Positions 1 to 64,000 of a stretch of DNA of 64,000 nucleotides are shown in pieces (the stretch's first letter is position 1; each line of letters opens with the position of its first letter). The translations under genes and the position numbers were made by a program. Below the pieces are notes generated by a model. That model was not told the origin of the DNA, searched no databases, and was given only the letters and a program-made list of their open reading frames with translations. Source of the DNA: Roseibacillus sp. (lineage in GTDB: Bacteria; Verrucomicrobiota; Verrucomicrobiia; Verrucomicrobiales; Akkermansiaceae). The stretch spans positions 1,792,001 through 1,856,000 of the forward strand of contig JBPOGI010000001.1 in the NCBI GenBank assembly GCA_051251855.1, in the 5' to 3' direction.

Positions 1-1463
1 CCGTCCGCATAGTCGCGGTTCGGGAGCACGACATAGGAGTCACTGCCATGGCAGCGGGCCATATTGAACCAAGCGATGTAGTATTCGCTGATCTTCTCTT
101 TCAGCTTTTCATCGTCGGAGGCATAAACTCCCGCGAGTCCCCAGGTGAACCCCATGAGACCGCAGGCGTGCCCGTCAGGTAAATCCTTGTAAGCTGCATC
201 GATGTTAGCGAGATGAAGTTTTTGATACTTCTCCGAGTCCTCTCTCTCCGGTGAGAGTTTATGCACGAGATAAGCAAGGCCGGACTTGTGTGAGAACCCA
301 TGGCGCGTGCTCTTCTTCCACTTTGCGGAATCCACGGGCCCATTGTTCAAAGTAAATTCGCCGCCGTAAGCCACCTTACCCGCATCGGTTGTGCCGTAAT
401 CCAAAAACCGATAGCTCCGCTCGGGCGCATCATAGGGAGCCTCCACTCCACAATCTTCAGCAAGCTGCCAAGTCATCAAAGCCAAACAAGTGGGCCACTG
501 CATGGGTCCATAGCCACCTCCACCACGCTTCTTAATCACGTCGTAAGGAGCGTGACCGAAGCCTCCCTCATAACGATCTTGATGCGTATTGAGCACCTCC
601 TGAGGAACTGGATTTTTCATTTTTTCCACCTTCCAGTGACGGACGGGCGATTTCCACTGCGCTTTTGCCATGAGGTCCATAGAGGACTCTAGTGTCTTCA
701 ATACTTTCCTATCCCCCGTCAACAAATGGTATTCCGAAAGAGCGATTCCTTGAAAGCCGAGATGCCACGCCCAAGTCTCTTCGCTATAAGGCTTGTTCCA
801 CTCTAAGGCCATCTTCTCCCCTGCCCGAGAAACCTTCGGGTCGTCAGCACCTAGCATTGCCAGAGTCGCGACACATCTCCCTTGCGAATCCAAGCCACCG
901 GGATTGTCGATGAGATACTGATAGGCACGCTCTTTGAGAATCTTTGTCTTCGCACAATCGACCGGAAAGGTTTCAGCGAAGCGCCCTAACTTCTCCAGCT
1001 GCACCTTCACTTCCAGCTTCTCTTCCCCGCGGTTGACCATCAATTCCAAGACGCCATCCTCCCCCTCACTATCTTCAATCGCCAATCCCAGGTCTCGCAG
1101 GGGGCCTTCCATACCAATATTGATATTAGTTCCGGCAAAAGTGTGTGCTGAGAACTTCTTCCCATTCGCACCGTAGACTTCATCTCCGAGCACGAGCACT
1201 TCAGAAGCGGGAGAATTTTTAAAGATATGTTGCACCACATACGAGCGTTCCTTCAGAATTCCTCGCGCTCCCGTCGGTCCCATATTGATAAGGAAACCAG
1301 GCACTTCAGCATCGGGCCCCGTGTTGCAAGGCTTGCTCCACCGACCTTGGTTTTCTTCGTTCTTAACGCCTTGAACTTGACCCGCACCTAAGAAAAGGAT
1401 GGCCATCCAAGGAAACACTCGCCCATGGCGAGAAGTCTTTTTGATTCTAAGGTGTTGTTTCAT
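1..1463 (-). CDS. DUF6288-type secreted protein with N-terminal PDZ-like region (partial, runs off the left edge)
   Basis: Not in the ORF track. Manual translation from ATG 1463 gives MKQHLRIKK...MAILFLGAGQ...RWSKPCNTGPDAEVPGFLINMGPTGARGI...NSPASEVLVLGDEVYGANGKKF. The same frame at the left edge reads LPDGHACGLMGFTWGLAG...WFNMARCHGSDSYVVLPNRD. The middle was not checked codon by codon. Confidence 0.75.
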   Translation of the reverse strand, partial: MKQHLRIKKTSRHGRVFPWMAILFLGAGQVQGVKNEENQGRWSKPCNTGPDAEVPGFLINMGPTGARGILKERSYVVQHIFKNSPASEVLVLGDEVYGANGKKFSAHTFAGTNINIGMEGPLRDLGLAIEDSEGEDGVLELMVNRGEEKLEVKVQLEKLGRFAETFPVDCAKTKILKERAYQYLIDNPGGLDSQGRCVATLAMLGADDPKVSRAGEKMALEWNKPYSEETWAWHLGFQGIALSEYHLLTGDRKVLKTLESSMDLMAKAQWKSPVRHWKVEKMKNPVPQEVLNTHQDRYEGGFGHAPYDVIKKRGGGGYGPMQWPTCLALMTWQLAEDCGVEAPYDAPERSYRFLDYGTTDAGKVAYGGEFTLNNGPVDSAKWKKSTRHGFSHKSGLAYLVHKLSPEREDSEKYQKLHLANIDAAYKDLPDGHACGLMGFTWGLAGVYASDDEKLKEKISEYYIAWFNMARCHGSDSYVVLPNRDYAD

Positions 1464-1567
1464 ACTCAATTCTTTCGAGCGAAAGTATTGAGAAGCACAA
1501 GAATAGAAAAGAAGCAAATCGGCCCAAAACACGCCGTCTCCTCGCACTTTCAGCTCTGAACTACATT

Positions 1568-2998
1568 CTAAAAATCGATTACAAAGCCGCCACGACTCGT
1601 CACCGCACGGGCAATGTCGACATGGACCCAACGCAACTCGTATCGTGGTCCCCAAGAGTCACTAACTCCCACCTCGTTGGTCACCTCATTATAGCCAACA
1701 ACCATACAGATATGATGGTTAGCCTCCACATTTTCAACCTGCGGAACAACGCTCTCTGCTTCCTTGGCTATGTCCTCTGCCCAAACAGCGAAATCTTCCG
1801 TTTCGCTCCGTTCCTTAGTTCGGCGGTTAGCGAGTTCGTTATAAGGAGTCAAGCTGCACATCTGCCAGAGAACGGGAACTCCTTTATCGATATATTTCTT
1901 TAGCTTAGAGATCTCAAAATCATCCTGAAGCTCGAGCTCTCTCACCTTGCGGGCCTTGCTTCGAATGATGCGCTTAGAAGTCTCCGCTAATAGGGTCGTA
2001 TTCGTTCCCCCACCCTCACTGGTAGCAGCGGTTGCCAAGAGATACATATCGGCAGGGACCTCCATGTATCGCATCGCACGCTCAAAAGTAGCTGGGGCAC
2101 AGTATCCTTTGGGGCCTTGATCCACCATGGGAATATTCTGAATGAGAACGTCACCGTTGCTCTCATGCATCACGTTTTCGATCAACTTAGCCTTCAGATC
2201 TGAGTCCTTAATCAGCTCAACTTTTCCCTCGGCGTCCGCGTTTGCAGTGCTAACGATGAGCACGCTGGTGTATTCGTCATCCTGTGTAGATAGCAGAATA
2301 CTGTGCTGTTCTAAATCCCAACGCTGCACCCTGCGCTTGTCTTCTTTTTCCCCATAATACTGCTTTTGAGGTTCCCCCAAAGTTTTGGAGAGCTGGGCCG
2401 CAATAATTTCGGCATCAGCCTCTATCGCATCTGCGAGGGACATGGGCGCCTCCCGGTCAGGATTGACTTTTTTGAAATGGTCTTCTCCGAACCCCGCGGT
2501 GGAGCCAAAGTCACCCTTATTAGCAAAGACGAGTGAAAGCTGCTCAGCCTTTCCGTTCTCATTACCATAAAGAGTCACACAATAGGGATGGGCTCCTGCG
2601 AAGAGGTAGTCGACCTTGGTATAAAGACGATAGCTGCTCGAGAGTTCAACCGATGATTCCAGCTTGAGTCCCATACGCTTCGCCACCGCCGCAGCATCTT
2701 CGTTCCAAAGAGAAGAATTTCCACTCAAAAGCGGTTGACCAAAAGCGTCGTTTGCCTGGGTCGAAGCTCCTGCAAGCGCATCTTTGATCGCTTCGATGCT
2801 GGCATCCGTGAGAGAAGAAAGAGGCACCTCAAAGTTCTTCCCCGTTGCATTCTCGATCGTCACTACATCATCAGCAAGGCCCACAACATTGACAGAGAGC
2901 TTCTTGCCGGAAGCCTTCTGGGTAATCTCAATCGACTCTCCTTGGAGAGCAAACATGCTTCCGCCCAAGAATAGCGACATCAGTATCAAGTGTCTCAT
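1568..2998 (-). CDS. Secreted protein with C-terminal C39/papain-like cysteine peptidase domain
   Basis: Signal peptide MRHLILMSLFLGGSMFA. Motifs DQGPKGYCAPAT (Q...C), HHICMVVGYN (H) and SDSWG. Confidence 0.7.
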   Translation of the reverse strand: MRHLILMSLFLGGSMFALQGESIEITQKASGKKLSVNVVGLADDVVTIENATGKNFEVPLSSLTDASIEAIKDALAGASTQANDAFGQPLLSGNSSLWNEDAAAVAKRMGLKLESSVELSSSYRLYTKVDYLFAGAHPYCVTLYGNENGKAEQLSLVFANKGDFGSTAGFGEDHFKKVNPDREAPMSLADAIEADAEIIAAQLSKTLGEPQKQYYGEKEDKRRVQRWDLEQHSILLSTQDDEYTSVLIVSTANADAEGKVELIKDSDLKAKLIENVMHESNGDVLIQNIPMVDQGPKGYCAPATFERAMRYMEVPADMYLLATAATSEGGGTNTTLLAETSKRIIRSKARKVRELELQDDFEISKLKKYIDKGVPVLWQMCSLTPYNELANRRTKERSETEDFAVWAEDIAKEAESVVPQVENVEANHHICMVVGYNEVTNEVGVSDSWGPRYELRWVHVDIARAVTSRGGFVIDF

Positions 2999-3196
2999 AT
3001 CGACAATAGTTAAGCCAGTTCCTGCCAAGAGGTAAGCGAAAATTTCTATTTTGGTGGGAAATCCTCTTCTCTAAAGAAGCCTCTTCTTTTAGTAGCGCTG
3101 GTTAGGACCTCGTGGTGGCATCCAGCTTACCGACGACCAGAGAGTAGAGACCGATTCCCTTGACCTCTTGATTTCACAAGCCACTTGCCTAAGGGG

Positions 3197-3550
3197 CTAT
3201 GCGCCGCGACCAGGATTCCCACCTTGGCTAAATCTAAGACGCTTTGCAGAATCGTCTAATTCCATTCTCCCGTCGATGCGACCATCTTCGGCATCAACAT
3301 CACGAATGAAATCGGCGAGTGCATTCGCATCGACCACTTTTCGAGAGACCAGATAGCGAGTAAGAGCTTGGGTGGCTAACTTTAACTCTTCGACCTCTCG
3401 CTTTAGGTGGGCAAGCTCCATTTCCCGCGCCCCTAGTTCCATTTCAGCAATGGACTGACTCCGTCTCAGCGCACCTATTTCTCTCTCCGTATCCTCGATA
3501 TCAAGACGGTTCCCAATATCTCCCAACAAAAGTGTTCGCATCCATCCCAT
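3197..3550 (-). CDS. Hypothetical coiled-coil protein
   Basis: Likely start MGWMRTLLLGDIG at 3550; heptad-rich central region; ends DAEDGRIDGRM-like. Confidence 0.6.
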   Translation of the reverse strand: MGWMRTLLLGDIGNRLDIEDTEREIGALRRSQSIAEMELGAREMELAHLKREVEELKLATQALTRYLVSRKVVDANALADFIRDVDAEDGRIDGRMELDDSAKRLRFSQGGNPGRGA

Positions 3551-4213
3551 GTGCTGAAGGCTAGCGGATCCCTCAGAGTTTCCCATTACACTTTTGCCAG
3601 AATATTCTCCCCTACCCTCGAGCGGATAAAAGCCACTCCTCACTCTTGCCCCCTCAAGATGCAACACCTCGCACAACTACCCCTGAGCACCTATGAAGCG
3701 CTAGTCGACAGACCGACTATTCACCACGAACTCTTTGAAAAAACAGAGTAAAGAACAGTTCTGAGAAGTCCCTCGATCTCTATGAAGTGCGCTACCTCAC
3801 TCGGTCCCGACCTTGAGGCACCACCAGAATCTCCGCCTACCACATCAAACTCTATTTCGAAGTAGATTGTCTTTCTCGCAATATCAAAAGACATCTAACA
3901 AAAGTGAAACATCAACCCTCGAGAAGAAGCTTCCTATTCTCCGCTCCTCTCTGCCAAGCTCTCAAACTAAGAAAAAGTCGTCCCAAGGTATTCACCCTCC
4001 TTGTCTCACAATAAAACTCCTACCCCCCAAAAAACGAGGGCCTAAGCGGTTGCCGAGTCACAGACTCCCCTCGTTCTCGGCAAGATAATCACCCATAATC
4101 ACCCCGACAGTCCAAGAAACTCAGACTCACTTCTTTAGAACGATTTTTAACTAAAACCATCCAAATCGACTCCCCCCTGTTTTCGGCTTGATGTTCTGGG
4201 GTAAGTCTCTGAA

Positions 4214-7200
4214 ATGGCGGATACATCTTGTAACAAAAAACCAATGAGAATGAAAAGAACCTACCTAGTCGGCTCCATTGTCGGCTCCCTCATGATGACG
4301 GTTTCGGCCGTCGATTACACGTGGACCGGTGCCGCTGCTGATGGCGACTGGAATAATACTGCCAACTGGACCGGAGGGCTTGTCCCCCCTGATGATAACG
4401 CAGGAGGAGGGCTGACCATCAACGCAGCCGATTTGATCATCTTCGATGGCGCGAACATGCCCACCAACAATCCTGATATGGGAGGTGAGTATGACGGCGG
4501 GACCAATGGCGGCGACTTTTCCACTCCTGCCCTGCAAATCAACAGCGGAGGCACCATTGGATTCGATATCACCGGCAATGGCGGCTCCATTTGGACCAAT
4601 CTCGGCACCTCTGGGCTGACATTCCGTGAACTATGGATTATTGGCGATGGCACCGGAGCGCCCGGAGAAGTGACCGTCAACGTCGATCCCTTCGGGAACC
4701 TGAGCCGGCACCCCGGCAACATGGTTCACACCGTCACGGTCAATTCGGACGGCATCCTGAATTTCCTTGGAAACGTCGATATGACTGCAAATGCGGGAAA
4801 CCGATGGGCTGCCCTTTCGATCAACGGAGGTGTGGTGGAGATTACCGGCACTGTGAACGACCTTGATAACAACGCCAATAACGAGGTTCTCTTCACAGAC
4901 GTTGGAGGAAGCTTCACCGCGGATTACGGCGGAGACTTCGCAGATTTGGCCGCGGTTGAGGCCCAGGTTGGCCCCACTGGCAGCTTCCGCTCCAACGACG
5001 TGGTGACCATCACACTTGAGGTTACCGAGGACTTGGTGAGCGTTCCAAATACCTTCACGGTGTCCGCGGTGCCAGCTCCGGACCCGAACAACTGGACCGG
5101 CAATGGTAGCGGTGTTCTGGGTGATGCGAGTAACAATTTCACCTTTAACAATGTCGGCGATACCCTCGATGAAGGACCGTTTGGGGATCTCATCGGAGAC
5201 TCGGACAAGGCGACTTTCGCAGACCAGTATTTCCATGTTTCGGGGCCCACTGCAGTGGCTACCTCCACCCTGACGACTTTGACTGGGGGCGTAGTTATTG
5301 ACGACCTCGCATTCCTCAATGATGCGGTGAGTTACTCGATAAATAGCCCTGATACTTTCGGGATCGCAGGCACGACCAGTATTTCCTTGATCGGCTCCGG
5401 CGAACTGACCTTGACAGGTGAGCACGCAACGTCAGGCAGCACTGCCATTCTCGCGGGCAACACCCTGAATTTGGGAGACGGCACAACGGATGGCTCCATC
5501 AACGACAGCGCCATCGGCAACAGTGGAGCCCTCGTCTATAACACTCTCGGCTCGATCACCCAGACGGGTGCACTCAGCGGAACTGGGAGTATTGAGAAAC
5601 TCGGTGCAGGAACTGTCACCATCGCTTCCGGAAATTTAAGCGGAAACACCACCGTCACCGAGGGGAACCTCGTCTTCAACGACCCGACCGCTTCTCCGCT
5701 CTATACAATCGCGTCCAACGCCACCTTGACTTTCGACATCGACGGAGGTCAGCTCAATCTCGGGCCGAACGGCACCGTCATTGACGGGACGGGTACCTTG
5801 GTGAAATTGGGCACCTCCACCCATCGTTGGGGTGGCGCAGTGGTGAACTGGGAACTCGATTCCGGTGCTCTCATTGACGTGCAGGAAGGCATCCTCCGGG
5901 GTGGTTCGAATGCCAACGATATTTGGCTGATCAACAAGGCGGACCTCAACATCGGCAGCAACGGAGTGTTCCAGACGAACGAGTCCAAGGTGAGGGTGGA
6001 TTCCCTCACTGGTGATGGTGAGCTGCAAAACGGATCCACCAACGGCTTTTACGAGCCGCTGAGAATCGGAGTCGACAACGGCACTGGTATTTTTGATGGT
6101 ATTATCACAGGCGCCGATGGCAGCTTGATCAAGCTGGGCACCGGCACCCAAACCCTCAATGGGTCCAACTCATTCGGAACCAATGGCGGCACAGTGATGA
6201 TCGGTGAAGATCTCGGTGGTGGTTTGATTGCCCCAGGTGGGGAGCTTATCCTCGACAATCTGAATACCTATACCGGCGACACCACGATAGTAGACGGAAC
6301 TCTCACTCTGACCGCCGATTCGGCGATTGGATTCGTCCCTACTGCGAACGGAGTGAGCAACAAGGTAACTGGAACCGCAGCAGGAACTGCTGAATTTGGT
6401 GGTATCATCAGCATCGACCTCTCGAATGCGTCTGCCGCACCAGGCAACAGCTGGACGTTGGTAGACACCAGCGGTGGCTTGTCGGTGAGCTATATTTCGG
6501 GGGCACTTGACTTTATTGTCGAAGAGACCACCGAAGGCTTTGTGTTCGAAGAAGACACCCCGGGCGTCTGGACCTACGACCTAGGTTTTGCTGTTTGGAC
6601 ATTCACCCAGTCTACTGGAGAGCTGACCTACAGCGCCGGTCTTGACACCAAGTTCTGGACTGGAATTGGCGGAGCGATTTGGGATCAGGCAACCACTGCC
6701 AACTTCACCGACAACCTCCCAACGGACCCAGTTTCCAATGTCACATTTGACGCTGCAACAACGACGACGATGCGTGCCGCATTTGCCGACGTCTACGTAG
6801 CAAGTGGTGGTTCAGTTGCAGCGACTAACACCACTATCGACGTTGAAGCGACTGGGGTATCCACTGGCGACGTTGACTTCTTTAACGATAGCCTAACTTA
6901 CGTCATCGATAGCGATGGTGGAGCCGGTATCGCTGGCACGACGAATATTAATGCCAGCAACGCGGGCACCCTAATCTTCCGAGGTGATCACACCACCACC
7001 GGAACGACCACGATTGGTAGTGACAGCGTCGTGACCTTCGAAGCTCTGACTAGTGAAGCTTCCACCTTCTCGTCTCCATCGACGGGCGGCGGCAGCATCA
7101 CCAAAACGGGTGATGGAGTGACCACTCTCGCTGCCAATGCCGGTTCCACCGGTACAACGACAGTGACAGCTGGTGAACTCATCCTAGACGCGAACCACTC

Positions 7201-8512
7201 GGCTACCGCGATTGACATCGCAGCCGGTGCTACCCTCACCTACAATTCGACAGGCAACTTCCGCTATTCAGTAGACGGTTCCTACACAGGAACGGGCATC
7301 CTGAAGAAAACAGGTGCAGGCACCAATGACTGGAATGATGGCGAATTCGCCTTGGGTTCTGGTTCACTCATCGACGTGCAGGAAGGTATTTGGAAGGGTG
7401 GTTCAGGCAGGAGCGAAGGATGGTCTGCTAACCTCTCCGATCTCAACATCGCTGCAGGAGCTGGCTTCACCTCGGTAGAAGCCAACGTGTTCGTCGATGG
7501 TGTAACCGGAGAAGGAACCCTTGCCACTGGGTTCAACCTCGGAGGTAACCCCTCCTATGCGCAGTTGACCATCGGGGTCGACAACGGCGACGCTACCTTT
7601 GATGGCACCGTCCTCGACCAAGGCGTGTTCGACAATACTCCAACTCAGCACTTCGGCCACTTACACAAGGTCGGAACTGGTATGCAGACCTTCACTGGTG
7701 ATGTCGCCCTCCATGGTGATTACGACATCCAGGACGGCACAGTGACCCTGACTGACACTGGAAGTATTACCTTCTTCCCTGAAGGCAATGGCGTAACCAA
7801 CCAAGTGCTCGCTAGCGTGGACACAGGAACACCAGTCTTGAACCTCAACGGTGCAGTCAACTTCGATCTAAGCGGAGCTGACACCACTACGGGGAACATG
7901 TGGACGGTCCTTGATCCCACAAACTTCGACACGGTGACCATCGGTGCCACTGCTACTGTAACAAGTAGCGCCTTCGGAGCCTTCACCGAAACGGTTGTAG
8001 ACACCACGTTTGAGCTGGATGCGGGAGGGTTCCTTTGGACCTTCGATGTCGCTAGCGCAACCTTGAGCGTGGGCCCAGGAACACCTCCTGCTGGATACGC
8101 AACCTTCCAGACCGACTTCTTCTTCCCTGCTGAGATCACTGCTGGCGATGCCGATTTCGATGTCGATTTCGACGCTGGTGGACTGGACAACGGTATTGAG
8201 TTTGTTGTGGGTGGTAATCCCACCGATGCCTCCGATGACGCTGCTCTAGCGCCCACCTGCGCGAAGACCGCGGGAGGCTTCACCTTCACCTTCCGTCGTA
8301 CGGACGAGTCGATTGATGACAACCCTGGAGTCGAGTATGGCAGCGATATCGTTGGCTTCACCTTAGCTGCAGATGGTGTTGATGGCGTGATTATCACAAT
8401 CACCGATGACGGCTTCGACACCGGTGTCGATCAAGTGGACGTCTTCCTCCCTGACAGCCTCGCAGTTGGCGGCAAGCTCTTCGCTCGCTTGACCGTGACG
8501 CCAACCCTGTAG
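4214..8512 (+). CDS. Large secreted protein with autotransporter-associated beta-strand repeats, no beta-barrel, Verrucomicrobia-type C-terminal domain
   Basis: 1432 aa ORF with signal peptide. Repeated K-x-G-x-G-T-x-T-L...N-T-Y-T-G-x-T-T motifs; C-terminus GGKLFARLTVTPTL. True start may be the ATG at 4244 or 4250. Confidence 0.85.
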   Translation: MADTSCNKKPMRMKRTYLVGSIVGSLMMTVSAVDYTWTGAAADGDWNNTANWTGGLVPPDDNAGGGLTINAADLIIFDGANMPTNNPDMGGEYDGGTNGGDFSTPALQINSGGTIGFDITGNGGSIWTNLGTSGLTFRELWIIGDGTGAPGEVTVNVDPFGNLSRHPGNMVHTVTVNSDGILNFLGNVDMTANAGNRWAALSINGGVVEITGTVNDLDNNANNEVLFTDVGGSFTADYGGDFADLAAVEAQVGPTGSFRSNDVVTITLEVTEDLVSVPNTFTVSAVPAPDPNNWTGNGSGVLGDASNNFTFNNVGDTLDEGPFGDLIGDSDKATFADQYFHVSGPTAVATSTLTTLTGGVVIDDLAFLNDAVSYSINSPDTFGIAGTTSISLIGSGELTLTGEHATSGSTAILAGNTLNLGDGTTDGSINDSAIGNSGALVYNTLGSITQTGALSGTGSIEKLGAGTVTIASGNLSGNTTVTEGNLVFNDPTASPLYTIASNATLTFDIDGGQLNLGPNGTVIDGTGTLVKLGTSTHRWGGAVVNWELDSGALIDVQEGILRGGSNANDIWLINKADLNIGSNGVFQTNESKVRVDSLTGDGELQNGSTNGFYEPLRIGVDNGTGIFDGIITGADGSLIKLGTGTQTLNGSNSFGTNGGTVMIGEDLGGGLIAPGGELILDNLNTYTGDTTIVDGTLTLTADSAIGFVPTANGVSNKVTGTAAGTAEFGGIISIDLSNASAAPGNSWTLVDTSGGLSVSYISGALDFIVEETTEGFVFEEDTPGVWTYDLGFAVWTFTQSTGELTYSAGLDTKFWTGIGGAIWDQATTANFTDNLPTDPVSNVTFDAATTTTMRAAFADVYVASGGSVAATNTTIDVEATGVSTGDVDFFNDSLTYVIDSDGGAGIAGTTNINASNAGTLIFRGDHTTTGTTTIGSDSVVTFEALTSEASTFSSPSTGGGSITKTGDGVTTLAANAGSTGTTTVTAGELILDANHSATAIDIAAGATLTYNSTGNFRYSVDGSYTGTGILKKTGAGTNDWNDGEFALGSGSLIDVQEGIWKGGSGRSEGWSANLSDLNIAAGAGFTSVEANVFVDGVTGEGTLATGFNLGGNPSYAQLTIGVDNGDATFDGTVLDQGVFDNTPTQHFGHLHKVGTGMQTFTGDVALHGDYDIQDGTVTLTDTGSITFFPEGNGVTNQVLASVDTGTPVLNLNGAVNFDLSGADTTTGNMWTVLDPTNFDTVTIGATATVTSSAFGAFTETVVDTTFELDAGGFLWTFDVASATLSVGPGTPPAGYATFQTDFFFPAEITAGDADFDVDFDAGGLDNGIEFVVGGNPTDASDDAALAPTCAKTAGGFTFTFRRTDESIDDNPGVEYGSDIVGFTLAADGVDGVIITITDDGFDTGVDQVDVFLPDSLAVGGKLFARLTVTPTL

Positions 8513-8546
8513 GCAAGCCTCAGTAAACGATATTCCTTTTCATTTC

Positions 8547-8584
8547 ACGAGCTGCATCCTCACGGATGCAGCTCGTTTTCTTTT
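8547..8584 (+). terminator. Rho-independent terminator
   Basis: Perfect 13-bp stem acgagctgcatcc/ggatgcagctcgt with a 4-nt loop, followed by a T-rich tail, 35 bp after the stop codon. Confidence 0.85.
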
Positions 8585-8622
8585 CGAAGTAGATCTCTGA
8601 TACAAACCAGAACGAATGCCTC

Positions 8623-8833
8623 TAGACCGTTTTCCAGATGGAGTGGCCGATATCGCTGAGATGAGTTCTTTCAAGGACAGGCAGTGACGAAGGAGTTGGT
8701 CGAGACCAACGACTGAGAAATATCGCAGTCATTGGATAAACTCATCCAGAACCATCGAAACATGCGGCCTTGCCACCTGACTCAAAGACCAACTCAACAT
8801 CGATTTCGGCAAGCTCAGTTGGAAACTCGTCTA
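8623..8833. repeat. MITE-like palindromic intergenic element (~210 bp)
   Basis: Imperfect ~50-bp terminal inverted repeats (tagac..ttcca..gccga.atcg..tcttt on both ends) and an internal hairpin gttggtc-ga-gaccaac. Lies between convergent genes. Confidence 0.55.
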
Positions 8834-8836
8834 ATC

Positions 8837-9691
8837 TTAAGAATCCAACTTGTCGCCACACTTACGACAAAAGCGGGCATCCGGTAGATGACCACAAGAG
8901 CCACAACCGGGACAAGCGTCGGTCAAGTCCTCTTCCCTTTCCCTCGCATGAGCAACCTCGGAAACAAAGATACCCGTCGGAACAGCAATCACCGCAAAAC
9001 CTGACAAGGAAGTGATCATTGTGAGAAATTTTCCCAAATCCGTGACTGGAATGATATCGCCATAACCTAATGTGGTCATCGTCACGACCGCCCAGTAGAT
9101 ACCTGAAGGGATACTTTGAATGCGGCTCCCTTCGTGCCCATTCTCAATAAGGTAAGCCAGCGTGCCCATGATGGATGCGAAAATAGCCATCGCCATTAGA
9201 AAAACGCTAATCTTGGCTCGACTCGCATAGATGGAACGTAACAGCAAGTTTGCCCCTTTGACATGGTGCACCATTTTCAGAATCCGAAACATGCGCAAGA
9301 GGCGAAGAATCCGAATTACGAGCAATGACTGAACCGTCGCACCTGGAAACAAGAGCGTCAGGTATGTAGGGAGACATGAAAGCAAGTCAACGATCCCGAA
9401 AAAACTCGTCGCGTAACGAAGCGGCTTACGCACCAGCCACAATCGCACAACGTATTCGACGGTGAAAAGAATCGTGAAAATCCACTCGAGCACGATAAAC
9501 AGCGCCCCATACTCAGCCTTAATCGACTCCACGCTCTCCAGCATGACAGCGGCAACACTGATAACAATGAGCCAAAGCAAAGCGACATCGAACATCTTTC
9601 CCGAAGGGGTCTCGGCCTCGAAAATGATCTCCCAGAGCTTCTGCTTCAATCCCCGAGAATTCTCTCCTAACTCTTGATCGGGTTCACTCAT
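8837..9691 (-). CDS. Voltage-gated potassium channel (ion transporter family)
   Basis: S4 segment RILRLLRMFRILK, selectivity filter TTLGYGD, C-terminal CPGC...CRKCG. Confidence 0.92.
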   Translation of the reverse strand: MSEPDQELGENSRGLKQKLWEIIFEAETPSGKMFDVALLWLIVISVAAVMLESVESIKAEYGALFIVLEWIFTILFTVEYVVRLWLVRKPLRYATSFFGIVDLLSCLPTYLTLLFPGATVQSLLVIRILRLLRMFRILKMVHHVKGANLLLRSIYASRAKISVFLMAMAIFASIMGTLAYLIENGHEGSRIQSIPSGIYWAVVTMTTLGYGDIIPVTDLGKFLTMITSLSGFAVIAVPTGIFVSEVAHAREREEDLTDACPGCGSCGHLPDARFCRKCGDKLDS

Positions 9692-9692
9692 C

Positions 9693-10316
9693 TCAATCGC
9701 GCCCGAGAAGGCGCTTACTATCGTTCAAAGACATCTTCTCGTAATCCTCATTATCCATAATCAGCGGCTTTGGACTGTCTCTTTGGCGAATCTCAGTCTT
9801 AAGGTCACCCGGCCTCGACAGTCGATCACCCGCCTGCTCACGTGCGGTGCTCGTACGGTAATCCCCCGTTGCATAAGCCTGCCCCTGGCTGCGTGCCGCC
9901 GTTCCCGACTCCTGCGCCTGCTTCTGCACGAAATATTCTTCGTTGTCCCAGCGATTTTTAGAATTCGTAAATTTCCCAGTATCAAAGTTCTTTGACCCTT
10001 TCCAGTTCTTCTTGGAATAGCGCGTTGCAGCAAATTCCTTGTTCGTCAAGTCGCCCCCAATATTGCTCATCTGCTTCCCCTCAAAAGAGCTCCGCTTGGA
10101 ATCCTTTCGGTTCAAGTTACCTTCCCCATCAAAAGCGAGATCCTTACCATAATCCGCAAACTTTTTTTCCAGCGCAATTTGGCCAGATCCCTCATCCATA
10201 GCCAGAATCTGTCCCGCACTTTCTGTCGCAGTTGGAGCCTTGCTTCTCTTGCTACACGAAGACAGGACCACCCCACCAAAAAGAGCGGCTAAAGTTCCGA
10301 TGATCGCGTTATGCAT
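9693..10316 (-). CDS. Hypothetical lipoprotein
   Basis: Start MHNAIIGTLAALFGGVVLSSC contains a lipobox; the stop lies just before the channel gene start. Confidence 0.65.
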   Translation of the reverse strand: MHNAIIGTLAALFGGVVLSSCSKRSKAPTATESAGQILAMDEGSGQIALEKKFADYGKDLAFDGEGNLNRKDSKRSSFEGKQMSNIGGDLTNKEFAATRYSKKNWKGSKNFDTGKFTNSKNRWDNEEYFVQKQAQESGTAARSQGQAYATGDYRTSTAREQAGDRLSRPGDLKTEIRQRDSPKPLIMDNEDYEKMSLNDSKRLLGRD

Positions 10317-10381
10317 AGGAGTTCTTTTAGCATATCGCCACTTACCCCCAAACTCCAATTTCACGCCCCTTTTCTCATCAC

Positions 10382-10606
10382 TCACTTCCAAGTCCTTGTC
10401 ACGATGCGCCAAAAAAACCGTCCAAAGAATGCTCCCAATAAACAAATGGGAACCACCAGCCCACTTGCACCCAAAAGAATCGAATCCACGCTCGCCCCGT
10501 TGTCCGAAAGAAGCTTCAACAGGTCGGCACGGCCCTTCTGAACCATCGTCAGCCCAAGGCTAATCAGTCCAGTCGCCAAAAGACACCAATCCATTCGCCA
10601 ACTCAT
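10382..10606 (-). CDS. Possible small two-TM membrane protein
   Basis: MSWRMDWCLLATGLISLGL...VVPICLLGAFFGRFFW has two hydrophobic segments and fills an intergenic gap. Confidence 0.3.
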   Translation of the reverse strand: MSWRMDWCLLATGLISLGLTMVQKGRADLLKLLSDNGASVDSILLGASGLVVPICLLGAFFGRFFWRIVTRTWK

Positions 10607-10675
10607 TTGCAAGTGCAGCTTATCAATTTTTTTTAACAAAAGGGAGCCAAAATTTTCGCTCCGACAAAATCGGCG

Positions 10676-11257
10676 TTGGACCCCATCGCTACTTGGTTCG
10701 ATAGTCTCCCTGTGATACCCACCCTTCCTGACCCTCAAAGTCCTCTCCGTGAAATCCTTGCGAGCTACCCCTCAGCCCGTAGAGCCCTCTTCGCGGCCTA
10801 CCATATTGGAGGCTGCCAATCCTGTGCTTTTTCTGAAGAAGACACTCTCGCCGAGGTTTGTCGACAAAATGATATCGACGAGCTCAAAGCACGGGAAACC
10901 ATCGCTCAAAGCCATCAAGAAGAGCAAGAACTCCTAATTTCTCCTCACCAACTCCAATCGGAACTCTCTTCTGAGCACCCTCCCAAGCTCATTGACACCC
11001 GCACGCGCGAAGAACACGAAGCGGTAAGAATAGAACCTTCCATCCTGCTGACTGAAAACACCTTATCATCCTTATCTACTGAAAACACGGAAGAGAGAAT
11101 CATCTTTTACGACCATCTTGGCTCCTCCGTTTTCGACCATGTCTCTTGGTTCCGCGGCCACGGCTTTAAGAAATGCTTCGCTCTTGAAGGCGGCATAGAT
11201 GCCTACGCCAAAAATGCCGACCCCTCCCTCGCCCGTTATCGCCTCGAGATGGACTAA
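10676..11257 (+). CDS. Rhodanese-like domain protein with N-terminal Cys-containing (DUF1858-like) domain
   Basis: N-terminal YHIGGCQSC; C-terminal LIDTRTREEH...LEGGIDAY rhodanese signature. Confidence 0.75.
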   Translation: MDPIATWFDSLPVIPTLPDPQSPLREILASYPSARRALFAAYHIGGCQSCAFSEEDTLAEVCRQNDIDELKARETIAQSHQEEQELLISPHQLQSELSSEHPPKLIDTRTREEHEAVRIEPSILLTENTLSSLSTENTEERIIFYDHLGSSVFDHVSWFRGHGFKKCFALEGGIDAYAKNADPSLARYRLEMD

Positions 11258-11327
11258 GTCACACCAATCCGAAACCAGCTGATAACAAAAGAGCTCTCAC
11301 CACGTTCTTCTCCTCTCTCGTTCTTCC

Positions 11328-14300
11328 ATGATCTCCTTCTTCGCCCGCAATGACATCGCAACCAACATTCTTATGGTGGCGATTCTTATCGTGGCTGGCT
11401 GGTTTGCAGCGGAGAAAATTCCCTACGAGATCCAACCAAACGAGGTCTATAACGAAGTCCGAGTCAGAATTTCCTATCGAGGAGGTAACCCTGCCGACGT
11501 TGAGCGTGACGTCGCCATCCCCATCGAAAGAGCGCTCGAAGGCCTCGGCGGCGTCAAACGTCTCCGTACCGAGAGCAATCGCGGCGGCTGTGAGATCGAT
11601 GTCGAAGCCAAAGATGGAGTCGACCCCAAAGAACTTCTCGAAGAAGTCAAAGCTCGCATCGATCAGGTCAACACTTTCCCAAGTGAAACCGAGCCTCCAC
11701 GTTACTCTGTTCCATCGAGTGAACAACGGCGTGAAGTCCTTTCCGTTGCCGTTATGGGTGAGCTCAGCCAACACGACCTTCTCAATGCCACCCGCCTAGT
11801 CCGCGACCAAGTCTCAGCCCTCCCCGGCGTATCCACCACAGATATAGCAGGAAACACCCCGCTCGAAATTTCCATCGAAGCCAAACCCGACCGACTCCTT
11901 CACTTCGGCCTCTCCCTCAGCGACATCACCAACAGTATTCGCCGCTCGTCTATCGATCTTCCTGCCGGCCAAGTCAGCACCCCCTCCGGTAACGTGATGA
12001 TTCGCACGACCGGCCAAGCCTACTCCCGCGAACAATTTGAAGACATCGTCCTTCGCTCCCGTGACGGGGCTGAGATTCGCCTTGGAGATGTCGCTACCGT
12101 ATCCGACGGCTTCGAACAAAATCCCAAGATCGTCCGATTTAATGGCACCCCTGCCCTCATTGTCGAAGTCTTCCGTATTGGCGACCAAAGCGCGCTCGAA
12201 ATCTCCGATGCGGTGAAAGAATACGTCCGCACCTCGCCCTCTCGATTACCCTCAGGTATTTCTCTTTCTGTTTGGGACGACGACTCCATTGCCCTCCGAG
12301 GCCGCCTCTCCACCTTAACGAACTCTCTCGTTCAAGGAGCCATCCTCATTCTCATCGTCCTTGGGCTCTTTCTCAGACCCACCCTCGCCCTATGGATCCT
12401 TATCGGCATCCCCGTCGCCTTTGCCGGAGGAATCATTTTCATGCCCCTTCTAGGTGGCACCATCAACATGATGTCCCTCTTTGGATTCATCATCGTGTTA
12501 GGAATCGTCGTCGATGACGCCATTGTTACCGGAGAAAACATTTACACCAAACTTCGCGAAGGTCTCGAACCTACCGATGCGGCCATTCAAGGGACCAAGG
12601 AAGTTTCCACGCCCGTCACCTTTGGAATTATCACCACTGTTGTCGCCTTTATTCCTCTCATGTATATGCCCGACTCTTGGTCCTCGTATACCAAGCCCAT
12701 TCTTCCCGTCGTCGCCCCCGTCCTCCTTTTCTCACTTATTGAGTCCAAACTCATTCTTCCCTGCCACCTCAAACACCTCCGAACCAATCGCGACCGCAAA
12801 CGCCTCAACTGGTTCGAGCGCTTTCAACAGAAAATTGCCCACGGCTTGGAACTCTTTGTCGAAAAAGTATTTCAACCAATTCTCAACCTTGTCCTTCAAT
12901 TCCGCTATGCAGCCCTCGCTACCTTCCTCGCCATTGCGATGGCCTTTGGTGGCTATTGGAAAGGAGGCCACCTAGGATTTGTCACCCTGCCCTCCATGGA
13001 CCGCGATATGATCAACGCTTGGGTCGAGATGCCCAACGACACTCCCTTTGAGGAAACCGATCGAATGGTGAAACGTATGTATGCCGCCGCTCTCACCCTT
13101 CAGGAAGAGTTCACCGACCCCGCCACCGGTCAATCCATCATCACCAACGTCATCACCTCCACTGGCGGTTGGCACTCCCGCCGAAACATTGACCCCCGCC
13201 AAGGCTCCATCGCCTTCGAACTCCTTCCTCCCGAAAGACGTCCCAAGCAATTCTCTCGCATGAGAAATGCCGAAATCTCCCAACGTTACCGCGAAATCAT
13301 CGGCCCATTGGACGAGGAAGTTAGGCGCTTTAACATCTTCGGCGAGATGGGCGGCGGCCGCTACGGCGAAGACTCGGGACGCTCCATTGAGGTCCAAGTC
13401 AATGGACCTCATTCCCCCCAAAAGATGGAAGCCATGGACCGAATCGAAGAACTCTTCGACTCCTACCGACCTCGTGGCATCACTTCTACTTGGCATGATG
13501 CAGAGCGGGGCCGCGAAGAAATCCAACTCACACTTAAACCCCGTGCCACCGAGCTAGGCCTATCCCAAAGAGAACTCGCCTCCCAAGTCCGCGCCGCCTT
13601 CTTTGGCGAACAAGCCCAGCGTATCCAACGCGACCGCGACGACATTCGCGTCATGGTGCGCCTTCCCGAAAAAGACCGCGAAACCCTCGACACTCTCGAC
13701 AACCTCACCCTGCGCGCCCCCGGTGGAGCAGAAATCCCCTTCTCCGCAGCAGCCGACATCAAATTCACTCAGGCACCAGGGAAGCTCAATCGCATCAACG
13801 GTTCCCAGATCAATGAGTTCCGAGGCGAAGTCCGCGACGACGAAGTCCCCATCATGAGCATCGCCAAAGATGCGGCGCCGCAAATCGACGGAATCCTAGC
13901 AGGAACCGGCCTTACCTGGCAATACACCGGATTCATCGCCGACGATGGCGAAACCCTCCGCCGCACCCTCCTCGGCGCCGGGCTCCTTATCCTCACCCTC
14001 TATGCCCTTCTCGCTATTCCCTTCAAATCCATCATCCAACCCCTCTTCGTTTTACTCGCCATCCCCTTTGGCGTTATTGGGGCCATGCTCGGACACATCA
14101 TTCTTGACCAAACTCCCTCTTGGCTCTCGGTATTCGGCATCCTCGCTCTCACTGGCGTCGTCGTAAACGACTCTCTCGTCCTCGTCGACTTTATCAACCG
14201 TCGACGTGAATCCGGCCTCGACCTTCACCAAGCCGTTCTCCAAGCAGGGGCCAGACGCTTTCGTCCCATTCTACTCACTTCCCTCACCACCTTCGCTGGC

Positions 14301-14531
14301 CTCATGCCCCTCATGGCGGAAACCTCTCTCCAAGCCCAATTCCTCAAGCCTATGGCCATCTCCCTCGCTTACGGAATCCTTTTCGCCACCTTCATCACTC
14401 TCCTCCTAATTCCTACCGCCTACCTCATCACCGAAGACATCAAGAACCTCTTCCAAAAATTCTGCCAGTGGTATCAAGCTCCCTTTAAGGACAAAGAACA
14501 GACTCGCAAAGTAGCGGAAGAAAAGGCCTGA
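11328..14531 (+). CDS. RND efflux transporter permease (AcrB/AcrD/AcrF family)
   Basis: 1067 aa with RND topology; motifs GIVVDDAIV and RFRPILLTSLTT. Confidence 0.95.
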   Translation: MISFFARNDIATNILMVAILIVAGWFAAEKIPYEIQPNEVYNEVRVRISYRGGNPADVERDVAIPIERALEGLGGVKRLRTESNRGGCEIDVEAKDGVDPKELLEEVKARIDQVNTFPSETEPPRYSVPSSEQRREVLSVAVMGELSQHDLLNATRLVRDQVSALPGVSTTDIAGNTPLEISIEAKPDRLLHFGLSLSDITNSIRRSSIDLPAGQVSTPSGNVMIRTTGQAYSREQFEDIVLRSRDGAEIRLGDVATVSDGFEQNPKIVRFNGTPALIVEVFRIGDQSALEISDAVKEYVRTSPSRLPSGISLSVWDDDSIALRGRLSTLTNSLVQGAILILIVLGLFLRPTLALWILIGIPVAFAGGIIFMPLLGGTINMMSLFGFIIVLGIVVDDAIVTGENIYTKLREGLEPTDAAIQGTKEVSTPVTFGIITTVVAFIPLMYMPDSWSSYTKPILPVVAPVLLFSLIESKLILPCHLKHLRTNRDRKRLNWFERFQQKIAHGLELFVEKVFQPILNLVLQFRYAALATFLAIAMAFGGYWKGGHLGFVTLPSMDRDMINAWVEMPNDTPFEETDRMVKRMYAAALTLQEEFTDPATGQSIITNVITSTGGWHSRRNIDPRQGSIAFELLPPERRPKQFSRMRNAEISQRYREIIGPLDEEVRRFNIFGEMGGGRYGEDSGRSIEVQVNGPHSPQKMEAMDRIEELFDSYRPRGITSTWHDAERGREEIQLTLKPRATELGLSQRELASQVRAAFFGEQAQRIQRDRDDIRVMVRLPEKDRETLDTLDNLTLRAPGGAEIPFSAAADIKFTQAPGKLNRINGSQINEFRGEVRDDEVPIMSIAKDAAPQIDGILAGTGLTWQYTGFIADDGETLRRTLLGAGLLILTLYALLAIPFKSIIQPLFVLLAIPFGVIGAMLGHIILDQTPSWLSVFGILALTGVVVNDSLVLVDFINRRRESGLDLHQAVLQAGARRFRPILLTSLTTFAGLMPLMAETSLQAQFLKPMAISLAYGILFATFITLLLIPTAYLITEDIKNLFQKFCQWYQAPFKDKEQTRKVAEEKA

Positions 14532-14543
14532 GTCTCTTTTGAC

Positions 14544-15680
14544 ATGAAACCGCTACCCCTCCTCCTCACTCTCTTAGGAGTCGCCCTCATTGGCGCGCTC
14601 GTCCTCACTCTTCGCAAACCCTCCGAGGACCAACTCAGCAGCTCCCAGCTCAGCCCCATTCCCGACGCGCCCCTCCCCATCGACTTTCAGGAGCCGGAAT
14701 TCCCTCTCCCGCAACCACCCATCCTCGAAGAAAACCTCACCCCCGATCCTCAACTCGTTTCCTTCGTAGAAGGTCACCTTGGCCTGACCTTCAGCAAACC
14801 ACCCATCTTCACCCCCACCCCAGCCGAAGACATCATTGGTCCTATCGAACTAGGCATCGCTGACCACCTCACACACAAACAACTCACTGAACTCAACCTT
14901 GTTTGCCACCGACTTAAACTCTTACCAGCCTTCCAGCAAATCGACCACAATGCCGTCACCATTCTCGCCGGCGAAGTCCGAGGCCTTATCACACCCACCC
15001 GTAACCTCGTCCTTAACGACCTTCAACCCTCTTCCCCACCCGAACAAGCTGCCCTTGTCAACCTCCTCGCCCAGCGACTCCTGACCCAAGAGATCCCATT
15101 TCCTAAAAAGAGTGCCTCCATTGACCAAATCCTAGCTCGTCACTTCACAGTCCAAAGCCTCTCTTTCGCCGCCGAAAAAGAATTCCGTAAAACTCTCCCC
15201 GAGTATCCCGCCTCCCTCAACGAGAACCTTCGCGAAAGCATCCTCCTTGGCCTCCCCGCCTTCTTCCACGAACTCTCCACCTTCTCAGAATTCCATCTCT
15301 GGAAGAAACTTCAGGCCAGCACTCCGTCCCAAGCCATCGCCCAACTTTCAACCATCTCGTCAACCCCGTCGCGAGACCTTCTAGCCTTTCCCTTTGCAAC
15401 TGAGCCCTCCAACGAATCCAGTCACCTCGGAGCCATCCCCCTCTACCTCATCCTCCTTGAAGCCACCGATCCCACCACCGCCAGCACTCTCGCCACCGCT
15501 CTCATTGGCGACTCCATCGAACTCAACGAAGACCTTCTCACTTGGACTCTCACTTTCTCATCTGAAAAAAGCGTCCCTCGCGCTGCCGAGTTCTTCCGCA
15601 GCTACTTCTCCCTTCGCGACTCAGAACGAAAAATCAAAATTACCGTCGATTCTAACCAACTGCTTATCCAAAGCCGATAA
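14544..15680 (+). CDS. Hypothetical membrane-anchored protein
   Basis: 378 aa ORF, N-terminal hydrophobic anchor, 12 bp after the RND gene. Confidence 0.7.
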   Translation: MKPLPLLLTLLGVALIGALVLTLRKPSEDQLSSSQLSPIPDAPLPIDFQEPEFPLPQPPILEENLTPDPQLVSFVEGHLGLTFSKPPIFTPTPAEDIIGPIELGIADHLTHKQLTELNLVCHRLKLLPAFQQIDHNAVTILAGEVRGLITPTRNLVLNDLQPSSPPEQAALVNLLAQRLLTQEIPFPKKSASIDQILARHFTVQSLSFAAEKEFRKTLPEYPASLNENLRESILLGLPAFFHELSTFSEFHLWKKLQASTPSQAIAQLSTISSTPSRDLLAFPFATEPSNESSHLGAIPLYLILLEATDPTTASTLATALIGDSIELNEDLLTWTLTFSSEKSVPRAAEFFRSYFSLRDSERKIKITVDSNQLLIQSR

Positions 15681-15729
15681 GCTCGGAGGCCTTGGCTTCG
15701 CGACACTTTGATTCGAAAGCGATCCCACC

Positions 15730-16581
15730 CTACAGGGCGCCTCCACTCCAAGACAGCTTCTTCCTCAGCGTCTCATAGAACGAGTGCCCGGGCAATCTCA
15801 CCACCCGCAGCGGTTCTGGAGCCTTATCAACGACCACCACACTATCCGGTGCTACTCTCAGAATATCCCTGCCATCTACCGTGAACAAAATAGGTTCCGG
15901 ATGATTTGCGCTGGGCGAAAGCTCTACCACCGAATCATCACCAATCACTAATGAACGGCCACTCAAGGTATGCGGACAAATCGGCGTCATCACCATCACC
16001 TCAGCCCTCGGCCCCACCAGCGGGCCGCCTGCTGCCAACGAGTAAGCCGTCGAACCAGTCGGAGTAGCTACAATCAAACCATCGGCCCGATATTCATTCA
16101 AAATCTCGCCATCCACCTTTGCCTCCAGCGAGACCAACCTTCCCGTCTCACCCCTCATTAAAACCACTTCGTTCAACGCCAAAAATTCGTGCTCTACTCC
16201 CTCGTCATCAAACATTCGCACCCGCAGCATACTCCGTTCAATTTCCAGATGCTCCCCCACCGTCACCACCTCTGCCAACTCATCAACTTGCTCATCCTGA
16301 CAAGCTGTCAAAAAACCAAGATGACCAATATTTACTCCCGCTACCGGCACCGGACAACCGCCCATGCGATGCAACGTCTCCAAGAACGTCCCATCTCCCC
16401 CAATAGAGATCACCAAATCCGTCCCTTCCCAGAACTTTTCAACTCCTGGCATTCCGACGACTTCGCCACCCTCAGTATCAATCACCACTGACCAGCCCCG
16501 CTGCTCAAAAGCAGTCCGCACCCGTCCAAAAGCCTCCACCACGTCTGGCTTCCGTGGATTGACAAAAACTCCTAATTTCAT
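15730..16581 (-). CDS. nadK: NAD(+) kinase
   Basis: Motifs GGDGT, GHLGFL, LNE, DGLIVATPTGSTAYSLAAGGP. Confidence 0.95.
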   Translation of the reverse strand: MKLGVFVNPRKPDVVEAFGRVRTAFEQRGWSVVIDTEGGEVVGMPGVEKFWEGTDLVISIGGDGTFLETLHRMGGCPVPVAGVNIGHLGFLTACQDEQVDELAEVVTVGEHLEIERSMLRVRMFDDEGVEHEFLALNEVVLMRGETGRLVSLEAKVDGEILNEYRADGLIVATPTGSTAYSLAAGGPLVGPRAEVMVMTPICPHTLSGRSLVIGDDSVVELSPSANHPEPILFTVDGRDILRVAPDSVVVVDKAPEPLRVVRLPGHSFYETLRKKLSWSGGAL

Positions 16582-16609
16582 TCCCGAGTAGTGTGACCGA
16601 CTTTTGCCC

Positions 16610-17329
16610 TTAAAACCATCCTAAGAATTCCACATTGCCATCCATCCCTTGAATCGGGCTCTCAATCACTCCCCGCCACTCTCTCCCCGACTCCTCGACA
16701 AAGCCTCTAATCTTATCCACCGCCTTCTGCCTCAGCTCTGGCTCTCGCACGATTCCTCCCTTACTCACCTCATCCCGCGACAACTCGAACTGCGGTTTAA
16801 TTAGCGCCACCACCTGCCCCTCCTCCTTCAAAACCGAGAAAACCGCCGGCAACACCTTCGTCATCGAAATAAAGGACAAATCCAACACCGCTATATCTAC
16901 CGGCTCTCCCAAATCCGCTACCGTCAAATTGCGCGAATTGAACTTCTCCTTCACAATCACTCGCGGATCCGTCCGCAGCTTATACACCAATTGATTCGTC
17001 CCCACATCCACCGCATGCACCCGCGACGCTCCCCTTTGTAAAAGGCAATCCGTAAAGCCCCCCGTCGACGATCCCGTATCGAGACAAACAAAGTCCGTCA
17101 CCTCGATGCCAAACTGCTCCAGCGCCCCCTCCAATTTCAGCCCCCCACGCCCCACGAACTTTGGCTTCTCACGCACGCTCAAGTCACCATCGACTGGCAC
17201 CTTCGTCGAAGCCTTACTCACACGCTCCGTCCCCAAGAACACCTCGCCTGCCATCACGAGACGCTTCGCGATCTCGCGCGACTCACACAGTCCACGCGAT
17301 ACTAACAAACTATCGACTCGTTCTTTCAC
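16610..17329 (-). CDS. tlyA: TlyA family rRNA methyltransferase
   Basis: N-terminal S4 domain; GSSTGGFTD, DVGTNQL, DLSFIS, LIKPQFE. Confidence 0.93.
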   Translation of the reverse strand: MKERVDSLLVSRGLCESREIAKRLVMAGEVFLGTERVSKASTKVPVDGDLSVREKPKFVGRGGLKLEGALEQFGIEVTDFVCLDTGSSTGGFTDCLLQRGASRVHAVDVGTNQLVYKLRTDPRVIVKEKFNSRNLTVADLGEPVDIAVLDLSFISMTKVLPAVFSVLKEEGQVVALIKPQFELSRDEVSKGGIVREPELRQKAVDKIRGFVEESGREWRGVIESPIQGMDGNVEFLGWF

Positions 17330-18438
17330 GCGCGGTTAATGGCATCAATCATCATTCTCAACTTCCCAAAACTGCCCTTTCGATTACGAAAAACCAACCG
17401 CGGCAACTCACTCAACTCAGGCTCATCATCTTCGGCCTCCAACGGACCACTCATTTCCATCGGCCCTGACGTCACCAGAGTCGCAAAATCCTCCTCTAAC
17501 TGAGCAACAAACTCCGCACTCAACTCCTTCTTTAACCGAATGACAATCTTATCCCCCACATAACGGTAGCTGTGATAATTGCGGTAGAACCCTGTAATCT
17601 CGGCCACTGCCTCCTCGACATCATCCGTCACTTTGAATAGCGCAAAGTCATGATCCGAAATTAACTTCAACCGGTGCAAATGCTCCTCAATGAATTGATT
17701 CCAAAACTTCCAATAAGTGCCCCCCGGCGCATCTAACAACACAATTGGATAGACCGTCGCCTTCCCCGTCTGAATCAATGTTAGCGCCTCGAAAACCTCA
17801 TCCATCGTCCCAAAACCACCCGGACAACCCACCGCTGCGTCCACCTCCTTTACAAAGGCCAGCTTGCGCGTGAAAAAGTAATCATAATCAATGAGCTTCG
17901 CATCGCCTTTGATAAACTCATTGGCCGAAGCCTCGAACGGCAACGTGATATTAAGTCCAAAGGAATCATCACGCCCCGCCCCCTCATTACCCGCCGCCAT
18001 GATACCTGGCCCCGCCCCTGTCACCGTCATATAACCTTCTTCGCACATCCGCCGCGCGAACTTAACCGTCGTCTGATACTCAGGTTCCTCCGGCTTCGTG
18101 CGCGCTGAACCATAAATCGCGATCTTCCGGCAATTGCGATAGGGATGAAAGACCTCCTCTGTGACCTGCATCTCCTTAAGAGCCCGATTCATCAGCTTAA
18201 AGTCGGCCTGTTCCGTGCGGCTGCGCGCCACCCTCACCGCCGTCGTCATCAATTCAGCCAAAAGACAAACTCGACTTTCGTCTTCCTCCACTTCTCGCGC
18301 CAGCCCCATAATACGGTCATCTGTCTCACTATCGCCCGTTGTTCCTACAAAAGAACACGAAAACGAACGCGTCATTCCCGCCGTAAAGTCACGTTCCACC
18401 GGAATCTTAGTCGGTTGCACCTGCTGAGCCATATCCAA
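17326..18438 (-). CDS. LOG family (TIGR00730-like) Rossmann-fold protein
   Basis: Motifs YGSART, TGAGPGIMAAGN, PGGFGTMDE; overlaps the tlyA start. Confidence 0.88.
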   Translation of the reverse strand: MDMAQQVQPTKIPVERDFTAGMTRSFSCSFVGTTGDSETDDRIMGLAREVEEDESRVCLLAELMTTAVRVARSRTEQADFKLMNRALKEMQVTEEVFHPYRNCRKIAIYGSARTKPEEPEYQTTVKFARRMCEEGYMTVTGAGPGIMAAGNEGAGRDDSFGLNITLPFEASANEFIKGDAKLIDYDYFFTRKLAFVKEVDAAVGCPGGFGTMDEVFEALTLIQTGKATVYPIVLLDAPGGTYWKFWNQFIEEHLHRLKLISDHDFALFKVTDDVEEAVAEITGFYRNYHSYRYVGDKIVIRLKKELSAEFVAQLEEDFATLVTSGPMEMSGPLEAEDDEPELSELPRLVFRNRKGSFGKLRMMIDAINRA

Positions 18439-18533
18439 GAGCCTGAATCACCCACCAAATTCAGCAAGAACCTTGCGCCCGCTTTGCCGTCATCAGGAGT
18501 GGATTTTTTTCAACCCTCAGGCATGGTTTCTTC

Positions 18534-19856
18534 ATGAATCTGGCCGCTCTCCCTTCCGTGGAAAAACTTTCGCAACAACTTGCCAAAAACTCCCAACTGC
18601 CCAAGTCCCTCGTCGTTGGCTTCGTCAAGCGCCACCTCACACCCTACCGCGAACGCCTCCAGTCGGGAGAAGAACTCACCCGCGAGGACATCACCTCCGG
18701 CATCACCTCTGCCCTCGAAACCTTCGAAAGCTCCCGCCTCCAGCCCGTCCTCAACGGCACCGGCATCCTCATCCACACCAATCTCGGGCGCTCTCCCCTC
18801 GGTCACCGTGCCGCTCAAGCTGTCTACGATGTTGCCACCAACTACTGCAACCTCGAGATCGACCTTACCACCGGCAAGCGCGGCAAGCGCGGAGCCTTCC
18901 TCGAAGAAGCCCTCGCTATCCTTGTCGAAGCCGAAGCTGCCACCGTCGTCAACAACTGCGCCGCTTCCCTCGTCCTCACCCTCCGCGCCCTCATCGCCGA
19001 AGGCAAAACCGAAGTCATCGTCTCCCGAGGCGAACTCGTTGAAATCGGCGGTGGCTTCCGCATCCCCGACATCCTCGAAACCTCCGGCGCCAAGCTCGTC
19101 GAAGTCGGCGCCACCAACAAGACTCACCTCCACGATTACGAAAAGGCCATCACCGAGCGCACTGCCCTCATCCTCAAAGTCCATCGCTCTAACTTCTATC
19201 TCGGCGGTTTCACCGGAGAACCCGAACTCGAAGACCTCTTTCAACTCGCCAAGAATCACAACATCCCCCTTGTAGAAGACCTCGGCTCCGGCGCCCTCAT
19301 GCACACCGACCACCTCGCCCCAATCGAGCATGAGCCCCGCCCGCAAGAGCAACTCGGACGCGGAATCGAGCTCGTCCTTTTCTCCGGCGACAAGCTCCTC
19401 GGCGGCCCTCAAGCTGGCATCATCGCAGGTCGCGCCGACTTGGTCGAAAAAATCAAAAGCGAACCCTTCTACCGCGCCGTCCGCCCCGACAAACTCATTC
19501 TAACAGCCCTCCAAGAAGTGGTCGTTGACTACCTCACCATCAAAGACGACCCCACCCGCCTCGACCTCGTTCCCGTCCTCGAGATGCTCAACCAAACTCC
19601 TGAAGACCTGCAGGAAAAAGCCACCGCCCTTCAGGAGCGCATCGGGGGCGAATCCGAAGTCGTCCCCACCACCGGAGCAACCGGCGGCGGCACAATGCCC
19701 CAAGCTCACTTCCCCTCCATTGCAGTCAGAACAAAAGACAAGCCCAAGCTCCCTCATCTCTTCACCCGGGTCGAAGACGATCAACATCACACCGACCCCC
19801 GCACCCTCCGCGAACCATCCAAGAGTGAGGCAGTCTCGCCGAGGCAGCCGCAATAG
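18534..19856 (+). CDS. selA: L-seryl-tRNA(Sec) selenium transferase (selenocysteine synthase)
   Basis: Motifs NGTGILIHTNLGRSP, VVNNCAA, SRGELVEIGGGFRIPD, EDLGSG and FSGDKLLGGPQAG (PLP lysine). Confidence 0.96.
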   Translation: MNLAALPSVEKLSQQLAKNSQLPKSLVVGFVKRHLTPYRERLQSGEELTREDITSGITSALETFESSRLQPVLNGTGILIHTNLGRSPLGHRAAQAVYDVATNYCNLEIDLTTGKRGKRGAFLEEALAILVEAEAATVVNNCAASLVLTLRALIAEGKTEVIVSRGELVEIGGGFRIPDILETSGAKLVEVGATNKTHLHDYEKAITERTALILKVHRSNFYLGGFTGEPELEDLFQLAKNHNIPLVEDLGSGALMHTDHLAPIEHEPRPQEQLGRGIELVLFSGDKLLGGPQAGIIAGRADLVEKIKSEPFYRAVRPDKLILTALQEVVVDYLTIKDDPTRLDLVPVLEMLNQTPEDLQEKATALQERIGGESEVVPTTGATGGGTMPQAHFPSIAVRTKDKPKLPHLFTRVEDDQHHTDPRTLREPSKSEAVSPRQPQ

Positions 19857-19909
19857 AGAACCTTCCCATGGAATAGACACCCCCTCCCATTCGTCCCATC
19901 CCCAACGAC

Positions 19910-20785
19910 ATGAAGTCTTTCCTTCCTCTCCTTTTCATCCCGCTCATGGCCTGCAGCTCCCAGAATCAAGAAACCCCTCCCGAGCTCGGCACCGTCCAAT
20001 GGCAAACCGACCACGACAAAGCCCTCGCCCTCTCTGCCAAATCAGGCAAACCCATCTTCCTCCTTTTCCAAGAAGTCCCCGGATGAGGCCCTTGCAAAGT
20101 CTTCGGGTCCGAAGTCCTCAGCCATCCCCTTCTCGTCGAGTCCATCGAAAGCGATTTCATCCCTCTCCTCATTCGCAACAACAAACCCGGCCCTGAGACC
20201 GAACTATTGGAGAAATACAACGAGCCCTCTTGGAACTTTCCAGTTGTCCGCTTCCTTAGTCCAAAAGGCCAAGACCTTCTCCTCCGCAAGGACCGTCAAT
20301 TCAAGGTCGACCAACTCCTTCCACGCATGACCGAGGCTCTCACAAAATCAAAGAGAACCTCCACCATCCTCCCCCTCGTCCAACCCGAAACCGTCCGCCC
20401 CAGACTCATTGCCCTTTCCCAACATTGTTTCTGGACCGGCGAACTCGCCATCGGAGGCATCGAAGGCGTCACCAGAACCGAAGCCGGCTGGCTCAAAGGC
20501 AAAGAAGTTACCCTCGTCTACTTCGATAGAGAAGCCATCACCCAAGAGCAAATCGTCAAACAAGCCCAAGCCGAATCCTGCGCTGACGAAGTCTTCTACG
20601 GAGCCAACCTCAAAGGCTACCGCCCCGCCAGAGACTCCGACCAAAAGCGCCAACTCCAAGGCACCAAATTCGCCAGAATCAAGAACCTCACTCCCTACCA
20701 AAAAACCAAACTCAACGCCTTCGCCCGCACCAACCCCGCCCGGGCCAAAACCTACCTTACCCCTCGGCAAAAAACTCAGCTATGA
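19910..20785 (+). CDS. Selenoprotein: lipoprotein with thioredoxin-like UxxC domain fused to an MsrA-like domain (291 aa, Sec at codon 59)
   Basis: ATG 19910 gives MKSFLPLLFIPLMAC...KSGKPIFLLFQEVPG, then TGA at 20084-20086, then GPCKVFGSEVLSHPLL..., continuing without a stop into track ORF 20207..20785 (HCFWTGE). SECIS-like hairpin follows; gene is adjacent to selA. Confidence 0.88.
20084..20123 (+). promoter_or_regulatory. Putative bacterial SECIS element
   Basis: Stem CTTCG(G)/(C)CGAAG at 20101-20114 with a G-containing apical loop (GGTC) about 20 nt after the UGA. TGAGG (20084-20088) can also pair with CCTCA (20116-20120). Confidence 0.7.
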
Positions 20786-20833
20786 GACTTCAGCTCATCT
20801 TCACGAACTCTCATTTACACCCCACTTCGCCTG

Positions 20834-21310
20834 CTATCCTATAAACAGCTTCGTAATCACGAGAACCACCGCACAAACCCCAAGCACCAAGGGACTTCGG
20901 ACCAGCCTCTTGGTAGGTTCTGCAATCAAAGAGAGAGCAAAGACCGATCCGACAGCCAGCAACGAACAAAAAACGGGAAAAAGAGAGAGCTCCTCAGGAT
21001 TCGATATCACCAGCGAGAAAAAACCCCCAATGCAAAAAACGATTCCACTCAAAAACACCATCACAAAAACCCAGCGCAATAACTTATCCGCCCAACCATC
21101 CGAATCACTCAATACCTCAGAGCCACTGCTCAACTCTAACTCTACGCCCTCACTCACAAAAACTCTCACCCCTCCCACCGTAAGAGGCCCCCAAAGTGAC
21201 GAGACCGACTCGTCACAGATATCGGCGGCATAGCCTTCGCTCCGGAGTCTTGAAGCGGCAATAGCAGCTTCGATATGGTCGCTGAATACAAGAGTCCTCA
21301 TCTTTAACAA
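20834..21310 (-). CDS. DUF2007-like domain membrane protein
   Basis: EAAIAASRLRSEGY...GGVRVFV followed by three hydrophobic helices. Confidence 0.6.
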   Translation of the reverse strand: MLKMRTLVFSDHIEAAIAASRLRSEGYAADICDESVSSLWGPLTVGGVRVFVSEGVELELSSGSEVLSDSDGWADKLLRWVFVMVFLSGIVFCIGGFFSLVISNPEELSLFPVFCSLLAVGSVFALSLIAEPTKRLVRSPLVLGVCAVVLVITKLFIG

Positions 21311-21400
21311 AACTTAAAGAATAGACGTAACTGTAGCAAGAACCAACTTTGTCCCTCTCCCCCAAACGCTCGCGAGACTCTTCTGACTCCCATTGACAAC

Positions 21401-21796
21401 CTATACCGACGCTACAATTTCCGCGAAGAGAGCCGAAGCCCAAAGCCAGAAGCCTGCTAGAATCGGCAGGACGGTTAGATAAGTCACCTTCCCCAATCTC
21501 ACGCTCAAAAGGAGAATCAACACCCCAACAGCAAGAGAGAAAAAGACCCAATATTGAAGCACCTCATACTCATCGAGATTCGTAGCTTGGGCAAAAAACG
21601 AAACAACAATCGGAGAAAGCAAGAGATATCCAACCCACCAAAATGAGACGATTGAGGGAAACTCTAAGGATTTATACTTCGGTATTAGTGAAAACAGACT
21701 CACTAACAATACAATCAATCCTCCTACGGAAAGAAAACCGTAAAGCGATATCGCAATCGAAAACTCGAAAGGTAAAAAGTAAATATCATCGAGCAC
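21401..21796 (-). CDS. Hypothetical multi-TM membrane protein
   Basis: 131 aa with about four hydrophobic segments. Confidence 0.55.
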   Translation of the reverse strand: MLDDIYFLPFEFSIAISLYGFLSVGGLIVLLVSLFSLIPKYKSLEFPSIVSFWWVGYLLLSPIVVSFFAQATNLDEYEVLQYWVFFSLAVGVLILLLSVRLGKVTYLTVLPILAGFWLWASALFAEIVASV

Positions 21797-21809
21797 AACA
21801 GTTCAAAAT

Positions 21810-21900
21810 AGTAACATTCTTAAAGAATCGACCTCATCGACTGAAAGTCCTCCTGACTTCTATCACGCTCCCTCCACTCGGCAATCCCCCTCACAACCAA
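21810..21900. repeat. Partial copy of the attC-like spacer repeat
   Basis: acttctatcacgctccctccactcggcaatcccc aligns with acttctaccacgcgcatctccctagtcaaacccc of the 27395 copy, at a similar distance from an AAC. Confidence 0.4.
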
Positions 21901-21910
21901 CACCCCAGCC

Positions 21911-22447
21911 TCATTCCTTACTTTTCTTCTCAATTTCCAATGGAAGCTCTGCCTCCATCAAGGAAACTCCCTCAGGTGCAATCCACGTGATCCTGATGGA
22001 CTTCTGAGAAGTGCCTACGAGCGTCTTCTGTAAACAGATGCCAGTCAACTTCATCACCTGCATCATAGTCACCCCAAGGTTGTCGGGCAACTTCGCTTTC
22101 GAGAAGTCTGCAAAGACCTGATGCTCCTTCTCTCCATACTCAGCATAAACACTGCCACCGACAAGAACGACGAGATTGCTTTCGTTAGGAAAGTTCTCGC
22201 TCGCCCCCGCGATTCGATGAGGAAGCGAGATGGCATGAACGACCCCCTCAGGCACGGCCCCTTCCACAATGACCGGACGCGAAACAATAGTCGCCGGAAG
22301 ACTCTCTCCATTCTCGAACGGATCCGAATCCAACTCAGTCCCAAGCAAACTTGTGGGCTGAAAGACCTCTATCAGCATTCGTTCCGCGCTGAGCTGTTGC
22401 GAAAGGAAAGAACCGAGAACAACCGCAGAGATGAGAAGAAACTTCAT
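21911..22447 (-). CDS. Hypothetical secreted protein
   Basis: Start MKFLLISAVVLGSFLSQQLSA is a signal peptide. Confidence 0.65.
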   Translation of the reverse strand: MKFLLISAVVLGSFLSQQLSAERMLIEVFQPTSLLGTELDSDPFENGESLPATIVSRPVIVEGAVPEGVVHAISLPHRIAGASENFPNESNLVVLVGGSVYAEYGEKEHQVFADFSKAKLPDNLGVTMMQVMKLTGICLQKTLVGTSQKSIRITWIAPEGVSLMEAELPLEIEKKSKE

Positions 22448-22528
22448 ATTCGATAAAGAACATATCAACACACCAAACCTAAGAACCAAGAGTATTCTCA
22501 GTAACGCTTCTTTGCGTTCCCTCAACTC

Positions 22529-22917
22529 CTAAAGCCAAAGAGCGTTCGCCTTCCAATCTTCCTTCTTCTTGGATTCTTGCCAAAGTTCAAACGCCCGTTC
22601 ACGGTCACCAGAAGACGCGCCAGCATACTCAGGACGAGCTGACAAAAAGACCTCCATCTTCGCCGGAACCTTGAAAGCAGGCCAAACCTCCACCTCTTTA
22701 TCGTCCTCAAGTGCGTCATGGTATCTTCTCAAATAGAAAAATCTCGCTCCCAGCCTAATGAGTCCTCTAACAATAGAAAGCCCTACCGGACCTCCAATAC
22801 TTATCTGATCGCCGCCGCCCGAAGTCAGAAAAAAAGCGCAACCAGAACGAAGAGAACTAGGGCAACGCCTCCACCTACAGCAAAGGTTTTCTTCTTGTTA
22901 TCTAACAGAGTCACCAC
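22529..22917 (-). pseudogene. Frameshifted small membrane protein gene
   Basis: The 5' frame (KKKTFAVGGGVALVLFVLVALFF*) stops right after a T7 tract (+ strand A7, 22829-22835). One extra T would join it to the frame of ORF 22529..22732. Confidence 0.4.
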
Positions 22918-22995
22918 GAACTTCTAGCCCCCCTCTCCTCATCAACCTCCGACTCTTCGACTCAATTTAGTTTCCTATTTAACGTTCTGTTAGCC
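22900..22995. repeat. Shortened copy of the attC-like spacer repeat
   Basis: Same ccgactc-N27-cgtNNtgtt spacing as the 26771 and 27395 copies; the minus strand ends in GTTAGAT (GTTRRRY). Confidence 0.45.
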
Positions 22996-23057
22996 TCTCT
23001 CTTTACCATGAAGCCCCTTTGTCAATTCTCTTAATCACAAGCAAAAGCTCAGAAGAC

Positions 23058-24476
23058 CTATTGCCGAACAGTGAGTCGGAAGAATTCAGAATCGGCAGAG
23101 GTAAGCGGAGCTACTCGTTCAATGAGGCTCCCGTCGCCCACAAAGGGCTCCATGCAATCACCCCACTCGAACATGTCCTCGCTTTGCTGCCATTGGTAGT
23201 GACGGCCGGCCTCGGTGACAGCCCCCAGAGTGTGAGGTAGAACGGTGAACTCGACATCAGGCACTGGGGGCAACAGTTGAGTGATATCGGTCGTCGGCCA
23301 CGTGATAGTGCCACTATCAAAAATAGCATCAAGAGAACTACGCATCGTCGAAGAATAGCTTCCGGAACTAGGACGCTTGTTAAACATAACCGCGTAGTTG
23401 ATCCCATCTCCACGCTGGCGCGCCAGTGCGTTGGTACCTGTCAAGGAACCAGTATGATTCCAGCGCCACCCGCCCGGGCTAGGACGTGGTCCTCCGATAT
23501 CGGCTCCTGCAATTTGATAGCGGTGCAACTGCCGTAGAAGGACGTAACCATGGGCCACGATTCTTCCCTGCCCCGTCCGCGCCTCGAAATCGAACCCTCC
23601 ATAGGGCCAGTTCACAAAGGCATCATCGCTTAGAGCAGGATAGAACACGTTATTTGCATTAAATTGATAATCGTAAAACGGCTCACGCGCGTCCTGTTCT
23701 GAAGCAAAAGTGCGCCCCAGAAGCCAATCGTTCCCGTCTGACCCCTCTGGGCCCATAATATTGTTCTGAAGAAAGCTGCGATAGTCCGTTCCGGATACCT
23801 CTTCGACGATCAGCCCAAGAAGAAGATAGCCGATATTCGAATAGGCATAGGTCGATCCTGGTTCGTTCTGGAGCGGCTGCCCCATGATGTAGCGAACCGT
23901 GTTCTCTCGCCCGGGAGGACTCGGCACATCCATCGCGGCAGCAATCGCCCTATCCATATAAGTCAAATCTCCCGCCACTCCCCGGTCCCAGCCGCCGTAA
24001 TGCCGAAGCAGGTGATCGATAGTGATATCACCAAGTCGGGCGTCTGGTGTTCCAAAAGGCACGTAATCGAGAATTCCTACCCCAGGTGTCCCCAAGCTGA
24101 AAACCTTGGTATCGAGAGACAGCAAACCGTCCTCAATCAAGTTGCGAATAGCCGCAGCGGTGAACGGCTTTGTGATACTAGCCACCCGAAAGAGCGCGTC
24201 GGGACGAATCGGCTTCTGCTGCTCAAGGTCTTGCCAACCGTAGGTATGATGAAAAACAATCGTCCCATTTCTCATCACAGAAAGAGACCCCGCAGTAATC
24301 TCATTTGTCTCCATGAAAGTCTTCATCTCGCTATCGAGCACCATCAACTCGGGAACCGGAACACCGACAACTGGAATTTGAGCCCACAGCAACTGCGATG
24401 GAAAAAGAATAAGCAGACTGGCGAGATCCATCGCAATACCGGGCAGAGATTTCATTAATGGCAGCCACCTTAACAC
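23058..24476 (-). CDS. Serine hydrolase (class C beta-lactamase-like) with C-terminal F-x-R-L-x-V tail
   Basis: FRVASITK (SxxK), YSNIGY, HTGS; signal peptide; ends SEFFRLTVRQ. Confidence 0.88.
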   Translation of the reverse strand: MLRWLPLMKSLPGIAMDLASLLILFPSQLLWAQIPVVGVPVPELMVLDSEMKTFMETNEITAGSLSVMRNGTIVFHHTYGWQDLEQQKPIRPDALFRVASITKPFTAAAIRNLIEDGLLSLDTKVFSLGTPGVGILDYVPFGTPDARLGDITIDHLLRHYGGWDRGVAGDLTYMDRAIAAAMDVPSPPGRENTVRYIMGQPLQNEPGSTYAYSNIGYLLLGLIVEEVSGTDYRSFLQNNIMGPEGSDGNDWLLGRTFASEQDAREPFYDYQFNANNVFYPALSDDAFVNWPYGGFDFEARTGQGRIVAHGYVLLRQLHRYQIAGADIGGPRPSPGGWRWNHTGSLTGTNALARQRGDGINYAVMFNKRPSSGSYSSTMRSSLDAIFDSGTITWPTTDITQLLPPVPDVEFTVLPHTLGAVTEAGRHYQWQQSEDMFEWGDCMEPFVGDGSLIERVAPLTSADSEFFRLTVRQ

Positions 24477-24613
24477 ACTCTATTCAATCAGATTAGAATT
24501 ATATTAACATTTATTAACAAACTCCCCCTTGAGCAAAACCACCACACTTCAACGCGGGCGAATTTATTGTCCTCCGTCTAGTTATCCTCCAATAAAATAG
24601 CCATTCGTTGAGG

Positions 24614-26764
24614 CTAATCCTGATTGGTAAGCTGAACCCTAACTCTGGAAAAAACCTGAGCGCTTGAGACTGGCTCTTTTATCACAACCCTCTCCCAATC
24701 GGAATCCATGACCTCAACTTCAACCTCCGAAGTGAATGCCTGCCACTCCGTTCCTATGAGGTTTCCGGTAAACTGAGGGGTGTATTCGATATCCCCTGCG
24801 CGACTCCGCACGAACTCTAAATGCCAAGCTGGCATACTCAAATCATCATCAACGAATCTACCAACGGGAAGCCCGCTCGCTCTCCCTTCAGACATCTCCA
24901 ATCCACCGTTCGAATTGGGCGGAATTCCGAATCCATATTTGACAAGATTCGTCATTCCATCGGAGAGCGGCGCAGCCTCTGGGATTCCCGCCAGCCCATA
25001 AAACCCAGATTGACTCGACCAACGTTCGTAACCAGACAGCTCGTCCCTACCAGCAAGACGACAGAACAAGAGATCCGACCAACTCCCTCCATAGATCTCG
25101 CGAACACCCCGCAGCTCAGTAGTATATCTCAACTGTCCTTCTCCGTTGTCACCCCACGCCACAACCGATCCATCAGCTTTGAGAGCCGCTGAGTAGGTTT
25201 GTCCTGCAGCAATATCAACAACCCCGCTCAGCCCTACCGGAACTGAAATTTGGCCATAGTGATTTTCGCCCCATGCCTCCACGGTTCCGTCGCTTTTAAG
25301 AGCTATCAGATGGGAATCCCCAACCTCAATATCCACTACATCTGACAGATCGGACGGCAAGTTTGGGATGGCAAATGATTCTCCCCATACCTCAATTCTC
25401 CCCTCCGAACGAAGCGCTGCAGAAAAGTGATAAGAGGCGACGACTTTTGTCACGGAAGATAAACCACTGGGAACTGAAATCCGATAACCAGCAGTTGGAG
25501 AATACTCCCACGCGACCACCGTCCCATCATCTCGGAGACCAACGACATGAAATCGGCCTGTGGCGATCTGCGTCAGCGGTCCAATTCCAACCGGTGTCAT
25601 TGGCTGACCATTAGAAGACTGACCCCAGCCGACGACAGTACCATCGGCTCGAAGTGCTATGCTGTATTTCTCACCTGCCCCTACCGCTATCACTTGGTCC
25701 AATTCAGGGGGTACATCCAGCTGACCATACCCATTTTGCCCCCAAGCAACGACGGTTCCATCGGCCTTCAGCCCAACGCAGTGATGAGAACCTGCCGCAA
25801 CTTCTTCAAGTCTAACCAACCGGTGAGGAACCGTACTCTGGCCATCGAATGGCCGTCCCCATGCAAAGACCCGACCATGATTGCTCAATCCGACCACATG
25901 CTGAAAACCCGCATCCACTTCCTTAAAGCCTTCAGGAACCTCCGGAGCAACACACTGCCCATAGAAATTGCCTCCCCAGCACACCACAGTGCCATCACTC
26001 TTAAGAGCAACAGAGAAATCACTTCCCGCGGCAACTGAAATCACGTCGGTCAGCCCAGCTGGCACCGCGGCCTGCCCATCAGCGATGTTCGTCGTTCTTC
26101 CCCTCCCCCATCCAACCACCGTTCCGTCATCCTTAAGGGCGAGGGTATGATAGTCACCTGCATCAATCGCCACCACTCCCGATAGACCGACAGGAGGTCG
26201 TCCCTGCCCCTGAGAAGTGCCTCCCCATGAGACCACGGTTCCATCTGCCTTCAATGCCACCGAATGATACTGACCAGCATCGATCGCAACCACGTCGTTG
26301 AGATTGGTAGGCACCGTGGCCTCATACTGCCCATTGTCACCCCAAGCAACGACCGTTCCATTAGCCATCAAAGCCAGACATTGCCCACGCCCCGTTGCCA
26401 CCTGAATACACTTACCCAATCCTAGCGGGATATCCCCCTCTCCGTTGATTCCTCCCCAGCCCCGAAGAGTTCCATCTTCCAGTAGAACCAGCGATCGAGA
26501 TCCTTTAGAGGACAGAGAAACCACACCAACAAGATTCTCTGGCGCTTCTGATTGGCCCCATATCCAAGGACGACCATCACCTTGAAGAGCGAACGATGAG
26601 GACACTCCAGCGATGACTGAGTTGATCCCCATAAGCAATGGCTCCGAATGCTCTTCCTGGGTGCCACTGAACATCTGACCAGAATACAACCATCCCGGAT
26701 CCTCCCCTCGCACGAAGGAGAGGCTAAAAAGCGGCAGAAGGGCGACGAACCTAAATTGAAGCAT
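24614..26764 (-). CDS. RCC1/BLIP-II repeat beta-propeller secreted protein
   Basis: More than ten repeats of AG.YHSVALKADGTVVAWG.N.YGQ; signal peptide from ATG 26764; ends VFSRVRVQLTNQD. Confidence 0.9.
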   Translation of the reverse strand: MLQFRFVALLPLFSLSFVRGEDPGWLYSGQMFSGTQEEHSEPLLMGINSVIAGVSSSFALQGDGRPWIWGQSEAPENLVGVVSLSSKGSRSLVLLEDGTLRGWGGINGEGDIPLGLGKCIQVATGRGQCLALMANGTVVAWGDNGQYEATVPTNLNDVVAIDAGQYHSVALKADGTVVSWGGTSQGQGRPPVGLSGVVAIDAGDYHTLALKDDGTVVGWGRGRTTNIADGQAAVPAGLTDVISVAAGSDFSVALKSDGTVVCWGGNFYGQCVAPEVPEGFKEVDAGFQHVVGLSNHGRVFAWGRPFDGQSTVPHRLVRLEEVAAGSHHCVGLKADGTVVAWGQNGYGQLDVPPELDQVIAVGAGEKYSIALRADGTVVGWGQSSNGQPMTPVGIGPLTQIATGRFHVVGLRDDGTVVAWEYSPTAGYRISVPSGLSSVTKVVASYHFSAALRSEGRIEVWGESFAIPNLPSDLSDVVDIEVGDSHLIALKSDGTVEAWGENHYGQISVPVGLSGVVDIAAGQTYSAALKADGSVVAWGDNGEGQLRYTTELRGVREIYGGSWSDLLFCRLAGRDELSGYERWSSQSGFYGLAGIPEAAPLSDGMTNLVKYGFGIPPNSNGGLEMSEGRASGLPVGRFVDDDLSMPAWHLEFVRSRAGDIEYTPQFTGNLIGTEWQAFTSEVEVEVMDSDWERVVIKEPVSSAQVFSRVRVQLTNQD

Positions 26765-26770
26765 TTTAAC

Positions 26771-26894
26771 AGAATGTTGAGCACAGCCAATCCAACTGAC
26801 CCAGCGCACACTTACTATCTCTACCACGAGCCCTCCTCCAGTCAATTTCCGACTCTTTAACACCGACAACTTCGTAGCTCTGCGTTATGTTCTA
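26771..26894. repeat. attC-like spacer repeat
   Basis: Aligns without gaps to 27395..27519 over ~112 nt (about 60% identity by eye). Minus strand runs GAAC-ataac-GCAGAGC...GCTGTGC-tcaac-ATTC, with the GTT degenerate. Confidence 0.55.
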
Positions 26895-26909
26895 TCCTTA
26901 CTCCATTGC

Positions 26910-27362
26910 TCACTCACCAGAGACCAAGAGATCTACCTGAAACATCGCCGGCGCTTGCTGCTCATAGCCAACTGACCGATAGAAATCGTGAGCCATCTTG
27001 CGGTGGCGGCCAGAGTAAGCCCTGAGCCTCTTAAAACCGATTGAACTGGCCCACACCTCCGCACCTCGAATCAACACACGACCGACACCCCGCCTCCTCC
27101 AACTCTTATCCACGACAAGCGCACCCAATTCTGCGTAGCCCTCACTCTCAAGAAGTCGCACACCATAGACGTGACACCATCCAACGACACCTCCCTCAGC
27201 TTGAGCAACAAATAGCCCGCTATCGCTCGAACCTTTAATCCCATTAAAGCGGTCGACAAACTCGACCCTTGAGACTGGATATCCAAGCTGTTCGCTCAGG
27301 ACTCCAACCCTTACGAAGTCGCAAGGATTCATCTCTCTTGTCAATATCTCGGGCTCTTTCAA
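26910..27362 (-). CDS. GNAT family N-acetyltransferase
   Basis: LVVDKSWRRRGVGRVLI (motif A), AHDFYRSVGY. Confidence 0.88.
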   Translation of the reverse strand: MKEPEILTREMNPCDFVRVGVLSEQLGYPVSRVEFVDRFNGIKGSSDSGLFVAQAEGGVVGWCHVYGVRLLESEGYAELGALVVDKSWRRRGVGRVLIRGAEVWASSIGFKRLRAYSGRHRKMAHDFYRSVGYEQQAPAMFQVDLLVSGE

Positions 27363-27394
27363 TTATAGGGACATTGGTGAGTAAAGTTTCTGAG

Positions 27395-27519
27395 AGAACG
27401 TTTTAGCATACACAACCCCAATGAATCAGCACGCTTCCACTACTTCTACCACGCGCATCTCCCTAGTCAAACCCCGACTCGCCAGCGAGGTCAAAGTCTT
27501 GATACAGCGTCTTGTTCAT
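27395..27519. repeat. attC-like spacer repeat
   Basis: Minus strand runs GAAC-aagac-GCTGTATCAA...TTGTGTATGC-taaaac-GTTC; homologous to 26771..26894. Confidence 0.55.
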
Positions 27520-27567
27520 CAGGCTGGAGGTCACTAACTAGCCTTACTATTCTCGGCCCGCGAAAAA

Positions 27568-27876
27568 TTAGTGGATTAGACCACTCGCTTCTGGTCGAGA
27601 CCATGCCCAGAAAGCAACAAGCACGAAAAGCGAACAAGCGAGACTGATACAAACCATCGCCCACGTCTTCTTCATTTCGTAGAGACAGGCACCTAACAAG
27701 GACACAGGAACAACTGCTAGAGTGAAACCAAAAACGACGTTATCCCATAGGCTTCCGTAGACTCGGAAGTTGTCGCTGAACACTAGGATAACCAAAAGCA
27801 TCAGTGCTCCGAGAAACATGGAGATCACTGACGCCAGCCACACCAGAACACGAACGATCAAGCTGTAGGGTTTCAT
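27568..27876 (-). CDS. Hypothetical three-TM membrane protein
   Basis: 102 aa ORF with three hydrophobic segments. Confidence 0.6.
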   Translation of the reverse strand: MKPYSLIVRVLVWLASVISMFLGALMLLVILVFSDNFRVYGSLWDNVVFGFTLAVVPVSLLGACLYEMKKTWAMVCISLACSLFVLVAFWAWSRPEASGLIH

Positions 27877-28054
27877 ATTTTCTAGCCAAACAGTGGGTCA
27901 ACTTCGAAAAACTTATATAATCACCTCTTCGCAGTCGAAACTCAAAGCGGCCCCAAGGAAAATTTGAATAACTCAAACCGTTCAGATTCTTGAGGCAGCA
28001 TCTCGCCCCTATATATTGATTCTCTTTAGAGGGCCTTAGTTCTGAGCTCTTCGA

Positions 28055-28924
28055 CTAGCCCAGTTGCCTAGCGGCCTGCAGGGTATTTTTCATCAGCATT
28101 GCGATCGTCATAGGTCCCACCCCTCCGGGCACGGGAGTAATCGCTTCGCAGAGCTCGGCAACTTCTTCGAAGGCAACGTCACCAGTGAGGCGATAGCCAC
28201 GCTTCTTACTCAAGTCCTCTACTCGATTGACTCCGACGTCGATGACAACGGCACCCGGCTTGACAAAGTCTTTGGTGATCATCTCGGGGCGTCCGACTGC
28301 CGCGACGAGAATATCAGCCCGACGACAAACACCGGCTAAATCATTCGTGCGCGAGTGCGCAATCGTGACGGTGGCATCCGCGCCCTTGGCGACCATGAGC
28401 AACGCCATTGGCTTCCCCACAATCATACTACGTCCAACGACGACGACCTCTTTGCCCGCTGTCTCAATTCCGTATTCCTCGAGCAAGCGCATACAACCCG
28501 CTGGAGTGCAGGCCACGTAGCCAGTCGGATCTTCCAAAGTCAATTTTGCTACATTCTCGGGATGAAACCCATCAACATCTTTAGCCGGATTGATCGCCTT
28601 CACAACTTTCGCCTCATCAATCTGCGGCGGAAGCGGCGACTGCACCAAAATCCCGTGCACAGCGGCATCAGCATTCAAGTCCGACACCACCTTCATCAAT
28701 TCTTCCTCCGAAGCCTCTACCGGCAGCACAATCTTGCGCGAGTAGATTCCCAAGTCTTCACAAGTCTTCACCTTGGAGCCCACGTAAACCTGAGAAGCCG
28801 GATCCTCCCCCACCAGCACCACGGCCAATCCAGGGGTGACTCCACTTTCCTTCAATGCCCGCACTTCCGCTCGACATTCTTCCAAGACTTTCGCCGACAC
28901 GGCTTTACCATCAATTCGTTTCAT
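28055..28924 (-). CDS. folD: Methylenetetrahydrofolate dehydrogenase/cyclohydrolase
   Basis: Motifs [38 protein letters not shown]. Confidence 0.97.
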
Positions 28925-29580
28925 CGGTCACCGAGATTCAAGCTGTCTCGCATCACTTCCTCCACCTTTTTCCGCTCCATCTCGAATTCTTCTCGTCCTA
29001 ATTTACGGGGAATGCCTATTTCCGGCCCAAAAGTGACCTGAACCTTCGAAAATGGCTTCGGAATCTGAAACTTGTCCCAAGACCCGAGTGCCCAGAAGCT
29101 CTCGTAATTCACCAGAAACGGAATGATCGGAACTCCAGTCAGGGAGGCCAGCTTCACGATTCCTGGCTGAACCACATACCGAGGACCTCGAGGACCATCG
29201 GGCGTAATACAAACGTGCTTCCCAGCCTCGATTTCTTTCTTGAGGGTCACCAAGGCCGCCGCACCGCGCCGCGAGGACGAACCACGAACTGAACCTAACC
29301 CAAAACACTCCATCGCCGCCGCCAGCGAAGCCCCGTCTTTACTCGCACTGGTCAGAACCACCCCGGGTCGCAATGCCAACCACGGGGCAGCAGCCGCGGC
29401 CGCTCCAATCATCCGATTGTGATAGAGGGCAAAAATACACGGGCCCTTGGTGGAAGGACCATTACACTCGTAGGCAGTCGACAGCCGCAGAGTCTTCGCC
29501 AATGAGACTGCAAACCAGCCTGCGGCACTTCCTACGGCAGATGCCTTCCAATCTCCTCTCACCTCGTTTTTCTTACTCAT
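28921..29580 (-). CDS. DUF374 lysophospholipid acyltransferase-like protein
   Basis: Motifs [36 protein letters not shown]. Confidence 0.85.
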
Positions 29581-29593
29581 CTCATCCTCTCCA

Positions 29594-31084
29594 CTAACTC
29601 AGCGCCGAACCACGCAGACTCTCACTTAAAAACTGCCGCCGAGAAAGCACCTCGCGATAACGTTCATGCTCTTCTTGGTCAGGCTCACATCGACTACCCT
29701 CGGCAGGTTCAGCCGCATAGGCCGCGATTTCCTGATAGCTGAGGTCTTCCCCGCTCTCTGCAAAAAAGGTCACTGCCGCTTGCAAGGCTCCACCCAGTGC
29801 AGCCCCATCTCCCCCCTTCACCGCCGCCACCGGCAATCCAAAGACGTTCGACACCAGCTGCCGCCATACCCGACTCCGAGACCAATCTCCCGCCACATGC
29901 ACATGCTTAGGTTCGAAACCCAGTTCGGCGATTCGCTCCAAGCTATGCCCGAACTCGAGCGCCACCCCTTCAGCGGCCGCACGAGCCAAATTGATGGAAT
30001 TGTAGTTTTCACGCGTCATCCCGTGGAGGAATCTCGCCGGAACGCCGCTTTCCCCCGTCTCCGCCAGCGGCAAAAACACCAGCCCCCCCGCCCCACAAGG
30101 AGCCGCATGAACCGCCTGCTCCAACTTGTCAGACGACCAACCAAACGTACTGCTTACCATCTCCAACGGGTCTGTAGCCCCCAGCGTTGCCACCGTCGGC
30201 ATCCATTGGTCGGTGCTATCGCAAAAACAATTCACTTCCCCTCGAGGGTCCACAATGGGTTCCCGGCTCACTCCCGAAACACGGCCCTCATAGCCGAGCC
30301 TGACCGTCACTCCCCCAGAAGAAACATTACCCGCACCGATAGCTTCCATCATCGCAGTATTGCCACCCGCACTCACCAAAATCTCTCCTGACAACCCCCA
30401 TGAAGCCGCCAAATCCGCCCGCAATAACCCCTGCGACCCACGCGACGACGACAATGCTGGCAAACACTCTCCCAAGCGCGCATCGATCAGATTCAGAATC
30501 GGCTGCGACCACTCGCGACTCCGCACATCCATCAGCCCCGACACAGAAGCATCGCCAAACTCCATTCGCTTGGCGCCAGTCAGCCAATAGTTCAGAAAAT
30601 CATGGGGTGTCAATATCGTCGCCAACTGCTCAAAGTGATGCCGCTCACGCTTCTTCAACCAATGTAAAAAAGCCGGCGCGCCATCGTTGGAGACGACATT
30701 ACCAGTCAACTCAATCATCCCAGGAGGCCCCCCGAATGCTTGGCTAATTTCCTCGCTCTCTTGCAGCATTGTCAAATCGCCCGCTAACTTTGCTGGCCGC
30801 AAAATACGGTTATCACGATCCAGAGTAACTAGTCCGCCACTCTGAGCACTCACTCCAATCCCCGCTACCCGATCCCGGCCAGGCCCTAATCGCGCTAAAC
30901 ATTGCCGCACCGCTGAATCCAGCGCTGAAATCCAACCCGCAGGATCCTGCTCACGGGCTCCCTCCGGCAATCCCGAAAGCAACTGGTGATCCGAGGTCCC
31001 CTCAGCCACGACCGCTGCAGCCTCCAAATCCAACGCTGCTACAACAGTGCGGTGAACATTAGAATCAATACCGAGGAAGAACAT
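29594..31084 (-). CDS. FGGY-family xylulokinase-like protein with divergent active-site motifs
   Basis: FLGID, EQDP, PHDFLNYWLTG, MEFGDAS and ALGGALQA match the XylB fold; several catalytic motifs are altered. Confidence 0.8.
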   Translation of the reverse strand: MFFLGIDSNVHRTVVAALDLEAAAVVAEGTSDHQLLSGLPEGAREQDPAGWISALDSAVRQCLARLGPGRDRVAGIGVSAQSGGLVTLDRDNRILRPAKLAGDLTMLQESEEISQAFGGPPGMIELTGNVVSNDGAPAFLHWLKKRERHHFEQLATILTPHDFLNYWLTGAKRMEFGDASVSGLMDVRSREWSQPILNLIDARLGECLPALSSSRGSQGLLRADLAASWGLSGEILVSAGGNTAMMEAIGAGNVSSGGVTVRLGYEGRVSGVSREPIVDPRGEVNCFCDSTDQWMPTVATLGATDPLEMVSSTFGWSSDKLEQAVHAAPCGAGGLVFLPLAETGESGVPARFLHGMTRENYNSINLARAAAEGVALEFGHSLERIAELGFEPKHVHVAGDWSRSRVWRQLVSNVFGLPVAAVKGGDGAALGGALQAAVTFFAESGEDLSYQEIAAYAAEPAEGSRCEPDQEEHERYREVLSRRQFLSESLRGSALS

Positions 31085-31282
31085 GAGAGTTGGATAGTCA
31101 ATAACCTTTAAGCCTCTCTGACAATCGCGAAGACCGTTCTACCCTGACCGCATTGAATCCCGCCTGTGAGCCTATCTAGGGGACACCCCCAAGAAAGCGA
31201 AAGCCCCTGAGCAGTAAAGAGGAGCCCGTTCTTCACAAAAAGTGCTCCTCAAATTCTCATACGAGAGAGAAACTCACCGCAA

Positions 31283-33688
31283 TCACTCTTTTTTACGGCG
31301 ACCTCGCGAGGACTTCGTAGCGGTCTTTTTTGCGCTCGCCTTCCTAGAAGTGCGCTTTCGTGAACCACTGCTCTTAGAATTTCCACCCGAGTCACCCGAG
31401 TCACCCGAGTCTCTCGAGCCACGAGTATTTCGTTTCACTCCGCTCTTACGAGCCGAATTCTTCTTGGAGTTTCCTTGCGACTCTCCACCGGGAACGGTGG
31501 CAATCTCAACAATTGAGAAGTCTACCCTCTGCTCAACGAAGTCAATTTTCTTCACCTTAAGCTTCACCGGCACCCCACCCTGAACACGCTGGTCCCGGTT
31601 GTCGAAAGAAGGACCACTGCCATTAAACCTCCACCCTCGCCCCGGAAGGTCGTCAAATTTCACCAAGCCCTTCTGCATGATATCTGTTGCCTCCACGAAC
31701 AAGCCCATGGAACGCACCTCAGTTACTACCCCGACGAAGACGGGAGGATCGTCGGAAGTCCGAGTCATCTCTAGCCACTCTAAAAGCTTGAGAGTCTTCG
31801 TCTCTTGCTCAGCAAAGCTCGAGTTGCGCTCAGTCTCAGATATATGAACTGCAGCTTCTTTACACTCCTTCTGACCCATGGTTCGGTCAGGATTCTCAGG
31901 ACGATTACTCAGTAATCCCTGCAAAGCTCGGTGAACCACTAAGTCCGCATACCGCCGAATCGGACTCGTGAAGTGAGCATAATCTGCCTTAGCCAAGCCA
32001 TAGTGACCTAATGGCTCTTCAGAATACTCAGCACGGCGCAAACTACGCAAAAGACCTAACTTGATATTATGCTCCTCAGGAGTTCCAACCGCCTGATCAA
32101 TTACGGACTGCACGTGAGCTCGATTGGTCAAATCCCCCACCTCATAGCCATGGGCGCGGGCCGTCTCTCCAAACATCAGCAACTTTTCGGGATCCGGATC
32201 ATCGTGAATCCGATAAATGGCTGGCTTCTGCTTATCACGTAGAGCTTTAGCCACCGACTCGTTCGCCGCCAACATACATTCCTCAATAAGCTGGTGGCTC
32301 TCACAATGCTCCACCTTCAAGTAGCCAGTGGCATCTTTAGTCTTCTCATCGACCAAAACCTTAATCTCATCCATCTCCATGTCGAGGGCACCCCGCTTGA
32401 ATCGGCGCTTGCGTAGAATACTCGCCAGCTTCCAAGCCTCTGGAATCATCGTCTCAAGCTCCTTCTTGAGTTTACCCTTGAAGCGAGGTGGGACACTACC
32501 CCCATCCAACACCACCTGAGCATCTTCGTAAGCCAACTTAGCCTGACTATTGATAAAAGCATCCACAAAGGAACTCTTCTTCATCAAGCCCTGCGCATCG
32601 AACTCCATCACAGCGCACTTCGTCAGCCGCACCTCATCGGGCCGCAGCGAACAAATGCCATTACTTAAATTCTCCGGTAACATCGGCAGCACTCGATCCA
32701 CGAGGTAAGTCGAGTTCCCTCGCTTGAGGGCTTCTTTGTCCAATGCCGTGCCCGGTTTCACATAGTGGGATACGTCTGCAATGTGCACCGCAAGCGTCCA
32801 ACCGCCCCCCTTCTTGGCCTCTATCCAAATCGCGTCGTCGTGGTCCTTGGCATCCGCAGGATCGATAGTCACCACTAAGCGGTCGGTCCAGTCCTCACGG
32901 CGAGCCTTCTCGTCTTCAGGCACCTCAATCGCCACTCTTTCGGCCTCGTCCACCACCACGTCGGGGAAGTGTGTTTGTAAGCCATACTTGTGGACCACGC
33001 TCATAATATCGACCCCGGGGCTATCTGGCCAACCGATGATCTCCTTCACGCTACCCCGTGGGTCTTGTCCTTTGCGCCACTCGATGAGCTGCACCGCCAC
33101 CTTCTGACCATCCTTGGCCTCGGATTTCCCCTCCAACTCGAGAGTCTGGGGCAAAGCCTCCGAATCAGGCTGCACGTAGGCAAAGCCTTTTCTGTCGAAA
33201 TAGGTTCCAACCACGAGACGATCGGTGCGCTTCACGATACTCTCGATCGTTCCATGTGGATCCACCTCGCCATCGCGACCTCGCTTAAGAACGACCTTCA
33301 CCTGCACCGTATCTCCATCCATGGCCACACCAGTGCGGCCGCCAGGAATGTAAATCCGCTTCACCGTATCAAGGTCAAAGCCGCTGTTCTCATTCGCTGG
33401 TTCATTGAGGTCTGGATAAACGGTGCCATGGCCCTTCGGAAAAATCCGAATACGTCCAATGAGCATCCCTTTGCCACCTGAATTCTTACTCTCGGCAACG
33501 TCGATACGTGCTTTCTTACCTGGCTTCAGACTCCCGTCCTCCACCATCTCACTTAAAATCCTTCGAAATTCAGCGCGTTCCTTAGGCGCTAGACCCAACT
33601 CACGGGCCATTTCACTCTTCGTCAGAGGTCGAGCCCCTGGTTTCGCGAGCAACTCAACGATGCTCTTTCTCAATTGTTTTTCGTTCAC
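31283..33688 (-). CDS. rnr: Ribonuclease R
   Basis: TIDPADAKDHDDA, HIADVS, HFTSPIRRYADL, S1 domain, basic tail. GTG at 33688 chosen as start. Confidence 0.95.
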   Translation of the reverse strand: MNEKQLRKSIVELLAKPGARPLTKSEMARELGLAPKERAEFRRILSEMVEDGSLKPGKKARIDVAESKNSGGKGMLIGRIRIFPKGHGTVYPDLNEPANENSGFDLDTVKRIYIPGGRTGVAMDGDTVQVKVVLKRGRDGEVDPHGTIESIVKRTDRLVVGTYFDRKGFAYVQPDSEALPQTLELEGKSEAKDGQKVAVQLIEWRKGQDPRGSVKEIIGWPDSPGVDIMSVVHKYGLQTHFPDVVVDEAERVAIEVPEDEKARREDWTDRLVVTIDPADAKDHDDAIWIEAKKGGGWTLAVHIADVSHYVKPGTALDKEALKRGNSTYLVDRVLPMLPENLSNGICSLRPDEVRLTKCAVMEFDAQGLMKKSSFVDAFINSQAKLAYEDAQVVLDGGSVPPRFKGKLKKELETMIPEAWKLASILRKRRFKRGALDMEMDEIKVLVDEKTKDATGYLKVEHCESHQLIEECMLAANESVAKALRDKQKPAIYRIHDDPDPEKLLMFGETARAHGYEVGDLTNRAHVQSVIDQAVGTPEEHNIKLGLLRSLRRAEYSEEPLGHYGLAKADYAHFTSPIRRYADLVVHRALQGLLSNRPENPDRTMGQKECKEAAVHISETERNSSFAEQETKTLKLLEWLEMTRTSDDPPVFVGVVTEVRSMGLFVEATDIMQKGLVKFDDLPGRGWRFNGSGPSFDNRDQRVQGGVPVKLKVKKIDFVEQRVDFSIVEIATVPGGESQGNSKKNSARKSGVKRNTRGSRDSGDSGDSGGNSKSSGSRKRTSRKASAKKTATKSSRGRRKKE

Positions 33689-33844
33689 TAAAAAAGTTTT
33701 TCTACTAGGTTTCCCGTAGCTCAATCCCTGACCTGCCAATATGCATGAATATAGAACGAGCCCTAGGGGTGGGTTCGACGAGACGTCGGGGGGAGAAGGA
33801 AGGGCCAAAAGGAGCGTCTGCTGGGGGGCGCTCGCACATGAGTC

Positions 33845-34873
33845 TTAATTCCGGTTCGGAAACTCGTCGGTTAAGAGAGCAACAAATCGCTCTCCCGATG
33901 CGGTGAGAGTCGCAGTAGATCCCGTTCCTGTCAACCTCCCGATTGTATAGTGCTTATGATCAATGCGGGTAGAGCGAATATAAGTCACCGTCGGCTTGGC
34001 CACTTCACGGTTACTGGGAGCCACTCCGATCAAGAATCCCGACCGCGTAAAGGCCATCTCCCATGACTTGCACTGCTTATCATGATTACCAAAGCCCATC
34101 CAGCGATAGCGACGAACAATCGGCAATGGGCCCGTCGTAGTCCGCGGCACCGTAATGCGATAGTGCTGGGGCAAGGCATGAATATGCTTCGCTAAATTGA
34201 AATTGGGGTCCTGCCGCAACTTCAGGTAAATATCAGCTAAATCAATCCCCGACATGTTGATTCCATTGTGATTCCCATGCGGATTGGCCGACCCCATGTA
34301 ATGCAGCATCCAGTCGTTAAAACGCTCAGACATCACGATATTGAGCTCAAGATGAACATGAGCTCGCGAATTATTGAGACCACTTCCAGTCGAGCCTAAG
34401 ATGCCCAGAATCGAACCCGGCGACACCCGCTGCCCCGCCTGAACAGCCGTCGAAGCCAAATGCGCATACAAGGAACAAATAGGCCCATAGCCGAAGTCAT
34501 GCTCCACCACGACATACTTACCATAGTTTGAGCGATTCGCGGTCGCATTGACATAAGCCACTACCCCTCCTGCAATCGACTTCACGGGGTCGGTCGGAAT
34601 CCCCCGCGAATCTCTCGCCACGGGTCGAATATCTAATCCTTCATGAAAACGAGTGTAGACCCTCCCCTGCGGAAACTCGCGCACATTGCGAACAAAGCCC
34701 CATGAACCTGACTCCGGAGGTCGGCTCGTCAAATTTGTGGGCATATAAAAACCCGCCAAATCACCCCGAAAAAGAGCATCGTTCGCGGTGGGTAGCTGTA
34801 GCGACAATCGCTGCCCTAACAATACAGATGAAGTCAGCCCTCCCGCAATGAGAGCCAGAAGTAGTTGTCTCAT
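33845..34873 (-). CDS. M23 family metallopeptidase
   Basis: HEGLD, YAHL, HVHLE motifs; signal peptide. Confidence 0.88.
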   Translation of the reverse strand: MRQLLLALIAGGLTSSVLLGQRLSLQLPTANDALFRGDLAGFYMPTNLTSRPPESGSWGFVRNVREFPQGRVYTRFHEGLDIRPVARDSRGIPTDPVKSIAGGVVAYVNATANRSNYGKYVVVEHDFGYGPICSLYAHLASTAVQAGQRVSPGSILGILGSTGSGLNNSRAHVHLELNIVMSERFNDWMLHYMGSANPHGNHNGINMSGIDLADIYLKLRQDPNFNLAKHIHALPQHYRITVPRTTTGPLPIVRRYRWMGFGNHDKQCKSWEMAFTRSGFLIGVAPSNREVAKPTVTYIRSTRIDHKHYTIGRLTGTGSTATLTASGERFVALLTDEFPNRN

Positions 34874-35361
34874 TTCTTCTTCTGCTTTTTCCACTCCTTC
34901 ACTGACTGTCCGATGCGTGGCATCATTTTATCCGCCATCGAAATCTCCTTCACAGTGACACCCTGCCAAATCACCAAGAGACCATCGTTTACGGTCCGGT
35001 CAATCTCAACGACATCCAAGGGACGACCGTTGATACGAGCCATTAGCAGCTTCCCTTGATTGGCATTCGTGGTTGCAGCGAGGCGCTGGGCTCCTGTCCG
35101 AGTCAGCTTCAACATCACTCCGTAGGAATAACCATCGTCAGCAGGAAAAGGACGAAAAGACTCGATATCATGAGTCGAAATCTCAGGCGAAAGACGAAAG
35201 AACACTCGCGCTCCAGCCACCTCTTGCGGGACTGACATCTTTGGACCGTCCGTCTCCGCCCCTTGTAAATTAAACTGCACCACCAGCTTCTCATCCTTCT
35301 TGCTCCCCGCCATCAGGCTCAGGCAGCAAAGAAGCCAAACGGCCAAAATTGAAGTCTTCAT
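34870..35361 (-). CDS. Secreted protein, SecDF P1-head-like domain
   Basis: Signal peptide; LTRTGAQRLAATTNANQGKLL resembles the SecD head subdomain. Confidence 0.55.
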   Translation of the reverse strand: MKTSILAVWLLCCLSLMAGSKKDEKLVVQFNLQGAETDGPKMSVPQEVAGARVFFRLSPEISTHDIESFRPFPADDGYSYGVMLKLTRTGAQRLAATTNANQGKLLMARINGRPLDVVEIDRTVNDGLLVIWQGVTVKEISMADKMMPRIGQSVKEWKKQKKK

Positions 35362-35487
35362 CGCCTCCTGAGTATCGGAAATCCCTCTCTAGGTCAAAGT
35401 CCGACCCCGCTAATCTTTGACACCCGTTGAATTCCCTCGCTTCCGACCTCGAGCGAGGAACGATAGATTCCTCACAATTCGCCAGTA

Positions 35488-38400
35488 ATGCCCACAGACA
35501 ACCACTTCATGAGACTCTCCTCACTTATCCTCTCTACGGCCTGCCTTTTCATCTCAACCGTCCTTTCTGCAGAAGAACCCTCATCCCAAAGCCTCACGCA
35601 GCGCCAAGTCTTGCAAAAATTCAACGATTTTGGGATTCCTGAGCTCGAAAAAGGGAAAGAACTCTACGAACGCGTCTGCCTCGTTTGCCATGGAAATCAG
35701 GAACAAGGGGTCATCAACGAGACCATCCGGCAGTTCCACACTCAGGAACTCAAGAATGGTTCCGATCCCTACTCACTTTATCAAACCCTCACCAAAGGCT
35801 TTAACACCATGGTTCCCCAAACCTGGATGAAGCCCGAGGAAAAATATTACGTCATCCATTACATCCGAGAAGCCTTTTTCCGCGAGGCCAACCCCAGCCA
35901 ATACATCGATATTGACGAAGCCTACCTCGCTGCTCTCGACACCGAAGAAATCAACAAGGAACCACTCCAGTGGCCAATTGACAACACCCCTGTCCAGCTG
36001 CGGGAGGAAGTCGCGCCCTCTGAAGTCGACCTCGGTCGCGCCCTTTTTGGACACTTCGAAGTAGACGCCAACAACACTGTCCCCAAAGGCCTCATCGTGG
36101 CCTTAGACCCCGATGCAAAAAGCGTCGCTGACTCTCAGCACAACGCCCTCTACGATCTCGATACCGGACGCCTCGCCGCCTTCTGGACGGGCGGCTCTCT
36201 CGATTGGGAAGATCTCAACTACAACGGGAAACACTCGCGCAACGCCCGCATCGTCGGCGAAGCCGTTTTAGAATCTCCCATGGGCCTCGCCTGGGCCACC
36301 TCTACCGAAGTACTCCCCGGACAAGGACCAGACTTTCGAGACCCCCGAGAAGAAGGCCGCGATGGACGTCGCTATGGCCCCTTACCCAAAAAGCATTATC
36401 AATACATGGGACTCTTCCTCGATGGCGAACATCCCACCCTCCACTACACCGTTCATGATGCCGAAGTCCTCGATAGCACCTACCTACGGGTCATCGACGA
36501 CGTCGCCTATTACGTTCGCTCCCTTCATATCGCTCCCCACCAAAAAACGCTCTATCTTCGTGCCCAAGGCAAACAAGAACACGTTACTACCAAGACCAAC
36601 TTACGCCCCTTCAACTCCATCGGCATCAACGACGGCATCTTTCGTGTTGAACCATCCAACAAACGGCGAGTCTTTCACTTCGTCGCCACCGCCCCAGAGC
36701 ATCGAGAGACTCTCAATAAAACCCCTTTGAACAAACTCTGGTATCCCACTCCTCCCCCCTTCACAGAAATCACTGCCACCACCGCCCAGTACGGAAAATC
36801 ACCCACTCAAAAAACCTTCCCCTCAAACGAAGTCGGCCAAGCTGTCTACAAGCAAGGCAACCCCGACGAGTCCTTCCGAATCGACACTATCGAACTTCCC
36901 GAAGACTTCACCAACCCTTGGAAGACGCGCCTCCGATTCTCCGGTATCGACTACCTTGACGAGAATACGGCTGCCATCTCCTCTTGGACAGGAGGACTCT
37001 ACCTCGCCAAAAACATTCGAGGCACCGATGGTCCTACCGTCTCTCTTTCTCGCATCACTGCCGGACTCCATCAACCGCTCGGACTCGTCGTTCGAGATGG
37101 CGAAATCTTCGTCGGCTGCCGCGACCAAATCATGCGACCTCACGACTTCAACAACGATGGCGTCGCCGACTATTTGGAGGCCTTCAATACCGACCATGTT
37201 GTCACCATGCACTTCCACGACTTTGCTGGAGGCCTTGATACCGACCCCGAGGGCAACTTCTACTACAGCAAGTGCTCCCAGCACCTCGACCCTGCCATCA
37301 TCGAACGCCATGGCTCCCTTATCAAAGTCAGATCCGACGGCGAGAATTCCGAAATCGTGGCCCGTGGACTCCGCTCTAACAACGGCTGTTTCTTTGATGA
37401 AAAAACCAACCTCGTCTGGCTCACCGACCAAGAAGGATTCTGGAACCCGCAAAATAAAATCATCCGCGTACAGCCTGACTCCTTCAACGGCAACATGCTT
37501 GCCTTCTACGACTCTAACAAAGTCACCCACGCTGATACCGACTCCACCGAACCCATGGTCTGGCTCCCCAAAATATTCGCCAACTCTCCCTCCGAAGTCT
37601 TCCGCTTTCCCGACCGTGGCTGGGGCGGACTTAATGGCGTCCTAGGCTACTTCGAGTATGGCAAGGGCCGCATCATGGTTCTGCCTCACGAGGAAAAAAA
37701 TGGCACCGTGCAAGGCGCATCCCACGGGCTTCCCATTCCCGACTTCCCCACTGGCATCATGCGCGGACGATTCCACCCAGATGACCAATCACTCCTCGCC
37801 TGCGGGCTCTTTGGCTGGGGCAGCAGCCGAACTCAGACCGGCGGACTCTTCCGAATCATCCCCACCGAGAAACCTAGTCATAGCCTCGTCGGATTCGAGG
37901 CCTCACCGGGCAAATTGAGCCTCACATTCTCGGATCCCATTTTGAACCATCAAATTGACCCCACCGATATTCAGTTAACCTCCTTTCACATCGAGCGCTC
38001 TGCCAAATACGGCTCCCAACTCAAAGGCGAAACCCATTGGCCCGTCACTGACCTCTCCCTCTCGGACGACGGCCTCACCCTCGCCTTGCAAGTCCCCTCT
38101 CTCGCGCCCACCCGCGTGCTCAACATCAAACTCAAACTCCCCGGAGAAGACGGCCCCATCCAACGCGAAATCCACGCTTCTATCTACCACCTTGGAGAGC
38201 AAAGCTACGATTCCATCCAATCGAGGGAAAATGCGAAAGAAGTAGATCGGGCTCGGACTGAAATCATTGTCCCCTCAGCCCACCCCATTCCAGGAAAAAT
38301 CCAAGCCGAAGCCTTTCGCAACGGCCCAGAAGGAGACGCATATCACGACACGGACGACAAAGAAGGCACGAAAGAATTCCGCCCCAAAAGCCGAGTCGAC

Positions 38401-38736
38401 CTAGAGCCCAGCCGAGACAAAGACACGACCCCCAGCATCGGATGGATCCGCAATGGGGAATGGCTCACCTACACAATCGAAGTTAAGAAACCCTTCCAAA
38501 CAACCCCCAGCTTCCGAATCGCCTCTAAAGCTCGCGCCAAACTCATCCTCGAATTGAAAACCGAAGAACAGGACAAGTTCCTTGAATTATCGAGTCTCAA
38601 CATCGAGAGCACCGGTGGCATCTACAGTTGGAAGAACCAAAAGGGCTCAGCCTTCGAACTCCCTGCAGGCACCCACACCCTCCGGATTCGAGTGGAGAAG
38701 GGATCCTTCAACTTCAACTGGTTCGAGCTGCCTTAG
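35488..38736 (+). CDS. Multidomain secreted protein: cytochrome c, DUF6797-type region, beta-propeller, CBM6-like domain
   Basis: CLVCH heme motif, GLHQPLGL, GLRSNNG, TDQEGFW; C-terminal IQAEAF...IGWIRNGEWLTY...NFNWF. Confidence 0.8.
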   Translation: MPTDNHFMRLSSLILSTACLFISTVLSAEEPSSQSLTQRQVLQKFNDFGIPELEKGKELYERVCLVCHGNQEQGVINETIRQFHTQELKNGSDPYSLYQTLTKGFNTMVPQTWMKPEEKYYVIHYIREAFFREANPSQYIDIDEAYLAALDTEEINKEPLQWPIDNTPVQLREEVAPSEVDLGRALFGHFEVDANNTVPKGLIVALDPDAKSVADSQHNALYDLDTGRLAAFWTGGSLDWEDLNYNGKHSRNARIVGEAVLESPMGLAWATSTEVLPGQGPDFRDPREEGRDGRRYGPLPKKHYQYMGLFLDGEHPTLHYTVHDAEVLDSTYLRVIDDVAYYVRSLHIAPHQKTLYLRAQGKQEHVTTKTNLRPFNSIGINDGIFRVEPSNKRRVFHFVATAPEHRETLNKTPLNKLWYPTPPPFTEITATTAQYGKSPTQKTFPSNEVGQAVYKQGNPDESFRIDTIELPEDFTNPWKTRLRFSGIDYLDENTAAISSWTGGLYLAKNIRGTDGPTVSLSRITAGLHQPLGLVVRDGEIFVGCRDQIMRPHDFNNDGVADYLEAFNTDHVVTMHFHDFAGGLDTDPEGNFYYSKCSQHLDPAIIERHGSLIKVRSDGENSEIVARGLRSNNGCFFDEKTNLVWLTDQEGFWNPQNKIIRVQPDSFNGNMLAFYDSNKVTHADTDSTEPMVWLPKIFANSPSEVFRFPDRGWGGLNGVLGYFEYGKGRIMVLPHEEKNGTVQGASHGLPIPDFPTGIMRGRFHPDDQSLLACGLFGWGSSRTQTGGLFRIIPTEKPSHSLVGFEASPGKLSLTFSDPILNHQIDPTDIQLTSFHIERSAKYGSQLKGETHWPVTDLSLSDDGLTLALQVPSLAPTRVLNIKLKLPGEDGPIQREIHASIYHLGEQSYDSIQSRENAKEVDRARTEIIVPSAHPIPGKIQAEAFRNGPEGDAYHDTDDKEGTKEFRPKSRVDLEPSRDKDTTPSIGWIRNGEWLTYTIEVKKPFQTTPSFRIASKARAKLILELKTEEQDKFLELSSLNIESTGGIYSWKNQKGSAFELPAGTHTLRIRVEKGSFNFNWFELP

Positions 38737-38846
38737 CACTTCCAACAGACAGCAACATTCCTAAGACTGTTGAAAAAATCCTCCACTGCCGCAATTGCGC
38801 CGTTCCCGTCTTGCCAGAAGCGGCTGCTCTCGCTCAGTCTCCCCTC

Positions 38847-39362
38847 ATGAAGCATCTGTGGCTTAGCCTCTTTTCCCTCTCCGCTCTCCTGTTCGCCAGT
38901 TGCGGCGTCTCTGGTGGAGCCTACACCGGCGGCGGCAGCCCCAATATGGGTGGCCCTACCGCTGATGAGCGAAAGCTTCAAATCGCCACCGAGCCACGCG
39001 GGGATTTTTTCTATGGTCGTCGTTATCACGTCAAAAAAACCCGCTTTTGGGGCTTCATCCGCAAGCCGGGACAAGACTGGACCAAAGCCAAGCTCGTCGT
39101 CTTTAACGAGAAGATGGGCCGCCAGCCCGACCGCTACTCCGAGATTGGTCCTCCAGAAAAACGCTACGGCTTCGACAACAATTACGAATACCGTATCAAA
39201 GGCTACTTCAGCGGCGAAAAGGTCTATGAGATCAACTCGAACCAGTTTCTCCCCGAATTTGTCCTCACAGGCTACGAGCTTCTCGACAAAGACCCTGGCT
39301 GGCTCTTTTCACCACAGGACCACTTCGACCACTCCCGTATCACTCTTACTCCACGCTTCTAA
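38847..39362 (+). CDS. Hypothetical lipoprotein
   Basis: MKHLWLSLFSLSALLFASC contains a lipobox. Confidence 0.75.
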   Translation: MKHLWLSLFSLSALLFASCGVSGGAYTGGGSPNMGGPTADERKLQIATEPRGDFFYGRRYHVKKTRFWGFIRKPGQDWTKAKLVVFNEKMGRQPDRYSEIGPPEKRYGFDNNYEYRIKGYFSGEKVYEINSNQFLPEFVLTGYELLDKDPGWLFSPQDHFDHSRITLTPRF

Positions 39363-39370
39363 CTAATCAT

Positions 39371-40411
39371 ATGAGCTCACAAAACGACCTCAACGTCGTC
39401 GCCAACAATCCTCTCCCCTCGCCGGCCTTTCTCCAATCCGAGATCCCAGCCACCGCCGACCAAGCCGAACTGATCACCACTTCGCGGCGCGAGATTAGTG
39501 ACATCATCTACGGTCGAGACGACCGCTTTTTACTCATCGTCGGTCCTTGTTCCATTCACGATCCTGAAGCATGCCGCGAGTATGCCGAACGTCTCGCCAA
39601 ACTTTCCCAAGAAGTGCGCGAGAAAATCCTCATCGTAATGCGCGTCTATTTCGAAAAGCCCCGCACTACCGTTGGATGGAAAGGGCTCATCATGGACCCC
39701 GACCTCGATGGCTCCGACAATATCATCAAAGGCCTCACCGCCGCGCGAACCTTCTTGCGCGAAACCCTCTCACTCGGTCTCCCCACCGCCACCGAACTCC
39801 TCGACCCCATCACTCCGCAATTCATCGCCGACCTCATCAGCTGGTCCGCCATCGGCGCGCGCACTTCGGAGTCACAGACCCATCGCCAAATGGCTTCCGG
39901 GCTCTCCATGCCCCTCGGCTTCAAAAATGCTACCTCCGGCTCTCTCAAAGCAGCCACCAATGCCATCAAAGCTGCCACCCAACCCCAAACCTTCCTCGGC
40001 GTCTCAGCACAAGGCATCGCTTCTGCCGTCTCCACGAAGGGCAATCCTCATTGTCACCTTATCCTACGCGGAGGCGAAAACGGGCCCAACTTCGACGAGG
40101 CCAGCATCGCCCGCTCTTGCGAGATTCTCCGCGAGTCCAACCTTCCCGAGACCGTCATGATCGACGCCTCCCACGCCAACTGCGGCAAGAAGCAGGAACA
40201 GATGCCCGCCGTCTTCGAGAACATCATTGCCCAGCGAGTCGCCGGCAACAAAGCCATCACCGGAGCCATGCTTGAGTCCCATCTTGTAGCCGGCAATCAG
40301 CCCTTCCCGCAACCTCTCGACCAATTGACGCGCGGTCAGTCCATCACAGACCAGTGCATTGACTGGGCTACCACCGAGCGTCTCATCAAGGATGCCGCCG
40401 CAGCCCTCTAA
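39371..40411 (+). CDS. aroG: 3-deoxy-7-phosphoheptulonate (DAHP) synthase, class I
   Basis: GPCSIHD, YFEKPRTTVGWKG, IGARTSESQTHR, DASHAN, SITDQC. The isozyme (aroF/G/H) cannot be distinguished. Confidence 0.95.
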   Translation: MSSQNDLNVVANNPLPSPAFLQSEIPATADQAELITTSRREISDIIYGRDDRFLLIVGPCSIHDPEACREYAERLAKLSQEVREKILIVMRVYFEKPRTTVGWKGLIMDPDLDGSDNIIKGLTAARTFLRETLSLGLPTATELLDPITPQFIADLISWSAIGARTSESQTHRQMASGLSMPLGFKNATSGSLKAATNAIKAATQPQTFLGVSAQGIASAVSTKGNPHCHLILRGGENGPNFDEASIARSCEILRESNLPETVMIDASHANCGKKQEQMPAVFENIIAQRVAGNKAITGAMLESHLVAGNQPFPQPLDQLTRGQSITDQCIDWATTERLIKDAAAAL

Positions 40412-40414
40412 CAC

Positions 40415-41074
40415 GTGAGTTCTCCTCCCCTTGACGTCCTTTATGAGGACGAATGGATCATCGCGATCAACAAGGAAGCAGGACACCTCGTTCACGCCGC
40501 CGACCACCCCCAACCCGATGACATCGTCGTCATGAAGTTGGTGCGAGATCTCGTTGGCCTCAAAATCTACCCCACCCACCGCCTCGACCGCCCTACCTGC
40601 GGTGTGGTAGTCTTCGCAAAGGGCCGAACAGCCGCCCGCGCCCTCAATCGATCCTTTGAGCGCAAGCAGGTCAAGAAAGCCTATCTCGCCATCGTCGTTG
40701 GCCACCCAAAATTAGATTCATGGACTTGTTCAGAACCTCTTCGCAAAGGAGAGGACGCCCCGCTCAAAGAAGCCTCCACTCGGTTCCTAGTCCTTCAACT
40801 CCTTTCTAACAACCTTACTCTCTTGGAAGCGCACCCACTCACCGGTCGCTATCATCAAATCCGCAAACACCTCCTCCATTGCGGGCATCCCATCGTCGGG
40901 GACTACTTCTACCACGGCTTCGAACCCTGTGAAGCCATGGGACCACAGCTAGGAATCGGCACCCGCATGCTGCTTCAATGCCATCGCCTCCAATTCGCGC
41001 ACCCCATCACCAAAGAAGAAACCGTGATCACCGCGCAAACGGAAAGTCATATCGCTCGACTTAGCCAAAGCTAA
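40415..41074 (+). CDS. RluA/TruC family pseudouridine synthase
   Basis: HRLDRPTCG, TGRYHQIR, GHPIVGD. Confidence 0.92.
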   Translation: MSSPPLDVLYEDEWIIAINKEAGHLVHAADHPQPDDIVVMKLVRDLVGLKIYPTHRLDRPTCGVVVFAKGRTAARALNRSFERKQVKKAYLAIVVGHPKLDSWTCSEPLRKGEDAPLKEASTRFLVLQLLSNNLTLLEAHPLTGRYHQIRKHLLHCGHPIVGDYFYHGFEPCEAMGPQLGIGTRMLLQCHRLQFAHPITKEETVITAQTESHIARLSQS

Positions 41075-41320
41075 AAAAACTCATCACCAGCGCTCCAACT
41101 GCCCATCCAAAAAACAAGACTCCCGGACCACCAAGAGAGCTGCAGGCCATACGCTCAAAGACTTACTGACACCCTCCCCCTCCAATTCAAGCTCAGCACT
41201 TACGAATATTTCTTCAAAAACTTAAGACTTATTAAGTAACTTTTTCCAAAAAGAACGCACTTCCCGCTTGGTGAAAAGGCAGTCCTCTCATTTCTTTGTA
41301 GAAAGCTTTCTGCCTGCCCA

Positions 41321-42304
41321 ATGAGTCTTCGCCAACAACTGTCCGACAACCTTCCCGAAATCCTCCCCGCTGATCCAGCTCAAGCCATCAAAGGAACGGA
41401 ACTCATTCGCCTCGTTCGCATGCGACTCGAGGGAGACTACTCCGACGCTTCCCTGCGATATCACTTCTCGATCATGTCCTGTGATCCAGCCTCCCCCATC
41501 GCTAAGGTAGAAAAAGGCCAAGGCTACTATCGCCGCGCCCCCGCGGTTCCCGACCTCGTGAAGGCACGCGAAATGATGTCTCAAGGTCAACTCGACGAAG
41601 TCGGTGCCGACCCTCGCGCCCTCGACTACGCTGTCGCTCGCATCCAAAAGTTCCGCGCCATCGTCACCCGCTACTCCGAGACCAACAACCGCTTCCCCTA
41701 TCAGTTCCGCGCATCTCTTGGCAAAGGAGCTCCTATCGGTAATCTTTGGAAAATCCCCGATATGGTCATCGTCGACTGGGAATCAGGTGAACCCGACGAC
41801 ACCGGCTTCGACCTCGACCGCACCAACATCATGCTGCGTCGCTCTGTCGGACTCGCCCCCTACCGTCTCGACGCCGTCTCTCTCAAACTCGCTCCTAACC
41901 TCGAACTTTGTCGCGAAGACTTCTTCCAAGCTTTAGCCGTTTCTTCTTGGTGCAACTCAGGCGAACTCTTTTACGCCAACCCTATCCCTGACGAAGCTCT
42001 TGCCGAGGCCCTCCGTCACCTCGCGGGCCGCTACGGAGTCGGCATCACCACTTTCGGCCTTTCCCTCCAAGCTCTCGACGAGCTTCCCCCTGCCGAGCAC
42101 ATTCTTAACGCGCAACCACGCGAGACCGAAGCTCTCATGGAGCGCCTCGACGTTCGTCGCATCGCCGCTTCCAAGCGCCGCGATCACCTCGACTGGTCTT
42201 CCCTCCAGAACCTCCGCATGGAGAACCCCGAGGTGCACGAACTCTTCGTTTGGGTCGCCAAATCACTCGACGCTAATCGCGTGGAACCGCAGAGCTACGA
42301 ATAG
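41321..42304 (+). CDS. COG2958/HrgA-like protein (N-terminal HTH-like region plus PD-(D/E)xK-like domain)
   Basis: NLWKIPDMV...SLKL...REDFFQALAVSSWCN...YGVG resembles the remembered HrgA pattern W.HPD...EVK...RE.FFQAVSNSSWAN. Confidence 0.6.
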   Translation: MSLRQQLSDNLPEILPADPAQAIKGTELIRLVRMRLEGDYSDASLRYHFSIMSCDPASPIAKVEKGQGYYRRAPAVPDLVKAREMMSQGQLDEVGADPRALDYAVARIQKFRAIVTRYSETNNRFPYQFRASLGKGAPIGNLWKIPDMVIVDWESGEPDDTGFDLDRTNIMLRRSVGLAPYRLDAVSLKLAPNLELCREDFFQALAVSSWCNSGELFYANPIPDEALAEALRHLAGRYGVGITTFGLSLQALDELPPAEHILNAQPRETEALMERLDVRRIAASKRRDHLDWSSLQNLRMENPEVHELFVWVAKSLDANRVEPQSYE

Positions 42305-42315
42305 CGCATCGCGCC

Positions 42316-43080
42316 ATGAACCGCCGCCACCTGCTCGCCGCAAGCACCCTCGCTTCCGCATCCTACTGCCTAGGACGCACCACCAAAGAGCCCTCCACCA
42401 AAAAGGGTTGGTGCGGTGGAAACGCCGAATATCGCAAGCTCTTTGGCGCCCACTGGCACTACAACTGGACCCTCGGAGGACCGAATCAAGACGCCAGCTT
42501 TGTCCCCATGCTCAAGGGTAAAGCACAGACCAACAACGGCGCCCTCAAACGCCTCGACTCCTACCCCAACCTCCCTCACCTCCTAGGCTACAACGAACCA
42601 GAGCGCACCAAACAAGGAAACCTCACAGTAAAGGAAGCCCTCGCCTTTTGGCCCAAGCTCCAAGCCCTTGCCGAGAAGAAAGGGGCTCGCCTCGGCTCCC
42701 CCGCCCCCTCCTCAGATGCCGGCGGCTTAAAGTGGCTCGATGACTTCATGACCGCGGCCAAGCGCCAAAAACTCAAAGTGGACTTCATCGCCATCCATTA
42801 CTACGGCGGAACCGATCCCGAGCGCTTGGAAAAGCTCATCGATGATACCGCCAAAGAATACCGCCTCCCCATCTGGCTCACCGAATTCAATGGTTGGTCT
42901 GGCACGCATGATGAACACGAAGACTTTCTCAAAGACGCGCTACGTTTTCTCGAACGAGAGCGCAAAGTCGAACGCTACGCCTATTTCAACCCCGGCAAAG
43001 GCAAGCCCCACTCTCTCCTCAACAACGACGGCTCCCTCACCTCCTTGGGCGAACTCTACCGTGACGCGGGAACCAGATAG
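42316..43080 (+). CDS. GH128-like glycoside hydrolase (putative beta-1,3-glucanase)
   Basis: LLGYNEPE, DFIAIHYY, PIWLTEF, VERYAYF; twin-arginine-like leader MNRRHLL. Confidence 0.8.
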   Translation: MNRRHLLAASTLASASYCLGRTTKEPSTKKGWCGGNAEYRKLFGAHWHYNWTLGGPNQDASFVPMLKGKAQTNNGALKRLDSYPNLPHLLGYNEPERTKQGNLTVKEALAFWPKLQALAEKKGARLGSPAPSSDAGGLKWLDDFMTAAKRQKLKVDFIAIHYYGGTDPERLEKLIDDTAKEYRLPIWLTEFNGWSGTHDEHEDFLKDALRFLERERKVERYAYFNPGKGKPHSLLNNDGSLTSLGELYRDAGTR

Positions 43081-43155
43081 AACCGCGAAAATTTTTGCCA
43101 CTTTCCTCCGTGACAAGACGTAACCATCCCACGGGTTAACACCTCCTTTGAACTT

Positions 43156-44814
43156 ATGAGCTACACCATCGGAATCGACTACGGAACCAACTCAGTCCGC
43201 GCCATCGTGGTCCGCACTTCAGACGGAGCCGAGATCGGCACCGCTATCTTCGACTATCCTAGCGGCCATCAAGGCATTTTACTCGATCCCGCAGAACACA
43301 ATCTCGCCCGCCAACACCCTGGCGACTATCTCGCCGGAGTTGAAAAAACGGTCGCCGAAGCCCTCACCGACGCCGAAGGCAACGACCCTCAGTTCTCCCG
43401 CGCCAAAGTCATCGGACTAGGCGTCGACTCCACCGGCTCCAGCCCCATTCCCGTTGATAAAGACAACACTCCCCTCGCCCTCAAACCCGAGTTTAAAGAC
43501 AACCTCGCTGCCCAGTGCTGGCTCTGGAAAGACCACACCTCCATCGTCGAAGCCGAGAGAATCACCATGCTCGCTCTCGAGCATCGTCCCCAATATCTTG
43601 CCAAAATTGGCGGCATCTATTCCTCCGAATGGTTTTGGGCCAAGATTTGGAAATGCCTCAAAGTCGATCCCACCGTATTCGATGCCGCCCACAGCTGGGT
43701 CGAGCTCTGCGACTTCATCCCCGCCACCCTCGCAGGCATCACCGATCCCACCAAAGTGATTCGTGGCGTCTGCGCCGCTGGTCACAAGGCCCTCTACGCT
43801 CCCGACTGGAAGGGACTTCCTGACAAAGAATTCCTCACCCTCCTCGACCCCAAGCTCGCCGACCTCCGCGACCGCCTCTACGAACAAGCCCATGACGCCA
43901 GCGCCACCGCAGGTCATCTTTCCGCAGATTGGGCCGCCAAGTGGAACCTCCCCGCAGGCATCCCCATCGCCGTCGGCGAATTCGACGTTCACTACGGAGC
44001 CATCGGATGCGGAGTGGAAGAAGGCACCCTCGTCAAGGTCATCGGCACCTCTACCTGCGACTGCGGTGTCGTCTCCGCCGAACAAAAGGTCGCCGATATC
44101 CCAGGCATCTGCGGCATCGTCAAAGGAGCCATTCTTCCCGGTTACTACGGCATCGAAGCCGGCCAATCCGCTGTCGGCGACATCTTCAAATGGTGGGTCG
44201 AAGGCGTCTGCAAAGGCGACGACTCCCTCCACAAATCGCTTACTGAAGAAGCCTCCGCCCTCGCCCCCGGCCAAAGCGGGCTCCTTGCTCTCGACTGGAA
44301 CAACGGCAACCGCACCATCCTCGTCGACCAACGCCTCACCGGCGCGCTCCTCGGACAAACTCTTTACACCACCCAAGCCGAAATCTATCGAGCACTCATC
44401 GAAGCCACCGCTTTCGGAGCCCGCGCCATCATCGAGCGCCTCAGGGAACACAACGTCCCCATCAACCGAATCGTGTGTTCGGGTGGCATCGCCGAGAAGA
44501 ACTCCATGCTCATGCAAATCTACGCCGACGTCACCGGCTGCGAAATGCGCGTCTCCCGCTCAGCACAAAGCTGCGCCCTTGGCTCAGCCATCGCAGCGTC
44601 CGTCATCGCAGGCGCTCACCCCGACTTCGACGCCGCCAAGGATGCCATGACCGGACTCAAGGAATGCACCTACACCCCCGACCCTGAGAACCAAGAGAAA
44701 TACAACCGCCTGTACTCCCTCTACCGCCAACTCCACGACGCTTTCGGAGGAGTCACCGACGACGCTAATTTAGGCCACCTCATGAAAGACCTCCTCGCCC
44801 TCAAAAGCGCCTAA
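43156..44814 (+). CDS. araB: Ribulokinase
   Basis: GIDYGTNSVRA, LWKDHT, YSSEWFWAK, EAGQSAVGD, LDWNNGNRT. Confidence 0.95.
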   Translation: MSYTIGIDYGTNSVRAIVVRTSDGAEIGTAIFDYPSGHQGILLDPAEHNLARQHPGDYLAGVEKTVAEALTDAEGNDPQFSRAKVIGLGVDSTGSSPIPVDKDNTPLALKPEFKDNLAAQCWLWKDHTSIVEAERITMLALEHRPQYLAKIGGIYSSEWFWAKIWKCLKVDPTVFDAAHSWVELCDFIPATLAGITDPTKVIRGVCAAGHKALYAPDWKGLPDKEFLTLLDPKLADLRDRLYEQAHDASATAGHLSADWAAKWNLPAGIPIAVGEFDVHYGAIGCGVEEGTLVKVIGTSTCDCGVVSAEQKVADIPGICGIVKGAILPGYYGIEAGQSAVGDIFKWWVEGVCKGDDSLHKSLTEEASALAPGQSGLLALDWNNGNRTILVDQRLTGALLGQTLYTTQAEIYRALIEATAFGARAIIERLREHNVPINRIVCSGGIAEKNSMLMQIYADVTGCEMRVSRSAQSCALGSAIAASVIAGAHPDFDAAKDAMTGLKECTYTPDPENQEKYNRLYSLYRQLHDAFGGVTDDANLGHLMKDLLALKSA

Positions 44815-44837
44815 CGAGACAAAACGCATAAAAAATC

Positions 44838-45539
44838 ATGAGCGACTACCAAGCCATCAAAGAAGAATGCTGTGAGGCCAACATCCAGCTTCCAAAAACC
44901 GGTCTCGTCGATATCACCTTCGGCAATGTCAGCGTTGCCGACCCCGAGCGTAAAGTATTCGCCATCAAACCGAGCGGCGTCGATTACGACGACCTCACCC
45001 CCGCTCACATGGTCGTATTGGACTTCGAGGGAAACATCCTCGAAGGCAACCTCCGCCCCTCCTCCGACACCCCCACCCACCGTTGCCTTTTCCTCAACTT
45101 CGCAGGCATTCGCTCCGTGGTGCACACCCACTCACGAACCGCAGTCTCCTTTGCCCAAGCCGCCAAAGATATCCCCTGCATGGGCACAACTCACGCCGAC
45201 TACTTTTACGGCGATGTCCCAGCCAGTCGCGACATGACTGCCGAAGAAATCGCCGCTGGCTACGAATGGGAAACCGGCGAAGTCATTGTCAAAACCTTCG
45301 CCGAGCGCAATATCGACCCTCTCCAAATCCCCGCCGTCCTCGTCCGCAACCACGGCCCCTTCGCTTGGGGTCCCAGCGGAGCCAAAGCCGTTGAAACTGC
45401 TCTTGCCCTCGAAGTCGTGGCCGAAATGGCGCTCAAAGCATTGCAGCTTAACCCCCAAGCGCCGCGCATCGCCCAACACCTGCTCGACAAGCACTACCTT
45501 CGCAAGCACGGTGCCAACGCCTACTACGGGCAAAAGTAG
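44838..45539 (+). CDS. araD: L-ribulose-5-phosphate 4-epimerase
   Basis: TFGNVS, IKPSGV, PSSDTPTH, GTTHADYF, KHYLRKHGANAYYGQ. Confidence 0.96.
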   Translation: MSDYQAIKEECCEANIQLPKTGLVDITFGNVSVADPERKVFAIKPSGVDYDDLTPAHMVVLDFEGNILEGNLRPSSDTPTHRCLFLNFAGIRSVVHTHSRTAVSFAQAAKDIPCMGTTHADYFYGDVPASRDMTAEEIAAGYEWETGEVIVKTFAERNIDPLQIPAVLVRNHGPFAWGPSGAKAVETALALEVVAEMALKALQLNPQAPRIAQHLLDKHYLRKHGANAYYGQK

Positions 45540-45594
45540 AAAAAAACGGGCATTCTCATCGGCATTAAATGTGCTTACAATAGCCGTAAGCACA

Positions 45595-46896
45595 ATGGCT
45601 GACGCTGAATTCACCGACACCCTCCTACTTGTCGACTCCGACATTGATTTTCTCGACTGGGCAACCAAACACTTGGAAGCCCCAGACTTGCGCATCCTAC
45701 GTTGCGATAGCTCAGAGAAGGCCCTCAAGGTCCTCGCAAGCACCCAAGTCGACCTTGTCCTCGCCGACCTCCTCACCAAGCCCATTGACGGCCTCGAGCT
45801 CCTCACCAAAATTCGAGCCCATGATGCGGGTATCGTCACCATCCTCTTAGCAGGCTTCCCTTCCACCTCCCAAATCATCGAAGCCACCCGACTCGGTGCT
45901 CGCGACGTCCTGCGCAAAGAGTCCCTCAACTTCGAGCTTCGCCTCGTCGTCGAAAGCGCCTTTCAAATCATCGGCAACCGCCGCACCGCCGATCAACCCA
46001 AACAAAAACTCCCTGCCGCCGACGCCCGCATCAAGATGATCGGACAGTCACGTATCATCCAGGAAACCTTCAAGCTCGTCGGCCGCGTCGCCCCCTCCGA
46101 CGCTCCTGTCCTTGTCACTGGAGAATCCGGCACCGGTAAAGAACTCGTCGCCGAAGCCGTGCATGAATACTCCCCCCGTCGCAAGAACGACTTCATCGCG
46201 ATCAACTGCGGAGCCATTCCCGAAAACCTCCTCGAGTCAGAACTCTTCGGCCACGAGAAGGGTTCCTTTACTGGAGCCATGGCTCGACGCGCCGGCCGAT
46301 TCGAACAATGCGATGGAGGCTCTCTCTTTCTCGACGAAATCGGAGACATGCCCCAATCCGTTCAGGTCAAACTTCTCCGCGTCCTCCAAGACGGAACCTT
46401 TGCCCGCGTAGGCTCTAACGAGACTCTCAAATCTGATGTTCGCATCGTTGCAGCCACTAACAAGGACCTCGCCGAAGAAGTCGCCAAAGGCACCTTCCGC
46501 GAAGACCTTTACTATCGACTCAACGTCGTCGAAATTCATCTCCCTCCGCTACGCGAACGACGGGAAGACATTCCTCTCCTCGCCGAATTCTTCTTGCAGC
46601 GTCTCGCGAGAAAATACGGGCTCGCAAAAATCAAGCTCTCCGGCGAAGCCATCGACACCCTGCAAACACATCGCTGGACGGGCAACGTGCGCGAACTCGA
46701 GAACACCATGGCCCGCGCCTGCGCCCTCGCCGAGTCATCCCTTCTTCTCGCCGACGATATTCCCTTCGCCCGCTCCCCCTGGTCTCAGGAAAATCGCATC
46801 AAAGCTTCGTTCAAAGGACTTCTCGCCCTTAAGCCCAATAAGGAAAAGAACCCCAAAGATTGGCTCCTCAAACTCCTCGCCGAGAGTGATGACTAA
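45595..46896 (+). CDS. Sigma-54-dependent response regulator (receiver plus AAA+), no evident C-terminal HTH
   Basis: GESGTGKE, ESELFGHEKGSFTGA, LFLDEIG, WTGNVRELEN; start ATG 45595. Confidence 0.9.
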   Translation: MADAEFTDTLLLVDSDIDFLDWATKHLEAPDLRILRCDSSEKALKVLASTQVDLVLADLLTKPIDGLELLTKIRAHDAGIVTILLAGFPSTSQIIEATRLGARDVLRKESLNFELRLVVESAFQIIGNRRTADQPKQKLPAADARIKMIGQSRIIQETFKLVGRVAPSDAPVLVTGESGTGKELVAEAVHEYSPRRKNDFIAINCGAIPENLLESELFGHEKGSFTGAMARRAGRFEQCDGGSLFLDEIGDMPQSVQVKLLRVLQDGTFARVGSNETLKSDVRIVAATNKDLAEEVAKGTFREDLYYRLNVVEIHLPPLRERREDIPLLAEFFLQRLARKYGLAKIKLSGEAIDTLQTHRWTGNVRELENTMARACALAESSLLLADDIPFARSPWSQENRIKASFKGLLALKPNKEKNPKDWLLKLLAESDD

Positions 46897-46993
46897 GCTA
46901 AAGAAGCGATTAAACGGTTCATCATGGACTAGGTCCTCGGACTCTGGCTCCTCTCTCAAGCAGCGTTACGGAACGAGAATTAGCCTTATTGGA

Positions 46994-47191
46994 CTAGCTC
47001 CCTCCCGCGTTCGTGCCCTCCTCGCCTTTAAACACGGCGAGACTTCCATCATTCTCAAAAGCTCCATTTTCTAGCGATTCGAAGCCAGAACTGTCCTTGG
47101 GTTCGATCTCCCTCTTCTTATAGGTAGAAATTGCCCAAATAAGTAACGAAAGAAAGCAGCCCCCGATCAGAGCCCCCCCAACTTTCATCAT
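46994..47191 (-). CDS. Small hypothetical membrane protein
   Basis: 65 aa with one N-terminal TM segment, in an intergenic gap. Confidence 0.35.
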   Translation of the reverse strand: MMKVGGALIGGCFLSLLIWAISTYKKREIEPKDSSGFESLENGAFENDGSLAVFKGEEGTNAGGS

Positions 47192-47344
47192 AGTGAGGAT
47201 AGAGATGATTCACTTCCCATATCCGAACAAGGTCAAAGCCCATGGCAAAAAACACCTTTAACTCCGTGAGTTAGCTGACCCGAGACCCATTTAAAGCCTT
47301 CCCATGGACTTGCCAGCCTTCAATTTCGATTTACTGTCTCTTAC

Positions 47345-48841
47345 ATGACGAAACGAATCGCGCTGATTGGCCTGCTGAGCCTTTCTCCTCTCTGGGCCCA
47401 ATTGGCTCCTCCCGCTGATCCTGCGACCGCCGCCCCACCCAAGCCTGCTCAAGCTGCCACTCTCTTCGATTCCGTCTTTCGTATCGAGGTCGCCACCCAG
47501 AATCCCGATTACCGCACCCCTTGGAATGCCGGCGGATTCTCAGGCGGCAACGGAACGGGCTTTCTCATCGGCCCCAATCAAATCCTCACCAACGCCCACG
47601 TCGTTTCCAACGCTCGCCGCATCCTCGTGACCCAGCGCAATTCGGCCCGCAAGCTCCCCGCAAGCATCCAACACATCGCGCACGACTGCGACCTCGCGCT
47701 CATTAGCCTCGACGACCCAGCACCGCTCGAAGGCCTCATCCATCTCCCCATTGGCGGCATGCCCGAGCTCGACTCCGAAGTCCGCGCCATTGGCTACCCT
47801 GTTGGCGGCGACCGACTCTCGGTCACCCGAGGTATCGTCTCTCGTATTGATTTCCGGCCCTACTCTCACTCGCGTGCTGACTCCCACCTCATTATTCAAG
47901 TCGATGCTGCTATCAATCCTGGTAACTCCGGCGGCCCAGCCATCCAAGGAGACAAAGTGATCGGCGTTGCCTTCCAAGGCCTCACCCAAGCCGACAACAC
48001 CGGCTACATCATCCCCACTCCCGTCATCAATCGCTTCCTCACCGATATCAAGGACGGGAACTATGACAAATATATGGACATCGGCCTAGGCACCTTCCCT
48101 CTCTTTAACCCTGCCATGCGCAAAGCCCTCGGTCTCCCCGACGACGATAGTGGCGTTCTCGTTTCCAACATTATCCCCGAGGGTCCTTCTGACGGATTTA
48201 TCCAAGAACAAGACATCCTTCTCGCCATTGACGGCAATCCAATCGACTCCGCAGGCAACATTATTGTCGATGGAGAAACCCTCATCCTTCACGAGATCGT
48301 CGAGCGCAAGTTTGCTGACGACACTGTGACTCTCGATTTCCTCCGCGACGGAAGTAAGCAAACCGCCGAAATCATCCTCAAACCCCTCCCCGGCGCGCCT
48401 ATCTTCACCATTCTCTACGGCGAGCGACCCGAGTATATCTTCTACGGAGGACTTGTGATTCAACCACTGACTCTCAACTCTATGTCCGCTCACCGTCTCA
48501 GTGACGTCACCACCCGCTACCTCACAACCAACTACCTCAATAAGGCCATTTTTAAGGAGCGCCCAGAGATTCTTATCCTCACCCGTGTGGAAAGCGACGA
48601 AGTGACCGCCAACATGGAAGGCTTCGCTGGAGCCATCATCAACACCATCAACGGCGAAAAGGTGAAGGACCTCAAGCATGCGTATCAATTGCTCTACGAA
48701 AGTGCACAACCCAACTTTACGGTGTTAGAATTTGAAGATCGCGGCCGACCTCTTGCCCTCCCGAGTGCGAAGGTCGAAGCTATCAATCAGCGTCTCATGC
48801 AGACCAACAACATCCCAACCACTCACTACCTCGGCGAGTAA
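47345..48841 (+). CDS. Trypsin-like serine protease with PDZ domains (Deg2/DegP-like)
   Basis: Intact triad LTNAHVV, CDLAL, INPGNSGGP; signal peptide. Confidence 0.92.
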   Translation: MTKRIALIGLLSLSPLWAQLAPPADPATAAPPKPAQAATLFDSVFRIEVATQNPDYRTPWNAGGFSGGNGTGFLIGPNQILTNAHVVSNARRILVTQRNSARKLPASIQHIAHDCDLALISLDDPAPLEGLIHLPIGGMPELDSEVRAIGYPVGGDRLSVTRGIVSRIDFRPYSHSRADSHLIIQVDAAINPGNSGGPAIQGDKVIGVAFQGLTQADNTGYIIPTPVINRFLTDIKDGNYDKYMDIGLGTFPLFNPAMRKALGLPDDDSGVLVSNIIPEGPSDGFIQEQDILLAIDGNPIDSAGNIIVDGETLILHEIVERKFADDTVTLDFLRDGSKQTAEIILKPLPGAPIFTILYGERPEYIFYGGLVIQPLTLNSMSAHRLSDVTTRYLTTNYLNKAIFKERPEILILTRVESDEVTANMEGFAGAIINTINGEKVKDLKHAYQLLYESAQPNFTVLEFEDRGRPLALPSAKVEAINQRLMQTNNIPTTHYLGE

Positions 48842-48859
48842 TCCCAACCCTTTTTTCCG

Positions 48860-50422
48860 ATGAAATTTCTTTCTCAAACCATCTTCGTCTCAGCGGTTCT
48901 CACCAGCTCTCTCTTCGCAGACAGCCCAGAAGAACATGCCGAAGCCATTCTCGCGCCCAAGACCACAGTTACAACCGAGCTTGTGGGTGCAGCCAAAAGC
49001 GAAATCCTCGACAGTTTCGTGCGCGTCAACGCCACGATCCAAACCTTCAACGCGGGCCAACCTTGGCAGCGCAATAGCCCCCAACGTCGCAGCGGTCTCG
49101 GCACCTTGATTTCGCGCACCGAGATCCTCACCACCGCGGAAATGGTCGCCAATCAAACCTATCTCGAACTCGAGTCTGCTGACTCCTCACAAAGCGTGCA
49201 GGCCCAAGTCATCGCCATCGACTACAAAGCTAACCTTGCCCTCCTTTCCCCAGTCGGCGACCCCGGCTTCCTTGCCCAAAAGACTCCTCTCGCACTGGGG
49301 TCGCCCGCCAGTATCGGTGACGATCTCCTCGTTTGGCAATTTGAGAACAATGGCACCACCCTCAGGACCGATGCCACCATTCGTGCAGTCGACACCTCTG
49401 CCACCTTCCTTTCCGGCTACTCCTTTCTCAGCTACATCGCTAAGGGCTCCATGCAATCGGCCTCCTCATCCTTCACCCTCCCCGCCACCCGCAATGGTAA
49501 ACTCCTCGGTGTTCTCACCTCCTACGATTCTGACGATCAAATATCAGAAATCATCGCTCCGGAAATCGTAGCCACATTCCTCAAGGACGCTCGCGACGGA
49601 ACCTACGAAGGCTTCCCCTCACTCGGTTGCGCCATCCAACGCACCGAGGATAAATCCTTCCGAGAATTCCTAGACCTCTCGCCAGACGGAGGTGGCCTCT
49701 ACATCTCTAAAGTCAAAGAAGGCTCACCCGCCGATCAAGCAGGTATGAAAGAAGGTGACGTTCTCCTCGCAGTCGACGGAAGCGACCTCGACCGCCGAGG
49801 TTTCTTCCAACATCCTCGCTATGGTCCTCTTCCTTGGACCGTCCTCATTCGTAGCGATAAAACGGTGGGAGACACCCTTCTTATAAGCATCTTGCGCGAT
49901 GGCGAACCTCAAGAACTAACCGCTACCCTTGCCGCACCCGAGCCTCCCCTCGTCCCGCGTCACATCAACGACTCTCCTCCCCCGTTTCTCATCAAAGGCG
50001 GCATGGTCTTTCAAGAGCTCTCACGTGAATACCTACAAGCCTATGGCGACAAGTGGACCACCCGCGCCCCTCTCGCCCTCATGTATGCCATGGAGAATTC
50101 CGATAAATATGAGGAGGACCGCGACAGCATCGTCTTCCTCGCCCGCGTGCTTCCCAACCCAGCCACGATTGGCTACGACCGCTTGTCAGCAATCATCGTA
50201 AATGGTGCCAACGGAACCCCGGTAAGAAATATCAGCGAGCTCGCAACCGCCCTTTCCAAGACTCCCGAAAACGGCATCCACACCATCGAGCTCGACGACG
50301 CCCCCAGCACCCTCTACCTCGATGCCACCGTCTCCGACGAAGTCGATCAGCAATTCCTCCAGCAAGGCTTGCCCATGCTTTCCCGCCTGCCTGAAGCCGA
50401 GACCAAAACTGACAATGAGTAA
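48860..50422 (+). CDS. Catalytically degenerate Deg-like protease paralog with PDZ domains
   Basis: Collinear with the upstream protease, but the triad motifs read LTTAEMV, ANLAL and SASSSFTLP. Confidence 0.8.
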   Translation: MKFLSQTIFVSAVLTSSLFADSPEEHAEAILAPKTTVTTELVGAAKSEILDSFVRVNATIQTFNAGQPWQRNSPQRRSGLGTLISRTEILTTAEMVANQTYLELESADSSQSVQAQVIAIDYKANLALLSPVGDPGFLAQKTPLALGSPASIGDDLLVWQFENNGTTLRTDATIRAVDTSATFLSGYSFLSYIAKGSMQSASSSFTLPATRNGKLLGVLTSYDSDDQISEIIAPEIVATFLKDARDGTYEGFPSLGCAIQRTEDKSFREFLDLSPDGGGLYISKVKEGSPADQAGMKEGDVLLAVDGSDLDRRGFFQHPRYGPLPWTVLIRSDKTVGDTLLISILRDGEPQELTATLAAPEPPLVPRHINDSPPPFLIKGGMVFQELSREYLQAYGDKWTTRAPLALMYAMENSDKYEEDRDSIVFLARVLPNPATIGYDRLSAIIVNGANGTPVRNISELATALSKTPENGIHTIELDDAPSTLYLDATVSDEVDQQFLQQGLPMLSRLPEAETKTDNE

Positions 50423-50876
50423 CTTCGAAGAAAAAGCCAAAGAAGCCCTCTCCAACCCTCAAAACGTCGGCGAGATGAGCGATGCCGATAGCGTGGGCAC
50501 CGTGGGCTCCCCCGATTGCGGCGATATGGTTCGTATGTGGCTCAAGTTTACCGAGAAGGATGGCAAAAAAGTCATCGACCGGGCCTCATTCCAAGCATTC
50601 GGTTGCCAAACCGCCATCGCTGTTGCCTCCATGGCCACCCAACTGCTCAAGGGAAAATCTCCCGAAGAAGCCGCCGCCCTTAAGCCCGAGGACCTCACTG
50701 GCGACCTTGGGCCCCTTCCTCCCATGAAAATTCACTGCGGTCAACTCGTCGAAAACGCCCTCAAAAACGCCCTCGAAGGAACCACCACAGAGAGCGCCGC
50801 CGGAGAAACCATCGCCTCTAACATTTCCCAGAACAAGCCCAAAGGCACCATCCGAATCGTGCCCGTAGAGGACTAG
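50415..50876 (+). CDS. iscU: IscU/NifU-like Fe-S cluster scaffold protein
   Basis: NPQNVG, GSPDCGD, FGCQTAIA, LPPMKIHC; ATG 50415 overlaps the upstream stop. Confidence 0.88.
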   Translation: MSNFEEKAKEALSNPQNVGEMSDADSVGTVGSPDCGDMVRMWLKFTEKDGKKVIDRASFQAFGCQTAIAVASMATQLLKGKSPEEAAALKPEDLTGDLGPLPPMKIHCGQLVENALKNALEGTTTESAAGETIASNISQNKPKGTIRIVPVED

Positions 50877-50912
50877 CTTTGCCTCTCAGGAGTCAGCAAT
50901 CATAGTAAGACC

Positions 50913-50938
50913 GTAGGGAGCGACGGCCCTGTCGCGCC
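50913..50938. repeat. GTAG-type REP-like palindrome
   Basis: GTAG followed by gcgacgg-cc-ctgtcgc hairpin, between convergent genes; single copy in the window. Confidence 0.4.
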
Positions 50939-51011
50939 ACGATCATTGATTGAGAGTTCAAGGCCTCGGATGGATTCCCGCTCCCATATTTTCAAGTAAA
51001 ACCAAATGGTC

Positions 51012-51365
51012 CTAGCGAGAAAACTCCCCAATCTTCACGCTGCCTTCTCCCTCATATCCCTCCGGCTTAAAGACGGTGAGCACATGCTTCCGCGTTTCCA
51101 TTCTGGATTCATCTTCGTTCAAAAAAATCACAGCTGGCTCAAACTCCTTAGTCGCCACAAACTTCCGTTCTGAGACATTTTTGATGCGATAGCCTTCTTT
51201 CCGCAAGATTTCTTCCGAACCTACCATCGATTTAGGAAGGTTGAGATATCCCTCCATCTTAATCTCCTGTTTCGGTGTGGGTGACGCGGCCATCTTTCCT
51301 TGGTTGGCGCAGGATGCCAAAACGAAAACTCCGAACGCCACAGAAGAGACCAACATCTTTTTCAT
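51012..51365 (-). CDS. Hypothetical lipoprotein
   Basis: MKKMLVSSVAFGVFVLASC contains a lipobox. Confidence 0.65.
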   Translation of the reverse strand: MKKMLVSSVAFGVFVLASCANQGKMAASPTPKQEIKMEGYLNLPKSMVGSEEILRKEGYRIKNVSERKFVATKEFEPAVIFLNEDESRMETRKHVLTVFKPEGYEGEGSVKIGEFSR

Positions 51366-51463
51366 AGATTTCCCGTATACCAAATCGACACACTTTTCTA
51401 TTCGAAAAAGAATCGCAACTCTTGAGCCTTGTCTCTTGAAGCCTGTTGTCCTACCTCCCCCTC

Positions 51464-52759
51464 ATGTCCGTTCGCACTCGCTTTGCCCCCTCGCCCACCG
51501 GCTATCTTCATGTCGGTGGCGCTCGCACCGCTCTCTTTAACTGGCTTTTCGCGCGCAAGCACGGCGGTTCCTTCGTCCTTCGCGTCGAGGATACCGACGA
51601 GGCACGCAACACCGACGAAGCGCGCAAGGCCATCTTCGACGGCATGAGCTGGCTCGGTCTCGACTGGGACGAAGGCGAAGGCCAAGGCGGCGACTACGGC
51701 CCTTACAACCAATCTGAGCGCACCGCCATCTACCAAAAACACTTCGACACTCTTCTCGAAGCCGGCCGTGTCTACGAAGATGACGGCGCTTGGCGCTTCC
51801 GCTTCGAGCGCAAACCCGTCATCATGAACGACCTCGTTGCTGGCGAAGTCACCATCGACTACACTGACGAATCCAACACCCCCGACATGGTCATCCGCCG
51901 TTCCGACGGATCTTTCGTCTTCCACTTCGTCAACGTCGTGGACGACCTTGAAATGAAGATCAGCCACGTCATTCGCGGCGAGGACCACCTCATGAATACC
52001 CCCAAGCACCTCCAGCTTTTTGAAGCCCTCGGAGTCGCTCCTCCCCAATACGCGCACCTTCCCCTCATCCTCAACTCCGACGGGTCCAAGATGTCCAAGC
52101 GCGACGAAGGCGCCGCCGTCGCCGACTACGCCATCAAAGGTTTCCTCTCCCCTGCTACCGTCAACTTCCTAGCCCTCCTCGGTTGGTCACCCAAGGACGA
52201 CTCCGAAGTCTTTTCCCTCGCTGAACTCATTGAAAAATTCTCCCTCGAGTCCGTCAACCGCGCGCCTGCAAAATACGACGCCCAGAAGTGCACTTGGCTC
52301 AACCAGCAGCACCTCCTCGCGCTCACCCCCCAAGATTTTGCCGCCGCTGCCACCCCCTACTGCCAACCTCTCCCCGACAACTTCGAAGCCATTGCCACCT
52401 CCATACAAGAGAAAGTCTCCCTCCTCACGGAAGTCCCCGAAGCCATCGCCTTCTACTCGGATCCGAACTACCCCATCGACCCTGAGCAACTCTCCAAAGT
52501 CGCCAAGAACGACCAAGCGGCACCACTTCTAACATCCCTTGCCGAGACCTTCCAAAGTTTATCTGACTGGACCCTAGCCAAAGACACCATCACCGAAACA
52601 GCCAAGGCCAATGGAGCAAAACCCGGTCAACTCATGTTTCCCCTTCGCATTGCTCTTTCTGGCAAAGGGGGCGGACCCGACCTCGGCGCCATCCTCGCTA
52701 TTCTCGGTAAAGAAGAGTCTGTCCGCAGGATTTTGCGCACAGTCAGCCTTTTAAATTGA
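51464..52759 (+). CDS. gltX: Glutamate--tRNA ligase
   Basis: RFAPSPTGYLHVGG, KMSKR, anticodon-binding tail PLRIALSG. Confidence 0.95.
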   Translation: MSVRTRFAPSPTGYLHVGGARTALFNWLFARKHGGSFVLRVEDTDEARNTDEARKAIFDGMSWLGLDWDEGEGQGGDYGPYNQSERTAIYQKHFDTLLEAGRVYEDDGAWRFRFERKPVIMNDLVAGEVTIDYTDESNTPDMVIRRSDGSFVFHFVNVVDDLEMKISHVIRGEDHLMNTPKHLQLFEALGVAPPQYAHLPLILNSDGSKMSKRDEGAAVADYAIKGFLSPATVNFLALLGWSPKDDSEVFSLAELIEKFSLESVNRAPAKYDAQKCTWLNQQHLLALTPQDFAAAATPYCQPLPDNFEAIATSIQEKVSLLTEVPEAIAFYSDPNYPIDPEQLSKVAKNDQAAPLLTSLAETFQSLSDWTLAKDTITETAKANGAKPGQLMFPLRIALSGKGGGPDLGAILAILGKEESVRRILRTVSLLN

Positions 52760-52825
52760 GCTTGTCAGATTTCTGGCTCATCCCCTGCTCATCTCCGACG
52801 AGAAACCTCAAATCTCCACTCCGAA

Positions 52826-53191
52826 ATGAGCAAGAATAAAGAATTAAAGAAGCTCGAAGAACAGGTCGTAACCCTTCGCAACCAGAAGTTCATCCTTGAT
52901 GCCAATTTGGCCAAAATGCTGGGAACCACCACCTCCAGCCTTCTACAAATGGTCGCGAAGAATAGCGCACGCTTTCCAAAAACCTTCATAAGTCCGGCCA
53001 AGAAAGAAGAAGTCGACCTTCTCATCGAGAAAAAACACCTCACCAAAAAGCAAGCTACTAGCCGCACCAAGCCGCCCCTCCTCTTCACTGAGCCGGGAGC
53101 CTATATGACTTCCCTTCTTCTCAAGACTGAGACCGCCGACAAACTTTCCGTCGCCGTCCTCAGCACCTTCCTCGAAAAGGAAAACGCATAA
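52826..53191 (+). CDS. ORF6N-domain putative DNA-binding protein
   Basis: LRNQKFILDANLA...KNSARFP...FTEPGAYMTSLLLKTETA follows the ORF6N pattern. Confidence 0.7.
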   Translation: MSKNKELKKLEEQVVTLRNQKFILDANLAKMLGTTTSSLLQMVAKNSARFPKTFISPAKKEEVDLLIEKKHLTKKQATSRTKPPLLFTEPGAYMTSLLLKTETADKLSVAVLSTFLEKENA

Positions 53192-53279
53192 TCGGCCCCA
53201 AAAGTCGGCCCAAAAAAACTGCCGAGATCTTTACGCGATTTCGCGTGAATTCGGAAGCGTTCTCGGTTGGAATCTCCCC

Positions 53280-54509
53280 ATGCGCGAACTCAAGGATGGC
53301 ATCCGGTCCAAGGTGAAACTCGACTTTCAAGGTCGCGTTCACAAATGGTTCCGAGGCACTGACGCCGACAAGCGCTACGCCAATGAAGTCGCAGTCCTCA
53401 AGACCCTGGAAGAACGCGGCTGCCCCTATGTGCCCCAACTACTCGAAGAACACCCCGAGGAAGTCTACTTCGTCTCCACCAACTGCGGAGCACCCGCTGA
53501 TGGCATCTCAAAAGCCAAATCAGACGGCCTTTTCGCCGAGCTCGAGCACGACTACGGCGTCCGTCATGACGACCCTGAGCCACGCAACGTCACCTACAAT
53601 GCCAAGCAAGGACGCTTTAATCTCATCGACTTCGAACTCGCCACCATTCTGCCGCAAGACAACACCACGCCCTCAACAGGCGACAGCGATATCATCCGCG
53701 TCACTTGGGCCGCAGCCTCCCGCCAAGGCAAGACACACAAAGCCAATGACGATTTCTGGCTCGCTCTTCGCATCAACGAAGAGGGCTCTCTCAATGCCGC
53801 CGCCGCTGGCGAAACACTCCTGGACCCCGAACATCTGGTCCTCGCAGTGTCTGACGGAATGGGCGGCAATGCTGCCGGCGAACTCGCCTCTCGCCTGATC
53901 ATGGCTTGGATTCGCAAGCACGCGGCCCAACTTTACGCAACCGCACAAGACGATATCGAAATGGCGAAGCGCCTGCGCACCCTCGTCGAAGAAGCTCATC
54001 AGGGACTCAACGAAGTCGCGGCCAAAGACCTCGCCGCCCTCAAGGGCATGGGAGCCACCCTCTCCCTCGTCTACATTGCCCCCGGCAAAGCGCACTTCGC
54101 TCATATCGGAGACTCCCGCATCTATTTGGCCGAACCTACGACCGGCGAAGCCCCTCGCGCTCTCACCACCGATCACAACTATGCCTGGCGCGATTGGAAA
54201 GCTGGAAAAATTACTGAAGTCGCCTATCGCATGCACCCCCGCCGCTCCGTTCTCTATGATGTCATGGGTGGAAACCACGCTAACATTTCACCTCAAATCG
54301 GGACCGTCCCCCTCACCCTTCCTGCGCGCTTTCTCCTCTGCACCGACGGAGTCAGCGACGGCTTCTGGGAAAAACACTTTCATGGGGCCATGCTTTCCCA
54401 AGCCAAGACGAAAGAACTTTGCCACGAAGTCCTCGAAAAATCATATCAAGCCTGTGGAAAAGACGACACTTCACTCATCATCGCTGATGTGGCCTCGCTT
54501 CAGAAGTGA
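53280..54509 (+). CDS. Fusion of a short kinase-like domain and a PP2C-family Ser/Thr phosphatase
   Basis: N-terminal RHDDPEPRNV and LIDFE; C-terminal NDDF, VSDGMGG, HIGDSR, LCTDG, DDTS. Confidence 0.85.
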   Translation: MRELKDGIRSKVKLDFQGRVHKWFRGTDADKRYANEVAVLKTLEERGCPYVPQLLEEHPEEVYFVSTNCGAPADGISKAKSDGLFAELEHDYGVRHDDPEPRNVTYNAKQGRFNLIDFELATILPQDNTTPSTGDSDIIRVTWAAASRQGKTHKANDDFWLALRINEEGSLNAAAAGETLLDPEHLVLAVSDGMGGNAAGELASRLIMAWIRKHAAQLYATAQDDIEMAKRLRTLVEEAHQGLNEVAAKDLAALKGMGATLSLVYIAPGKAHFAHIGDSRIYLAEPTTGEAPRALTTDHNYAWRDWKAGKITEVAYRMHPRRSVLYDVMGGNHANISPQIGTVPLTLPARFLLCTDGVSDGFWEKHFHGAMLSQAKTKELCHEVLEKSYQACGKDDTSLIIADVASLQK

Positions 54510-55052
54510 TGTGTATGCTGGAGTCCTGTCGGCCCCGCCAGAACCTATCGGTTCCAAGCGAACACTATCAACCCGCCCTCCTTTTTCTTGACCTGAGACC
54601 TCCACGTCTTCCCGAGGATTAGCGCGCTCATGATGCCGCACCGTCTCCTGAGACTCCTCGACATAGAAGGAGGCGGAAATAAAGATACAAGCCATTCCAA
54701 CAGAGACAAAAGGGACAGCAATAGCAGCACTCATTTTTCTTAGATTTCGACGTTCCGACTGAGAGAAAACTAGTTAAAGAGCAAACGAAAACTCCCAACT
54801 AAAAGTTCCCGTTATTTATATAAGTATTAATATATGATTGCAAGGGTTTATTTTCTTATAGCTCGAAATTTACGAGAATTTGGATGGAAGTGCCTCCTTT
54901 TCCAAAAGGCCATATAGGAAAAACACCATTATCGCATGAAAGTCTCCATCCCACCCCGCCTCTGAGCACCCCTCGAGATAAAATCATGCCGCCTCAACTG
55001 AATAGCGTTGACCTCCTTGAGCCCACCCGTTTCTCTCTTCTCCCGACACGAA

Positions 55053-55068
55053 TGGCACAATACCTGCT
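55053..55068 (+). promoter_or_regulatory. Sigma-54 (-24/-12) promoter of glnII
   Basis: TGGCACA-ATAC-CTGCT has exact GG-N10-GC spacing and lies about 60 bp upstream of ATG 55127. Confidence 0.75.
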
Positions 55069-55126
55069 TTTTCGTGAGAAGATTCCCAAGCAACACGAGG
55101 GACTCTCTTAAGAACCACATAAGAAA

Positions 55127-56134
55127 ATGGCAAAATACAAACTCGAATACGTTTGGCTCGACGGATCTACCCCCGTTCAAGGCCTTCGCAGTAAGTTCCA
55201 GATGAAGGAGTATGCCTCCGAACCGACCCTCGAAGAGATCCCAGAATGGGGTTTTGACGGTTCCTCAACCGGTCAAGCAGATGGCGGCGACTCTGATTGC
55301 ATCCTCAAGCCTGTTGCTCTTTACCTCGATGCAACTCGTGAAGACAGCTACCTCGTCATGTGCGAAGTAATGCTTCCCGATGGCTCTCCGCACCCCACCA
55401 ACACACGTGCGGGCATCATCGATGACCCAGGTGCTTGGTTTGGTTTCGAGCAAGAATACTTCCTCGTTAAGGACGGACGCCCCCTCGGTTTCCCCGAAGG
55501 CGGATACCCCGAGCCACAAGGACCTTACTACTGTGGCGTCGGCTTCAAATCAGTCGGAGCCATTGGCCGCTTGATTGTCGAAGAGCACCTCGACCTCTGT
55601 CTTGCAGCTGGCATCAACCACGAAGGCGTCAATGCCGAGGTGGCTTCTGGTCAGTGGGAATTCCAAATCTTTGGGAAAGGATCCAAAAGGGCAGCCGATC
55701 AAATCTGGATGGCTCGCTATCTCCTCCTTCGTCTCTGCGAAGCCTACGAAGTGGAAGTCGACTTCCATTGTAAGCCCATCAAAGGCGACTGGAACGGATC
55801 TGGTATGCACGCCAACTTTTCGACCGATAAACTTCGTGACGAAGGCGGCAAGGAGTATTTCGAAAAGCTCATGGCTGGATTCGAAAAGAACATCGAAGAG
55901 CACATCGCCGTCTACGGACCCGACAACGACATGCGCCTCACTGGTCTCCACGAAACCCAGTCCATCGACAAGTTCTCTTGGGGGATTGCTGACCGTGGTG
56001 CCTCTATCCGCGTTCCTCACAGTTTTCCAAAGAACGATTGGAAAGGTTACCTCGAGGACCGTCGCCCCAACTCCGAGGGTGACCCATACGCCATCGCTGC
56101 GCGTATTCTCCAAACCATCGCCGAAGTGGGCTAG
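55127..56134 (+). CDS. glnII: Glutamine synthetase type II
   Basis: 335 aa; LEYVWLDG, WGFDGSST, FGFEQEY, GQWEFQ, DWNGSGMH, RLTGLHET, YLEDRRP. Confidence 0.95.
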   Translation: MAKYKLEYVWLDGSTPVQGLRSKFQMKEYASEPTLEEIPEWGFDGSSTGQADGGDSDCILKPVALYLDATREDSYLVMCEVMLPDGSPHPTNTRAGIIDDPGAWFGFEQEYFLVKDGRPLGFPEGGYPEPQGPYYCGVGFKSVGAIGRLIVEEHLDLCLAAGINHEGVNAEVASGQWEFQIFGKGSKRAADQIWMARYLLLRLCEAYEVEVDFHCKPIKGDWNGSGMHANFSTDKLRDEGGKEYFEKLMAGFEKNIEEHIAVYGPDNDMRLTGLHETQSIDKFSWGIADRGASIRVPHSFPKNDWKGYLEDRRPNSEGDPYAIAARILQTIAEVG

Positions 56135-56160
56135 TCTTTCGACTTTCAACTGATTTCAAG

Positions 56161-56196
56161 AGAACCCTGGGTCTTCGGACTCAGGGTTCTTTTTTT
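56161..56196 (+). terminator. Rho-independent terminator
   Basis: Stem agaaccctgggtc/gactcagggttct with a TTCG loop, followed by a T run. Confidence 0.9.
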
Positions 56197-56226
56197 GGCC
56201 CGAAGCGACAACCACTGCAGCTCAAG

Positions 56227-57084
56227 CTAATCCCCAAAAACAATGGCGCGCGTACCATCAATGATCGCCCGGTCCTGCACATGATACCGGATCCCCTTTG
56301 CCAACGCCGAGCGCTCGCAGTCCCTCCCTAATCGAACCATATCTAGCGCAGAGTGAGTGTGCTGAACCCGCGCCACTTCTTGCTCAATAATTGGACCTGC
56401 ATCCAAGTCCCCTGTCACATAGTGGCAGGTCGCACCAATCAACTTCACGCCCCGCTCATAAGCCTTACGATAAGGATTTGCCCCAATAAAGGCAGGCAAG
56501 AAACTGTGATGGATATTGATTACTCGTCCCTCGTACTTCTCGCACATCCACTGCGGTACAATCTGCATGAAACGCGCCAAGACCACCAACTCCACTCCTT
56601 GCTCATCGATGAGACGCTCAATCTCTCTGAACCCAGCCTCCTTATCCTCGACCATCTCAACATAATGAAAGGGAAGTCCCTCGCGCTCAGCGAGATCACG
56701 ACAATCCTCTCGATTTCCAATTACCGAAGTTACCTCAATCGGCATCTCTCCAATCCGAGTTCTCCACAGTATCTCGTTTAAACAATGATCTGTTTTCGTG
56801 ACCAAAACAGCCGTCTTCATACGATAAGGAAGTCGCCGAAAATGCCACTTACCGCCCACAGCTTTCCCCATCACCTCAAAGCCCCTGATGAAGTCGTCCA
56901 CCCCCACTGTCATATCTGAAGTATCAATCTCAAGGCGCGCAAAGAACCGAGAGCCTTCAGTGTCGGTAAACTGATTAAACTCCACCAAGTTACCTTTGTA
57001 CTCTGCTGCATAACCCGCAATCTTGGCAACCAAGCCAGGCTGATCGGGACAATCAATTTTAAGAATAAGACCTTCTTGAGACAT
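56227..57084 (-). CDS. purU: Formyltetrahydrofolate deformylase
   Basis: ACT domain CPDQPGLVA; LARFMQ, INIHHSFLP, GVKLIGATCHYV, LDAGPIIEQ. Confidence 0.95.
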   Translation of the reverse strand: MSQEGLILKIDCPDQPGLVAKIAGYAAEYKGNLVEFNQFTDTEGSRFFARLEIDTSDMTVGVDDFIRGFEVMGKAVGGKWHFRRLPYRMKTAVLVTKTDHCLNEILWRTRIGEMPIEVTSVIGNREDCRDLAEREGLPFHYVEMVEDKEAGFREIERLIDEQGVELVVLARFMQIVPQWMCEKYEGRVINIHHSFLPAFIGANPYRKAYERGVKLIGATCHYVTGDLDAGPIIEQEVARVQHTHSALDMVRLGRDCERSALAKGIRYHVQDRAIIDGTRAIVFGD

Positions 57085-57310
57085 TCGAGGTGATTCTCCC
57101 CTCTTCGCCTCCATCTGCCAACGACTATTTCAAAATCCTAGCCAACTCACTCGGGTAAGCGGTTCAAAACCAGAATCGGAGGAGTTGTTTTGACAAGACA
57201 GCCCCCAATCGTAATAGAGCGGTCGAATCGCCAGCACTCAGCGGATGCGAGCGGCCAGAATAGAGACCTCCAACTTCTCGCCGACCGTTCATCAAGTGCT
57301 CTCTATCGCA

Positions 57311-57490
57311 CTAATCCTTCTGCTCCAGAACACTCTTCCCAATCAAAATTCCTCCCACAACCGAAAGCACCGATCCAAAGCCCACTCCTATCGCCAAGCC
57401 AACCGGACCTTCCAAGGGCCCCTCGCCAGCCAATAAAAAGACGATCATCGCCAGCAAGAGAGCCACCCCACCTGCTACGCGCTTAAACAT
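57311..57490 (-). CDS. Small two-TM membrane protein (59 aa)
   Basis: Shorter than any ORF in the track. Manual translation: MFKRVAGGVALLLAMIVFLLAGEGPLEGPVGLAIGVGFGSVLSVVGGILIGKSVLEQKD*. Starts 25 bp after the secretin stop. Confidence 0.55.
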   Translation of the reverse strand: MFKRVAGGVALLLAMIVFLLAGEGPLEGPVGLAIGVGFGSVLSVVGGILIGKSVLEQKD

Positions 57491-57515
57491 ATTACCAGAA
57501 TTGAGAGCCTATCGA

Positions 57516-59948
57516 CTACCGCCCTGCGGCCGCTCGCTTCTTTTTATCATAAAGCGCTTTTTGGATAGGAGACATTGGACGACGTTCAGCTCCACCAGGC
57601 GTCGTTGAACCAGTCTGGGATACACCTTGTCCACTGTTAGAAAGACGAGGAACGATACGATCAATGGCACTATTTCTTCGCGGCTCATATTTAGGAGCAC
57701 TAAATTGCTTACGAGAAGCTCCACTGATGTTGCTGCCGTAATCGTAAACTTCCTGATATTGATTCAGCTGAACCTGCCCATCTACGATCGTAGGACGAAT
57801 CATAATGACCAGCTCTGAACGCGCGAAAGCATCAGAGTTTTCCTTGAAGAGCTTTCCAAGCAAAGGAATTGACCTAAGAATGGGAACTCCTGAGTCAGCT
57901 TCACTCTCGTCATCTTCGATTAATCCTCCCAACAAGACCGCCGCCCCATTTGGAACCGTCACCGTTGTCTCCAACTGATCTGAAAGAAAGTCGGGAATAT
58001 CTTCATTATCGACACTACTACCCGAGCCCACGTTTTCTCGAACAATAGAAATCTCCAAGGTGATCTCTTCACTCGAATTCACAAGTGGTCTTACGAGAAG
58101 CTCGAGGCCAACATCGCGAAAATCAGTACTCACGTTACTAAAACTCGCACCTGAACTCTCCGTAGTAATCGCAATTTGCCGGCCGGAAGAGATACGAGCC
58201 TCTTTATTATTCGTCGTAAAGACAGTCGGACGGGCAAAGCTCCTGAAATTGGTGTAAGACTCGAGAGCTCTCACAAAAATCCCAAAGTCACCAGCGATTC
58301 CCTGCGCGTTAAGACCGCCACCAAAGCTAGAGGTAGCCAGCGCACTATTATCTGCGATATTCGCAAAACTATTGATGATGTTAGGGCTAATGAATCCAGC
58401 ACCTGACAAAGTCTGAGCCGCGATCCCATTGCCTTCGAGCAACTGAGCTAGATTGATTCCAAAGGAAAGGTTGTCGACCACTCCATAGCGGGCAAAGACC
58501 GCCTCGATGGCAACTTGCTCATTCCTGACATCGAGCTCATTCAAAAGTGATTCAACCATCTCGATATGGTGAGGAGGCCCTTGGACAATGATACTGTTAG
58601 TTACATTATCGCTCACCAAGAGAGTGCTGCCTACCAGAATACTTTCCGGCTCCGTCGGACGATCAGAACCATTCAAGGAAGCGGATCCAATACTTCCTCC
58701 ACTGCTGCTTCCTCCACCAAGCCCCGAATTCGCACGATTATTCGTGTTATTGTTTCGAGTATTATTGTTGTTGGTCCCTGTCGTTCTGTTGTTGGCACCC
58801 GCTGTCGAACGGTTGCCTCCTGCAGAAGCCCCTCCCCCAGCCGCATTCGCTCCCAAGGTGCTATTGATCGCACTTTCAGCAACCGGCATGAACTCATAAA
58901 CTGGCAGGTACTTGAGCTTCCGACGTAGGAAGTTTCGGTCGCTACTCTTCACATCCCACTGCGCAATCAGCTCCTTGATGAACACGAGGTCGATAGGACG
59001 ACCCATCAGGAAAATCCGGTTGGTGCGGCTATCTGGCGTGATTTGAGGCGGATTCTCTTCTCCCGCCGCACTGCTTCCAGCAGAGTTCCCAGCTAGACCT
59101 GGAATGGGGGGCGTATTAGTCGCCTGCTGACGCTGAACTCCCGCTGACTGATTCGATGAAGCCTGCGAATTAAACATCTCATTGAGCTGGTCTGCCAACT
59201 CCTGCACGTCTGCATAAACAATCTCTACCCAAGCAGTCCCCACCTGTGCGGAAGGAACGTCAATCTCTTGTTTGATCTTGAGAAGACTCTGAATCAAAGG
59301 AGCTTTCTCGGTGATAATCAAAGAAGAAGCATTCTTCACCTCAGCAATCGTGCCGCCTGGTCGAAACTGCCCATAGATTTGAGTAAATGCTCGCAACGCC
59401 TCTTCTGGCTTCAAATACTGAAACTTCATCACGTAAGTGACGACCCCGTTCTCGAGTGCGAGCTGTGAAGCATCGGTCAACACCTTCACCGGAGTAACCG
59501 TCGTAGCCGGTCCACCAGGTTGATTGACCCCCAGCATACTCACAATGTTAGGATTACGCTGAGAAGGATTCAGCTGGTAACCTTCCATCAGTAAGAATTC
59601 CTCAAGTAACTCGGCAACCTCACGATTAGTCAAGCCACCCGCCTGCACAAAAGAGAACTGCACATCTTTCACCACCGATGGGACCAACACCCTCTTACCA
59701 GTCACTGACTGATAAAGAGAAGCCATTCCATAGCCGTCCACATTCAAGAGCTCGAGACCTCCCGGATAAAGAGCATCAGGGTCAGGCTTCTTGAGCATCT
59801 GCGTCAAGTTCTGAGGAGCAGGATCGCCTTCTTCAGGCTCGCCACCCGGGATCCCACGAACGCCAGGCAAGCCGGGAATGGGAGGAGTCTGAGCCATGGC
59901 AAAGCCCACTAGGGCAGCGCTCAGCAATAAAAATTTACAAGTAGACAT
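57516..59948 (-). CDS. gspD: Type II secretion system secretin
   Basis: N-domain repeats (DSRTNRIF, DNVTNSIIVQG), secretin core DVGLELLVRP, LLGGLI, GVPILRSIPLLGKLF, ELVIMIRP. Confidence 0.9.
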   Translation of the reverse strand: MSTCKFLLLSAALVGFAMAQTPPIPGLPGVRGIPGGEPEEGDPAPQNLTQMLKKPDPDALYPGGLELLNVDGYGMASLYQSVTGKRVLVPSVVKDVQFSFVQAGGLTNREVAELLEEFLLMEGYQLNPSQRNPNIVSMLGVNQPGGPATTVTPVKVLTDASQLALENGVVTYVMKFQYLKPEEALRAFTQIYGQFRPGGTIAEVKNASSLIITEKAPLIQSLLKIKQEIDVPSAQVGTAWVEIVYADVQELADQLNEMFNSQASSNQSAGVQRQQATNTPPIPGLAGNSAGSSAAGEENPPQITPDSRTNRIFLMGRPIDLVFIKELIAQWDVKSSDRNFLRRKLKYLPVYEFMPVAESAINSTLGANAAGGGASAGGNRSTAGANNRTTGTNNNNTRNNNTNNRANSGLGGGSSSGGSIGSASLNGSDRPTEPESILVGSTLLVSDNVTNSIIVQGPPHHIEMVESLLNELDVRNEQVAIEAVFARYGVVDNLSFGINLAQLLEGNGIAAQTLSGAGFISPNIINSFANIADNSALATSSFGGGLNAQGIAGDFGIFVRALESYTNFRSFARPTVFTTNNKEARISSGRQIAITTESSGASFSNVSTDFRDVGLELLVRPLVNSSEEITLEISIVRENVGSGSSVDNEDIPDFLSDQLETTVTVPNGAAVLLGGLIEDDESEADSGVPILRSIPLLGKLFKENSDAFARSELVIMIRPTIVDGQVQLNQYQEVYDYGSNISGASRKQFSAPKYEPRRNSAIDRIVPRLSNSGQGVSQTGSTTPGGAERRPMSPIQKALYDKKKRAAAGR

Positions 59949-59954
59949 GATAGA

Positions 59955-60500
59955 TTATTTCTTGGGTGGGACAGGCACCCGACGGACGCGAGGCGTAGGT
60001 TTGGTTGCTTGCTTATTGGAGCTGTTAGAATTTGGCATTGGAGGCTTCTGCTTAGCAGCCTGTTGCGCTGCCGCGTTATTTTTGGCTGCCGGAGGCTGTT
60101 GCAGTGTCAGAAACTTATCTTCGTATCCGATCCACTTTTTATCGCTCCCCATCTGAATCAAAACCTCGCTCGATTTATAATTCATTGGATCGCGTTTCAC
60201 TTCCACTACTTGATACCCCCCCTTGTTCGGCATTCCAGGCGCAATCGTAATGCGCTCCTTAGGATTCTTACTGTTGATGAGACTGACCAAATAGCCCTGC
60301 GAAGTCTGGGTCCAACCTCCGAGAACGTAATCATCGAGTTCGGTCACCTTTACCACCTCCTCTTTTTCCGGCGGTGGCGGCGGCACGGTCACCAATGACT
60401 TCTCCCAAAGCTGACGATACTTGGTCAACGGGTCCTTACGAGGTGCCTGCGCAGAAGCCAACACGCTTCCCCCCACTAAAAGAATCAAAACAAATTTCAT
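59955..60500 (-). CDS. T2SS-associated hypothetical protein (GspC-like position)
   Basis: Signal peptide, Pro-rich; lies in the operon between the GspM-like gene and gspD. Confidence 0.6.
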   Translation of the reverse strand: MKFVLILLVGGSVLASAQAPRKDPLTKYRQLWEKSLVTVPPPPPEKEEVVKVTELDDYVLGGWTQTSQGYLVSLINSKNPKERITIAPGMPNKGGYQVVEVKRDPMNYKSSEVLIQMGSDKKWIGYEDKFLTLQQPPAAKNNAAAQQAAKQKPPMPNSNSSNKQATKPTPRVRRVPVPPKK

Positions 60501-61036
60501 GATTGCCCTCCTTCCGGAACGAACCACTGGTCGAGATAGATTTGACAGTCAGCACGTGTGGCATCGTCGCGCTGAGGATTCATTCGAACAAAAGTCACCA
60601 CCCTAAACTCATTGGGGTTATGCAAACGGTCCAACCAACGATAAATCGAGGACTCCGTTCCATTGACTTCAATATCATATCGAGCACGGTGATAATTCAA
60701 GGTGGGGTCCACTACATCGGAGCCAAACCCCTTCTTCTTCACCGTCAGACCTGCTCTAACCGCTTCGTTCTCGGCCAATTGCTGAATGCTAGTCTTCATC
60801 TTACCCACCGAGCTGGGTTGAGGCTCAAAACGGTTCAGCCAATCCTTATCAGCGCTCACCGCATCCAGAATATTGCCCATTCCCTCATTGGCCTCGGCCT
60901 TTCTCTCTGCCCCCTCCATTGCAGCCTGCATTTCGGCCATCTTAGGGGCATACCACATTTTGTAGCCCAAGAAGTTGACGGCCACGAAGGCCATAACCAC
61001 TAAAAGAATGAGAAGATTTCGTTCGCGTGAAGTCAT
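60497..61036 (-). CDS. GspM/PilO-like inner membrane protein
   Basis: MTSRERNLL plus TM, coiled coil, and a C-terminal ferredoxin-like pattern (IYRWLDRL). Confidence 0.65.
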   Translation of the reverse strand: MTSRERNLLILLVVMAFVAVNFLGYKMWYAPKMAEMQAAMEGAERKAEANEGMGNILDAVSADKDWLNRFEPQPSSVGKMKTSIQQLAENEAVRAGLTVKKKGFGSDVVDPTLNYHRARYDIEVNGTESSIYRWLDRLHNPNEFRVVTFVRMNPQRDDATRADCQIYLDQWFVPEGGQS

Positions 61037-61042
61037 GTCGAT

Positions 61043-62335
61043 TTAGAGCGTTCCCACAGGTTCCGCTCTATACTCAAAGCGCCAAGTGTTCGTATTTGTC
61101 GGTGAAGGACTGTTAATACTCCAATCAAAGCCGGAGAAATAAGCGCTCTTACCCAGATTTTCTCCGAATTGCACCGCTTGCTCAGCCTTGTCACTCTCAC
61201 CAATGAGAGTAATGAAGCGCTTGAGAACGGCTTGCCGCCCTTGTTGAAATTGGATTTCGTTATGCATCTCCGCGCGCTCGATCCGCAATCCCTCTTTGGG
61301 AGCGGCAAGGTAGGCATTATAGTATTGCTCAATGGGCCAGAATTCATTCTCAACCACCGGCTTAAGCTCATCCCACTTTGCGGTAAAGGTGGCCACCTCT
61401 TCCGCAACTGGATTGGAAAGTTCAGCACGCTTTTCGGCGACTTCGGTGCGCTTCTGGGCATCGAAATATTTGTAAGCCATAAAGCCCACTACTCCCAAAT
61501 AAGCCACCACTCCTGCTGCAATTGCGAGCTTAGTTTGACGTGCTTTCTGAACCGCAACCCGCTCCGCGCGAATATCAGCGGGAAGGAGCTTGCTCACCTC
61601 TTTAGGCAAGCGAGGCGCAGGCTTAGCAAGAGACTTTACCGGCAGATTAAGTAGCTCACCTAAGGCCTCAAGACTTTCACTCGAAGGAGCAATTTCTCCC
61701 TCTCCGGTCCACACTTGGCACTCAGACAACGGCTCTGGCAAAACTTGCTGCATCGAAAGCTGAGCCGTCCCGAGAGCGACCTCTCGTGCAAGCTGCTTAT
61801 CAAAAAGCGCACCAGGCAAAGCCTGAAAATACACGGCCTTTCCGGCAGGATCCGAAACGGCAAAAACCCAGCGACCAAACTCACGCCAAAGAACCACCGC
61901 CTTATGAGGAAGAGGCAGACAGCGAGCCGAAACATCGAAGGCATGGGGAGACTTCTTTGGAAGCCCTCCCTCAGGTGGAGGCGAAAGCACCACCGGCAAA
62001 AGCAGCGCCTCTTCCGCATCGCTCCGCAGCATGAAACAATCGCTCAAAGAACCGGCCGACTGATCCGCGCGCAGTCCACTACGCTCTAGATGAAGGTCCG
62101 CCAAATCACGGAACATCTCCTTGTCTCCAGTCGCAGCCACAAATGGAGCCGCCGAAACATCACGGACGGGAAAGGCCATCGTGAGATTACCGCCAGGCAC
62201 ACCATCAACAGCGAGAGCCTCCCGCTCGCCAGTTGCCTTCAGCAGAGAAAGCTCATCGCTCCCCCGCCAGACTTCCCAGCCTTCGGCCCCTGGAAACAGG
62301 AGCACTTGGTCGTTCTTTTTTCCCTTTTGACTCAC
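61043..62335 (-). CDS. GspL/PilMN-like protein
   Basis: Cytoplasmic domain, LLP motif, single TM, periplasmic domain; operon context. Confidence 0.6.
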   Translation of the reverse strand: MSQKGKKNDQVLLFPGAEGWEVWRGSDELSLLKATGEREALAVDGVPGGNLTMAFPVRDVSAAPFVAATGDKEMFRDLADLHLERSGLRADQSAGSLSDCFMLRSDAEEALLLPVVLSPPPEGGLPKKSPHAFDVSARCLPLPHKAVVLWREFGRWVFAVSDPAGKAVYFQALPGALFDKQLAREVALGTAQLSMQQVLPEPLSECQVWTGEGEIAPSSESLEALGELLNLPVKSLAKPAPRLPKEVSKLLPADIRAERVAVQKARQTKLAIAAGVVAYLGVVGFMAYKYFDAQKRTEVAEKRAELSNPVAEEVATFTAKWDELKPVVENEFWPIEQYYNAYLAAPKEGLRIERAEMHNEIQFQQGRQAVLKRFITLIGESDKAEQAVQFGENLGKSAYFSGFDWSINSPSPTNTNTWRFEYRAEPVGTL

Positions 62336-62365
62336 GTATTTACTACTTATTAAAGCTATTGGCTC

Positions 62366-63331
62366 TTACTGCACGATTTCTTCCCGACGTTCTAGCAGAC
62401 TTGGGTTTCCTTCGCGATTCCTAATAATCAAGGTGACGCGCCTTTTTACGTCACCCGACCACCCCGTGCTTTCCAAGCGCGTCGTCGGGCTATTGGCAGT
62501 GATACGGTGTCCATTCTGAGCAAATTCCTCTTCGGTCATAAAAACCAACCCCTGGGGTCCAGCAGCAGCTTGCGCACTCTGAAAAGGAACATCATCTTCC
62601 GTTCCCCGAATATCATCTGGCCCCCGAACCGTCTCCGGAATGATGTCCGCATCCTCAACCGTAACATTGAGAACCCGAGCAAGCTTCTCTGCACTCGCCT
62701 CGTTGACATCGAGCCCACTCTGAGTCCAAATCGTGAACCAATCCTGCCAATTCGGATTTACTCGCTCCAAAAGATCCATCCCTCGGACGAATCGCATCTC
62801 TTGTAGGTTGTAGAACGGGCGATTGAAGGGGCGATCCAAATACCCAAGATTTTCGTAATACGGCGCCTCCGCCCCATTCATTTCTTCCGTATCTCCCGCA
62901 TCCACCCAATCCACCAGGGCATCGGCAAGATCCTGAGCATCCTCCAATTCCATCCCAAAGTCGTAGAAAAGCTCTCTCAGCCATCCCTTGTCGTCAGCAA
63001 TGGGATCCTGATTACTGAGCAAAAAATTGATATCAATTTTGTCGGCTTCGGATTCGATCTTACAGGTAAAACCTTCGGTCCCGCCTTCCATGACTTGTCG
63101 TAGGATTGGGTCGTCACGCTGCACCACTGGGTTAGCACCGACCGCAATGCCCATCTCTGCCAAGTGCCGCGCCCTTGTTCCCTGCGTCAGAGAGGAAACC
63201 AAATCGCTCTCGAACTTCACCAAAGTGATCACCGAAAAGAGAGCGACCCCAAGAATCGAAAGCAGCCAAAAGACAGCCACCATCGTGGAGCCTTTTTTAT
63301 TCCCTCTAGAATTCAAACTTCTCATTTTCAA
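62366..63331 (-). CDS. gspK: Type II secretion minor pseudopilin K
   Basis: Prepilin-like KG/STMVAVFW; KIDIN, ALVDWVD, NGAE, LQEMRFVRGM, LDVNEAS. Confidence 0.88.
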   Translation of the reverse strand: MKMRSLNSRGNKKGSTMVAVFWLLSILGVALFSVITLVKFESDLVSSLTQGTRARHLAEMGIAVGANPVVQRDDPILRQVMEGGTEGFTCKIESEADKIDINFLLSNQDPIADDKGWLRELFYDFGMELEDAQDLADALVDWVDAGDTEEMNGAEAPYYENLGYLDRPFNRPFYNLQEMRFVRGMDLLERVNPNWQDWFTIWTQSGLDVNEASAEKLARVLNVTVEDADIIPETVRGPDDIRGTEDDVPFQSAQAAAGPQGLVFMTEEEFAQNGHRITANSPTTRLESTGWSGDVKRRVTLIIRNREGNPSLLERREEIVQ

Positions 63332-64000
63332 CCTCCTCCTCCCCCACTACCAGGAGTCGTAGGAGTCGCCGTTGGTGGAGTCCCTTGACCCTGGCCTCCT
63401 CGCCCACTTCCTCCCGTATTTGCTGCTCCGTTTTGCTGTTGATTGAGACCTTGCATCAATGATGACGGATTGGCTTTAGGAGGAATCCAAAAGTAGTGCA
63501 CCACTTCCTCACCATCGGGATCAAAAACGGCATTCAACTCCACTTGGAGCGGAAGTCGACTTGGAATATCCCAATCACTAATCCACTCATTGGTGCGGAT
63601 ATCCAAGACACGCAACTCAAAGCGCCAGATATCACGGTAGAGAATGATCGTTCCTGCGGGCTCCTGCCCGGCATCCCCAAAACCTTCCTCACTATCTAAC
63701 AAAGACTCCTCATAATACTCAAGGACCACATTTACCCCTCCACTGGGAACAGGGACCGTCGTCAATACAATCGCCTGTGCCGAAATCGGCTGCCCCGCGA
63801 ACGAGAACGAAGCCGGCGCATTTTCAATCGTCAAAGTTGGCAAAAAGCGCTGAGAAGTCTCCCTCGTCTGCAACTCAATCACCGCATTACCAGGAAGCTG
63901 CTCAAAATTACGCCCGAGGAAGTTCAAAAAAGCCTCCCGGCGAGTCTGCATCCGCCCTTCCGTCACGATCTTGTCGGCCAAGCTCAAAGAACCCGTCGCG
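63328..64000 (-). CDS. GspJ-like pseudopilin (partial, starts beyond the window)
   Basis: Frame is open to the right edge; EWISDW...LPLQVEL motif; overlaps the gspK start. Confidence 0.6.
   Translation of the reverse strand, partial: ATGSLSLADKIVTEGRMQTRREAFLNFLGRNFEQLPGNAVIELQTRETSQRFLPTLTIENAPASFSFAGQPISAQAIVLTTVPVPSGGVNVVLEYYEESLLDSEEGFGDAGQEPAGTIILYRDIWRFELRVLDIRTNEWISDWDIPSRLPLQVELNAVFDPDGEEVVHYFWIPPKANPSSLMQGLNQQQNGAANTGGSGRGGQGQGTPPTATPTTPGSGGGGG

Follow-up and report, generated by a model that had tools for sequence, protein, structure and literature searches.

Downstream of selA in the genome of Roseibacillus sp., a reading frame is interrupted by a TGA triplet: does this TGA end a short gene or specify selenocysteine (Sec), and what would the full-length protein do? 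In the window (the whole stretch of DNA that was analyzed, 64,000 nucleotides), a frame starting at ATG 19910 runs through LMAC and FQEVPG-TGA-GPC, where the TGA (20084-86) is residue 59, and stays open until a second TGA at 20783-85, giving 291 aa with the internal TGA counted as Sec (Table 1). The first-pass annotation had described this frame and had remarked that the plain list of open reading frames reports its 3' part only. Both statements proved correct, as the list calls just 20207-20785 of the 19910-20785 gene.

Table 1. Features of the locus, in coordinates of the window (CoMsrA, the 1-Cys selenoprotein MsrA of Clostridium oremlandii)
Feature	Position	Strand	Basis or remark
selA, L-seryl-tRNA(Sec) selenium transferase, 440 aa	18534..19856	+	TIGR00474, 456 bits (cut-off 267.9)
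NF041383-family selenoprotein gene, 291 aa	19910..20785	+	Predicted signal peptide, Sec-thioredoxin domain and trimmed MsrA-like domain
Signal peptide	19910..19954	+	Lipobox-like LMAC with Cys15; lipoprotein predicted from sequence
Thioredoxin-fold domain	19973..20359	+	Residues about 22-150; Pfam Thioredoxin_7, E 2.5e-10
U59-G-P-C62 redox motif	20084..20095	+	In-frame TGA read as Sec; Cys/Sec pairs, Sec machinery
Bacterial SECIS-type hairpin	20099..20116	+	Stem 20101-05/20110-14, loop GGUC 20106-09
Trimmed C. oremlandii-type MsrA fold	20396..20782	+	Residues 163-291, helical subdomain included; 4lwj, Z 14.3
C173-F174-W175	20426..20434	+	Equivalent to MsrA catalytic Cys16-Phe17-Trp18 by sequence alignment
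E199	20504..20506	+	Equivalent to CoMsrA general acid Glu55, after a 13-residue deletion that removes the Tyr47 loop
C224	20579..20581	+	At MsrA Tyr90 position by sequence alignment; candidate resolving Cys
D244-Q-K-R247	20639..20650	+	Replaces MsrA pocket His137-Gln-Lys-Tyr140

Several lines of comparative evidence make it virtually certain that the apparent stop is decoded as Sec: i) Among 104 distinct loci (30 from the same taxonomic family and 80 further GTDB loci, minus six duplicates), the codon aligned to Sec59 is Cys in 80 and TGA in 24; the fetched loci of the family have TGA in 20/30 and TGC/TGT in 10/30, and the further GTDB loci have TGA in 7/80 and Cys in 73/80; ii) NF041383 is matched in 47 of the 201 genomes of this family (source genome included), and selA is present in all 36 remaining genomes whose match contains a TGA (its position was verified directly for 19 of them) and absent from 8/10 Cys-form genomes; iii) On a quick tree, five changes between Sec and Cys are needed, at least three of them forced by well-supported branches; iv) The genome has selA, selB (331 bits), selC and selD, with all profile scores over the cut-off; selD carries an in-frame TGA of its own, and ARAGORN finds a tRNA-SeC(tca), i.e. 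with anticodon UCA; v) The five further genes of the genus that were fetched as loci all carry TGA at this codon, therefore the TGA is not a private sequencing error. The proposal of Sec at the first Cys of the thioredoxin CGPC motif was thus borne out: the first-pass annotation had asked for homologues with Cys aligned to the TGA and for selB, selC and selD in the genome, all of which were found, and its worry about a sequencing error is countered by the genus. N-truncated fragments without the motif account for 14/120 database homologues. One contig, from what may be the source sample, matches exactly and in full; a short independent contig stops 10 bases past the TGA and was left out of the evidence. 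For the annotation of the locus this means a correction, since gene callers based on stop codons split the selenoprotein gene.

A G-loop hairpin at SECIS distance had also been claimed. The hairpin CUUCG-GGUC-CGAAG has a 5-bp stem and its loop lies 19 nt past the UGA, a geometry that fits the constraints on bacterial SECIS elements (a G in the first two loop positions, a loop of 3-9 nt, a stem of 4-16 bp and a distance of 16-37 nt from the UGA) given in PMC13188914. Its folding energy is no better than that of shuffled sequences (z 0.0 to -0.6), so that its support is comparative: GGUC at +19/+20 is found in 23/24 Sec genes vs 3/80 Cys genes, and GGUC with a stem of four or more pairs in 22/24 vs 1/80, counts in which the pattern was defined after the family had been inspected and the related genes are not independent. 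Within each register the stem shows compensatory changes, and five Sec genes favour an alternative hairpin with an AGGU loop. Genome-wide, the pattern so defined, GGUC at this place with a stem of five or more pairs, occurs at just 25 of 175,629 TGA triplets. The Sec-specific occurrence of GGUC upheld the claim. An Rfam search of the window gave no match.

That the TGA is instead a real stop or an error, so that the locus is a pseudogene or encodes a 58-aa peptide with a distinct ORF behind it, is hardly credible. In its favour, the hairpin is not unusually stable and no Shine-Dalgarno-like sequence is visible before ATG 19910. Against it, 24 distinct loci have TGA at exactly the Sec59 codon and an undisturbed frame before and after it, another 80 have Cys there, the hairpin goes with the Sec genes and the Sec machinery of the genome is complete. 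Scanning for promoters and terminators gave no promoter-like site and, on the plus strand, no terminator.

The 291-aa protein is a member of the catalogued family NF041383 (VPGUxxT thioredoxin-like selenoprotein type 2) and not of a new family, as the first-pass annotation had suspected: it scores 314.8 bits against a curated cut-off of 275 over model positions 1-286/287 (306.7 bits in the genome search). A 2026 review (PMC13188914) lists the family in its table of prokaryotic selenoprotein families as 'hypothetical protein OS_HP5' with the motif VPGU, crediting Zhang and Gladyshev 2007; its OS_HP5 row, as available to us, mentions no function and no MsrA-like half. PMC9312934 names OS_HP5 and, in the portion available, gives no motif; 'HP5' does not occur in the available main text of Zhang and Gladyshev 2007. 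In the open literature, we found no description of the MsrA-like half of NF041383 proteins. The EVPGU motif sits in the thioredoxin fold, and the motif here is UGPC (UxxC), not literally the UxxT of the family name, the +3 residue after U59 being Cys and not Thr. The NCBI-labelled member P0014 has CAGC, xxT occurs in 0/110 motif hits, all of which have Cys at +3, and the motif in the review is VPGU; Thr at this position is therefore apparently not defining for NF041383. With NF041382 (VPGUxxT type 1) the protein has the thioredoxin domain in common (E 2e-29), but the match is limited to this N-terminal domain, and its 102.9 bits fall short of the cut-off of 350. Most of the named relatives belong to Verrucomicrobiota, with others from Planctomycetota, Thermodesulfobacteriota, Acidobacteriota and further groups.

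The linkage to selA, which had been part of the original argument, holds for the genus and not beyond. The end of selA (19856) lies 53 bp upstream of ATG 19910, and selA adjoins the selenoprotein gene in 5/7 genus genomes with the gene (in one with a 4-bp overlap) but in 0/32 genomes of other genera having both genes. The adjacency is therefore a local, genus-specific arrangement, and a general functional link to selA was rejected. In most members of the genus, SelA itself can be aligned to TIGR00474 only up to about position 407 of 455 (other genera, 2-454); its C-terminus is short and divergent, ending ...HHTDPRTL.... Elsewhere in the window (10676-11257), a protein of 193 aa that combines an N-terminal IGGCQSC motif with a C-terminal rhodanese domain is encoded directly upstream of a transporter gene (11328-14531), which we take to be of RND type.

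The protein is probably exported and lipid-anchored, as had been claimed from its signal ending in LMAC. Four genus orthologues have signals ending in LVAC, LMAC, LMAC and LVGC, and one divergent orthologue is without a signal; among 101 homologues, the N-terminus is hydrophobic in 95 and carries a lipobox-like motif in 35. An AlphaFold2 model of the whole protein (pLDDT 93.4, pTM 0.85) has two domains, of which the first (about residues 22-150) is a thioredoxin fold and the second spans 163-291. The best structural match of the first domain is 3f9u (Z 14.8), with DsbH (2ju5) at Z 13.2.

Folded alone, the C-terminal domain reaches a pLDDT of 96.3 and matches CoMsrA (4lwj) at Z 14.3 with an rmsd of 2.3 A over 127 residues, through the helical domain that is described as distinctive of that enzyme (PMC4333827). 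Its top six structural matches are all MsrAs (Z 9.9-6.5 for those after 4lwj), and by hhalign its profile matches the genome's own Sec-MsrA with a probability of 97.6%. Structure prediction, which the first-pass annotation had suggested, thus recovered both a thioredoxin and an MsrA fold and supported the architecture proposed there; the HCFWTGE, GVTRTEAGW and EVTLVYFD stretches are present as described, and the domain is indeed shortened (127 of the 205 CoMsrA residues align). Profiles and folds were needed for this: a single-sequence PDB search with the protein found MsrA at E 0.1 only, PF01625 (PMSR) scored 16 bits, below its cut-off of 23.7, and TIGR00401 gave no match to the domain at E up to 0.001. 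The C-terminal domain occurs in 5/401 genomes of a phylum sample (source genome included), therefore its distribution is patchy.

The active site of this domain was compared with that of CoMsrA, which consists of GCFWG (15-19), Tyr47, Glu55, Gln89, Tyr90, His137 and Tyr140, with Tyr47 and Tyr90 on the hydrophilic, sulfoxide-oxygen side and His137 and Tyr140 in the hydrophobic methyl pocket (PMC4333827). The equivalences rest on sequence alignment to CoMsrA and to the genome's CoMsrA-type protein, not on residue-level superposition, and were followed through 152 diverse relatives, namely two long fusions and 150 sequences found by searching representatives at 50% identity. The motif reads HCFWT here vs GCFWG in MsrA, with Cys, Phe and Trp retained and both glycines altered; C173 is kept in 144/152 and W175 in 137/152. 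The E199 position is Glu in 150/152 and the short spacing due to the missing Tyr47 loop is found in 150/152, with the reservation that hhalign to the genome's Sec-MsrA places the gap differently; in CoMsrA, mutants of E55 lose about 1000-fold in activity (PMC4479559). The C224 position is less constant (Cys in 115/152 diverse relatives, 65/98, but 31/103 close matches). The position of His137 is D/E in 143/152, and that of Tyr140 is Tyr in 59/152 and K/R in 66/152, with Arg here. Thus of the MsrA active-site residues Tyr47, Tyr90, His137 and Tyr140 none is retained (loop deleted; C224; D244; R247). By profile score and pocket residues the domain is outside the MsrA family, and its predicted nucleophile and acid are under strong selection.

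The first-pass annotation had pictured a PilB-like repair enzyme, on which reading the protein would be a genuine reductase of peptide methionine-S-sulfoxide that carries its own selenium thioredoxin, and so a minimal self-recycling enzyme. We regard this putative function as unlikely. The MsrA fold with its Cys, Trp and Glu is there, Pfam PMSR matches at E up to 0.01 in 87/96 family members, some relatives have Sec at the catalytic Cys as Sec-MsrAs do, and msr genes are adjacent in a few loci (see below). But the pocket residues known from CoMsrA (PMC4333827) are gone, Tyr47 by deletion and Tyr90, His137 and Tyr140 by replacement, and in the Neisseria MsrA the proton donor is Tyr82 or Tyr134 (PMC6210582); in addition, TIGR00401 does not match and the genome is already equipped with two full MsrAs and an MsrB homologue. 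Of the earlier picture, the exported thioredoxin plus MsrA-like fold stood, and the methionine sulfoxide repair function came out weaker, given the lost or replaced pocket residues and the missing MsrB domain. One of the two MsrAs is a C. oremlandii-type Sec-MsrA (GMG-U-FWG) with its active site intact (G000:C6:461787-462221, L010), and the other is an exported Cys form with a lipoprotein-like signal (C1:1613901, L009). The genome also encodes a DsbD-type transmembrane domain.

Still less probable, and very unlikely in our view, is a metal- or metalloid-binding module like HMA, CopZ or MerP, with C173 and C224 (and M/H before C173) as ligands kept reduced by the thioredoxin domain. It would account for the second Cys near the site, and has on its side weak sequence matches to copper-binding and MerP/CopZ models (E 0.02-0.06) and structural matches to HMA domains (Z 5.6 or less, about 5.5). 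However, the match to MsrA is much the stronger one and includes the helical domain (Z 14.3 vs 5.5), no CxxC is present in the C-terminal domain, neither W175 nor the invariant Glu at the position of the MsrA acid belongs to the features of HMA domains, and no metal-resistance family was found among the 98 neighbours scanned. HMA/CopZ identity of the domain was rejected on the Z-scores.

Metagenomes hold forms of the C-terminal domain with a predicted Sec of their own. A scan for Sec at the C173 codon returned 17 stretches; ten of these fit the domain profile with E 1e-17 or better, and seven were dropped as short or unrelated. Nine of the ten are stand-alone loci (L150-L153, L155, L156, L161, L165 and L166, two pairs of them near-identical) with hydrophobic N-termini, M[YF]-U-YWTGE and a predicted hairpin downstream; C224 is absent from these stand-alone Sec forms. 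The tenth (L162:325-1275, minus strand) is a fusion in which both sites, EVPGUATC and MDUYWTGE, have TGA. Four of the ten loci, three of them stand-alone, scored below every cut-off in an NCBIfam scan, and the stand-alone domain with Sec at the catalytic Cys is a candidate for an uncatalogued selenoprotein form. Sec tends to mark redox-catalytic residues. Because ten metagenomic relatives carry predicted Sec at the C173 position, the domain is probably a working redox site. At L164:880-942, a short similar piece is followed by GTAAGT, which resembles a splice donor; from this, eukaryotic (perhaps algal) versions may exist.

Sequence comparison also indicates that the two halves are not obligately coupled: i) In 23 of the 47 NF041383-matching genomes the match is partial and below the cut-off, mostly to the thioredoxin domain only; ii) In genus g11 the C-terminal domain is found in 0/23 genomes and the thioredoxin domain in 12/23; iii) Three stand-alone, putatively exported C-terminal domain proteins exist; iv) In the full-length P0006, P0009, P0131 and P0136, CxxC is lost from the thioredoxin domain and CFW/CYW is kept; v) The genus orthologue L034 (G051:C150), which overlaps the selA stop codon, keeps UGPC and the SECIS but has lost the C173 motif and the signal peptide. 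The enzyme had been called self-contained, which applies insofar as both halves lie in one chain here, and is weakened by their occurrence apart, or with one half inactivated, in relatives. Two relatives of 722 aa (P0124 and P0125) join the whole protein to additional domains (PF14559 or PF22316 in precomputed Pfam assignments), and in both the His137-equivalent region reads DNHQR.

On another reading, the Sec-thioredoxin would work in trans, supplying reductant in the envelope to exported proteins separate from it (MsrA, MsrB or peroxiredoxin-like), and the MsrA-like half would be an optional binding or sensing module. Sec forms with only the thioredoxin domain are common, C173 is lost in L034, and some loci adjoin msrA or msrB with N-terminal signal-like sequences or genes of the AhpC/TSA family. 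We consider this reading doubtful at best, as the near-invariant C173 and E199, the stand-alone C-terminal domains, the CxxC-less fusions and Sec at C173 show that the C-terminal domain is under selection of its own.

Among the 104 loci, msrA, msrB or msrPQ adjoin the gene in eight (four have msrA directly downstream, and one each has msrB followed by msrA, msrB alone, msrB/msrA upstream on the opposite strand, and msrPQ), and none is present in the flanking DNA examined of the other 96. By a rough estimate (0.79 Mb of flank, about four such genes per 5-Mb genome), approximately 0.6 would be expected by chance, and the loci behind the count are not fully independent. In a Pirellulaceae locus (L099:3427-4845), a Cys-form homologue has a DUF3179 gene upstream and msrB downstream; DUF3179 is itself listed as a selenoprotein family (PMC9312934).

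The reading we prefer, with a probability of roughly 0.5 for the mechanism as a whole, is that an exported Sec-thioredoxin recycles a remodelled MsrA-type site of altered specificity, of which we infer everything past Sec decoding and fold. Comparison strongly backs that UGA is decoded as Sec via the GGUC hairpin and SelB to give the U59-G-P-C62 thioredoxin site, and that the C-terminal half is a homologue of the 1-Cys/Sec C. oremlandii-type MsrA. In this half, C173, with E199 as the acid, would attack oxidized sulfur of sulfoxide or sulfenic type on an envelope substrate; oxidized C173 would be re-reduced by the Sec-thioredoxin domain, possibly after resolution by C224 through a C173-C224 disulfide, and a DsbD-type membrane relay would feed the Sec-thioredoxin domain. 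With the Tyr47 loop lost and Tyr90, His137 and Tyr140 replaced, the pocket would be opened and repolarized, so that canonical peptide Met-S-sulfoxide is probably not the preferred substrate, or not the only one. This mechanism is favoured by the Sec/Cys pairs, the hairpin of the Sec genes, the CoMsrA fold, the near-invariant C173, W175 and E199, Sec at C173, the msr neighbours and the DsbD-type domain. Against it count the uncoupling of the halves in relatives, L034 without C173, the frequent absence of C224, the restriction of msr neighbours to 8/104 loci, and the recycling of CoMsrA by glutaredoxin rather than thioredoxin (PMC4479559). A possibility that we rate a little below even is that the C-terminal half represents a hitherto unrecognised 'minimal MsrA' class of enzymes (no Tyr47 loop, Cys for Tyr90 and an acid for His137) that comes fused, stand-alone or in Sec form and would reduce an envelope substrate other than canonical peptide Met-S-oxide.

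The interest of the locus thus lies in a previously undescribed remodelling of the second domain's active site, and in the forms of this domain that carry Sec themselves. A selenoprotein family catalogued as 'hypothetical' gains a testable function through a remodelled MsrA site, the residues in question being U59 and C62 of the thioredoxin motif and C173, E199, C224 and D244. If the site is active, MsrA chemistry would be shown to dispense with the conserved tyrosines, or to act on a different substrate, in the envelope of bacteria from Verrucomicrobiota, Planctomycetota and other groups; a 'minimal MsrA' class, if real, would extend the sulfenic-acid chemistry of MsrA to a new substrate class and add a selenoprotein family.

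Besides the NF041383 and NF041382 families, two known systems come close. Like Neisseria PilB (TlpA-like thioredoxin-MsrA-MsrB), the protein has a thioredoxin fold N-terminal to an MsrA-fold domain, probably exported here as in PilB, and feeding by DsbD is plausible. Unlike PilB, it has no MsrB domain (the two domains account for all 291 aa, with no SelR match), its MsrA half is degenerate and of the Clostridium type, it uses Sec, and its thioredoxin domain is closest to DsbH, DsbD-gamma and UAS-like structures. In PilB itself, the N-terminal domain recycles MsrB, and not MsrA, intramolecularly (PMC6210582). No PilB-like fusion with MsrB was found among the longer homologues, which comprise two longer fusions with other domains; this is weak evidence. 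With CoMsrA (4lwj), the C-terminal half shares the fold including the C-terminal helical domain (Z 14.3, 127 residues) and the equivalents of the catalytic Cys/Sec, Phe, Trp and Glu55. The alignment covers 127 of 205 residues, a long helix and the Tyr47 loop being absent from the domain; Tyr90 is replaced by Cys or Val, His137 by Asp and Tyr140 by Arg; and the domain is fused here to a thioredoxin, in a putatively exported protein that has its Sec in the thioredoxin domain.
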